Shown piece by piece: positions 1 through 64,000 of a DNA stretch of 64,000 nt. Each line of letters begins with the position of its first letter. Within the stretch, counting starts at the first letter, position 1. Under the pieces are notes generated by a model. The model was not told the DNA's origin. It searched no databases and saw only the letters and a list, made by a program, of their open reading frames with translations. The stretch is taken from contig NEEC01000007.1 in assembly GCA_002189035.1 (NCBI GenBank), positions 930,001-994,000 on the forward strand. Direction: 5' to 3'. Made by a program: the position numbers and the translations under genes. This DNA is from Utricularia gibba (taxonomy: Eukaryota > Plantae > Magnoliophyta).

Positions 1-153
1 AACCAGATCAGTCTCCACAACCTCCTCCAACTTCTTCTCCTCCACCACTACAATTGCAGATTCCTAAACCCGATCAACACCAAAATCTAAGACCAAAAAA
101 ACCAGAAATTCAAAGGAATTACCGATCTGAGGCTGCTCAATGACGATAGTCAT
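1..153 (-). CDS. MIOX: myo-inositol oxygenase, 5' end only (runs off the window start)
   Basis: ATG at 153-151. Exon 153-123, GT-AG intron 122-48, exon 47-1 give MTIVIEQPQIVVEEKKLEEVVETDLV, matching the plant MIOX N-terminus that precedes LDGGF. TATA box about 90 nt upstream. Confidence 0.75.
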
Positions 154-243
154 CTTGAATCAACGTTGAAGAGAAAGATACGGAAACCTAAGATGAGAAG
201 ATTGCGAAGACGAGATTGCATATTTCGAGAATGTAGGTGAGGC

Positions 244-253
244 CTATTTATAG
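244..253 (-). promoter_or_regulatory. TATA box of MIOX
   Basis: CTATAAATAG on the minus strand, upstream of the MIOX 5' UTR. Confidence 0.7.
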
Positions 254-427
254 CCGCCGGCGAGCCCTTCCCTGAGAATTCGGAAGCCGCGAGTCCTCAA
301 TGCCAATATTTATGTCCTTCTCTGTAAAACTCAAAACTTCCGAGTCCTCCCGGTTGCTAAATCGACATATTTTCTATTTTATAACTGATTTTAAAAAAGA
401 GATATTTCGCGTGTGCGGGGCCCATGA

Positions 428-530
428 TGACTCAGCAGCGAGCTGGAGATCATATACTCTTCTGCAACGGTAATGGCTGGCCCTGACGTGGAATTGACAA
501 GGAGCGGGACTCATCATCTCTCACCACGTG
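428..530. promoter_or_regulatory. bZIP-type cis-element cluster upstream of MIOX
   Basis: TGACTCA 428-434, TGACGTGG 484-491, ACTCAT 509-514, CACGTG 525-530. Confidence 0.5.
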
Positions 531-1961
531 CTCACCCTGCCGCATTTCTTTATTTTTAACCGTCCGTTTTTTTTCGTGTTAAAATTCGATGAAACTGAAA
601 AATATCAACGGTCAGGATCTGTCCAGCTGGAAAATCAGTTTATTATATTATATTGCAACTTAATAAATTACGAGCAATTAGTAAAATATAATTATAAAAA
701 GAATTTATGCACTGTATGATTTAAAATCCTTCTATCATTCCAAATTGATACTATTACATTTGAATTTTTTTAAATTTGAGAGTTGGGATTTGATCCTATT
801 CAATAAATAAACAAATCGGATTGAATCAGATTCAACCCCAAATTCTAATGTTACTTGAAATATTAAAATTAATAATTCGATGAATCTAGTGAATACGTGA
901 CTAAATTTCAAGTACATAACAAACTTTTTATCGTATCTAAAAAGCTTAGTTCCAATCAATTATTCATGATATATAAACTTTTATATATATGATCATATTA
1001 CTTTAATTTTTCGATATAGAATTGGAGTAAGTATCGATAAGTAACAAAAATCCCATGAATTGGAGTCTGAATATCTTATTGTAGGGATGGAGAATGATCG
1101 AGAATGCCCAACAACTGCCTAACAACCATTCCATAAAGCAAATGAAGTTCAACCACTATTCAATATGTATACATGTGACAGACAGCTTCAGGCAGGCCGT
1201 AGGATTCTGTGGCCTGTCCGAAAGAGGCATCCTCGTTATGGGAAAACGTGAGTGAGGGTTTGGTGGGTCTGAATTGGGTGAAAATATCAGTAATTCCGGT
1301 GCGTAGATTTTATTAATGAACATCTACGCTAATTTTGTTGCGGTTATGGTATGACAGGTGGATGTGGACTGTTCGAAATGTAATGTGCGGTGTGCACGCC
1401 TCCAGGTGTCGCCCACTCTGAGGTTGGTAACTGTTGAAATCATGTATTAATGTTGATAGTTGCTTGCTAAGCAGTAAGCCTCAAAACCAGCCCGAGCTCA
1501 TCCCGCAAATGGAACTGAAGCCATTTGCTTGGACACCACGAACAAACAATCGTACATCAGAAGATAAAAAAGAAATATAAGAAATTGTATATCAATAGTA
1601 ATTGTTTGAGTTTAATATTTTCTAATATAATTTATATTTATTATGCATTTGAATTTTATATGTGTTTGTTCTAATTATCGGATTCTTAATTTTAACGAAT
1701 AGGACTTGGAAGACGGTAGCAGAGAGCCGCATAAGGAATCTCAATGATTAGGTGTTATTGAAAAAGAGTGAAGCGTGAGACGTAGACATTTTAAGAAGGT
1801 TGAAATTAAGTATTCGACGTAATGAATAAACACACATGTAAACATTAAAAATAAGATGGGAAAAATCATGGGTGTGAAGATCAAGTATATTATAAAAATA
1901 AATTGCATTTTAAAAAATTAGACATAATTGATTTTAGTAATCTATAAGAACATCTTTATTA

Positions 1962-2223
1962 ATATCCGGAAATACTGACCTGACATTTTTGGAAATTGAG
2001 TTATTGTGTTTCTTTTACTAAGTTTTTTTTATGTTTGTATCAATTTCTGGAAATCATAATATTAAAATAAATAGTATAAATTATATTTTAAACTATTTCC
2101 AGAATGAAACCAAGTTTACTCATTTACGTTTCTATAAAAAATGAAAAACAAGTATAGTATTAGTGGTTTCCAAAAACATTTTACCATTTTCGGAAATGCC
2201 ACATCAGCATTTCCGGAAACAGG
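1962..2223. repeat. Degenerate TT(C/T)(C/T)GGAAA repeats with a small inverted repeat; possible decayed Mutator-like terminal fragment
   Basis: Motif recurs near 1965, 1988, 2045, 2097, 2187 and 2213. TTTCGGAAATG-ccacatcag-CATTTCCGGAAA is a near-perfect inverted repeat. No TSD or second end found. Confidence 0.25.
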
Positions 2224-5052
2224 TAAAGATGATATAATATATTATATATTTAGACGATATTATTTATTTTAATACAATATATTAGAATAATAAGGTGAGG
2301 TTGGCTGGCCCATTGTAATAGGAAGTCCTTGGGATTGGCCCATTGTCAGACACGAGGAGCACAATGCCCAAGGTGGTGCGAATTGAATCGGGTTCGAAGT
2401 CGGACCTCGAGCATGCCCACAAACCCATGATGAAGCTTGGTGATGGATTTGGGTCGGCATTACAGGAGACGACGTTTTGCATGTGCCGGTGCCATCATCT
2501 CGCTAGCCTTGATGCGGAGTGGACTATATATTTAAGCAGTGGACATGAATCCAGTTGTGTAGTGTCCCTGCATCCTGTTTTGGTTGCTGGTTTTCTGCCT
2601 TTGGAAATCTGGTATCTGCCGGCATTTACAGTGCAGTAGCTGGCATAACTGCACAAGGCCAGGCCAAACCAGACCAGTGGGTATTTTAGTTTTTTAAACA
2701 CAGTAAAATACAGTGGGTATTTTTCAAATTAACTCGCCAGACGACCGCACTGGCCCATCGACGACTTCAACTCCTCCACCAACGTCTACAGACTGAGACA
2801 CACTGGGACTCAGACTTCAACTTGATCAAATATATCCGACAAATTCCAATTACATGATAAAGATCATCATCTTAATTACATTAAAAAAGATTAGACTAAA
2901 TATATTATTTCACATTCATTTTTTGATGTGAGATTATTTTAATATTATGAGTTACCCACACCAACCCGCAAGTCCGACCCGGCTTCACATTTATACAATA
3001 AATGTAACCTAATGTATAACTCTGATATCATGATTTGGGATTTGAAAACACAGTTGCCGACATGTTCGAAAAGGCCCTTATCTCTCGCGAGTGGGAATTA
3101 AATAATGCCCGAGGCCAATTATGAATGGGGTGGTTCGGAGTTTACATTGATTAGCAACAACAACACACACCCCTCCTTGCGCTTCTCTGTGAATGAGCTA
3201 CCCATACACCCCTTCAATCATGCACCATGCAGCTCCAAGACTGTGATTACCAGAGGGAGACTCAGAAGCTTTGTGATGTGAATTAGTATGGAACACAGGT
3301 ATCTGGAATTAAATATGATGATGTGATGCAGCTAATCAGATCAGCCCATGGGCGCGCAACCGAAATGGCGACAGGTCTACAGTGAACAGCACCGCACATG
3401 ATGCCCATCTAACAAAGTGCAACCGCATTGGCGACCCATTAATAAGCCGGACAGGAAGCAAAGCAAAGCACCGCTTTAGTGTCCTTTGGAGCAAGAAAAG
3501 TTTGAGGTTGTCAATCAGGAAACGTAAGACCATATGATACCAGTTGCGGGTTCCCCTCCCCAAGATGATTTATTTTACTTACATAGCAAAAACCCTGTTT
3601 GGTATAACTTTTCGAGAGTCATTTCTTATAGAAGTAAGTATTTATGAAGTGAATTTTTTGAGGTTTTTTTGTAAGATAAATCTTCGTACCAAAACTGTTT
3701 TTCGAAACAGAAGTTATTCCATGGAGAGATTGAGTCTCCGTGCATGGAATTCCCGACCCCGCGATCCAACTACGCACATAAATTGGGGACCCGGTGGCAC
3801 ATCAGTCATGTGCTGAACTCCCGATTGGTAGGTACATTGGCAGGCGCAGACCCAGTTGATGCTTATTGAACCCTAGCACGATGTGTTGGAGTAAATTAGT
3901 GATTTTTCCTGACATTTCAACTCAAACTACTAACTACTGCGGGGGGGACCTACTCAGAAAGAAAGTACCCCTCTACAATGGGAGACGAGACCAGACTCAT
4001 GCCACCATATTTTAATAAAAAAAACTTCACCCATTTCACTAAAGCAGTCTAGTTTCCTTCCTAGGAAACGAGAGGGAGAGGAGTGGAGCTGAGGGTGTGC
4101 GGATACCGTCGAGCCGCTCTGGGTTGTGGAGTTGAAAGCTGTGCGTTGGCCTCTGGGGCCGCGGGGACCGGCGGCTTGATGCTGCGAGTCTGGTCAATCC
4201 GCGCAATGAATACGCGCTGCTGCATTTGCCATGAATCCCCCTCTCTTAATTCCTTTTCTTCTTCTATTCACGTCCGTGGATTCTCTTGCACTCCGCACCC
4301 ACCTCCCCTTCTTCCCAACTGTCGACTCTCATTAACACCCACCCTTCACCTACCTTTACACTCTTTTTTTTTTTTTGCAGATTCCTGTATCCAATGCGAC
4401 ATTTTACAAAGACAATATGATTTTTCTTAGAAGAGAATTAGGCATACGAAATAATAATATCGTGTTTGATAGATTTGTTTACGTATCTAAACATTCATAT
4501 ATTGATAACGAAATCTACTTTATAAATATATCTGAAATTAAGAATCTAATAGATAGGATGAACATATAAGTACAAATATACAAGAAAATTAGATTATATT
4601 ATAAAAGATTAGATTTAATTGACTATTAATGATCTATAATTTATTATATATTTGATTATTTTAATTTTATTTTTTAAATTACTTATTCTAATATATATAT
4701 TATGTAATATATTTTTATTTGTAAACGTATATACCAAATATATCATTACTTCACTCAACATAGAGTCTAAAATCTATATTGAAAAAATAAACATATTAAA
4801 TGATAAATTGAGGAATAATGAACCCACGGGTGAAATCATCAATTTTATTTTAAATTATAATTTTTTTTTGGACGACAATTGATTTAAATTTTGCCGTGAT
4901 GTCGTGGCACTCTGAAATAAGGAATGTAGTAAAACTTACACACACCAGTGAAAAGAAAGGCGCTTCTCAGATCAGATGTCCCAGAATACAGACCAGGGAA
5001 AAAGGTGACGTGTACTGTCCAAAAACCTGTCCCAAATCGGAGCCCCAACTGC

Positions 5053-5060
5053 TATAAATA
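5053..5060 (+). promoter_or_regulatory. TATA box of the BAHD gene
   Basis: TATAAATA about 95 nt upstream of ATG 5153. Confidence 0.7.
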
Positions 5061-5152
5061 CACTACACTACAACTAGCTGCATATTGCATTGCAGCCCCT
5101 TGTCGCCATTCACACTTAAGCTTCTAGTTTTACTACTCGGGAGCTCGGCTTC

Positions 5153-7304
5153 ATGGGGATCGAACCGGCCATCCAGGATCTCAATGTCACGGTTCACGAT
5201 TCGTCTCTTGTCTTCCCTGACTTCCAGGTAGACGAGACCAAGTCTCTGTTCTTCTCTAACATTGATCAAGTCCTCAATTTCCATGTTCAAACTCTCCATT
5301 TCTTCCCCCCCAACCCCGATTTCACGCCGGAAGCGGCGGCGGAGAGGCTCAAGAGTGCCCTCCAGAAGGTTATGGTGGAGTACGAGTTCTTGGCCGGGAG
5401 GGTGAAACCGGATCAAGAAACGGGGCGGCTCGAGGTTCAGTACAAGCCTTATGGGGCTGGATTCGTCGTGGCGTCATCTGAGTTCTCTCTTGATGAGATC
5501 GGGGATCTTGTTTATCCCAATCCTGCTTTCATGCAGCTCATCCTCCCTGGATTGAGCAAGTTCGATGATAATCCACTCTGCGTGCTCCAGGTAAACGCTT
5601 TCTTTCAGTTTCTTAGGGAAACTAACACAATTACTGCCTGCTGGGTTCATCCTTTGGTGTGTTCCTTCTGTTTTCATCTATGTTCATAGAGATGGGCTGT
5701 TCATTTATTAGGCGCAGCTGCCATTGAATAGCCGTGTTATCCCACCACCCAACACCAATAATTAAAATTACCAACCAATGTGATATGGTGACCACTTAGA
5801 CCAGTGTGTTGTGGTCCAAATGCTCGTAAAAAAAGGTGAAGAAAACTGGAAACTTGATCACATTTGGTCCCAGATTCATCTTTTCCCCCTCTTTTGCCTT
5901 TCACTCAGGGTTAAGTTTCATCTGTCATTTCTATATGCATCAAAATCTTGACTCCTTGGTGCAACCAGCGTAGGGGAGGTACTAGTCTGGTAGGGTCTGC
6001 CATGATTGCTCATTATTCCAACTTCCTTTTACACTGGATTCATTGGCCGTTTTCTCTATTAAAAAAAGATGATCTTTTTTTTTTTTGTGAGGCTACTCCC
6101 TACAAAAGCTAGTCTAAGAATTAAGTTAATCCCATAACTTGGATTTAAAAGCTAATCATGCAGATGGATCAGCCCATTAGGGGCATTATTTCGCAACTAG
6201 AGTAGAGTAGTGAGCCTATGGATTACCGACTGGCAAAGACTTCTGTCTGTGTGTGTAGGAAAACTTGGAGTTTCGATGATCCCGAGGTTGGGGGAGACAA
6301 AGAAGAGTTGTTAAAATTTTGATCTTACAGAAAGAAGTTTTTTTGTCAGAATGTGAGTGTTGAGGAAGATGAGAAATTTGGGATTGTTTTCTAAAGTCAG
6401 AGTTGTGTTGCAGGTTACATCGTTCAAATGTGGAGGTTTCTGTTTAGGAGTATCGACTAATCATGCTCTGTTCGATGGGATGAGCTTCAAGGTGTTCCTT
6501 CAGAACCTTGGTTCACAAGCATTTAGTGACAGACCATTCCACGTAATACCTTGCCATGATCGCCTCCTTCTCGCCGCCCGGACGCCGCCGCAGGTGACAT
6601 TTGACCATCCCGAGCTGCTAAAGCAACCAGAAGGGGCTGAAAACGCCACCGTCTTTGACTGTAATAAAGAAGAGCTTGATTTCAAGATCTTCCGGCTGAG
6701 CTCTGAAGACATCAATCGGATGAAAGAGACTGCCAAATCTACAAAAACGAAGCCGAACACGAAGTTAACTGGATTCAATCTGATCACAGCCCATGTTTGG
6801 CGCTGCAAAGCACTGTCACGGGATGTGGAGAATAACAGAGAAAGGGAATCAATAGTTCTCTACGCAGTTGATATCAAGCCAAGGATGAATCCTCCATTGC
6901 CAGCTTCTTACTGCGGCAACGCCGTGCTGAGCGCCTACGCGGCGGCGAAATGCTGGGAACTTGAAGTTGAGCCTCTGGCGAAACTGGTTGAGCGTATCAC
7001 TGAAGGGGCGGCAAGGATCACAGATGAGTATGCAAGATCGGCTATCGATTGGGGTGAAATTCACAAGGGATTTCCAAACGGGGAGTTTCTGATTTCGTCT
7101 TGGTGGCGTTTGGGGTTCGATGAAGTTGAGTATCCATGGGGGAAACCCAAGTACAGTTGCCCGGTGGTTTACCGCCGGAGCGATATAATTCTACTTTTTC
7201 CGGATATCGGCGGCGCCACCAGCCAGGGAGTTAATGTTCTGGTTGCACTTCCGCCGAAGGAGATGATCAAGTTTCAATCTTTGTTCAGTTCGTTGTTGGA
7301 GTAA
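5153..7304 (+). CDS. BAHD acyltransferase, GLAUCE-like
   Basis: Exons 5153-5590 and 6414-7304. HXXXD motif (HALFDG), DFGWG-equivalent EYPWGKP, and N-terminal SLFFSNIDQVLNF and IGDLVYPNPAF motifs. Confidence 0.93.
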
Positions 7305-7810
7305 TGGCTTCAAGATTTGTATGTGTACAGGCATATTACATGAACCACAACCCATGCCGCCTAATGTAAGAATAAGAGACAAGATCAGCAGTTTTCCTGT
7401 CTTGGAACTCAGTATCTACTTGTCTATTGCTCAGAACCTTTTTCCCATTCTCTCTTACCAAGTGATGGGAAACAACTCACCAGGAGTAAGTAGCACACAC
7501 AGAGTCCTTTGCTTGAAAATGACAAACAAGGGGAGCTGCGTTACATTAAAAATGCAGCAAAAACAGAGTCTTTTGCTTCAAACTACAAATTCCAGGGCAA
7601 GTTGTTGATACCTTTTTCTTCTCGCAACAAGTCTTTACCAAGAGTCTGCTTGTTTCTTTAAACTAAGAATGCTCTTTATAAACCAAATGAATTGGATTAA
7701 AACACAGAGAAGAGATTAGAAAGAATACAAACAAACCAAAGGGGAGCTCTAATACATATGAGCTCTATTACATCCCAAGGAGTGTAAGAGCACAGCTCTT
7801 TTTCGCGTTC

Positions 7811-8362
7811 CTAGACGTGAAAAGGCAACGACCATCTTCTTCCATTAACATCTCCAACTTTAGCGCTAGAGCCGTTGATCCCCTTTCTCTCCATATAAGC
7901 GTAGTAGTTCAAGAAGAAAGCAAGCGTAAGCACAACCCATTCCAAACAGAACATCACAACGCAGAGCCCCCCTGCAAGTTTCAGAATCACCACACCATCT
8001 TCTTCTCTCACGTAAGATTTCAAGTGATTGAGGAAATCAGAAGGCTTCGTGAATATCAAAACTGAGACGGATCCCTGAAAAATGGCAGTTAAAACAGTAG
8101 CCACCATGTGGGCACCGTAGAACTTTCCGGCAGAGGATGCAGATCTCGCGGCAGCGGCGCAGCCGGAGATCGCCCCGGCAATCGTGATGATGTGGAGAAG
8201 GATTAGGAGAAAGCCGACGAGAGAAGGGATGAGGCGGAGTGAAAGGGTGAGGAAGATGCAACTCGAGGCGGCGCCGAGGAGGATGTAGTTTGTGAGGATG
8301 AAGACTTTGTGGGTGTAGGGATGGGAGCATTCTCCGGCGGAGTAATCGATCGATAAACCCAT
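7811..8362 (-). CDS. Small multi-pass membrane protein (At5g16250/At3g02640-like), copy A
   Basis: Intronless, 183 aa from ATG 8362. Contains NYILLGAASSCIFLTLSLRL and LKSYVREEDG. Paralog of 8979-9545. Confidence 0.9.
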   Translation of the reverse strand: MGLSIDYSAGECSHPYTHKVFILTNYILLGAASSCIFLTLSLRLIPSLVGFLLILLHIITIAGAISGCAAAARSASSAGKFYGAHMVATVLTAIFQGSVSVLIFTKPSDFLNHLKSYVREEDGVVILKLAGGLCVVMFCLEWVVLTLAFFLNYYAYMERKGINGSSAKVGDVNGRRWSLPFHV

Positions 8363-8505
8363 CTTTTTTGGCGGCAGCAAAGAGTAAAAAGAGAATTCAC
8401 TTACTTCCCTCCGAAATTTTGTGAGTTGAGTTTGTGTGTGGTGGGAGAAGGGGAGCTGGGGCGGATATATACACGACGACAGGGGAAGAGTCAAGTTGCA
8501 CAGTG

Positions 8506-8559
8506 TAACGGTCGTATTTCCGACCCGTTGAGATTTGAATGGAACGCGCGTAACGGCTA
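8506..8559 (-). promoter_or_regulatory. Triple MSA-like (AACGG) cassette, copy A promoter
   Basis: TAACGGTC 8506-8513, CCCGTTGAGA 8524-8533, TAACGGCTA 8551-8559. Confidence 0.65.
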
Positions 8560-8809
8560 GTTTATGCCGGTCCGGTGTCCCACATTTTTTAATTTTCCTA
8601 TTTTTTTCATGGATTATTTTTAAAAATTGGAATAATAATATTTTTAATTATTTAAAATTAGAGAATTTTGAAAACTCGAATTGTTTCTAAATTGAACACT
8701 ATATGTTCTATCAAACTCGAATGCTAATGGTTTAATTTGTCAAAAAGGCGTAGGCGTGGGCACGACACGGTGACACGCGAGGAAACTTTTTTTAGGACAC
8801 GCCATGGAG

Positions 8810-8870
8810 TAGCCGTTATGCTTCCATTCACAATTTGAAATTCCACAACGGGTCGAAATATAGCCGTTGC
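8810..8870 (+). promoter_or_regulatory. Triple MSA-like (AACGG) cassette, copy B promoter
   Basis: TAGCCGTTA 8810-8818, CCACAACGGGTC 8843-8854, TAGCCGTTGC 8861-8870. Same order and orientation relative to the gene as in copy A. Confidence 0.65.
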
Positions 8871-8978
8871 ACTCTGAAACTCTGCCATGGGTATATTATA
8901 TAGACTCTTGTTCTTATTCTGCTTCTTCTTCATAATCACTACCGTTTTCAGAGATAGAAATTCGAAGCTCCTCCGAAA

Positions 8979-9545
8979 ATGGGTTTATCTATGGATTACT
9001 CCGCCGGGGAATGCTCCCATCCACACACCCACAAAATCTTCATGCTCACAAACTACGTCCTCCTTGGCGCCGCCTCAAGCTGCATCTTCCTCACCCTCTC
9101 CCTCCGACTCTTCCCCTCCCTCGTCGGCTTCCTCCTGATCCTCCTCCACATCATCACAATCGCCGGCGCCGTCTCCGGCTGCGCCGCCGCCTCGCGCTCC
9201 GCTACGTCTGCAGGAAAATTCTACGGCGCCCACATGGTGGCAACTGTTTTAACCGCCATTTTTCAGGGATCCGTCTCTGTTTTGATATTCACGAGGCCGT
9301 CTGATTTTCTTGCTCACTTGAAATCGTACGTGAGGGAAGAAGATGGTGTGGTGATTCTGAAACTTGCAGGGGGACTCTGCGTCGCCATGTTCTGTTTAGA
9401 ATGGGTTGTGCTTACCCTTGCTTTCTTCCTGAATTACTACGCCTACATGGAGAGAAAGGGGATCAACAGCGGGAACACGAATCGGGCGAAAGCTGGAGAT
9501 GTGGAGGAGGATATCAGAAACTGGCCATGGCCTTTTCAGGTCTGA
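8979..9545 (+). CDS. Small multi-pass membrane protein (At5g16250/At3g02640-like), copy B
   Basis: Intronless 188-aa ORF ending in the family-type C-terminus WPWPFQV. Inverted paralog of 7811-8362. Confidence 0.92.
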   Translation: MGLSMDYSAGECSHPHTHKIFMLTNYVLLGAASSCIFLTLSLRLFPSLVGFLLILLHIITIAGAVSGCAAASRSATSAGKFYGAHMVATVLTAIFQGSVSVLIFTRPSDFLAHLKSYVREEDGVVILKLAGGLCVAMFCLEWVVLTLAFFLNYYAYMERKGINSGNTNRAKAGDVEEDIRNWPWPFQV

Positions 9546-10083
9546 AGTCAACGAAAAGAGGCTGCTTTTTACTGTATTACTACAGCTTCTTTAGAATTCC
9601 GGTGTTTTTCTTGTACCCCGTGTTCATTTGGTTTCCAATGAACGAAGAACATTCTCTGTAGTCCGATCTCGCGGCGGCCGGAGTATGAACCGATCAAAAT
9701 CGAATCTATGAGCTGCTGCATGCAGAACATGTTTGAGTTTCCCTCCAAACCTAACCTAATTCATATTTTAACATTTTTTTACCTTATTAATAAAAAATGT
9801 AATTTATATTAATTTTCTCATTAGAACCTTTATGGTAACAAATCTTCGATATGAATCTAAAACTGAACTGGCGAATTCTCGCACGTGGGAAAATAAAATT
9901 AAAAGGCGATATTGGGAGCAGATTTATTATCTGAATGATTAGATAGTATTTTATTTATAGTGATTTAGGAAATAAAAATCTTATCTGTGCACATTGCTTC
10001 TGGTGATCAGATGCGCTAGTTCCTATATATATATTTGGAATGAAGGCGGACCTTTTTTCAGGCGTGCTCTCTTCAACGATTTC

Positions 10084-10647
10084 ATGGCGGGAAGCAAAGA
10101 GGATCAGTGGAGTGCGATCTCAGTCACTCCGACAAAGTTTGTGCTCCGTCGTTCTCCGGTTTCGAATCACGGTGCCGAGATGGGAGGAGAAACGGAGGGT
10201 CCTCGTCGTTTGAACGGCGTTCCGGTTTACAACAAGGAGATGCTGGAAGCGGCGACAACCTTAATGCTCCTTCGTAATGGATTCTTTGGCGGTAAGAAGG
10301 ATTTTGATACTCCAGATATGGTGGAGGCGGCTGAGTCCCTAGTCACGTTACAGAATGGTGACCAAAGCGAGAACCGTGTGAAAAAACCTCTCCCCAACAA
10401 TGGGAGCGTTACGAGGGTTTTGGGAGAGAACAAGGTTTATACCTGCAAGGAGTGTGGGGAAGTGTTCAAGACGCCTCAGGCGCTCGGAGGTCATATGACG
10501 AAGCACCGAAAAGAAAAAAGCAACGCGACGGAAGTTGTGAAAGATGACAAGAAACGAAAGATGGAGAATGTAGGAAGCACACCAAATGGCGGCAGCGAGT
10601 CTGATGCTCCTGTTGATTTAGACTTGAAATTGGGTTCTTTGTATTAG
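10084..10647 (+). CDS. Single C2H2 (QALGGH) zinc-finger repressor with C-terminal EAR motif
   Basis: CKECGEVFKTPQALGGHMTKH finger and DLDLKL EAR motif. ATG 10084 follows a TATA-like tract at 10023-10034. Confidence 0.88.
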   Translation: MAGSKEDQWSAISVTPTKFVLRRSPVSNHGAEMGGETEGPRRLNGVPVYNKEMLEAATTLMLLRNGFFGGKKDFDTPDMVEAAESLVTLQNGDQSENRVKKPLPNNGSVTRVLGENKVYTCKECGEVFKTPQALGGHMTKHRKEKSNATEVVKDDKKRKMENVGSTPNGGSESDAPVDLDLKLGSLY

Positions 10648-11053
10648 AGCACATACTGTTTTCATGCAATGTTCTTGTAATGTCTCTGATAAACATATGC
10701 AAAAGCTTTGGAATCTCTCTCAATATTTGTTATTCTGAAAACTCCCGAGTCTCTGAAAGTATAGCCATGTTTTCTTCACGATGGGGTTTTTGATGTTTAC
10801 TGTCTGTGAAGTGGGAAATGAGAAGAAAAGCCGCAGTGACCTTTCCCCTGCACGCACAAATTTCACGTCCAGGATTTGCAGCAGCTGCTCGTGAATGAAT
10901 GATGCAAAGAACATAATGTGTTACACTCTGCTTCATCATGCATGGCGTCACTTGTGTGCTTCAAAATCCTTGATTTGTTGCTGCTGCTGCTGCTCTGCTG
11001 TGCCACAGGGCTCAGGGGACATGGTCTTCTCTCTGTGCTTAGGGGCCGTATAA

Positions 11054-11091
11054 TGGGCTTCCACCTGAATCATTAAAGCCCATAAGGCCCA
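11054..11091. promoter_or_regulatory. Site II (TGGGCY) cluster upstream of DEG10
   Basis: TGGGCT 11054, AGCCCA 11078, GGCCCA 11086. Confidence 0.55.
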
Positions 11092-11162
11092 GCGCTTCAG
11101 TTTCCCCCTTTCAGGTACGTCTTCTACAGCGCCTCATTGCAGGTTTCAGCTTTATTGGCGAG

Positions 11163-14022
<2,860 letters not shown>

Positions 14023-15031
14023 TTCATTCCTACAGTTTTTATCTGCTTGTTAGAGGAGAAAACAAGCATCGCCTGTGGGGTTTTGATCTGGTCCAGTGAC
14101 CCCCCACCCGCGACATTCATGTTGAAGGTGACTTGACTCATTCCTGGTCCCTTGTAAATCCTGTGACTCCGACCACATACTACGTGAACGCCAAAACTCC
14201 AGCAAACTGTCTGCTAAACGGCAAGTGAAACCAAGAGCCTGAGAGTTAAGCATTTTTTTTAACAACAAAAAAGTGATTAATTAGGATATTTATTTCAAAA
14301 TTGGTTTCAATCCATTTTTCGATTTTTTTATTTTTTTCAATGAATTACTGAATGAATTACATTAATAAAATAGCTGGCGTTATATAGAATAGTAATAAAT
14401 AATTAAATATTTAGCGGACAGGGACGTAGGCACGGTGCTGCTTATTTCCAAATATGTCAATGGACATTCAATGCCCTTCACCATTGGTGACATGCAGCGC
14501 GAATCAAGGCCACTCAGGAGGTTAAAAAGGTGAATTCCCCATTTTTCACCCTCAGACAACCTGATCGCCCCCCACCTTAAACTCCTACATGCTCCCTGCT
14601 TCAAAATGGACTAAAATTGTAATAGACGATATTGAATCATCATTAATGGATCGAGTTTCAAATGTGTTGAATTGCATGGAAGTTTGGAACCTTCCCTTAC
14701 AATCAAAATGATATTTTTGGAGGTTTGCTTTTATCTTGTTAGCAGGGAATGCATGCATTCATGGTCATCTGTAATGGAGCATTGCAATTTATGATCTTAC
14801 TACCCTTTTGGATGAAAGGTAAATGTGTTGTGTTTCTGGTGCTACTGACAAGCATCATCAATCAGGTACCGAGATGTCTGTCCAACGTTGACTGGACTCT
14901 TCTGTAATAAACCAAAAGGAGTATCACCACAGGCACTCATCGTCGTCTTCATCGCCACTTTCTATCTAATTCCTCTCTTTCCCCTGCCTTGTTTGCTCAC
15001 TTTCTCCTCCACTGCACTCCCCCTTTGCCTC

Positions 15032-15737
15032 ATGGCTGCTTCTGCTATCACTGCTGTAAGTTCTCTCGTCTTATTACAACTCTGTTTCCTCGTTCCCATT
15101 GCCAATCTCTTGCTTTCGTTCTTCCCAGATTCAGATTCCTCCCTTTGGGGACTGGGAAACAGCAAGCCAGCTTCCCATAACCCAGTACTTCGAGTGTGCA
15201 AGGCAAGCTGGTTTATTTCGCTGTAGCTGCCGTGTACCTGAAGGCTGTGCTTATGGGCTGCACTTGGATGGCACGCAGAGTCGCAAGATGTCTGAACCAA
15301 AGGTCCAGTTTTTACTGTTTTCCGTGTTCTTTTTTCCACCTCTTCTGAGATTAAAAAAAATGTGATCTTTAGATAAGGGAAGCAAGTTTTACAGACGAGA
15401 AACAAGCAAAACAAAGGATGAAAGAGAGCACCTCCCAAAGATCCTCCGTCACCGTCACCCCAGTTGATGAAGATCTCTACAAGATTTCCCCGGCGGTTCT
15501 CCGGAAAACTAAGCGAGTAAGTTCTTTTTCACATGAACAAAACCTTTGTTCGCCATTCTTGGGATTCTCTTCCAAAGACCGAAACTTTTGATTCTTGAAA
15601 AAGGTTGGCCCTTTTTCAAGAACCCATGAACCATAAAATATTCCATGCTCCTGATCTGATGCTGTTCGATCAAAAAAATACAGAGACAGATCTTGGGGTT
15701 CTTATCAAGATGCATGGCGCCACTGTGCAGTGCATGA
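15032..15737 (+). CDS. Small RIN4/NOI-like protein with AvrRpt2-cleavage-type motif (131 aa)
   Basis: Exons 15032-15055, 15129-15302, 15373-15516, 15684-15737 splice in frame. Motifs IPPFGDW, LPITQYFECARQAG and VDEDLYKISP, with C-terminal FLSRCMAPLCSA. Confidence 0.82.
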
Positions 15738-17101
15738 ATCCAACGTCAGTTTCTTCTAGCCCCGGAAGCCACGGACAAGATTACCAACTGAGCTGTAGAC
15801 CTCGATTATGCCGTACTTCCTCCCCTGTTTAATCCCTAATTAAAAGATGCAGCAGCCTGATCAACGGACTTCAATTCTGCAGTATTTAGGCCCAAGATTG
15901 GCCCAAATTCCAAATGTACTTATCTAGATAATGGGCAATTTATTCTCCAAGTAAATAAAAACCCAAATCCAAGAGTCAGGCCCATTAATTTCAATTGTAA
16001 TAAATGCAAAATAAAATATATTGTACCAAGCCCTCCACTGCCATTATTCTCTTTAATTGCCGAGGCTGATTTTTAAATTTTAAAATAATAATCATAATTC
16101 GTATTTTTAAACATTAATATGTTATTACTTTACTGACAGGCCGTGTACTTAGAGCCGGAAATAGGCGTACAAGGCCATGGGCCTAACCCATTTTTTAAAA
16201 GGCAATTGCGGCCTAGGCCCATCTAGTGCCCGGCCACGTGGAGCCACACCAATTATCAGCTCAATTATTGATGTCATTTTTTATTTAAATTCAATATTTT
16301 TTAATTATATTCAAAATATTTGAAAAAACAGAAAATTGTTGTTTACATAATTTGAATTCAATCTCCAATTTAATCATGAATTTAGGTTACATTGAACTTA
16401 TAATTTTAAAATATTAATTGTCAAACATAAAAAAGTTAAAAATGATTACCTTTGGAGGCATTTAATTCCCAGCAATAGAAGAGTAGGGCGGGCATGACGA
16501 GGGGCTGGCCCGGCCGCTCATTCCCGGAGCGGGAGCAGGGCGTCCTCCCTAATATTCCCAAATTATTGCCCTCGCTCCCGAAGTGCATGTGATCTTGACG
16601 GCACCTACGCCCCCCTAAATGGCCACCCTTTTGATGGTGCAACGCAATAATTTGCAAATTTGATCACCCTTTTGAAAAAAATGTGACTCATGCTTGTTTT
16701 CCGCATGCAAATCTATAGTATGAATGTGGTTTGTTGACGAATCCGGAATTGGGTATTGATTTTTTAGACTGGAAGAAGTATTGGTAAAAATGAAGATGTG
16801 GGTGTGCTGTTGAGCAATGTTGATCAAAATGGTGTGGGGAGTGAATGGGAATGAGTAAACGAGTATGTATTGTTGCATTGTGTTTTGAATATGCTTCATG
16901 GTTGGTCCTCCACTCGTGGGTGCACGTTTGGGATGCTGAGTGGGGAGGGGTGTGGTGTGGTGGAGCTCTGACCTTAGAGGGGGAGCCATTTAATGCCACC
17001 GCATTCTCTGGATGTGTTTCTTTATTTGTAGTAGTAGCTATAAAGGCAGCTCCAGTTTCACTTACAGACATAGCAGCGGCGCTCCTGGTTCCTCAGACAA
17101 G

Positions 17102-18515
17102 ATGGGATCCACTCAGCGTCTTGTGTTCCTCTTCTTGGTCCTCACAAGCTTCCAGCTTCGTGCACATGCGAGGAAGAGAGGAGACAACACTGCCTTCTTT
17201 GTGTTTGGTGACTCTTTGGTTGATAATGGAAACAATAACTTCTTGGCTACCACGGCGAGAGCTGATTCCGCTCCCTATGGCATCGATTATCCCGGCCACC
17301 GCGCCACCGGCCGCTTCTCCAACGGCCTTAACATCCCCGATATCATCAGTAAACACAGATACACATTTGTAGTGATTGCACGGTTCGCCACCATTCCACT
17401 TCCAGTTTATATGATTTTCAATTTGGATAGGTGAGCATTTTGGATGGGAGCCGACGTTGCCTTATCTGAGCCCGGATCTTCATGGGGAGAAGCTCCTGGT
17501 GGGGGCCAACTTTGCGTCCGCCGGAGTCGGAGTTCTCAACGATACCGGAGTGCAATTCGTAAGTAACCTGCAGAAAGTGTAAGCGGCTCACGACATGAAG
17601 GCTGACGAGTGTTTGTGCAGGTGAACATCATAAAGGTTTACCAGCAGCTCAACTTCTTCCGTCAGTATCAGCAGAGGCTGAGCGCGTTGATCGGACGGCA
17701 GCAGGCGGTGAGACGGGTCAAGAGCTCATTGGTACTGATCACTCTTGGAGGAAACGACTTCGTGAACAACTACTATCTGTTTCCTTACTCCATGAGATCC
17801 CAGCAATACACTCTCGAAGCCTACGTCCCCTTCGTTATTTCCGAGTACAAGAAGGTTCTCAAGGTTAGTAATGGCACATTACAGTTCCCCCCATAATATG
17901 TATGTGTGTTTAACTGCTGATGTGAACGACGATAGAGACTCTATGCACTGGGAGCACGGCGGGTTATAGTGACCGGTAACGGGCCGTTGGGGTGTGTACC
18001 GGCGGAGCTGGCACTGCACAGCATCGACGGCGAATGCTCCGATGAATTGCAGAAGGCGGCCGGACTGTGGAACCCTCAGCTAGTAACCATGCTAAGTCAG
18101 CTCAACCATGAAATTGGTTACAACGTATTTCTAGCAGCCAACACCCACCAAATGCACAATGACTTCTTGACCAATCCCAAGCAATTCGGTGAGAAAAAAA
18201 AAAACAAACTTGCTGATATTCATCATCATCATCATCATCACAGAGCAGATGTTAAGTAATTTGGATTGCTTATCATCAGGTTTCAAGACTTCCAAAGAAG
18301 CTTGCTGCGGACAAGGGCCATTCAATGGGCTGGGACTATGCACCTCGTCCTCGAACCTGTGCAAGAACAGGGACGAGTACGTCTTCTGGGATGCGTTTCA
18401 CCCATCGGAGAAGGCCAACCGGCTGATCGCTCAGCAGATCCTGATGGGATCCCTCGACTACATGCACCCCATGAACCTCTCCGCTGCCATGGCCCGCAGC
18501 GAGATCATCCACTGA
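17102..18515 (+). CDS. GDSL esterase/lipase (LTL1/At5g33370-like), secreted
   Basis: Exons 17102-17348, 17431-17558, 17621-17863, 17936-18188, 18280-18515. [25 protein letters not shown] and FWDAFHP blocks. Signal peptide present. Confidence 0.95.
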
Positions 18516-19368
18516 ACCTCATCATTTTGTATTGAAGAAGTGCCCACCCACACCTACTGTATCATTCATTAGCAATAAACCAATGTAATCGGAATCACTC
18601 CCTTTTATCATTTACCAAGGCTCAATTTCACTCCAATCAGCACCAATGATAATTTTTTTGAAAGTAGATCACACTTACTTTTTATCGTAATTATGATCAC
18701 TTTGTAGTTTATATAATATTATTTAATTTAGAAATTCAATTTTTACGATTTTACGTTATTTTTTTTTAAAAAAATGATTCTGTTATTTAAGTACGACCCT
18801 TCTTTTTGGTATACAATCATTAGGTCCGCTGATCTTATAAATTTATAGTTGAAATTATTTATTGGGATTTTTAATATCTATGGAAATATTTGATCTTTGT
18901 AATGAAAATATTTAAAATTAAATAATTCCAGGAGTTTGAAGGCTTTTTATGCCGACGTGTCGAAAGAGGAATAAAAATATGTGAATTATTAATACGTATT
19001 AAAATGTTAAAATGAATTAGAAATATGATTAAATAGAATGTAAAAACCCAACTGGATGAGGTTATGATGAGTCCGATGTTGTCCAAAGCCAGCCCATTGG
19101 ACTGGAAACTACGGACACGCTCTATGGAAATAAGACCGCGAAGCTCCGTCGCCACTGCCGCAGCAGAGTGACGGCCAAATTGGTCGCCGATTGCATCGTT
19201 TTTTCGTCTCTTCCATTTTGTCGCACCGTCTTCTGTTGCAAGTGGCAACCCCAGTGAAAAGTAATCATCAGTAGACGACATTTGTTTCAGTTTTTCAAGA
19301 AAAGTCATCTTCAACGGATGCATCATAACTGGGTTGCTACTGTTGTATTATTTGTAGTACAATTCCTA

Positions 19369-19377
19369 AAACCCTAA
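19369..19377 (+). promoter_or_regulatory. Telo-box in the GCN1 5' region
   Basis: AAACCCTAA about 35 nt before the ATG; telo-boxes are typical of plant translation-related genes. Confidence 0.55.
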
Positions 19378-19409
19378 ATTTGCTTCCGGCTTCGGCCGCT
19401 GTTGATCAA

Positions 19410-22400
19410 ATGGAGACACTAAAGGCGGTTGCTTTATCAGTCTCTTCGCCATCTACGCGCACCCGTATTCAGATGTTCCGTTACCAGATTCTCCCCGTTC
19501 TTGAGACTACAGGTATCTACTGCTCGTGCATTTGAGCCCAACCTTGTGTTTGAATTGGGTTTGGTGATGTGTAGTTGAACATACGGAATGCCTGTTGCAA
19601 TGATTGAAACGTTTTGCATGAGTCACATTCTTGATTGCTTCAAAGCTAATTCATATCTTGATTTTTTGTGGTGGATATATCCCTTGCTACCCTTTATTCC
19701 ACTGCTTGACGGTATTGAAAGCATATTTCTTTGTTTACTATTTCATCTGGCTTTGATGTCAAAAATATTGAAACATTGGATTCCATGTCGTGTATAGTTA
19801 TTTTTTTGAACTGAATTTTGTCAACAATATTCAGTCGGCTAATGTATGGTTCTTCAGATTCTTCTCTGGCATCATTGGACTTTGTGACGCAGTTGGTTGA
19901 TCTAATCTTTCAAACGCTGCATATATATGACGATCGTGGATCAAGGAAAGCTGTTGATGATGTCATTATCAAGGCCCTGAGTAGAGATGAATTTATGAAA
20001 ACCTTTGCAGGAACTCTACTGCAGACCATGGAAAGGCATTCGAAATTACAGTCTCTTACAGGAGCCTATAGGCTTCTGCAGTGGTCCTGTTTCCTTCTAA
20101 TTCATTGCCCTTTTTCCTTGTTATCAAAGAATGCACTGTTAAGATTAGTCCTTGCGCAAGCATCCCTACTTCATATTGTCATGGAAGGTTCATTTCACAT
20201 AAGAAGGGCCTGCAAGAAAGCTTTTTTCCATTTGCTTTCCAAGGTTTCATTTTTATCCGAGTATTCTTGTAGATTTTGTTTGAACTTTCTCATTTCATAA
20301 TTTTGTATAATCTGATTTTATTCCTCCAGTTACCAGACATGTACAAGACTTACATAGAAGAGTTGAAGGAGGGGAGGATTCATTCCAGAGATGTTCCAGA
20401 TCTGATATATGTCATGCTTGATTTTTCACAGTCGAAGCCTGATTTGTTTGTCAAATGGAAGGTACTTACAGTTGTGACATTAGTTGCTCAGGATTTAATT
20501 GATATTTGGGCTGACATCACTCTGTTGATTTTTCAGGATACGTATGTTGAGATATATGTAAAATCAGCATTAAATGCGAAGGAAAAGCCTACAAATAGTC
20601 TTAGTGAAGCCTTTTTTCCAGTATTTGCATGTCTCTCACATGAAGATTTCAAGAGCTCTGTACTTCCCTTGTCTATAAAAATGTTGAAAAGGAACCCAGA
20701 GATTGTTCTTGAATCAGTAGTTTTTCTTTTGAAATCTGTAAATATTGACTTAAGTAAGTATGCTGCTGATATTCTTGCGGCTGTAGTATTGCAAGCTATG
20801 CATGCAGATGAAGGAAGAAGGGCTGCTGCTTTAGCTTTAATTAGGTGCTTGAGCCAAAAATCCAGCAGCCCTGATGCTGTTGAATCTATGTTTAGCACGA
20901 TCAAGTCCGTGATGGGAGGTCATTTTCTGATACTTAATCTTATCTAAAAGAGATTATTCTAGTGGAGCTGAGTTTTTTTTCCTCTACTTTGGAATTGCCT
21001 CTTATGTAATGATAATTCTGTTATCTAATGATAAAAAAAGGATATAACTTCAACAGGTTCAGAAGGCAGACTTGCTTTTCCATATCAGAGAGTTGGCATG
21101 ATATGTGCGCTGAGAGAAATATCGCATGCCCCTGTTGGAAAACACTTCAGTGACATGGTTCCCGCTGTATGTGGATTTTTGATGTTGTGTTACTCTGATG
21201 ACGGTGGGTCTGTACTTTATAATATGCAAAAAATATACATATATATTTCCTTTAATCTATGTTCCGTCTTCATGTAAGTCTAAAATGTCAGTTCTCTGAT
21301 TTTGCAATTGATTACCTCGAGAGTGCTTGCCTTAGAAAGTGAACACTCTTCTTTCCTGGTGGAAAAAAATTATCCATTTTTTGCTTGCAGGAAATGAAGA
21401 TGTGAAACTTGCAATATTGTCAGCGCTAGGACCCTGGGCTGTGAAATCAGCAGATGCTATATCTCCAAACTTAGTTACATTCTGCATTTCTGGTCTGAAA
21501 GAGAAAGAATCTCTTAGAAGGGGCTATCTTCGTTTTCTCAGGTTGATTTGTAAAAATTCTGATTGTGTAATACAGGTAAGGTTTTTAGCAGTGAATTTTG
21601 TTTCTGTTGTATGTAGTCTTTGGCTTTTTATAATAACTTAAAAGTCTTAATTTTCCGGAAGCAGATTGCACCTTTAGCAATTCACCTAGTCCAACTGGTC
21701 AAATCTGGCTTTACTAGGGCAACACAAAGATTGGATGGCATCTATTCTCTTCAATGTTTGCTGAAAATTGCTCTCGTCGATGTCAAAACAGGTTATAATT
21801 GGCTTTAATATGATATGATCAGTGCTGATGAAGGTTTCCAATTTTTTTCGTTCACTATCATATTTGATCTCCTTTCCATGTTACATTATTTATCAGATGA
21901 AATTCTGTCCAAGGAGAAGATTTGGCAGCTAATATTGATAAATGAACCAACAGTTATTCAGATTTCTTTGGTCAGTTTCACCATTCGAAATTCTTCTCGC
22001 AACTTCATTTGGCAATTCGGCTGGACAATTATTCATCACTGAAAATTTTTTATGGGAAAAAACCTGTTTATCTATAATTGAATTTTAAAAATTGTTTATC
22101 AATTACTCATAGTTGCTTCAATTTGATGAGAGAAGCGAGAAAGTATCCATTAGGATCTACATTAAATATTTTGCTTCTTTTTTTTGTGAAAGAAACCATT
22201 TCATTTATTTTCTGTCTAGACAGGCTATTCGAACATATTTTTTGCATTCAATTTATTTCAGGCATCAAGACTTTCTGTTGAGGACTTAATTGCATGTGTT
22301 GACCTTGTTGAAGTTATATTTATGGAAAATTTCCAAAGGTAGGTTCGAAACACACTTGAAATGTTTTGTTGAGCCCTCATGTTCTTTAATTAAAACGGCA

Positions 22401-25400
22401 GCCTGGTTAAGATGTGCATTTCTATAAGCTTCCCTGATAAGAGTTGGTTAATGTCTCCATTTTGTGTAGGCAACTGGAGAGTTGTCATATCAAATCCCTT
22501 CTCCAGGTTATCAGTAATTCCACTCCTTTGTGTTTTGGCTTTTTTTGAGAAATTAATTTAGTTTTATGATATTTCAGTTTATGTTGCTTTTGTTGTGCCA
22601 TCCAACCTGGGATATAAGAAAGGCTGCAGAGGGTGCCATCAGAAAGATTCTTAGGACATCTCCTCAATTACATCTGACCATGTTGGTGGAATGCTCAAAT
22701 TATTTCTCTACAGTTGGAGATAAGGCTAATCTTCTGAATATGAGGTGGCATTTATTGTTTGTATTCTATCCTAATGCTTTTGAATTGGAGTATTTTAGAG
22801 TGAGTCATACTTTTTTTTTGTTACTTGGGTAAAAGTTTGTGAACCATCCTTTTTTTAGATCCCCCTTAATTTTATGTAATCAAACTTCTATTTAATAAAT
22901 TTCTTTGATGCTCAGTGATGCTGAAAATGTATTGGATTCTCAAATACCATTTCTTCCACCTGTTGAGGTTATGGTGAGGGCATTGCTTGTGGTAGCATCA
23001 GCTGCATTGCCAAGTGCATCGGATGTTCTTTTGCTGCTGCTCCTTTGTTCACATCATCCTTACACCATTGGGAACGGGAGAAGAGATTCAGTTTGGAGGG
23101 TACTTTTTTTCCTAATTTGTGGTTGATAATTTGGTAAATTTATTTTTTCAGATGCCTGGATTGACACTTTCCTTTTCTTCAAACTTGTTTCCGAACTACC
23201 ATATTTATAAGCAGAGAAAGAAACTGACACTTTTGATTTTCCAGAGGGTCCGAAAGTGTGTGCAGAAATCTGGCTCTGAAGTTATAGGCCTTTGCTCTGC
23301 TAATTCTGGTGAATTATTGAAGGTACTTTTCCTTATCATATGTAACTGTTACTTGTCTGTAACATCTGAATATAGAGCGTTGCTCATTTTACATTTGTAA
23401 AATAACTGATTTTGGTTGTCCTATTACTGATGGCCAAATCCATCTTACTTTTTCTCTGTTTATGATTTCGTGTACACTTTTTCCATTATAGTACCCAGCA
23501 TACCTTCACTGGTGACTGTAAAATCAGTGCAGGCTAATTTCTTATACAAATGAAAGGCTTATTATTGAGTTTCTTCTACTTCAGAGTAAGTTATTTATAT
23601 TTTTTCCTGTTTTTTTTTTATGTAGGCCTTTTTAGGTGTGAACGGGTTGAACAGTTCGAATCATCTTGAAAAGGAAGCTGCTATAAATGCTCTGCATACC
23701 TTAATGTCTATCATGCCTGGGGACACTTATTCACATTTCAAGGAGGTTTGCCACACGCTTTTTTTCCTGCTCTTTTATGAACATTCATCATTTTCATTTC
23801 TTTAATGGAATTCTTCACTCGTGCAGCTCTTTGTAAATCTTCCGGATCTTTTTGCACATGATGATCTTTCAGAATATGATATTCAGGTTATATTTTTTAC
23901 TCCTCTTTGTTTACAATTGATTCTAATTTGATTGTGTAAATGGAAAATTAAAATAAATTTAGCTTCTTTCCATGAAAAAGAAATTAAACAAACTTATCAG
24001 GCTGATGTAGAATGTAAATGAACTGGTATTTAATGTCTACATCCCGATTCCTTGTTATAACCTAAGATTTGGCTTTGTTTTGCTGCCACAGCGTTTCTCT
24101 TTGACCTTTTTTCTTTTTAATCTGGAATTTCATATTTCCCATTATTTTAGGTTTTTAATACGCCTGAGGGAATGCTTTCCACCGAGCAACGGCTCTACAT
24201 TGGGGAGTCAGTCGTTTCTCAAGATGTGTATCAAAATGTCAGTATGGAAATTTTCTCACAAAGTATGTAAAGTTTGCATGTATTTTTTTCCCATATTAAG
24301 GTTCTGTTTTACTTCAGGAGCGAGCTAGACCTAATCTCTCAGTGAAGAGGGATACACGCAATAAGGAGGCTAGTGGTCATGGGAAAAGGGATGCTTCAAA
24401 ACCTACAAAGAAACCTGGCATGTCATCACACAACTATTATCTGAGATTTGTACCTTTATGCATAAGATTAGTCATCCTTGTTCAAAGGAGAATAACATTT
24501 TGTTCACATAAAAATGCTCAAACACAGCTTTTTTTTTTTTTTTTTGGCTTATGTCTGTAGAAAAGGCAAAAACAGCCAAGGAAGAGGCCCGAGAATTGCA
24601 GCTTAAAGAAGAGGGTATCATTCGTGGTAAAGTCCAGGTCATTCAGAAGAATATTTCGCTGATGCTTGTGGCTCTGGGGAAATGGCATTGGCCAATCCTA
24701 TATTCATGCACAGCCAGCTTCCTTCCTTGGTTAGTTTTCAGTGTTGGTAGCTTCAATATTTTTTCCATACCTTTGTATGATAAAATTGTGTATTATTGGT
24801 TTCTCTAGCATTTCCTTTTTCATTTGGAGATGATGGCTTAATAATTAGTGTAACCTTCTTTTGTTTCATATTTCCATTTTGGCTGTGAGAAAATGTCTTT
24901 CTCCAACAATATTTTTTTCTTACAAAATCATGATTGTGTAGGTGAGACTTGTCAGCCCTTTACTTTGTTCCCCAATCGTTGGTGATGCTGCCTTCAGTGC
25001 ATTAGTAAAACTTGCAAAATGTACCATTGATCCTCTCTCCAACTGGGGACTCGAAATTGCAACTGCATTGCGTCTGACTGTGACAGAAGAAAGTAACGTA
25101 CTATGGGAGCTGTTGAGGTCTAGTGGCGAAGAGTACAATGAAGTGCCATCACCGAATCTTTTTGAACGTTTTGCAAATGGATTGACCATTTCCTGCAAAT
25201 CTGGCCCCCTCCCTGTTGATTCATTTACATTTATATTCCCGGTATTTTCCTGTTCTCAGTTGTGTTTTGATTAGTGTTGTGCGTGCGTATCTGATATGAA
25301 GGTCTTGTTTTTTGTTTCAGATAATGGAGAAGATACTGCTCTCTCCTAAAAAGACTGCTTTTCATGACACAGTTCTCCAGATTCTTTTCCTGCATTTGGA

Positions 25401-28400
25401 TCCTATCTTGCCTCTCCCAAGGATTCGTATGCTATCAGTTATGGCTGTCAAATAAATTTCCTATTAACTTTGTTCATTTAATTCTCAGATTTTCAAATTG
25501 GCTGGTATTTATTGTGTAGGTCCTATACCACGTTCTCGGTGTTGTCCCAGCTTACCAGTTATCAATCTGCCCGGCATTGAATGAGCTGTGTCTTGGTCTA
25601 CCATCAGATGATGTGGCCTCTGTATGACTCGTTGGTTCCTTTTTCCTTGAGAATCTCTTTTGCAGCCAAATTTATGTTATTTTGTTTGCCGTTTCGTAGG
25701 CATTATGCGGTGTTTATGCTAAGGACGCTCATGTTAGAACTGCATGCTTAAAAGCTGTAAAATGTATACCTGCTGTCTCCAATTGTTCTATTATTCAAAA
25801 CACAGAGGTTGCGACCAGCATATGGCTTGCGCTTCACGACATGGATAAGGTGTAGTTTCTCTGGACCTCTTCATGTATGCTCAAAGTTTATTAGGTTTTT
25901 ATATGGTTGCTCTTTGTGTTCAGTCTGTTGCAGAAATTGCAGAAGAAATTTGGGATTGTTACGGACACGAGTTTGGGACTGATTATTCTGGGCTTTATAA
26001 AGCACTTTCGCATGTCAATTATAATGTCCGGGTTGCTGCTGCAGATGCACTTGCTGCTGCTTTGGATGAAAATCCAGATACAATACAAGTAATTTTCTTA
26101 TTTTTTATGTTCTTTATATGCCATGACTTTGCATCATAAGCTTTCACTTTTTTCCTCGATGTAGGAAGCCCTATCAAGTTTGTTTTCTCTGTATCTCCAT
26201 AACGTTGGACCTGATGAAGGAAATGTTGGTGCTGGTTGGGTTGGAAGACAGGGGATTTCCTTGGCTTTGCTCTGTAGTGCAGATGTCCTTAGAACCAAGG
26301 ATCTTCCAGTTGCTATGACATTCCTAATTTCGAGAGCAGTGGTACTTGAACTATACACCATGATTGTGTCAACCTGACTTTTGGAAGAAATGTTATATGG
26401 ACTTTCTATTTGTGTCAATGGGGCAATTTATTTTCTTTTGGAGTGCTGCTCTGCCAAGTTTATAGCTGATCACTGTCTACGATGTGATGATTATAGGCTG
26501 ACCCAGATGCAGATGTTAGAGGAAGGATGATCGATGCTGGTATTCTCATTATTGACAAGCATGGAAAAGAGAATGTTTCATTATTATTTCCCATATTTGA
26601 GAATTACTTAAACAAAAAAGTGAGTTAGCCTAGTATTTAACATCATTTATTTCAACTACTTTGCATTTTTATACTAAACATCGCATGAATGTTCTTTATA
26701 TCTTGATTCTTTCATATACTATTTTGATTCCTCAGCAGGCTATCAATGAGGAAAAATATGATTTGGTTCGGGAAGGTGTGGTCATATTCACAGGAGCACT
26801 CGCAAAACATTTGTCCAAGGTTTTGTCCCTGAGTTAAATGAGCATATTTGTGTTTTAGTTTGTTTATCCTGATACTTCATTTATTTGGATCACATTTATC
26901 AGGAAGACCCTAAGGTCCATGCAGTAGTGGAGAAGTTGCTGGATGTCCTAAATACTCCTTCAGAGGCAGTACAGCGAGCAGTTTCTGCTTGCCTTTCTCC
27001 ACTAATGCAATCTAAGCAGGTGTGTGGCAATTTCATATTAGATTTCATGACACTTATTAATAGGTGTATCTGTTGATGGCTATGAATTTCTGTAAGGTAA
27101 GAATCAGAAATTCGTGTTAACTCAGAATTTATACAAAAATTTACAACTACAGGGTACCATGCTAGTATACAAATTGAATATCTCATGTCAGTCATGTTTT
27201 CCTCTCCTTGATATTAATGACAGTGGCGTTGTGATTGCTTGCCACCTTAATCTATTGTGTTGACAAATTTAATGTCATGCCAGAGCTAACTCTTGTTGTA
27301 CTGTTTGATAGAATCTGTATATTGAAAACGTTTAATTGGTGGTAAATGTATTCATGAACATGGATCCACATTTAACCCACAATATATTAAAACAAACAGC
27401 CATCTGGAATCATAAACCGAGAAGACTACTCTGTTTGGTTTTTTTTTGTGTGTGTGTTCTACCTTCCTGCGTAATTTTTGTATTATCATGTCTACATCAG
27501 GAAGTGGCAGGTCCTCTCATTTCCAGACTGCTCGACCAACTGATGAACAGAGATAAATATGGTGACCGTCGTGGTGCGGCATTTGGGCTAGCTGGGGTTA
27601 TCAAGGGTTTTGGAATATCATGTATAAGGAAATTTGGTGTTCTAACTGCCTTACGAGATGGCCTGTTAAACAGGTCTGATTTAATTTCCTCTTATGTAGG
27701 CTACTGCATGGAAAATCTCTCATGAGCGTTTTTCTAATATTCAATCTTCTTGTTTGCATTATTTTTACTTGTTAAAAAATAGCCAGAATTTATTTATCTT
27801 CTTAATCCCTTTTCTTTTTTTTTTTGTTTTACTTCAATGAAGCCGCACTAGAAACACTTTCTGTAGTCACTAGCGAAGTTGTGATGACTACTATCTAGAT
27901 TATTGCATGGACTAACTGCCCATGCCATCATTGCAATGCAGGAATTCTGCGAAGAGTCGAGAAGGATCTTTGATGGCCCTTGAATGCCTTTGTGAAAAGC
28001 TGGGAAGATTATTTGAACCGTGAGTTTTTGTAGATGTTGATTTCTAACATTTGGCTGTCTGTGATTCAGGAAGCATAGTAATGTCGCATTCGCTTTATGT
28101 TTATTCAGGTACATGATTCAAATGCTACCTCTCCTTTTAGTATCATTCTCTGATCAAGTAGTTGCTGTTCGAGAAGCTTCAGAGGGTGCTGCTCGTGCAA
28201 TGATGTCCCAACTCAGTGCTCAAGGAGTCAAACTTGTTCTTCCTTCTCTTCTGAAGGTCTGTTGTCTAACCTATTTTTCATGGTGAACTTCTCATTGTTT
28301 ATTTATTTCAGTCTCCTGAAGCTTAACATTTTAGGGTGACTGTGAAAAAAATCTCAAGTTTTGCAGTTTTTGTCAGTTAATGTTAGCTTTGTATTCCAGG

Positions 28401-31400
28401 GCCTTGAAGATAAAGCTTGGCGGACAAAGCAGAGTAGTGTCCAGCTACTTGGAGCAATGGCATACTGTGCTCCGGAGCAATTGTCTCAATGTCTCCCTAA
28501 AATTGTTCCAAAATTGACTGAGGTTTCCACATAGACTTATGTAGTACACTCAGTTGGCTGTTTGTGTTGCCTAGGTTGTTTTGCATGATCTCTCTCTCTC
28601 TCTTTTTTTTTTCTATTTGCAGGTTCTTACAGATACCCACTCAAAAGTTCAGTCAGCTGGGCAAACAGCACTTCAACAGGTGAGAGGATCAAATTAAGTT
28701 TTGGATGCCTTTAAAACACCGAAGTTTAATTTATTTTCCTATTAATCAGGTTGGGAGTGTCATTAAAAATCCAGAAATATCTGCCCTTGTTCCCACTCTT
28801 TTGAAGGCTCTCACTGATCCCAATGATCACACAAAGCATTCTCTTGATATTCTTCTTCAGGTAAAACGTTGTTTGTAAACCAGAGAAGTCATCTGTCTAA
28901 CCTGTGGTTTTCATTGTTAATATATATATGGTTGAAGGTGGGAGTCAAATATTTTCCACTTGTCGGTTTTATCTTCTTTTTCTCAAACTTGGGGTTTGTT
29001 GAAGAGTTAATTCAATTCATTCCTTGGGGGGGGGGGTCTGATCCATTATTTGGACAGGCAGCATTTCATCCCATTATGGACTAGATTTGATTGTGGTGAG
29101 GCAACGTGCGACCTGCGCACCATAATTTATTGAACTTCTATTTGGTTTCCTGAGTGCCTTCTGTTGTCCAGACGACCTTCATCAATAGTGTCGACGCTCC
29201 CTCTCTTGCTCTGTTGGTGCCCATAGTCCACAGAGGACTACGGGAAAGAAGTTCAGAAACAAAGAAAAAGGCTGCACAAATAGCTGGAAACATGTGCTCC
29301 TTAGTTACAGAGCCGAAGGACATGATTCCGTACATAGGGTTGCTTCTTCCTGAAATAAAAAAAGTACATTACTGTTCTGACTCGAAATTTCTTCTTTTTT
29401 TTTCTAGTAGTTACAATTACTTTTCATGCATGTAGGTCCTGGTTGATCCAATTCCTGAAGTGAGATCAGTTGCTGCAAGAGCACTTGGTTCTCTCATAAA
29501 AGGAATGGGACAAGATAACTTCCCAGATCTTGTTTCATGGTTATTGGATGCTCTAAAGTCAGATGGTAGCAATGTTGAGCGATCAGGAGCAGCCCAAGGC
29601 CTGAGTGAGGTTAGCAATTGTAGTGTGAAGGAATCTGCCCTATTTACCTGCTTTTGTCATTTCACTTGTCCAGTGTTAAATAAAGGCATGTGATTTGAGT
29701 GCTACTGCTTAAGAGCTCCTGTTTTTTTTTTTTTTTATGATTTTAAAATTCGGAATGCCACTATATTTTAGGTTTTAGCTGCACTTGGGGCAAAATATTT
29801 TGAGAGCCTACTTCCTGATATTCTTAGGAACTGCTCTCACCCGAAAGCATCTACTCGAGATGGTTACCTTACCCTTTTCAAGGTGCCCTTCATAGAATAT
29901 CTGCTGCTGTCTTTTCTTTTTGGTTTTTTTTTTTCATTTCATCTTCTTTTTTCTGCATATGGTTAATGCGATTGCTTTTCAAAGTATTTGCCAAGATCAC
30001 TGGGAGTCCAGTTCCAGCAGTACTTGCAACTGGTTCTACCTTCTATTTTAGATGGTAAATTTTTTTCATTTGCATTCTTCCCCTCTGAAGTTAGTGCTTT
30101 GACGAACGTGAAGATATTCTTACCTTCTTCTAGGTCTTGCTGATGAGAATGAGTCTGTGCGAGATGCAGCACTCAGTGCAGGGCATGTCCTGGTTGAACA
30201 CTATGCAACTACGTATGTGCTTAAGCATTTATCATAGATGAGAATGAGTCTCTGTGAGATACCGCCTTGAACTGCGATAGTAATTTAATCTTTGCAGATC
30301 ATTGCCACTTCTTCTTCCTGCTGTGGAGGATGGAATATTCAATGATAACTGGCGTATTCGCCAAAGTTCAGTGGAATTGTTGGGTGATCTTCTATTCAAG
30401 GTGTCACTCTGGGAAACTTTTCTGGTTCCCCTTTCAAAGATTCTTGCTATCGAATAATGTTATTCAGGTTGCTGGAACCTCTGGGAAAGCTCTCCTTGAG
30501 GGTGGAAGTGATGATGAAGGTGCAAGTACTGAAGCTCATGGACGAGCTATTATTGAAGTTCTTGGACGAGAGAAGCGTAATGAAGTTCTTGCTGCATTAT
30601 ATATGGTTCGTGCCGACATAAGTATAACTGTTCGACAGGTATGCTGTTATTTTTACTCCAAAAATGAGCCTTTTGCTTCTTTAAGCTTCCCCTCTGACAC
30701 CTTTGCAAACTGTGTAAACTCTTTTCAGGCTGCACTTCATGTATGGAAATCCATTGTTGCAAATACTCCAAGGACACTTAAAGAAATAATGCCTGTTCTA
30801 ATGAACACCTTGATCACTTCTTTGGCTTCTTCATCTTCAGAGAGACGGCAGGTTTGTAACCAGCTGCTTCTGATGTCGTATCCTTCACTATATGCATGTA
30901 CGGAATTTTTTTAATTTTCTAACTACACTTTAATTTAAGGTTGCTGGAAGGTCCTTGGGCGAGCTAGTACGGAAGCTTGGAGATAGAGTGCTTCCTTTGA
31001 TTGTTCCTATTTTATCTCAGGGTCTTGGTGACCCTGATGGCAGTAGGAGACAAGTATTTTGCCTCAATTTATTTACTGTTACATAAACTTTTCTGTATAT
31101 GTTTTAACTGTATCTTAGTGAGATCTTTAGCTTTCATAGTCTTCAGTTTTTTCAAACCTATTTCCCGCATTTGTATCCAGGGAGTATGCATTGGACTGAG
31201 TGAAGTGATGGCTAGTGCCGGGAAGAGCCAGCTCCTCATGTTCATGGATGAGCTCATCCCTACAATCCGGACTGCACTTTGTGATAGGTTCGTTGAACTT
31301 AAATGCACATGCATTGTATTATGGTTCTAGAAGTTATATCTTAATTTTTACTTTAATAGCATGCCTGAGGTTCGTGAGTCTGCTGGCTTGGCATTTAGTA

Positions 31401-34400
31401 CGCTTTACAAGGTATTTCACTTACATTAGATATGTGAGATTTTTTCTTGTTTATTCTAGCGATGCATAACTATTATTTATTTGATTGAGGCATGCAGAGT
31501 GCCGGCTTGCAAGCTATAGATGAAATTGTTCCTACACTCCTTCATGCTTTGGAAGACGAACAAACATCTGAAACCGCTCTTGATGGTTTGACACAAATCT
31601 TGAGGTATGTACTGTTGCAATGTTGATGGAAGACGAATAACATCTGAAAGTGCTTGTACTGTTGCAATGTTGTTTAAATTTCCATGTTTACTACAGTGTT
31701 AGGACTACTGTTGTGCTACCGCATATCCTTCCCAAGCTTGTTCAGCTTCCATTGTCGTAAGTACAGACATTTTGACTTGTATTGAATGTAGCATATCGAT
31801 GTTGTGTCACCTATAAACAGAATGCTCCGTGTGCAGCACATCTAATGCACATGCTTTGGGAGCTCTGGCAGAAGTGGCAGGGCCTGGTCTCAATTCGCAC
31901 CTTGGTACTGTTCTGCCTGCTTTACTTTCTGCTATGGGTGACAGCAATGGTGATGAGGTATTAACCACCACCTTATATCTACTAGTTGTCATATTCAAGA
32001 ATGGTTAGTTCCTATCCATGTGCTTGCTTGAGAAGTTCAAATAGGAAGTCTGAAAATTGATTAAAAACAAGGGCAATGAGTGTCTGGAAATATTTACACA
32101 AGATGAATTTTAATCCTATTAGATTGTGAATATCCAATCATCATGCTTATTACAGAAATATCATGTCAACATATGCTCATACTCTGAGGTTATGGCTTAT
32201 CAAGTACATTATCTTGTTTTTCCCGTTTTTGGTTATTGTAGGATGTTAAACATTTGGCCAAGAAATCTGCTGAAATGGTTGTTTTAGTTATTGATGATGA
32301 TGGCATAGAGCCTTTGATTTCAGAGCTTCTGAAAGGCACTGCTGATAATCAGGCAAGTTTTGGTGTATTTGAACCATAATGTTTTCCAATGTGCGTGGCT
32401 TTCTGCCAGAATAATTATTATTGAGAGATATGGCAAGGAAAGTCTAAAATTCATCTGATTCTTCCAGGCATCATTGCGGAGGAGTTCAGCATATCTAATT
32501 GGATACCTTTTCCAGAATAGCAAGTTGTATTTGGTTGATGAAGTGCCTAATGTGATATCCACCCTTATAATTCTGTTGACTGATTCAGACTCTGCAACAG
32601 TTGCGGTAATGTTAGGTGATGTTTTGTTTATTTCATTTTTGAGTTATGGCACGCTTCAATATCTTCACAGGTTGCTTGGGAAGCACTACTGAGAGTCGTA
32701 AATTCGGTGCCCAAGGAGGCTCTTTCTTCGCATGTGAAAGTGGTCCGAGATGCAGTATCTACCTCAAGAGATAGAGAAAGCCGGAAAAAGAAAGTGAGTT
32801 TCACCAATTCACTAATTTTGATCAGTGACTCGAGTATGTTGAATATATTAGTGATCTGATTGAAGGAAAAACTTCTTAGATTACATTGAATCTAACGTGA
32901 GTTAATTCTTGTATTCCAGGGAGGACCTGTTCTGATTCCTGGATTCTGCCTCCCAAAAGCACTTCAACCTATATTGCCTATATATCTCCAGGCATTTCAT
33001 CTTACTCCAATGCTTGAAAATTAGCATTTCTATGTTTCGAAATCTGGATTATACTTGTTTTTTATTCATATGAAATGATAGAAAAATGGTTCTTTCAACC
33101 CCCAAACACTGCCTGGCATGATTTAAGTTTTTTTCTCTTGCATTGCATTTTGAAAAAAAAGAAAAAAGATAATGCTTTCTCTTCAAACATTATGGGATGC
33201 GGTCGCACACTATTCCCATTCAAGAATAGTAGCTTATATTTTTTTGGATTGTAGCGTATAAATTACAAATATTTTGGTCGCAAGTTTTGCAACTGAGTGT
33301 TCTGTGTGTTTTTGTAATTTCACTGATTCAAGACACATATTTCTTTAGTCTACATCAGGATTGCTAAGTTACTCACTGTGTATTCAACATTTTTCAGGGT
33401 CTTATGAGTGGGTCAGCTGAACTAAGACAACAGGCTGCAATGGGACTTGGGGAGTTAATTGATGTGACAAGCGAGAAAGCCTTGAAGGAATTTGTTATTC
33501 CAATTACCGGGTATGCTGTATCATTTATTCTAAACTGTGATTTTGTTGTTGATTCATTACATGAGAATGTGATAAAAAAATGGTTATGGTTCTCTGGTAT
33601 ATTGTCCCGTAATTACATGCTCTTCTTATCTTTTAACCATCAGAACTGTTTGGTTTCCAACTCTATTTATTATTACTTTTTTCCTGATAACTTTCGGGAC
33701 TTGGTATTTTGCAACAGGCGCAAGTTAGTATTCAGTTCAAGAGTTTTTGCATACTGGTTTTTAATTGTCGTGTGTTTGGGAAAATGAAGTGTATGTTCAA
33801 ATATGCCAGCTGCCTCGTGTATGCTTGTCTATCCACTTTTTTCTGGTGCATGGCGTTTGCACCATATGCCTGCAATTTATACCTACCTTTATTATGCATT
33901 TTGAACTAGCGACTAGAAGATTAGTTTCTCCCTGATCACCACATCCGGGAATTCAAGCTGTGCTCTCATCGTTTTTTTTTCACTCACTTCTGCTCAATCA
34001 AAGTGGGGCTAGCATTTAACTGTTGTATATTTTCTTATATGTCATTCTTTAGGCCACTTATACGCATCATAGGTGATCGTTTTCCCTGGCAAGTGAAGAG
34101 TGCTATTCTTTCAACGTTAACCATCATGATACAGAAAGGTGGGATTGCCCTGAAACCTTTTCTTCCCCAACTTCAAACCACATTTGTCAAGTGCCTGCAA
34201 GACAACACAAGGTAAGTTTGGAAGGTGGAGCTTTTAGTTCAGTTATTCAAATTTATAGACATTTATTTCTTTTCTAGATCTGATCCTAGCCATCCTAGTC
34301 ATTCTTAGAAATAAAATAATAAGACGGTTTTATGCTTTATGCTTAATGTAATTCTTCACCACAGGACGGTACGTTCAAGTGCTGCTGTTGCCCTTGGGAA

Positions 34401-36020
34401 GCTTAGTGTTCTCAGCACGAGAGTTGATCCTCTAGTTGGCGATCTTTTGTCTGGTTTGCAGGTACGTCTATTAATGTTTTTTCTTTCTGAACTGAACCAA
34501 TAATCACAGTTATATTTTCTTTAGGCATCGGATCCTGCAGTTCAAGAAGCAATATTAACTGCATTAGATGGCGTGATAAAGAATGCGGGGAAAAGTTTGA
34601 GTCCTGCGGTTATAACTCGAGCACTTACTCAGCTAAGGGATATTGTACATAGTGAAGATGACACCTTACGAATTTCTTCTACCCGTATCATGGGGCATTT
34701 ATTGCAGGTAAGTTCCTCGCTGTACTATACCTATTATCAACACATGGAAGAGCAGATCTCTCATGTCTTACAAAAGCCTGACATGCAACCTCTATTTGCT
34801 TGAGAGTTGAAAAATAATCACAGTACTTGTTATTCCCAGACAGTTTTTCTCCTATTGAACTAATTATCATTTTTCTGGAAGCATTTGGAAAATGCTGAAG
34901 TTTATGATCTTCTGACGGGTATGGTGGATTCGGCCATCTCTTCTAATTGGACTGCAAGACATGGATCCATTCTTGCCTTATCATCAATGCTGCAGAACAG
35001 TCCATCCATAATATGTGCTTCTTCATTGTTTTCCAGAATCTTTGATTGTCTGAAAAAATCATCTAAAGACGAAAAGGTACGTGTTACCGTTTTAAATTCA
35101 AGGATTTACGTGAAAACTTGTAAAAAAAGAAATTTTTTATCAGTTTATCGTTTTCTCATGTAACAATTATGCGCGTCAATGTGAGCATCTATTATATCTC
35201 ACCTGCATGGCAGAATGCAGTCGCTTATCTACATTTTTTTTTTGTCTGATGCGCTCTTTTACATGTAGTTCCCGATTCGGGAATCTTCCATTAGAGGATT
35301 GGGAAGTCTTCTGCTATACCAAGTCCAGAATGATTCTCAGAAAACCACCGAACAGCTGGCTACACTCAACCTTCTTGTACTGGCAATGCAAGATGATACG
35401 GGTGAAGTCAGAAGAAGGGCATTGAATGCACTGAAGGCGGCTTCCAAAGTAAAGTTGAAGGATTTTCATTGTTGGATTATGTTATTAGATTATATTTATT
35501 TAATCTGAGTGATGATATCTGTGTAGGCTAACCCTCACGTGATGATGCTTCATGCCCCTCTCTTTGGACCTGGAGTTGCTGAATGCTTAAGGGATGGATC
35601 TATGCCTGTTAAACTGGCTGCAGAGAGATGTGCTTTGTACAGCTTCCAACTAGCTAGAGGTAATAACTTCTACTTCTTTCTCCATGTCTGAGATCGTGCT
35701 GCATGAAGTGATTCCTACCTATCGCTTCACATTTTCACTGAATATTCCCAAAATCGGCCTTTTCTTGTCTCTCAGGACCTGAATTTGTTCAAGCTGCTCA
35801 AAGATATATCACTGGCTTGGATGCTAGAAGAATAGCAAAGCTTCCCGAGCACAGGTATGAAATCTTGCGTAAAAGTTTGAAGCTGTTAGTCAGTTGAAAC
35901 TGTTATTGACAAATAAACATATATGACGCCTTTGAGCTTCTTTTTTTGTCAAATCTGCTCTGAGAGTTAACTGAATATTGCTGTCACAGTGATGCCAGTC
36001 GAGACAGCGATGATGAATGA
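19410..36020 (+). CDS. GCN1: GCN1 / ILITYHIA HEAT-repeat activator of GCN2
   Basis: About 60 exons traced by hand from ATG 19410 to TGA 36020. Conserved segments include [59 protein letters not shown] and [11 protein letters not shown]. One apparent -1 indel at 24676-24679 and three GC-AG introns. Confidence 0.95.
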
Positions 36021-38031
36021 ATAACTCGGAATAACTGAACAACATGGTTCACTGGCTTGCCATTGCCCTTGTAAGAGTACGTAGGTCCAAGTGAACGGTA
36101 AACTCCCCAACAAAATCACCAATCCTCCATCAAAGGGACACGTTTTTATTCGAAGTTGTGATGTAATGATGTTCAAACAAACCACATGAGATTTTCGGCT
36201 CGTGAATGAACAAACTTCACAGTACAGTACTGAGTATTCCTACAGATGTACTCCTCTGTTGCTTTACTTTAGTTGACATTTTTTGGTTTGTTGATGCCGT
36301 TGATGATCCCTCTATTAAATGCATCTTTTAGAGTGCATTGGCAAACATTGTAACAAGACAGAAGAGGGGGAGTGTTCGTACATTGGTTTGTCTGTCATCT
36401 CGTGCAAGAAAATGGTCAACAAGTTTTGGCTCGGTCGGATGACTCCGAAAGAGACTTGAAACTGCAAAGTTAATAGAGAAATGCTAATCCCTTCTTTCGC
36501 CTCTCGTCCAGCTCATGTGCAATTCTCCCAGAAATGAATGAATCTCCTGTTCTTTCCAATAGCTATTCCCCACCTATTTCCCGAAAAGAAGTTACATTTG
36601 TTGCATCCCTCTGAGTAGTCCTTGTCCTTGATGTGATTGGATACTTCGAAAAAAATTTTCTATTCATGTAATTTTTACTACTAGATAAACGAGTGTGAGT
36701 TGAAACCAGTACCACCAAATTTATAATGTGTTTTGAGTCTTAGATGCATCTTAGAACCATCTGTGTATCCAGAAACAGTTCGGTGGTGTACTTAGAAGTG
36801 CGACTACATGAAGCAGTGGGATCCCATAACTACATAACATTTTCTTAGTGAAATTTAAACTAGAAGGACACAAGGACTAGGAAGCAGAAGATGAACTGAA
36901 TGTGGGTGAGGTATGCAGACTTTGATATGCTGAAAATTTGTCTTGAGGGGAGTTAATGCTAAGAGTTACACTAATTGGTACAACTGGTTCTCTGTATACC
37001 TTGGCCTAGGAACAATTACTGACATCTAAATTATTACCTCACCACCTGTATTTATGTACATTTTTCGTTATAAAATAAACAATCCTGTCCTTTATTTTAT
37101 TTATTTCCCATTCACTGGTGGAGATGGTTCCAGATGATGATGAGGATTAGGTTGAGTTAATGACATGCGTTTTAGTTCAAGTGGCTTTGAAGTTTGTGAA
37201 GAAATTAATATATCACTTTGAGGTGGTTGGTTGAGGATCCGTGACAGGCGGGTGAAGCTGCTATAATTTGCTAATAGTCTCCTTTCCCTTTCCTATGCAT
37301 TAGAGTTGAAGATTTAACTACAAAAAGAAGAAACGTGGTTAAGTTAATTTTGCTTTTGGAGATGAAGAGGAGGTGACTTGAGGCATTGGGAGTTAATGAA
37401 GAAAGATTGAGAGCTGTCAGAAGCGGATGGAAAGGAAGATGAATGCATGGAGCATTAAAGGAAAAGTGGGGATGGTCAGTGAAGGGGGTAGGTTTGCATG
37501 ATTTATAGTGGGCTTTGATTGTTCTTCCCTTCTCTTTCTCCATTTCACTCATCTATCCTACCTTTCTTGCTTGGAGAGCTTGAATCTCATGCTCATGGGA
37601 TTTGAGAAAAATTGTATGGTTGCTGAGCATAAGAAGCAGAAACAGTAGCAGGGAAGTGGAGTGTTGAAGAATCATGATTCTGATGCTGGAAAAGTCTGCG
37701 ACTGCATTTTCGTGGCTTAATTGCAGCACACCCACCTCCCATTAAATTGAATACAGCAGCAGCAGCAGCATCATCATCCTCATTTCCATTCCATACTCTT
37801 TCATGTGTGTGTGTCAAGAATTCAATACATGTCCTTTTCATAGTTTGGTTTTCTGTTGGCCTGCCTGTTTTAGAGTCATTAAGAGGTGCTTCTGGTTATT
37901 GTGACCACTAATGTATTCAGTTTCACAGAGAAGCAGAAGCAACTCAAGGACCAGACCAAACCAAAGGCAAGCTGATAGCTAAGCTTCCCGTGTTTTTGAT
38001 TCGCTTCCATCTTCTTCTGGCACTGAATGAA

Positions 38032-40565
38032 ATGGGGAGGAAGAGCATAGTTTTTTCTCCATTTCTGCTCTTTCTGGTGGTTTTCTTCCAGAGCCCAGAA
38101 CCAGTTTTCAGCTCCTTAAACTACACCAGATACAGACAAGTCAGTAGTTTGAGGTTGGCTAGAATTCAGAAACATTTGGACAAGATAAATAAGCTACCAG
38201 TTTTTACAATTCAGGTAACCAATCTTACATCCATCTCAGTTCGGTCTATGTTTATGTATCTATTTGTTGATGACACATTTCGAGTTTTTGAGCAGAGCCC
38301 AGATGGAGACATCATTGATTGTGTTCATAAACGAAGGCAACCAGCTTTAGATCATCCCCTTCTAAAGAATCACAAGATTCAGGTAAATCCCCGCTTCAAT
38401 TTCGAAGAAACAAAAGGTGTTCACTTTTCTTATTGAATTTTGATAAGAATTTAAGCAAAAGCACCTGTTCCTTCAAGCTTCAACTGCCAACTGCCCTGAA
38501 GATGAAACTGGAAAATCAGTCTTTGTTTCCAGGTCATTAATTGCTCATTGTGATGTGCAGAAAATTCCACCGCAGATGCCGAAAGGAATGAAAATGGCCC
38601 GGACGGACTCCGCCGTGGACGGCGGTGGTTCGAGTATCGGTAGTCGGAAACGTGTCTGGCAAATGTGGCATCACGCCGGTTACCGATGCCCCAACGGTAC
38701 TATTCCCATACGGCGGAGCTCTGTCGGTGATGTACTGAGGGCGAAGTCGCTCTACGAGTACGGAAAAAAACGAACCCGCCGCGCTGTCGCCTCCACCACA
38801 GTCGCCGTCGACCGCCATGTCGAAGCCCCTGACGTCGTCGGTGGGAACGGCCACGAGGTAAATCGCATATCTGTAACACTTGCTGATTCCACTTCAGATT
38901 TAATAAATAACCAAAATCACACGCCCTTCACATATATATTTGTCCAAAATCCGAACCCTAGTATTTTGATTTCACTGTAACCCAATTGGCGATTACTGCA
39001 GCACGCGATAGCGTACACGGCGGCGTCTGGGGAGGTTTACGGCGCCAAGGCCACGATTAACGTATGGGATCCATCGATAGAAGCTCTGAACGAGTTCAGT
39101 TTGTCGCAGATTTGGGTGCTCTCAGGCTCCTTCGACGGCGCAGACCTGAACAGCATCGAGGCCGGCTGGCAGGTACGCTTCCAGTTTAATTTTCACGTAT
39201 CAATCAATCTAAACGATGATTCTCGGATGAGATTTGAAGCTGTGATGGTTGCATTAGTCAGGTTAGTCCGGAGCTGTATGGTGACTCCAGGCCCCGTCTA
39301 TTCACCTACTGGACGGTCAGTTTCTCTTCATACTATGTCGTGCAATGAGCAGTGAATTCTGTAGATTTAAAATCACTTTTCTGTTTGAGACCCCAAAATC
39401 ACCAATTTGTCTCTTTTACATGAATGTGGGAAAAAACGGTAGGTGGGTTTGGTCATTCTGATGAAGTGAAGTCTGGTATAACAAATTTTCATATGTAGAA
39501 ACTGAGGTTATGGGGCCTCAATGGTAAGAATGCAGGGGATGTAGGATAAAAGTTGACAGGATACGGCTCATTTCATCATGATACACAATTGGCTGAAGTT
39601 TCTGGTTCATAGGAGTCTACTGAATCGTTTTTCAGGGAAATAAATAATTCCCATACACTGTCAAAATTTGTTTGTACGTCTCAGTTTTTCATGATTATCT
39701 TCCACAGAAACAAAATTTTAAATGCATTGATTTCGCTGCCATCTGCATCAATGCGCCGTACATTGGGTTAGGAGGCAGCATTAACTCACTGAAGATTATT
39801 CTAGAGACAAGTGTTGGGATGTGTGGATACGAATATGATTAGGGGGATAATGCTATAATGCTCATGTCTCTGTTATGTTGTTTTCTCCCCTTTTATGTTT
39901 ACTTCTGCATGGTACATACGTGTTGTTATTCAATCTCATTTCTCATCTCCTTTGTCTTGTGCAGAGTGACGCATACCAAGCAACCGGCTGTTACAATCTT
40001 CTATGTTCCGGATTTGTGCAAACCAATAGTCGTATAGCAATCGGAGCTGCGATTTCTCCTATCTCGTCACTGCAAGGCAACCAATACGATATCACCATTC
40101 TCATTTGGAAGGTAATCTAGTTTCTGTTTCATGGAATGCACGATCTTACTCAATGGTGGTTGATGTAGAAATCAAGTCATTGTGCAGGATCCCAAGTTGG
40201 GAAATTGGTGGATGGGATTCGGTGACAATACCCTTGTCGGTTATTGGCCTACTGAGCTTTTCACTCATCTGTCTGACCGAGCCACCATGGTCGAATGGGG
40301 CGGAGAGGTTGTCAATTCCCGGCCGAACGGTAACCACACGTCGACACAGATGGGCTCGGGGCATTATGCTGATCAAGGATTTGGCAAAGCCAGCTACTTC
40401 AGGAATCTAGAAGTTGTGGATGCTGACAACGCGTTGACGTCCGTGCAAGGGGTTTCAACATTGGCCGAGAACAACAACTGTTACGATATCAAGAGCTCCT
40501 ACAACGCTGAATGGGGCACACATTTTTACTACGGTGGTCCTGGGAGAAGCGCAACTTGCCCTTGA
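38032..40565 (+). CDS. Neprosin-domain (DUF239) glutamic peptidase-like protein with activation peptide
   Basis: Exons 38032-38214, 38296-38382, 38561-38857, 39002-39172, 39262-39315, 39965-40111, 40188-40565. Signal peptide, [37 protein letters not shown]. Confidence 0.93.
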
Positions 40566-40907
40566 CCCCCTCCCAGCGGGACTCATCACATGGTACAAGA
40601 TTCTTTCTTTATCGAGAAGCTGTTGTTTAGTGTAGTGGGGAGTTTGCGTTGCCTGGTTCCCTCAGAGTTTCAGGCTTTTTGTCAATCACCACCAATGTTG
40701 AAAAGGAAATAGCAAGCTATATGTGAATACTTTCCCATAAATGTAAGCCCATTTTTGTGATCATTCATTCTGTTACACACATTTGAACGCAAAGTCGAAA
40801 ACTTTACATCCCATGTATCGAAAGATGAAACCTTTAAGGGAACAGGTAGATGGTGATTGGAATAGGCCATATGTAATGTTGGAGTGAAAATTCATACCCG
40901 CAAAAAA

Positions 40908-42942
40908 ATGACGATCGTTGTTTCTTTGGCTCTCCTTCCTCAACCTTCCTGCAACTTATCTTCAACTGTCGCGCGCCGCATACGTCGTGTTCCCTTTTCA
41001 AGACACCTGGAATATCTTAAATTGAAACGTCTTACGAAGGTCTCATTTGCGGTTTCAGAATCATCGGAATATCCGAAATCCGTCGACGCATCCGGCGACC
41101 CTCGAGTTCTTCTTCAGGAATTAGCTGTGCGTCCGACAACAGAGTTACTTTTATTGTTGAATTTGTTTTTTTTTTTAATACTGGGAAATTTGTCAACGTG
41201 CAGGACTGCTTTTCTCTCCCAGGAGATTACTTTCAGCAGCTTCCACGAGATCTTCGCCTTGACGTGAGTTTAATCACCTAATACTCCTCACTGTGGTGTG
41301 CTGTCTTAGTGATGTGAAGTCATACCATGTTGCGTTTATAGCACTGCAGATTCAGATACAGTTGGTGTTTACTTTTCCTCATAATGGGGATCAGGTTTAG
41401 CTACCTACTGTTCGTTCTTGTTTTCCTTGGGGAATATAAAGAAGATTGGGCATGGCCCGGATGTACTTTTGCATCAATACTCTTTGCGGGTTCCACTCTT
41501 TTACCATAGGAAATAGTTCTCTATAAAATCTAAAATTGAAAATAAACATCAAACTTGAACAGAAGTTTATAACTTCACCATGGAGGTTATTTCTTACCAT
41601 CTTATCTCTTGGATCCTTGTGTTGAGATCAGAGAATGTTAATCAGAAATGGTATTGTGTTCCAAACTTCAATGATCTATTTTCTTGGATGTTGTGATTTG
41701 CTCTTTTTTTTTCCCTGAATTTTGAGCTTGGAAACGTGTTACTTATCTCTTTCCTCCTCTTTCTGAAGCTAAACGATGCAGCATTTGATCTGTCAAATGG
41801 CTCTGTTAAAGAAGAGGTCGGTGTGTTGGGACTTAAATTAAAAATAGTTGATGTGCCTCAAATATCCTTGTGAATCCCGGGAAGTTGAACATTCTGCATT
41901 GCAGTGCGGTGAAGAGCTTGGGGAGATTTTGCTAAATATTAGTAAAGCATGGGAACTTGGTGATACATTGACATCTGCAAACTTAACTCGCAAGCTCCCT
42001 GGATTAGCAGCATCTCTCACAGGGTATAACACATCAGGCAAGAGGTTTATCAAATTCTTGGTCCGGTATCACTAAGGTTTATGCAATGTTGCTTGATTTA
42101 CTCATGTTGCTCTTATTGGTAGTTAGCGCTGGGCAAGCGTTTGCTTTCTGCTTCCAGGAGGTTCAAGGCCATGGGTCAGTATGGTCAAGGTGAAATACAA
42201 AAGGTATGCAGGAAAATCAGTCAGAATCTGTGAGCTACTTTCTTCAGTTTCCTGTTCCAATTCCAGATTCAGATGCTTGGAGGTGAATGTGCAAAGTAGT
42301 TGTTACCATGATATTGCCATATGTAGATTGCAGAAGTGATGAACCGGACAGGAAAGCTAATGTCTTCTAGTGCAGCCACCAAGCCAGCCAACGATGGACC
42401 TAAAGAAGAAACCAGAGTTCTTAAGGTAATGCTCTTTCAAAGTGGTAATGCATTTGAACTCAATGCAGTACTCTGAGTGGTGCTTCTCATATGCAGTTCG
42501 GGGAGCTACAGGTTGAATTAACTCCACAAAAAGCATATATTGGTGCTGCAATTAGTTTCGTTTTCGGGTAACAATTCTCATATAAGCGTTGATGAATCTG
42601 CTGATTTTTATCTACTGAAAGAGGAATACACCCCCACCCCCCCCCCCCCCCCCCACCACACACACACACAGGTTTCTTTCATATAAGATAGGTGAAGGCA
42701 TCCAGAGCATACCAGAGAGCTCATTGGAATATGCAAATGGCAATGCTTTGCTGCTTGCAAAGGTGCTCAGATACTTGGGTTGATCCAATTCTCTTCTTTT
42801 CATTATGCTGATGATAACATGGTCTGTGATGCAGTCACTGCGCATTGCACTGCTTGCTCTTTTCTACTCCTCGGCAGTGTTGTCTGCTTTCACTGTTGTT
42901 GGACTCGTGCTGTATGGAGGACAACTGAAACAAGGGAAGTGA
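40908..42942 (+). CDS. Conserved plant protein with predicted plastid transit peptide and C-terminal TM helices (At3g56010-like from memory)
   Basis: Exons 40908-41126, 41204-41263, 41769-41816, 41905-42037, 42127-42203, 42327-42425, 42497-42567, 42672-42762, 42835-42942 splice in frame. Motifs LPRDLRLDLNDAAFDLSNG, FGELQVELTP and GIQSIPESSLEYAN. Confidence 0.8.
42631..42669 (+). repeat. C5-A-C18 tract followed by (CA)n just before a splice acceptor
   Basis: Read directly: C18 at 42637-42654; acceptor AG ends at 42671. Confidence 0.9.
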
Positions 42943-43449
42943 AGAGTGTGTGCTGTGCACACACACAGCAACAACCATGGAAGCATGCACCTGTTTTGTA
43001 TTGACATGAATACACCCACTGGAACATAGCCATCACCTACAATGTTGCTCTGTTTAACAGGATCAGGAGTCTCTATAGAAACAGAAGAACCAGGCCAAGA
43101 CCTTCCCCCCCATCTTGAAAATTTGCAAGCAAAGCCTTAATCCAACCAGGGTACTAATTCATGGATACCTTGCATGCATATTCACTGAGGTACCCTGCTG
43201 CTACTGCTGCTAAACAGTGAAGTAGATAGCATTATCTCATGCCCAAATGCTACTGCTGTGCTTTCATGCCAAAGGGCAGAGGGTGGTTTTGCTCCATACA
43301 ACTTCCAAAAGCAATCTGAATCTCCTCCTCCATGGAAATCTAGCATTTTCCTCATAAAACACAAATATGTCAGTACAAAACTGGGAAAAAAAAAAGGAAC
43401 AACATTCCCTACATATTTTTTTTCTAAATATCTGGGATGTCCTGCTTTC

Positions 43450-43527
43450 TGGGCTAGATAACAGTTTGCAGGCCCATGCTAAAATTAATTTTGGGCTATA
43501 TGTAACTTGGTCCAATAAGTAGGCCCA
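43450..43527. promoter_or_regulatory. Four site II elements upstream of ATRX
   Basis: TGGGCT 43450, GGCCCA 43471, TGGGCT 43492, GGCCCA 43522. Confidence 0.55.
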
Positions 43528-43703
43528 GAAAAATAGTTTGGGAAAATAATAAATTAATATTCTCCGAATTTTGAGGGAAAATATTGATCTTCTTGGTTCT
43601 TGCTGGGTGTCGTTTCCCCGTTCTTCTGAATTGTCCCACGTCTGTGAACCCCTCTCTGATCCCGTGCTCCATGGAGTGATTTTCTCAGTGTGATCAGTTG
43701 TTA

Positions 43704-46316
43704 ATGGAGCCTGGAGGGGATGAGGACAAGGAAATGGAGGACGCTGAAGGGGAGCTGGAGCAATAGAGAATGAGTCTGGCGATGAGTCGCATTCTCTGGA
43801 CAAGGATGACATCGAGGAGGAGGAGGAAGAAGAAGAGAATCCTGAGGTACGTGGTTTACTGGATGCGATTGGGGTTGGGAGTTTCTGAATCAAGATTAGT
43901 TTTCTTTTTCTACTCCCTGATTCTTCCCGCTTTTGAGAAAAAAAAAGTTAAACTTCTACTGGTGCACTTCGTCTGATTATGTGTTTAATTCTCATGATTT
44001 TTTTTTTTTCCATCAACGTAGGAACCGCTAACAGAAGAGGAGATTGAAGAACTTATTGCTGAGCTCTTAGGAATTGAGAGCAAGGTACAAATTGTCTTTC
44101 TTTCTGCTCTACTATTGTTAAGTATGGGAAAGAGAAAATATTTTTCATTCAATTTTCTCACAATCGTATATCTTATGTAGGCTGCGGAAGCACAAGAGGC
44201 ACTGGAGGAGGAATCCCTGGCGAAAATAGAGGCTGATGTTAGGAAGGAATTATCTGAATCTCTCTCTGGTGATGAAGTAAATGATCCTTTTTTTTAAGTC
44301 TGTCACATCCTTGCAAGCTGATCCGGCATTTCTGAAAATTCCATAAAGCCATTGTGCTTGTTCTACAGTTGGATAAAGCTGTTGAATTGGAGATGACTAC
44401 ATTCAAGCAACAGTGGGAGTCCGAACTTGACGAGCTTGAGACAGAGAGTGCCCATTTATTGGTATTCTTGATATCTACGCTTACTGAAATTCTGTAGTGA
44501 ATCTTGAAAGGCAAAGATGCGACTGCTTCTCTTTTTCGTATTCCTGGTACTGATCATTATCACTCTTTTTGTTCACCTTCCCTCTTGTGCAGGAACAACT
44601 TGACGGTGCTGGTATTGAGCTTCCCAGCCTCTATAAGTGGATTGAAAGACAAGTTCCGAATGGTTGTGTCACTGAAGCCTGGAAGAATAGAGCCCACTGG
44701 GTTGGGGCGCAAGTTCCTTCTGATGCTGTTGAATCTGTAGAAAAGGCTGAGGAATATTTAAAGGCCCACAGGCCTGTGAGAAGGTTCATCTACGTGTCCC
44801 ATAAAAATATGATTTATGTGTGGTTTGCAATGTGGTTCCTTAACTTGGAATCATTTCGTAGTGCAGGCGGCATGGGAAAATTTTGGAGGAAGGTGCTGGT
44901 GGTTTTTTGGGAAGAAAAGTTGCAACCAGTGAAAGCAGCAGCATTCCTAATGATGCTGCGGATTTGGATTGGGATTCTTTCAATAAATTGTGTTCTGATA
45001 GGTCGACATCTTTGGAAGGCATTGCTTTTGGAAATAAACACTGGGCTTCTGTATACCAAGCAAGCACGCCACAGCAGGCAGCTGAATTGGGTCTACAGTT
45101 TTTGGGAGTTAATGAGGTGAATGTTTTAGATTCCGTTTGTCAATTTACTCCTTCCACTGGAATGATTATTACATGCGGTATCTTGCATGCCACCATATAT
45201 TCCTCAAAATTTGAAAAGTGCTTCAGGTGGAAGAGATTGATGATCTTGATGGCACTTCAAGTAATCCATTTATTGCTGAAGCCATAGAAAATGAAAAAAG
45301 TCTTGGTCTTACTGAAGAACAAAAGAAAAACTTTAAAAAGGTTGGTTACTGAGTATAATTCAATTGTTTTAACTTAACCTTCAGTTGTTCCTTTGTTCTT
45401 CATATGCAAATAAATATAATTCAATTGTTTCTTGCAGGTAAAAGAGGAAGAAGATGCAAATGATGACCAAAAACTATGTAAACGATTGAAAAGAAGGAGA
45501 TTCCAGAAGAAATCTGAAGTGGTCTCTAAGGATTTTTATTATTCCTTTTTTTTCGTATTGATCCTATGTCTTCATTTCTATGACTCTCTGTTTCTTTCTT
45601 TTTTTTTTCAGAGTGCTAATCTTGAAGGGTTTCCTTCGCTTATGAGCTCATGGAAAGTCTACGAGATGATTCTATGTCTCTTAAAGATGAAACTTCTGAA
45701 GATGGTGTTGGAAATGAAAAAGATAGAACAGTTGATGAGTTAAAGGGGGTCAAGCTTTCTAGTGATTGTGACCAAGTAGATGAAAACAATTGTGAAAATA
45801 ACCTGCATACCGATGATGAGGCCCCAGCTGATGGAACTAATTTGGAAACTGAGGGTACCACATTGGGCACTCAATTTACCTCAAGTTCAGATTCCGATTC
45901 TGATGATTCAGATGATTCGGATGCAGAAAATGATGTCAAGGCCAGGTTAACTCAATATCTCAGATTTTGATTTTATTTTAGTTTCAACTCTATGCGTTTT
46001 ACTCTGAATGTCAGATGGCCCTTGTAGATTTTTTTTTTTTTTCTCATAGCACTATTTTGGCATCTATTCATTAATCCGTTAGCATTTAGGTTAATGACAG
46101 GTAATAATAACGTTATTAATCATAGTCATATAATAAAATTGACAGCAACTATATGCCAATGGTGACAATTTCCCCTAGAACAATCTTATTTTTTTACAAT
46201 TAAATAAATCCATGACCTCTGAATTGTGAGGATCTAAGAGATGATGGTCATATGGTTCACATATATGGCAGCTTCCTGTGTAAATGTTATTGCAGGCACT
46301 TCCTGTTATTGGATCT

Positions 46317-46348
<32 letters not shown>

Positions 46349-49300
46349 GTAAATGTTATACTTATGCTGCATTGTTTAACGTCTTTGTCATCTGAAAGAA
46401 GATTTGCCTGGATTTAATGATTGGCTGAAGCTGTGTTGTCTTATTTTGTTATTTCACTTGTGTCCAGTGCCAAGAGAAGACGTAAAAAGAAAATACGGAG
46501 GATCATTGATGATGCGGAGTTAGGTGAAGAAACAAAAAAGAAAATTGCAATTGAAAAAGTAAACTCAACATACTCTGCTGTATATTTTATCAAATTAATG
46601 ATTCATCTTGCGTATATTTTAATCTTCTTACAGGAACGTCAAGAACGCCTAAAATCTCTGGAGGCGAAGTTTTCTGTCAATTCTGTCACGATGAGTTCTA
46701 CCGTGAGTAATGGTGGCTCATTTGATGGCAATGGTGTTGAAATACTGGGAGACGTTTCTGCAGGATATATAATAAACGTGGTAAGGGAGGAAGGTGAAGA
46801 GGCTGTGAGGATTCCTCCTAGCATCTCTTCCAAATTAAAGCCCCATCAGGTGCATGAAATCTTTTTTTTTTTTTTTTTTTGACGTTGTGCATCTTTGATC
46901 ATGTTCAGCTGGATTAGGTAATAGGAAAGCATTTTTATATTGTATTCTAATTAACCTTCACCCCACGTATTGCATTGTTGGTTGGCCTGACATTATGTAC
47001 TTTCTATAGATCAGAGGCATAAGATTTATGTGGGAGAATATTATACAATCTGTGAGAAAAGCAAGGTCTGGTGATAAAGGTCTCGGTTGCATTCTAGCTC
47101 ATAATATGGGCTTGGGGAAAACTTTTCAGGTAGAAATCCTTAACCCTATCAAAACTTCTATTGAACCCATGTTTTTCGATGTATGTGATGCAACTGTCTG
47201 GAATATTTGTTTATATGGTATTCTGTTTATTACATAGTTTCTTCATTACAATTCAACATCTCAACCTTATTTTAGCTAGTTTCTGGAAATCTAGTAATGC
47301 TATGATGTGGGTTTTTTATGTTCGTGGTTTTTTCATTTAACCATCTCTTTAGTTTCCAAGGTTTTCAATTTCGTGTATATAGGTTATTGCTTTTCTCTAC
47401 ACGGCTATGAGGGGTGTGGACGTAGGTTTAAGGACAGCTCTTATTGTGACTCCAGTGAGTGTAATACACAACTGGCGACGTGAGTTCATGAAGTGGAAAC
47501 CATGTGAGCTTAAGCCACTTCGTATCTTCATGCTTGAGGACGTTCCAAGGTATATTTTTCGTCCTATTGTTTTATTAGAGTTAAATGGCATGTGTAAATT
47601 TGAGCTAGAACTCGTGAAGTTATTCTTCACTGCATTGACGACATTACCTTTCTATTTTAGGGAGAGAAGGCTTAATTTGCTCAGAAAGTGGGTGACTAAA
47701 GGTGGTATCTTCTTAATTGGATATACTTCCTTTCGGAATTTATCATTTGGGAAGTATGTCAAGGACCGGGATGTGGCTAGGGAAATCAGCCGGGCTCTTC
47801 AGGTAGTTAAATTATTTTGCATGATAGTCTTTCATGTTTATGGAAGGCAGTCTTATTTCTCCACCGCTTACTGGATTTGGTAATAAAGTGTGTGGAATAG
47901 ACTTACATAATTCAAAGCTGAGCAACTATGCTGCATGTCCCCAGAACGTTTTTTTGTGGCCCTGTTTAAAAAAAAATGCTTACACTTTAAGGTCATTTTT
48001 GGTAGGATGGGCCTGATATTTTAGTATGTGACGAAGCACACACTATAAAGAATACCAGGGCTGATACTACCCAGGCATTAAAACTGGTAAAATGTCAGCG
48101 GAGGATTGCACTTACAGGATCTCCTCTGCAGAACAATCTGATGGAATACTATTGTGTATGGATTTCTGTAATACTCAGTATTTGATATCTTTAACACACA
48201 GTTGATCTTCTTGAGTTTTTTTTTTTTTTTGTTACAGATGGTAGATTTTGTTCGTGAAGGGTTTCTTGGCAGCAGCCATGAGTTCAGGAACCGGTAATGG
48301 ACAGTTTTTTTTTTTCTTTAACATGCCAATTTGGTGTTGTTTTCACCTTTTGTAATAAACATTTCTTCAGATTCCAGAACCCAATAGAAAATGGGCAACA
48401 CACAAACTCTACAGCTGAAGATGTGAAAATAATGAATCAAAGATCTCACATACTGTATGAGCAGCTCAAGGGTTTTGTTCAGAGGATGGATATGAATGTG
48501 ATTAAGAAAGATTTACCTCCCAAGACTGTATTTGTTATCTCAGTGAAACTCTCTCCATTACAGAGACAACTTTACAAGAGATTTCTTGATGTTCATTGTT
48601 TTACCAAGGACAAAATCTCAGGTGAAAGGATGATTAAGAGATCTTTTTTTGCTGGCTACCAGGCCTTAGCTCAGGTATATGCATCAGTAATTCATTTGAA
48701 GTTCGGTTTGCCCATCTTTATTGTTTAGTGTGGAAAACTAAAACATATTTTCTACGAGTTTTTTAGCTTTTTCATTTTGCATTTCCATTTCCCAGGACGT
48801 TACCACGTCTACTGATTCATTCTCTGTAGATAATGTACAAATTAAAATCTTTTTGCGGCGAGGGGCTTAATGGATGTTAACTTTGTGAAATGCTGTTTAA
48901 TGACCATGAAAACTTTGGGATTGGCACTATTCACTATCATCAATAGATGCAGGATTGACCTGCTAAAATGCCCTCGCAGATTTGGAACCATCCTGGTATT
49001 CTGCAATTGAGGAAACAAAGCAAAGATGTTGCGAAGTGTGAAGATTTTGAAAATGGTCTGGCAGATGATAGCCCAAGTGAAGAGAATGCTGACTTTAATA
49101 TGATCCCTGGAGGTACTTGCACTTAGTCTATTTGAACAAAGTGTTCTGTTTAATTTGTCTTCGGCGCGTTCTGGCACTTTATTTTAGTTTGGGTAATCTC
49201 GTGCCTTTCTATGTCATTATATTAGTTTCCATTATGTTCAATTTTCATTTGCTCTTCTCAATTTATACCGTTTCAGAAAAGATTGTCAATCCACAAAAGA

Positions 49301-51175
49301 AAAATGATGAGGGATTTCTCCGTGAGGTTTGTGAACTTTCTACCCTCACCATCAAATGCTCTTGGTATTTTATGCTAGATTCTCTTTTTTTTTTTTCTTA
49401 AGTGCTTTCTTTTATGGCTTCTACCAGTAGCCAACATTTTATCTGATTCTTCTACTAGGATTGGTGGATTGATCTTCTCGCTGAAAATACTTATAAGGAT
49501 GCTGATCAAGGCGGCAAAATGGTCTTGCTACTTGATATTCTCACTATGTGTGCAAAAATTGGTGATAAGGCACTGGTATTTAGCCAAAGTATTCTAACAT
49601 TGGACCTAATTGAAATTTACCTTTCAAAGATGCCTCGTCCTAGGAAGAAAGGAAAATGCTGGAAAAAAGGGAAGGACTGGTACAGGTGCATTGATAAAGT
49701 TGCTTTTGTGGCATGCGATGTTTTGATTTCTTGTAAAAATCTTTCTGATTTTAAATTCATAATGACTGGATCAAGTAGGGATGCAATATTTTTGTGATGA
49801 TGGTATGATGTTGGAATATGGTTGAGCTTTTTTGATGTGATCTAACATGACAAGTTTATGCATCATCAGACTAGATGGAAGAACTGAAAGCTCTGAGAGG
49901 CAACGACTGGTCGAGAGGTTCAATGAACCATCCAACATAAGAGTAAAATGTACTTTGATATCAACGAGGGCCGGATCATTGGGAATTAACTTTCATGCCG
50001 CAAATCGAGTGATAATTGTTGATGGCTCTTGGAACCCAACATACGACCTTCAGGCTATATACAGAGCTTGGAGGTGCGGAGGCTTTCTCTTGATTCTGGG
50101 AAACCAATATTTTCCATTTGAGCATTTGGTAAATTTTGATCCCCATACCTTTGCAGATATGGACAGACAAAGCCGGTCTTTGCTTACCGACTATTAGCCC
50201 ATGCCACTATGGAAGAGAAAATTTATAAGCGTCAGGTATGAGAACATAGTGTTGATTTCCACCGGTTTCTCTCCTGCATTCAGCTAAGGAAGGATTCTGC
50301 AGGTCACCAAGGAAGGCCTTGCAGCGAGGGTAGTAGATAGACAGCAGGTGCATAGAACAATGTCAAAAGAAGAAATACTGCATCTGTTTGAATTTGGTGA
50401 CGATGAAAGCACTGACATACTGCCTGAGCTCGGACCGGAGACTGGAGTCATTACTGAAGCGAATCCAATTTGCCATGTTGGACATTTTCTGAAGCAAAAT
50501 CTGCCACTCACTCAAGGAAGTTCCCCCTCGGATAAACTAATGGAAACTTTGATATGCAATTATCATCCCAGGTTGAAGAATATGATCAGTTTTGATCCTA
50601 TGATCAACTTTCACTGATATGCATTTATATCACTATGGTCATTATGCTTTTTCATGCTTCTGTGCAGGTGGATTCTGAATTACCATGAGCATGAGACACT
50701 GCTACAAGAAAACGAGGACGAGAAACTGTCCAAGGAAGAGCAGGACCTGGCGTGGGAAGTCTACAGGAAAACATTGGAATGGGAGGTAGGACAAAGTGCA
50801 CCAGAAGCCACTGCAGCAGAGCACACTAAAGTCCCTCCACAAGAATCTGCTCATCCCCCGTCACCACAACAACCGGAACCTGTGGCTGATCAAAATGCTG
50901 ATGTTCCATGCACACAAGTTTCTACGAGTGACGAACAGCTCGAATGGATCCGTAGACGCCATCAATCTCGTTACAGTATCCAGTTTTGCACAGATTTTTC
51001 ACACTTAATGGTGTTGCAAACACAAAGAATACCGAGAGATGGGTTCGCAGTCTGTGGAGAATGCGCCAAAGTGATTCGCTGGGAGCATGTGACCGGAGCT
51101 CCCGGGTTAGCCTGCTATCTATCTTCAGGTTTCCATCCGCCACCTCCTGAAATGGTTATGCAGCAGATATCATGA
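43704..51175 (+). CDS. ATRX: ATRX-like SNF2 chromatin remodeller (CHR20), apparently lacking the ADD domain
   Basis: About 24 exons. Plant ATRX N-terminus ([25 protein letters not shown]; [11 protein letters not shown]), [14 protein letters not shown], Walker [15 protein letters not shown], helicase-C [20 protein letters not shown]-terminal [12 protein letters not shown]. Apparent -1 indels at 43749-43752 and 45627-45629. Confidence 0.93.
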
Positions 51176-52469
51176 AACTCTTCTAACCCGGTTTGGTAAA
51201 GACCGGCGTTACTTGTCGGTTCGGATCGTATTCCGGCTGAGCCGGTTGAACCCTAGGTTACTTCTTTACAGTATAGTGTAGCAGTGTTACTTTTGTTTAT
51301 TTTTGTTATAATGCGCAATATTATCTTAATTTTATATTTGCTCGTAGATTGTGCTATGTTCTAATATTTTTAATTGTAAATCTGGCCTAATTGTTTTAAT
51401 TTAATTCATGTTTTTTCAAAATAAAAGTATATTATTTTACATGACATAAATCAAACTATTATATCAAATTACACATGCTAATTTAAAAACAGCATATTTT
51501 GCCTCGTTTAATTTATATATGAATTTTAAGCTCAATATAATTTATTCTAAATTCTATTAGCATAATTAAAAAATATGAATTGACAATAATATATTGTAAA
51601 TTCTATTGACTAAATTTATATATGAATTGACAATAATATATTGTTATTGAATTTCTTCGTGTGGGCAAAGAATTATTTCTAATTAATTGTGTTTCCTTAA
51701 TTTATTTTATATATATTTACAATAAACTTGTTAGAGTCAAGTATTTGAGATATCTAGAAATTTGAATGTGAAAAAATTAGTTACATTTAATATAAAATTT
51801 TTGTTTCATTGTATTAAATAGAACGAAAAAATAACCACCTCACGTCGACTTTGATCAGCCAATCACTGTTGCTGAATCGGAATACGTATAGCCGATGCAA
51901 TAAAGGCTTCTCCGCCACCATTTCTCTCTCATACTCACGCCGAGACAATCTCAACGACGGCCGTTGGTCTTCTTCTCTGATCCTCCTCCGCATAGATGAG
52001 AAGCTCGTATGTTTCTGTATTTCGTTCGTTCCTTACATGTATTTTCGAGTTCTGTGTCGAAACATTCGGTTTTTTTTTCTATCGTAGTGATTCTTTTTTT
52101 TTATGAATTGGCGTGTTGAGAAGGAAGAAGCCCTATTTTCGATCGATTCACTCAGCTGTTGATTTTTTTTCTTGCACATTTACTTTGTTTCTTTTCTAGA
52201 TTTGGATGTACTTACATGATGTTGTAAAACATGATACCTTACGTGCTTCTCATTCTCTGGGATTTTGTTGTCCTTTATTTAGCAATGTTTGGATCAGTGA
52301 CATGGAAAGTAGAATCGAGAGAGTGAAGTTGGAGTTTGCACTAGTGAGTGTGAGTAAGTGCAATTTCTACATTCTTTATGTAACGGAGAGTTCTCTGAAG
52401 ACAGGCATCCACATAAATGAATGGTATAATCAGTTCGAGCGAGCAAATCCTTAGACTTCGAGAGAAATC

Positions 52470-54725
52470 ATGGACGAGAAATCAAGGGTTGCTAAGGCTT
52501 TCAAGGGTATGAAAAGTATAGGAATTGGTGCACAAGCAGTAAAACCAGTATTAAAGAGACTGCTGAATTTATATGGTGACATGGAGTTTATTGAGCTAGA
52601 CAATTATCGTGTTCTTGTCGATGCCATTTTTGAGGATGAAGCCAATGATGAGCACAGAGAGCCTCTGATAAAAAAACAGCGTAGAATATTTGACGAGGGT
52701 CGGGCTACAAGTCTCCGTCGCAATGGAAAAGATGTTGTGGATTTTAAAGATGACATTTTAGGCAATCTTGTTGATGAAATCGAAAATGAGGGAGGGTCAT
52801 TGCCGATAGATCCTGGGACTAGCTCTGCAAATCATCAGCAAACTGGACACAGAACCATCTGTGATTTGGCAACTTCTACTTGTGGGAAAGCAAAAATCTC
52901 TTTAAAATGTGATCACAGCCTTCAGCAGAAAAGCATCTACATTGCTTGTGCTACAGAATTCTTGAAGAATGCAGAAAAACAATGCACATTCAGTGTAAAT
53001 TCTGGGGATCAGTTCTGTGTAGCTAGATTATTGAAGGAAATATGTGAATGTTACTTGTCACTTGGGCACAAAGCTGCAGGAGATGGAGAAATCTTAAATG
53101 CTGCAGATTGTATTGAAGATGATACAGAGAAAATGGTTTTGGCCGATAGTAGATTACCTGTTTCATGTGCGACGGGGAAAACTGCACAATTGCAAGTTTC
53201 TAGTACTCAGAAGAAAAAGGTATTTCACAGAATCAATGACATAGCCAAAGGGACTGAGAAAGTGAAGATTTCTCTTCTCGATGAAGTAGGCAATACGAAT
53301 CTGCCTGATTTTACGTATATCCCAGTTAACATCATTTATGAATATGCTTACGTGTGTTTTTCATTAGCTCGTATAGCATATGAGGATTGCTGTTCTGGTT
53401 GTAAAGGGGACTGTCTCACATCCTTGATACCGTGTGCATGTTCTCGTGAAACTGGCGGAGAATTTGCTTATACTTCTGAAGGTCTACTAAAGGAAAAGTT
53501 TCTTCAACATTGGACGTCTATGAAACTCTCGCTAGAAACTCAGTACATACACTACTGTCAAGATTGCCCACTAGAGCGAGCCAAAAGTTCCAAGAGCCCA
53601 AAGAAATGCAAGGGACACTTCTTGAGGAAGTTCATTAAGGAGTGTTGGAGCAAATGTGGCTGCAGCATGCAGTGTGGAAATCGAGTCGTTCAACGAGGAA
53701 TCACAAGAAAATTGCAGGTCAGCAATGTAGGAATACGTTCTTCCCCAGCACCATTTGCTGACAAATGATATTGCTTCTCAGGTCTTTTTAACGAGCGAAA
53801 ATAAAGGTTGGGGACTGAGGACACTTGAAGAGTTGCCAAAAGGAAGCTTTGTTTGTGAATATGTTGGGGAGATTTTAACCAATATAGAACTATATGAAAG
53901 GAACAACAAAAGCTCTAGTCAAGACAAGCATACATATCCAGTGTTACTTGATGCAGATTGGGCAACAGAGGGTGTTCTCAAAGATGAAGACGCTCTTTGC
54001 TTGGATGCAACTCGTTATGGAAATGTGGCAAGGTTCATCAATCATCGGTATGCATCTATCTACAATGAATAATTAAACAACATAATAGACTCATTCAAGT
54101 GTTTTGTGTTGTTTTGTTAATATTTTGCCGAACCCCCATACAACACTAGTCACTTATTTCTCAACCTTGTGCTTGGCTATAGGTGCTTTGATGGAAACTT
54201 GATTGAGATCCCAGTAGAAGTTGAGACTCCAGATCGACATTACTATCATGTGAGAAGGGTTTAACCTAATTATTTACTTCCCCTTACAAAACAATTAACG
54301 ATGAACAAAACCTGAACCTTATGCTTGCTTACAATTGCTTAATCAGCTGGCTTTCTTCACCCAAAGAAAAGTGAAGGCTTTTGAAGAGCTTACCTGGGTA
54401 AGTAAAGCATAGACCTCTTTTTCACTTTTTAAATCTTGGATCACAACCTCCCATCCTTGAATTCTGGAAGGAAATGGGAAACAAATATGTTCTTTAAAAT
54501 TGACTTATACCCTTGATCCCCCACTCCCCCCATTCTTATATGATATGGTTGTGCCCAGCTACACTCTTTTACACTAGAGGGATTCATGCATGAATACCCA
54601 AGTCTTATTATAGCATGGCTTCATTACAGGATTACTCAATTGATTTTGAGGACAAAGAGCATCCCATTGAGGCATTCAGATGCAACTGTGGGAGCCAGTA
54701 CTGTAGAGACAAGAGGTATAACTAA
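52470..54725 (+). CDS. SUVR-family histone H3K9 methyltransferase (WIYLD, pre-SET, SET, post-SET), SUVR4-like
   Basis: Exons 52470-53717, 53782-54047, 54183-54249, 54347-54397, 54630-54725; the 3' end could splice further. WIYLD-like N-terminus, Cys-rich pre-SET, GWGLRTLE, RFINHRC, ELTWDY, CNCGSQYC. Confidence 0.9.
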
Positions 54726-56131
54726 TCATTTGAGTCTTTTTTGCCGTAGTTGCATCAAAATTTTGAGATCCATATGCTGTCAACATCGAATCTAGAATCA
54801 TTTACAAATCTAATCATTTTTTTCTGCTCATCTACTAATTCGAAAGAAAATTAATATTAAATATATCTAATTATTTTACATGCATATTACAAGATGATCA
54901 TATTTTTAAATCATCCATGAAAACTATGATTCAATACTTGAATGGATGCAACTCTTTATAGGATTAGAGAAATATGTGAGTAAAATTATCTTAATGTATT
55001 GTAGATTTGATTTTAGTTCTAAAATTATGTAAAATTAGAAGACTTGAAGTATTTTTTTATAAAAAGCATAAAATCATAATAACTAGATATTTAAAATAGA
55101 TAATATTATATAATGAATAACATAGACGGTGATATTTGATAGAATTTTATTATAAAATAACTGAAGATTCAAATTCAGCATGGTGTTACAACAATAAGCC
55201 AAAAAAAGGGGATGGCTCTTAATCACCATCATCATCATTATGTGCATGATAAAAGTTATTAGATATGAAGAATGATGACGACCACATTGAATGATGCTGG
55301 ATCCCATTCATTGTCCACGTTGGGCAACAAGTGTTCAGGGCATACATTTATTACATATTCTCCAAAACAATTATTACAATTTGATTTATTATCATTATTT
55401 TGTTAGAAAAAAAGGTATACGTTATTTTCTCTAATAAAAGAGATATAACTTTTTCGAAAGTAGTTTAAAGATGTACTTCATGGAAAGTGGGCCTGGCCCT
55501 TTATTGGGCCAGTAACGCAGACAGTTTTTCAAGGGGTTGCCCACACTGCTTCTTGTCCGGTAGCTTTGTCATCTGCTCTTCGCTGGCTGCTTTTTTCTCA
55601 CTCCGGTGATGGATAATGGCTTCATTTCATTCTCTGTGGAAAGAAGGAGAATCATTCGCCAGCCGCTGACTGTCATTCTGGTACCGGTTTTGCGTCATCG
55701 GGAACTCGCTATTTTTTAGGCTCATTTGTTCGGTATGGAAAATGCGGGACGTGAACTGTTGTTGTCTGCATTAATGTTCCTTATTTATGTCACTGTTTGC
55801 TTGGGTGTAGCTGTGAATTTCGCTTCTTTTCGAGTTTGTATTGATGGCGGCGTGGGTGTGCTGTTGAGATTTGAGAATGAGGTCTTGGCAAGATTACCTT
55901 AAGTTTGCCTCCTCCAACATTACGCTCCTCCTCTGACATTCTTGTTTTTTTTATGATTTAGGTGAAGTGTGGGGGAGCATCGAGGTTGAGGAATTTGGGA
56001 AAAAAAGCTCGAATTTTTTCGGCAATTTCATGTAGACATTGTTTGCAGGTAGATCTGAGCACCGTTTTTTGAATTTAATGGTTTCTTTTATGTTTTATGT
56101 AGTGTACTTGAAATGCTCGCGTGTTACAGAA

Positions 56132-58003
56132 ATGGGGAAAAGAAGGGGTTGGATTACTCAACTGAGGAAGATCTTCAGTTGCCAAACTGAAAAATCGGAA
56201 AAGGTAGGGAAAGCGTTACTTCCTGCGCTAGCATTTCCTTATATTCTTCTTCTTCTTCTTCTTTTCTCCTTGTGAAGAACTACTCTGTCTTTAGGTTCAA
56301 AGGGAAAGTAGAAAATGGGCTGCTGCAAAGCAAAGTAGTGGGTACATTGAGCCTTCAGAGACAGATGGTGCTGTAGTTTCGCTGGGATCTGCAGATGAAC
56401 AAAGTAGGCATGCTTATTCTGTTGCCATTGCAACTGCTGCTGCTGCTGAGGCTGCTGTCGCTGCTGCTAATGCCGCCGCTGAAATTGTCCGGCTTACAAC
56501 GACTACCCGAGATTTGGGTAAAAGCAAGCAAGAGCTGGGTGCAATCAAGATCCAGTCAGTTTTTAGAGGTTACTTGGTACGATTTAATAATCTTAAACTT
56601 CTAAGCCCAGTCACGAAATCGCTGCTGCATCATCTGTTAAACTTGACATAATGAAGTATTTATGTGTGGCGTGCTTATGGATTATTGACATATTTATGAA
56701 AAGCCTGCAAGTACCAAGAGTTGGGGAAAAAGCTACTAGTGGTTAAATGACTGGTAGAACTTGATTATTAAATGTCTATTTTTGCGCTATTACTGATATC
56801 CTTGAAACATAATAAACTGTTTTTAGCACTTGTTTGAGTTGTAGGCAAGGAGAGCAGTGAAAGCTTTAAGGGGTCTTGTTAGGCTGAGAAACATGTTGGG
56901 AGGGCAATCAGTGAAACGCCAGACAGCTGATGCCATGAAACTCGTTGAAACACATTTCCGTGTTCAATATGAGGTCCGGATGAGAAGAACAAGAATGTCG
57001 GAAGTGGATTCAGCCTTGCAGAAACAAATGCGGCAGAAACATGAAAAAGAGCTTGACAAGCAGAGACTATCAGTATTGGATCGAATCCCTTGTATTTGTA
57101 TTATCTCATGTGACCTTTTGCTGGCTTACAAGTCTCATGATAACAGGTTGTAAACAATTGGAATGTCAGTATGCAAACCAAGGAGCAGTTTGATGCAAGT
57201 CTTCAACATCGACAAGAAGCTGCTCTTAGAAGGGAGCGGTCATTGGCTTATGCCTACTCTCATCAGGTAACTAAGTTCCAGAACATGGGGATTCTTTTTT
57301 TGATGTTAGGAACGCTGTTCATGATGATTTTACTTTTGGATTTCTGTATCAGCAAACATGGCGGCCTTGGAACTCTACCGACATGTTGAGCCAAACCTTT
57401 ATGGATCCAAATAACCTGTACTGGGGATGGAGTTGGCTAGAGCGATGGATGGCTGCACGTAGGTGGGAGAATGGAATGGCATCTGGAAGAGAACTAAACA
57501 GCGACAATGTTTCTACCAAGACTGCCTCCAACCCTTCACTATCTGCTGCAGGAGACATCAGGATCGATTCTCCTGCAGGCCGGCAGCAAAGCTGGGGTGG
57601 CCATGGCAGGCATTCTCCCTCAACTCCGGACTCCAAAGTTCCACGTAGATTAGGTGCACCAAGCTCACGAGGAACAAGTGGCACCGACGAGGACTCAAGG
57701 AGCATTCGGAGTTTCCAATCAGAGCATTACAGGAGACGCAGCGTTGCAAGTTCCTCAGTGAAGGATGATGAGAGTTTTGGAAGCGCATCTAGTGCAATGA
57801 GAGGTTACATGGCGTCGACAGAGTCAGCACGAGCTAAATCCCGGTTGCCAAGTCCTCTTGGAATAGAGAAAGTTGTTACACCATCTGATAAATCATGTGC
57901 TGGAGCTACGAAGAAAAGGCTTTCCTTCTCTGGAACATCTCCTGCTCGCCAGAGAAGGCATTCTGGCCATCCGAGCCGTAGTGAGAATGCCAGCGCAAGC
58001 TAG
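56132..58003 (+). CDS. IQ67-domain (IQD) calmodulin/microtubule-binding protein
   Basis: Exons 56132-56203, 56295-56576, 56845-57072, 57147-57266, 57353-58003. MGKRRGW N-terminus, IQSVFRGYL|ARRA IQ motif split by the canonical phase-0 intron, [38 protein letters not shown]. Confidence 0.93.
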
Positions 58004-58803
58004 TTTAGTTAGAAAGGCTAATTCCTTGGCAATTTCAGTTAATGTGTTCAGGCATTTTCCTTCTTCTGATTGACAAAAGTTAAAAACTTTATAACAGAAG
58101 ACATACAATGACTGTCACTGAAGCATGCATGATTCATCACTGTTGCATTGGGTATCTGATCTGTTTTGATATTCTTGAAGGCAACAAAGCTTGCGCCTTT
58201 CTTGTGACATCAACTCACAAGAACATGCATTTTCCATGTACATGTTTACCCAGTGTTTGACATTTAAGAAAGGAAAACACATGAGCTTCCCCAAGCTTTC
58301 AGAAAATCCAAAATGTAACACTGGATGCCATGTCAGTGGATAAGGATGGCGGTTGAGGGCAGTGTTGTCCTAAGGAAATTGTACGTCAGGATCAATCAAT
58401 GGCGTGTAAATTGTTGGTTTTATGGCAACAAGATGAGGCCTTTTATCTTCTTCAAGGACCTGTGTAGGAGTGAGTCTCTTCGATTGGATATTTCTTGAAT
58501 TCCGTGGCACCGAAGGGAGATATCGTCAGCCTCACGATATATTTATTATCTTCTTCCGGAAATTACCCAGAACTTGGATTTCCGATACATGCATCTGAAC
58601 GGGTCTTCTTGTTCACACATCAAGGAGCGTCCATACCCAATGTAAGCTTTGGCAGGAATCGGGGACTTTTCACCTGTTTCCACATAACTGTTCGAAGACC
58701 GATCTGTTGGTAGTATTTTTTGGGAGTTTTTCTTTTCACAACCAATCTGTGTTGTGAAAGTGAGATTCTGGGTATGAGGGTTGAGTGAGTTAGGGTTCGA
58801 GTG

Positions 58804-61800
58804 ATGGTGGTATCAGGGCATGACCCATGGGAATCGATTTTAAGCTCTATTCAGGTTGTTAAAATTGCTTCTCCCATAGAATCCAATTTTCGGAAGTTGG
58901 CCAAGAATGTTGAGCATTGCTTTAACGGGGCCTCCAAGAAAGATGGAAATTCTAATGTTAGTTTGGATGATACCCGTGAGCAATTCCGTTTGAAGACGAA
59001 GAGTGTTCAAAATGTTGTGAGTGGAAGCGAAAGAAGAAAAGGTAAAGTTCCAATCACTATATTTTCTGAAATATTTGCAGAAAAAGGTAGAAGCAATGAC
59101 CGTAGTGATGGAGAAGAGAAGTATTATATGAATTCCTCGAACAAAGGATTGAAAGAAAGCTGTGGAGATGGGATGACGATAAGAACTTTTACGGTAACTG
59201 CTTGCATTGTGATCTGGGGTTGCCCTTTTTGAATGGTTTTCTTGACTCCCTCTCTAGATCATTCAATTCCGAGAAACAACGCCTTCCTAATGAACGGAAT
59301 GGTTCTGGTTCCAAAGATTCGATTGGAAAACTGGAACCAATATCTGGAGAGGATAACCTGAAGCGATTAAATTCTAGAGAAATTAAAAACATGCCTTTCG
59401 ACTTTATCATTGGTTGTTTTGTGGATCAGTTAAGCCATTTGCCGAAATTTCAGATTGGAAATCAAGAGGATGACTGCATGAATCATGAGTACAAACCTGC
59501 GCCATCAGAGAGTGATCATTTTGATCATGTTAAGGGACTTTTCAGTGCTCTGGATGGTAAAAGAGAAGATGTGAACGGGTTCTTTCGTAATCTTAATTTT
59601 GCCCGTGTGGGAGGGTTGCCATCCAGTGTAGTTAGAGTACCATCCTCGGTAAAAGACACTGAGGGTGATGAAATTAGCAATGCTGTCAATGGTGAGGATA
59701 TTGATGGCAGTTCCCCCAAAAAAATGGGATATGGATTGCTGAGTATACCATTGTCTAATGTCGAGCGCATCAAGGCAACACTGCTGACAGTATCATTTGC
59801 GGAATTAATTGAACTTCTGCCAATGATGGGAGGTAGATCCTCGAATGAGGACCATCCTGACAAAAAGAAACTGTTCTCTGTGCAAGATTTCTTCAGATAC
59901 ACTGAAACAGAAGGTTTGTATTTGGATTAAACATCTGGATAAAGATTTCGTTTCTTTTATTATGTCATAAAAAATGCACTGATGAGCATTTTTGACTTAT
60001 TACCGTAGTAGAATCTTATTTTTCTTGCTTTATTTTTTCTATTGAAATAGTAGATGTTCTCATTTCTTTTCTGCTTATAGGTCAGAGGTTTTTCCAAGAG
60101 CTGGACAGAGATAGTGATGGGCAAGTTACTCTTGAGGATTTGGAAGTTGCCATGAGAAGGAGAAAACTACCCAAACGATATGCCAAGGAGTTTATGAGCC
60201 GGACTAAGAGTCACTTATTTGCAAAGTCTTTTGGTTGGAAACAATTCTTGTCCATGATGGAACAGAAAGAACCTACCATTCTTCGTGCCTATACAAGCCT
60301 CTGTTTGAGCAAGTCTGGAAAGCTTCAGAAAAGTGAAATATTAGCATCCCTTCAGAATGCAGGGCTTCCAGCAAACGAAGAAAATGCTGTTGCAATGATG
60401 CGTTTTTTAAATGCTGATTCGGAGGAGTCCATATCCTATGGTCATTTTCGAAATTTCATGCTTTTGCTTCCATCAGAACGTCTTCAAGAAGACCCACGGT
60501 ACATTCTGCTTTTGATGCACATTCATAAGATAGCTATCTTTTTTTTATTTGTTTGGAAACGCTGGAGTGTTGATGTGATTATACTCCATCAATGCTTTTT
60601 AGAAACACAGGACCTAACTTGGTCGGATAAAGGAGCAACCCGTTGCTAATAATTTTGTCCCTAATTTTAAACATTTTTGTTGCCATACAATGTGCTTCAG
60701 CTTGAAATACATGCTGCATATATTTCACAATGTCATAGATTTCTATGATTAAAACCCATCTACCTTGTGACTTACAGAAGCATCTGGTTTGAAGCTGCTA
60801 CAGTCGTTGCTGTTCCTCCGCCTGTGGAAATACCTGCTGGTAGTGTTCTTAAATCAGCATTGGCTGGCGGACTTTCATGTGCACTTTCTACAGCATTGAT
60901 GCATCCTGTGGATACTGTTAAGGTGGTTTTTGTTGAAATGCATCAGCCATATGCAATTTGTTTCATAGCATTTCATCATAATGCCCTTTTCTGCCCGTAC
61001 CTACATGACAGATCATTGTTGTCGTTAGTTTTTTTCTTTTTCTTTTTTTTTTTGTTGCAGTGTTTTTCAGTTTGCCGCTCTCGTTTTCTTTTTACTGCAA
61101 TGAAAAATATATTTTTCACACTATCTGCTCTTTTTTTTTCCACCAGACACGTGTTCAAGCTTCGACAATGACATTTCCTGAAATTTTAGCTAAGCTCCCA
61201 CAAATTGGTGTTCATGGATTATACAGGGGGTCGATTCCAGCTATAGTGGGACAATTTTCAAGGTGCATTTTATTTAGTCCACGTCCCTGTGATGAAAAAT
61301 GGTACTTCGTTTAACTGTGTCGACTGGACTCCGGTGCAGTCATGGTCTCCGAACTGGAATTTTTGAAGCAAGCAAACTCGTCATGATTCATTTTGCCCCA
61401 ACACTACCAGAATTGCAGGTATGGCCAGATTTTTGTTTTCTTGTGAACCTGCTTTGTGAACAATTCTTGTTGCTGCTCTGTACAGTGTTATGTCGCCAGT
61501 CAGTTTGGATCGTAGCATGTTCAATTCTATTGTTTCCCACCCGTTTAAATCCATGCTGAAATTTGTCCTTGTTGGTTGGGATTGTGAACCATGAGATTTG
61601 AAGTTCCATAAAAAAAAAATGCAGCATGGTCGTTGACACACTTGCAACATTTTAGAAATAATTTCCATCATACTTTGGCTTTGGAAAAAAAAAAATTTTC
61701 CCTGTGTTATCTTTGTGTGTATCTGAGCTTACTGTAAGAACACCTCATAGCATTTTACTCTTCATTTGAGGAAACCCGAGACAATAATTTTGCAATATCA

Positions 61801-62439
61801 TTTCAGGTTCAGTCCATCGCATCATTCTGTAGCACGTGCCTTGGAACAGCAGTGCGCATCCCGTGTGAAGTGCTGAAGCAAAGACTGCAGGCTGGCTTGT
61901 TTGATAATGTAGGGGAAGCCATCGTCGGGACATGGCAGCAAGACGGCATCCGCGGTTTCTTCCGTGGCACTGGGGCGACTCTCCTTCGGGAAGTTCCCTT
62001 CTACGTTGCCGGAATGGGCCTTTATGCCGAATCAAAGAAGGTGGAAGCCTCCATCCCATCCATGAAACATGCCTTGATCAGCAGTAAATCTGATTTCCAT
62101 TATGTTGTTCAGGCTGTGCAGAAACTCCTAGGAAGGGAGTTGGAGCCATGGGAGACCATTGCAGTTGGCGCTCTATCCGGCGGCCTGACCGCCGTGCTGA
62201 CGACTCCCTTCGATGTGATGAAGACGAGAATGATGACCTCTCAGGGACGGCAGATAGCCATGTCTATGGTAGCATTCTCGATCCTTCGTCGTGAAGGACC
62301 TCTGGGGCTATTCAAGGGAGCCGTGCCTAGATTCTTTTGGATTGCGCCACTGGGGGCAATGAATTTCGCCGGTTATGAGCTTGCAAGAAAGGCCATGGAC
62401 GAGAAGGTGGAGAGCAGCGAGCTCCTGGTGCACAAATGA
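58804..62439 (+). CDS. Mitochondrial substrate carrier family protein C (EF-hand-containing, At2g35800-like)
   Basis: Exons 58804-59913 (with an apparent -1 indel at 59170-59172), 60081-60498, 60778-60922, 61147-61262, 61340-61418, 61807-62040, 62113-62439. EF-hand ELDRDSDGQVTLEDL. Carrier signatures PVDTVKTR, PCEVLKQR and PFDVMKTR. Confidence 0.92.
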
Positions 62440-62717
62440 GCCCCTGCTGCCACCAGGGGAAACGGTTTTGTTAAAAGTTTCCCTGCTCCTATGCATATGA
62501 ACCACGACTATCTTTTCACCCAAATTTCCTTCATGAATTATGCCCATTGTTTCCTATACTCCACACAACGCTGTATTTGCTAATGCTTGGCAATGTAGAT
62601 CAATATGCAGGCACAGTGTACTTGGGAGTTTGTCATGCAACAAGCGCCATTGAAGTGCACTCAGAGTTCATATATAAAATCGTTCTCAAATTTGAGAATG
62701 TGGGGAAATGGCGTCCA

Positions 62718-64000
62718 TCACCTCTGGAACTTTGAACCAGGAGGGGGATCATAAGTGTCTTGATTGATCCAGCTGAACATGTGCATAAAGGGGTTGGCTT
62801 TTTCTCCCTTCTTCTCATTTCCGATCACTTCTTCCCAAACATTGGCATCCTCCAGATCCTTCATCACTTCCCAAACGCAGCTGTTGCACTTGAAACCTGA
62901 CCCAAACCCTATCATCCACAACTTGTCTCCCCTTTTCAGCCTCCTTTCTGCTTCCATGTACCCGAGCACGTACCACAAGCTACTCGCGGACGTGTTCCCG
63001 AATCGATGAAGGCTCATCTTCGAGGGCTCCACGTCCTCATGGCTCAATCCTAATCCCTTCCTGATTTCCTCTATCACCGCCGTGCCGCCGGGATGCATGC
63101 AGAAGTGATCTATTCCGGCCTTGAAGTTCAATGTTGCCTTTTTCCTTGCGTGTTTCATTGCGAAGTACCTGTGTAGAAAATACATGAAACAGCATGCATA
63201 GATAGTTAAGACCAGAAAACAAGAAGCGTAACAGTACCTTATAAGCTCGGTGTAAGGCAGACATGTTTTGGCTATTACAGCTATGTTTTGTGTGAAGGCA
63301 CGTTTAGCAGTTTTGGGAAGGCTTTTATCGAGATAGAAGCCTTGTTTCCCTTGGCTGTCTTCCTTCTGCATGCCGCAGGTGTACGCTTCATCGCTGGCGC
63401 CTAAATGGGTGCGAACCAGGCACTTCAGTTGCAGTTTCGAACGGTTCTTCATCGCGGGTTTGTTCGTTAGCAGGATCACGCATCCGCCGGAACGGAACAG
63501 ACAGTTCGTCAGCATCATCGACTTGTCGTTTCCCGAGTACCTGCGAGGGTAGAACCATCTCGATATGATCCGCACAGAAATCCACATATTCTGCAATTCA
63601 TCTGTAGCTGAACAACAGCTTGACTAACCAGTTGGGCGCTATGGACTCGGATGTCACCACCAGGGCCATGGAGTTCCTGTGCGATTTGAAGAAGCTGGTG
63701 ACGAGGTTGATCGAGATCAAGCTCGCACTGCATCCCATCCCCGAGAGGTTGTACGACTTCACATCGTCTCTCATTTTGTACATGTTGATGATCCGCGATG
63801 TCAGAGATGGAGCGCACGAGAGCAGGGAGACGTTCACTACCAGTAGATCTATTTCCTTGGGACCAACCTGATACGATAACAAGAATGCTAATAACAAACT
63901 TTCTGTACTAAACCCAGAATTCCTATCTGTCACCTTAGTTTTCTCGAAAAGCTTGCTCAGGGTCTCCTTGAAGAACTCATCCATCTCCAAGATCCCATCT
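62718..64000 (-). CDS. 3-ketoacyl-CoA synthase (KCS/FAE1 family), 5' part outside the window
   Basis: Exons >64000-63934, 63867-63629, 63540-63238, 63168-62718. Catalytic motifs GMGCSA, HPGG and FGNTSASSLWY, plus GFGSGFKCNSCVW. Confidence 0.93.

Follow-up and report, generated by a model that had tools for sequence, protein, structure and literature searches.

The ATRX orthologue of Utricularia gibba is expressed in a form that lacks the ADD domain. The domain was removed from the gene by a clean deletion that kept the reading frame, and nothing of it is left in the introns on either side. Very probably, this is an ordinary expressed ATRX orthologue whose ADD was removed by one ancestral deletion in Lamiales and whose altered architecture was inherited by all sampled descendants. 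An ATRX without ADD is the normal gene of this order and, for U. gibba, an ordinary one. In animals, it is through the ADD that ATRX reaches H3K9me3/H3K4me0 chromatin, and mutations in this domain are a cause of ATR-X syndrome.

Gene model, transcript and the missing ADD

The DNA analysed was a stretch of 64 kb from U. gibba (the window), and the features of the gene are collected in Table 1. Both the tree and exon-by-exon similarity identify it as the same gene as Arabidopsis ATRX (CHROMATIN REMODELING 20, CHR20; AT1G08600) and the corresponding genes of flowering plants outside Lamiales, and it encodes a Snf2 remodeller of the ATRX subfamily; a first-pass annotation, made from the sequence alone, had also called it ATRX. 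The gene model is backed by tblastn with the ATRX proteins of Perilla, Kingdonia and Riccia as queries. Exons 1-8 have 57-75% identity to Perilla ATRX in exon-by-exon tblastn comparisons, and the exon at 44874-45117, used as a query, matched only plant ATRX proteins and fragments of them. RNA contigs run over the exons from 43603 onward, the longest measuring 4358 nt, and all 23 introns are of the GT..AG type. The SNF2 motor had been described as intact, and it is: SNF2-rel_dom and Helicase_C were both matched, and the spliced product contains the GLGKT, DEAH and LTGSPLQNN motifs as well as the motif V/VI region.

Table 1. Features of the ATRX locus in the U. gibba window
Feature	Position	Strand	Evidence	Remarks
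ATRX/CHR20 orthologue	43603..51175	+		24 coding exons; start codon 43704, stop 51173-51175; product 1361 aa
Exons 1-8	43704..45521	+		plant-specific conserved N-terminal region of ATRX, kept
Missing G in a G run	43748	+	RNA contigs	assembly one G short; would shift the CDS frame
Fused exon 9	45612..45945	+	RNA contig	acidic variable region, retained post-ADD linker and Ser/Asp patch
Missing G (GGG vs GGGG)	45626	+	RNA contigs	assembly one G short; would shift the exon 9 frame
Zone with deletion junction	45820..45885	+	MAFFT alignment	about 150 codons and one intron missing
Intron 9	45946..46467	+	joint in 4 runs; tblastn and profile searches	522 nt, GT..AG, without ADD remnant
Exon 10	46468..46558	+		basic KKKIRRI segment ahead of the SNF2 domain
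Exons 12-22	47010..50235	+	Pfam on exon ORFs	SNF2 ATPase lobes (SNF2-rel_dom and Helicase_C), intact

The assembled sequence is frameshifted at two places within the coding sequence, and this feature might be expected if the domain were missing because the assembly had collapsed near 45.88 kb, or if the gene were a pseudogene in decay. An extra G was present at 43748 in each of the three RNA runs with contigs over the site (X1, X2 and X6) and at 45626 in four of four runs. The RNA contigs are collinear with the exon, add one G per site and give an open frame of 1361 aa, and the orthologues have the same architecture, all of which makes such an artefact highly improbable. Because one G is missing after 45626, the exon 9 frame initially proposed is correct only from 45627.

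A single RNA contig piece spans 45612-45941 in exon 9, and the joint 45945|46468 (GT..AG) is present in contigs from four runs of three studies, which settles the RNA check that had been suggested for the junction. No extra exon was found between 45438-45521, 45612-45945 and 46468-46558 in these contigs, an assembled type of evidence from which rare isoforms drop out. The first-pass annotation had joined exon 9 directly to the downstream exon, as the RNA contigs do, but had started the latter at about 46448 rather than at 46468. It had also rightly placed the deletion inside one exon. Its junction near 45880 is to be moved closer to 45.83 kb, because a linker of about 15 residues before SSSDSD is kept in the alignment with Cinchona, Nicotiana, Hibiscus syriacus, Durio and Nepenthes.

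The missing codons correspond to a pre-ADD spacer, a GATA-like finger, a PHD finger and a C-terminal helix, a region homologous to the human ATRX ADD (2JM1, 3QL9; E about 1e-12). Compared with the ATRX of Arabidopsis type, the U. gibba protein shares the N-terminal region, the Ser/Asp patch, the KKKIRRI segment, SNF2 and Helicase_C, and a C-terminal Cys motif, but lacks some 150 residues including the whole ADD, and the gene lacks the intron that splits the ADD. It therefore departs from the canonical architecture of ADD plus SNF2. The first 470 residues of the spliced protein contain only five Cys, and a plant ADD profile, derived from 89 sequences, had no match in the protein. Within the window, tblastn with the 89 ADD pieces gave nothing better than E about 0.02, and the profile search of all six-frame ORFs nothing better than E about 0.1, whereas the positive control loci of Cinchona, Anisodus and Kingdonia scored 50-132 bits per ADD exon. 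A clean in-frame loss with ADD-free flanking introns had been claimed at the outset, and the RNA-supported fused exon together with these empty searches bears out both points.

The profile from plant ADD pieces was used in place of Pfam PF17981 (ADD_ATRX), which was rejected as a test of loss. PF17981 scores 20-33 bits on ADD-bearing plants against a cut-off of 25.7 bits, and does not match the Cinchona ATRX, with its obvious ADD, at E<=0.1. As the model lies near or below its cut-off even where the domain is present, routine domain annotation misses the loss.

Distribution of the deletion among plants

In the ADD-bearing plants Cinchona, Anisodus and Kingdonia, the ADD is split over two adjacent exons, occupying the 3' end of the first and the beginning of the second, and the conserved intron in between separates the GATA-like finger from the PHD finger. 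Exon 9 of U. gibba equals these two exons minus the ADD and the intervening intron. The same single fused exon occurs at the Paulownia and Genlisea loci, and tblastn and profile searches found no ADD-coding sequence at the Paulownia, Rehmannia and Genlisea loci, which argues against dismissing the other Lamiales models as annotation errors. Both paralogue subclades of Lamiales carry the fused exon, with gap boundaries common to them. One Rehmannia glutinosa protein (P0089) appeared to hold a degenerate ADD relic (27 bits), but the match is made of pieces of 5-19 residues scattered over about 6 kb, with no contiguous similarity to an ADD, and looks like an artefact of homology-guided annotation. 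At least one such annotation, that of Rehmannia, appears to have created micro-exons that mimic the missing domain.

Among 213 proteins of at least 800 aa scored with the plant ADD profile, 163 have an ADD. All of the approximately 40 Lamiales ATRX proteins of this length, from 19 genera, are ADD-less; the ADD-less proteins beyond Lamiales are five from Hibiscus and Dionaea, one Brassica fragment and two others, which are taken to be non-ATRX. Sampled ATRX proteins of other orders keep the ADD, except those of Dionaea and some Hibiscus copies. In Lamiales, the segment from KVKEEDD to KKKIRR is 61-197 aa long and has 0-4 Cys, compared with 261-340 aa and 17-24 Cys elsewhere. Besides U. gibba, the deletion is found in Paulownia, Rehmannia, Phlomoides, Striga, Orobanche, Salvia, Sesamum, Primulina and others. 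In a tree of 72 sequences (a quick IQ-TREE search with SH-aLRT rather than a full bootstrap), the 29 Lamiales sequences form one clade with SH-aLRT 100, every member of which is ADD-less, and U. gibba ATRX is sister to that of Genlisea aurea (SH-aLRT 100; 83% identity).

Lamiales are represented here by Gesneriaceae and the remaining core Lamiales. No Oleaceae or other early-branching Lamiales were named among the proteins found with the Perilla N-terminus, the Cinchona ADD and the Sesamum C-terminal 870 aa as queries. Logan-derived ADD-bearing proteins group with Gentianales, Ericales, Apiales or rosids, not beside Lamiales.

The first-pass annotation had suggested that loss of a heterochromatin reader would be a notable adaptation if the host had a miniature, repeat-poor genome; on this reading, the reader was dropped because little heterochromatin is left. 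The U. gibba gene is indeed compact (7.5 kb versus 42-51 kb in Cinchona and Anisodus), and its nearest relative is that of Genlisea. The deletion, however, is also present in several Lamiales with long genes and more than 100 Mb of assembled sequence, and the ADD-less form is that of every Lamiales ATRX retrieved. The presence of the same deletion in large-genome Lamiales implies that the loss of the ADD predates genome miniaturisation; judged from these sequences, the adaptive reading is refuted by the distribution and has hardly any probability left. The initial interpretation is thus partly supported. It had also proposed that the loss be mapped across relatives, and the orthologues turned out to be ADD-less group-wide, the very outcome it had named as counting against itself.

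We propose that an ancestor of at least Gesneriaceae and the remaining core Lamiales underwent one genomic deletion. It would have taken the 3' portion of the GATA-like finger exon, the intron between the fingers and the 5' portion of the exon for the PHD finger and helix, leaving one in-frame fused exon to be inherited by all sampled descendants, both paralogue subclades included. Poor conservation on either side of the deletion makes a single ancestral event the parsimonious history rather than a proven one. By an estimate from the age of the order, Lamiales have been ADD-less for tens of millions of years.

A lesion of this kind, an in-frame fused exon, also characterizes the ATRX genes of Dionaea muscipula and of Hibiscus trionum and H. 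sabdariffa, and no ADD-coding sequence was found at the ATRX loci of these species. These genes belong to unrelated clades and stand beside the ADD-bearing genes of Nepenthes and H. syriacus. Unrelated clades and different breakpoints indicate that these losses were independent of that in Lamiales.

ADD-less ATRX in comparison with known systems

ATRX without an ADD is in itself already known from flies and worms. Drosophila XNP, which has a separate dADD1, and Caenorhabditis elegans XNP-1 are SNF2 motors of the ATRX subfamily that lack the domain (PMC12607251), and U. gibba ATRX resembles them in this respect. The fly and worm losses are independent animal events, and in flies the ADD lives on in a partner gene of its own; no such partner is known for U. 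gibba, and none was found in the 64 kb searched. As regards the loss in Lamiales, a literature search found no earlier paper reporting it or covering ATRX together with Lamiales, and ATRX goes unmentioned in the top-ranked papers in which Utricularia, Genlisea, Sesamum, Mimulus or Salvia is named.

The insect precedent (PMC12607251) raises the question of whether Lamiales might likewise carry the ADD on a separate gene whose product partners ATRX, in the manner of dADD1 and XNP. U. gibba ATRX has the motor without ADD that an XNP-type split system entails, and the protein searches with an ADD query covered only proteins of 809-2574 aa, a range into which a short protein consisting of an ADD alone would not fall. 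On the other hand, no ADD-like sequence was seen in the window or at three other Lamiales loci, and the lesion is a simple internal deletion rather than a fission. A search of a protein atlas with an ADD query returned only generic PHD clusters and one cluster of stand-alone ADDs, which is from arthropods. We therefore regard a split gene as improbable, and prefer an ordinary orthologue that lost its ADD by deletion.

Arabidopsis ATRX is reported to act as an H3.3 chaperone (PMC12607251; PMC10980423). The U. gibba protein keeps the plant-specific N-terminal region, the basic KKKIRRI segment and a complete SNF2 motor. An open frame, conservation and expression suggest that it most likely still remodels chromatin with ATP and serves as an H3.3 chaperone. 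In that case, targeting would proceed via the retained N-terminal region and partner proteins, not via a built-in reader of histone tails. One candidate partner is LHP1 (Wang et al. 2018, Mol Plant, cited in PMC10980423).

A broader proposal is that the loss of ADD is old and order-wide in Lamiales (Gesneriaceae and core), and that the deletion recurred in Dionaea and, on two or more occasions, in Hibiscus. Plant ATRX would then be able to do its essential work without the ADD reader, and Lamiales would have rewired its targeting, whether by way of a reader on another protein, ADD-like or not, or with the help of partners, LHP1 for instance; taken as a whole, this remains a tentative idea that we think rather less probable than its negation. 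A large plant order without the domain, with independent repeats elsewhere, amounts to a natural domain deletion and opens the question of what the plant ADD contributes to H3.3 deposition.

The segment of ADD-bearing plants that is absent from U. gibba is homologous to the human ATRX ADD (PDB 2JM1, 2LBM, 3QL9). This homology covers the fingers and the helix, with an E value of about 1e-12. The first-pass annotation had assumed that the plant ADD, too, reads H3K9me/H3K4me0. Two tyrosines of the human domain, taken here to form part of the K9me3 pocket, align to non-aromatic residues in the plant ADD.

The ATRX gene and its transcripts

The window carries a plant-type ATRX (CHROMATIN REMODELING 20) gene, whose conserved N-terminal, junction-bearing, KKKIRRI, SNF2 and Helicase_C exons are visible as stop-to-stop open reading frames (ORFs) in the three forward frames. 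No cysteine-rich ORF was found between ATRX exons in these frames. When exon 44874-45117 was searched against 1.84 billion library representatives, plant ATRX proteins or fragments were the only matches. The ATRX region was present in nine RNA runs from the same organism, and contigs from four runs (three studies) were placed on 43600-49550. These contigs revealed a single spliced form with GT..AG introns, and judging from the record coordinates of the 4.2-4.4 kb contigs there is no space for an extra exon. The gene model, built from the RNA joints and four homology-placed 3' introns, has 24 coding exons and encodes a 1361-aa product, in which the SNF2 motifs are intact and the first 470 residues contain only five cysteines.

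Features of ADD-less ATRX genes in the window and in two other plants
Feature	Position	Strand	Basis
ATRX / CHROMATIN REMODELING 20 gene, plant type	~43.6-51.2 kb	+	stop-to-stop ORFs, RNA contigs
Exon preceding the junction-bearing exon	45438-45521	+	RNA contigs
Junction-bearing exon, spliced straight to 46468-46558	45612-45945	+	RNA contigs
Exon joined directly to 45612-45945	46468-46558	+	RNA contigs
Exon following 46468-46558	46634-46849	+	RNA contigs
ADD-less ATRX with fused exon, Dionaea muscipula	L005 (ATRX locus) 8129-8431		
ADD-less ATRX with fused exon, Hibiscus trionum	L006 (ATRX locus) 4915-5373		

All RNA contigs covering the respective sites have one extra G in the G runs after 43748 (three runs) and 45626 (four runs). 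Each G run in the assembly is therefore missing one base, which frameshifts the deposited ATRX CDS at both sites. A contig of run X5, which comes from a different study, shows four exonic differences to the window (45467, 45641, 45707 and 45787), one of them shared by run X6, with the frame kept open; these differences are probably accession-level polymorphism. In addition, one X6 contig stops at 46544, within an A-rich coding stretch (KKKIAIEK), where it passes into a string of A residues; this looks like premature polyadenylation or internal priming and not a genuine 3' end.

Absence of the ADD domain and structure of the junction

The first-pass annotation had described this ATRX as lacking, by a clean in-frame deletion near 45.88 kb, the ADD domain, i.e., the histone-tail reader located N-terminal of the SNF2 motor. 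A profile made from 89 plant ADD segments had no match in the spliced ATRX protein, and a filter-free search of all six-frame ORFs of the window with this profile gave nothing below E = 0.1. When all 89 segments were compared with the 64 kb window by tblastn, only chance-level matches were obtained, none of them inside the ATRX gene. As positive controls, the ATRX loci of Cinchona, Anisodus and Kingdonia each yielded two ADD exon matches (50-55 and 123-132 bits) in the same profile search. The RNA joints and the negative searches thus confirm that the ADD is absent and, within the limits of contig-level RNA data, rule out a hidden exon or a collapsed assembly. Judged by sequence similarity, the segment lost here is a genuine ADD, because its Cinchona counterpart matches the solved human ATRX ADD (2JM1, 2LBM and 3QL9; E about 1e-12) over both fingers and the helix. 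On plant ADDs (proteins P0128, P0028, P0025 and P0011), the Pfam model PF17981 (ADD_ATRX) only just reaches its gathering cut-off or falls short of it, and it misses the Cinchona ADD altogether; routine domain annotation therefore cannot separate plant ATRX with an ADD from plant ATRX without one.

Cinchona (Gentianales), Anisodus (Solanales) and Kingdonia (Ranunculales) share a two-exon ADD layout. The GATA-like finger is encoded in the first exon, together with a variable acidic region. A conserved intron is located directly upstream of the DxDCSECYCGWCG motif, and the second exon encodes the PHD finger and C-terminal helix as well as a linker of ~15 residues and a Ser/Asp patch. In the window, Paulownia and Genlisea, a single exon instead runs from the variable region directly into the linker and Ser/Asp patch. 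Hence, about 150 codons were lost in frame from the 3' part of the first exon and the 5' part of the second, along with the intron between them. Alignment places the junction near 45.83 kb, slightly upstream of the position originally proposed.

Distribution of ADD loss in plants

The closest full-length match to the window's protein, Perilla ATRX, likewise has no ADD. Using the Perilla N-terminus and the C-terminal part of Sesamum ATRX as queries, we retrieved ATRX from 19 Lamiales genera, including Perilla, Salvia, Phlomoides, Paulownia, Sesamum, Primulina, Dorcoceras, Rehmannia, Penstemon, Orobanche, Striga, Castilleja, Phtheirospermum, Handroanthus, Andrographis, Buddleja, Erythranthe and Genlisea. 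Among the 213 proteins of 800 aa or more in the retrieved set, 163 had a clear ADD; none of the ~40 Lamiales proteins did. Lamiales proteins are mostly 1200-1430 aa long, and those of other eudicots mostly about 1430-1520 aa. The segment from KVKEEDD to KKKIRR has 61-197 aa and 0-4 Cys in Lamiales, and 261-340 aa and 17-24 Cys outside the order. No ADD-coding DNA was found in the Paulownia, Rehmannia and Genlisea ATRX loci.

A maximum-likelihood tree of 72 sequences grouped all 29 from Lamiales in one clade (SH-aLRT 100), with Genlisea aurea as sister of the window's protein (83% identity), a placement pointing to Lentibulariaceae. This clade comprises two paralogue subclades, both without ADD and with coinciding deletion gap boundaries in the alignment. 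One includes Paulownia-1, Rehmannia, Erythranthe, Perilla and Salvia; the other includes Gesneriaceae, Penstemon, Buddleja, Andrographis, Genlisea and the window, Sesamum, Paulownia-2 and Orobanchaceae. Genlisea and the window are represented by the second type only. The parsimonious reading of these sequences would be one deletion before Gesneriaceae split from the other sampled families, the retrieved set containing no Oleaceae, and the subclades suggest an old duplication that followed ADD loss.

One apparent exception was rejected. The Rehmannia protein P0089 scored 27 bits over the entire ADD profile, with most cysteines substituted. Mapped back to the locus (L003, about 5300-11600), this stretch of the deposited model proved to be stitched from fragments 5 to 19 residues long that lie scattered across ~6 kb. 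Rather than a relic, it is probably an artefact that arose when the gene was predicted by homology to an ADD-bearing reference.

The ADD is also missing from the ATRX models of Dionaea muscipula and Hibiscus trionum. Their loci are free of ADD-coding DNA, and their fused exons are of the same kind as that of Lamiales. Their tree neighbours, Nepenthes and Hibiscus syriacus, are ADD-bearing, and three ADD-less Hibiscus copies have three different junctions, which together indicate repeated in-frame ADD loss among plants.

Implications of ADD loss and the neighbouring gene

The earlier suggestion that the loss is an adaptation of a miniature genome fails, because Lamiales whose genes are long and whose assembled sequences are large share the loss, which is older than genome miniaturisation in Lentibulariaceae. 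Most likely, this ADD-less ATRX would keep its roles in SNF2 remodelling and as a chaperone of H3.3, with partner proteins and the conserved plant-specific N-terminal region directing it to its targets. ATRX reportedly interacts with LHP1 via plant-specific domains (publication cited in PMC10980423). Our literature search found no publications tying ATRX to Lamiales or Lamiales model genera, so the order-wide loss may be unreported, though the protein models are public. Like the window's ATRX, the ATRX motors of Drosophila (XNP, with a separate dADD1) and C. elegans have no ADD (PMC12607251).

The gene next downstream of ATRX (52470-54700, forward strand) encodes an N-terminal WIYLD domain (E 9e-17), followed by ORFs with pre-SET and SET motifs recognized by eye. 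Its predicted product looks like a SUVR-type histone methyltransferase, and we take the adjacency of this second chromatin gene to ATRX as a coincidence.
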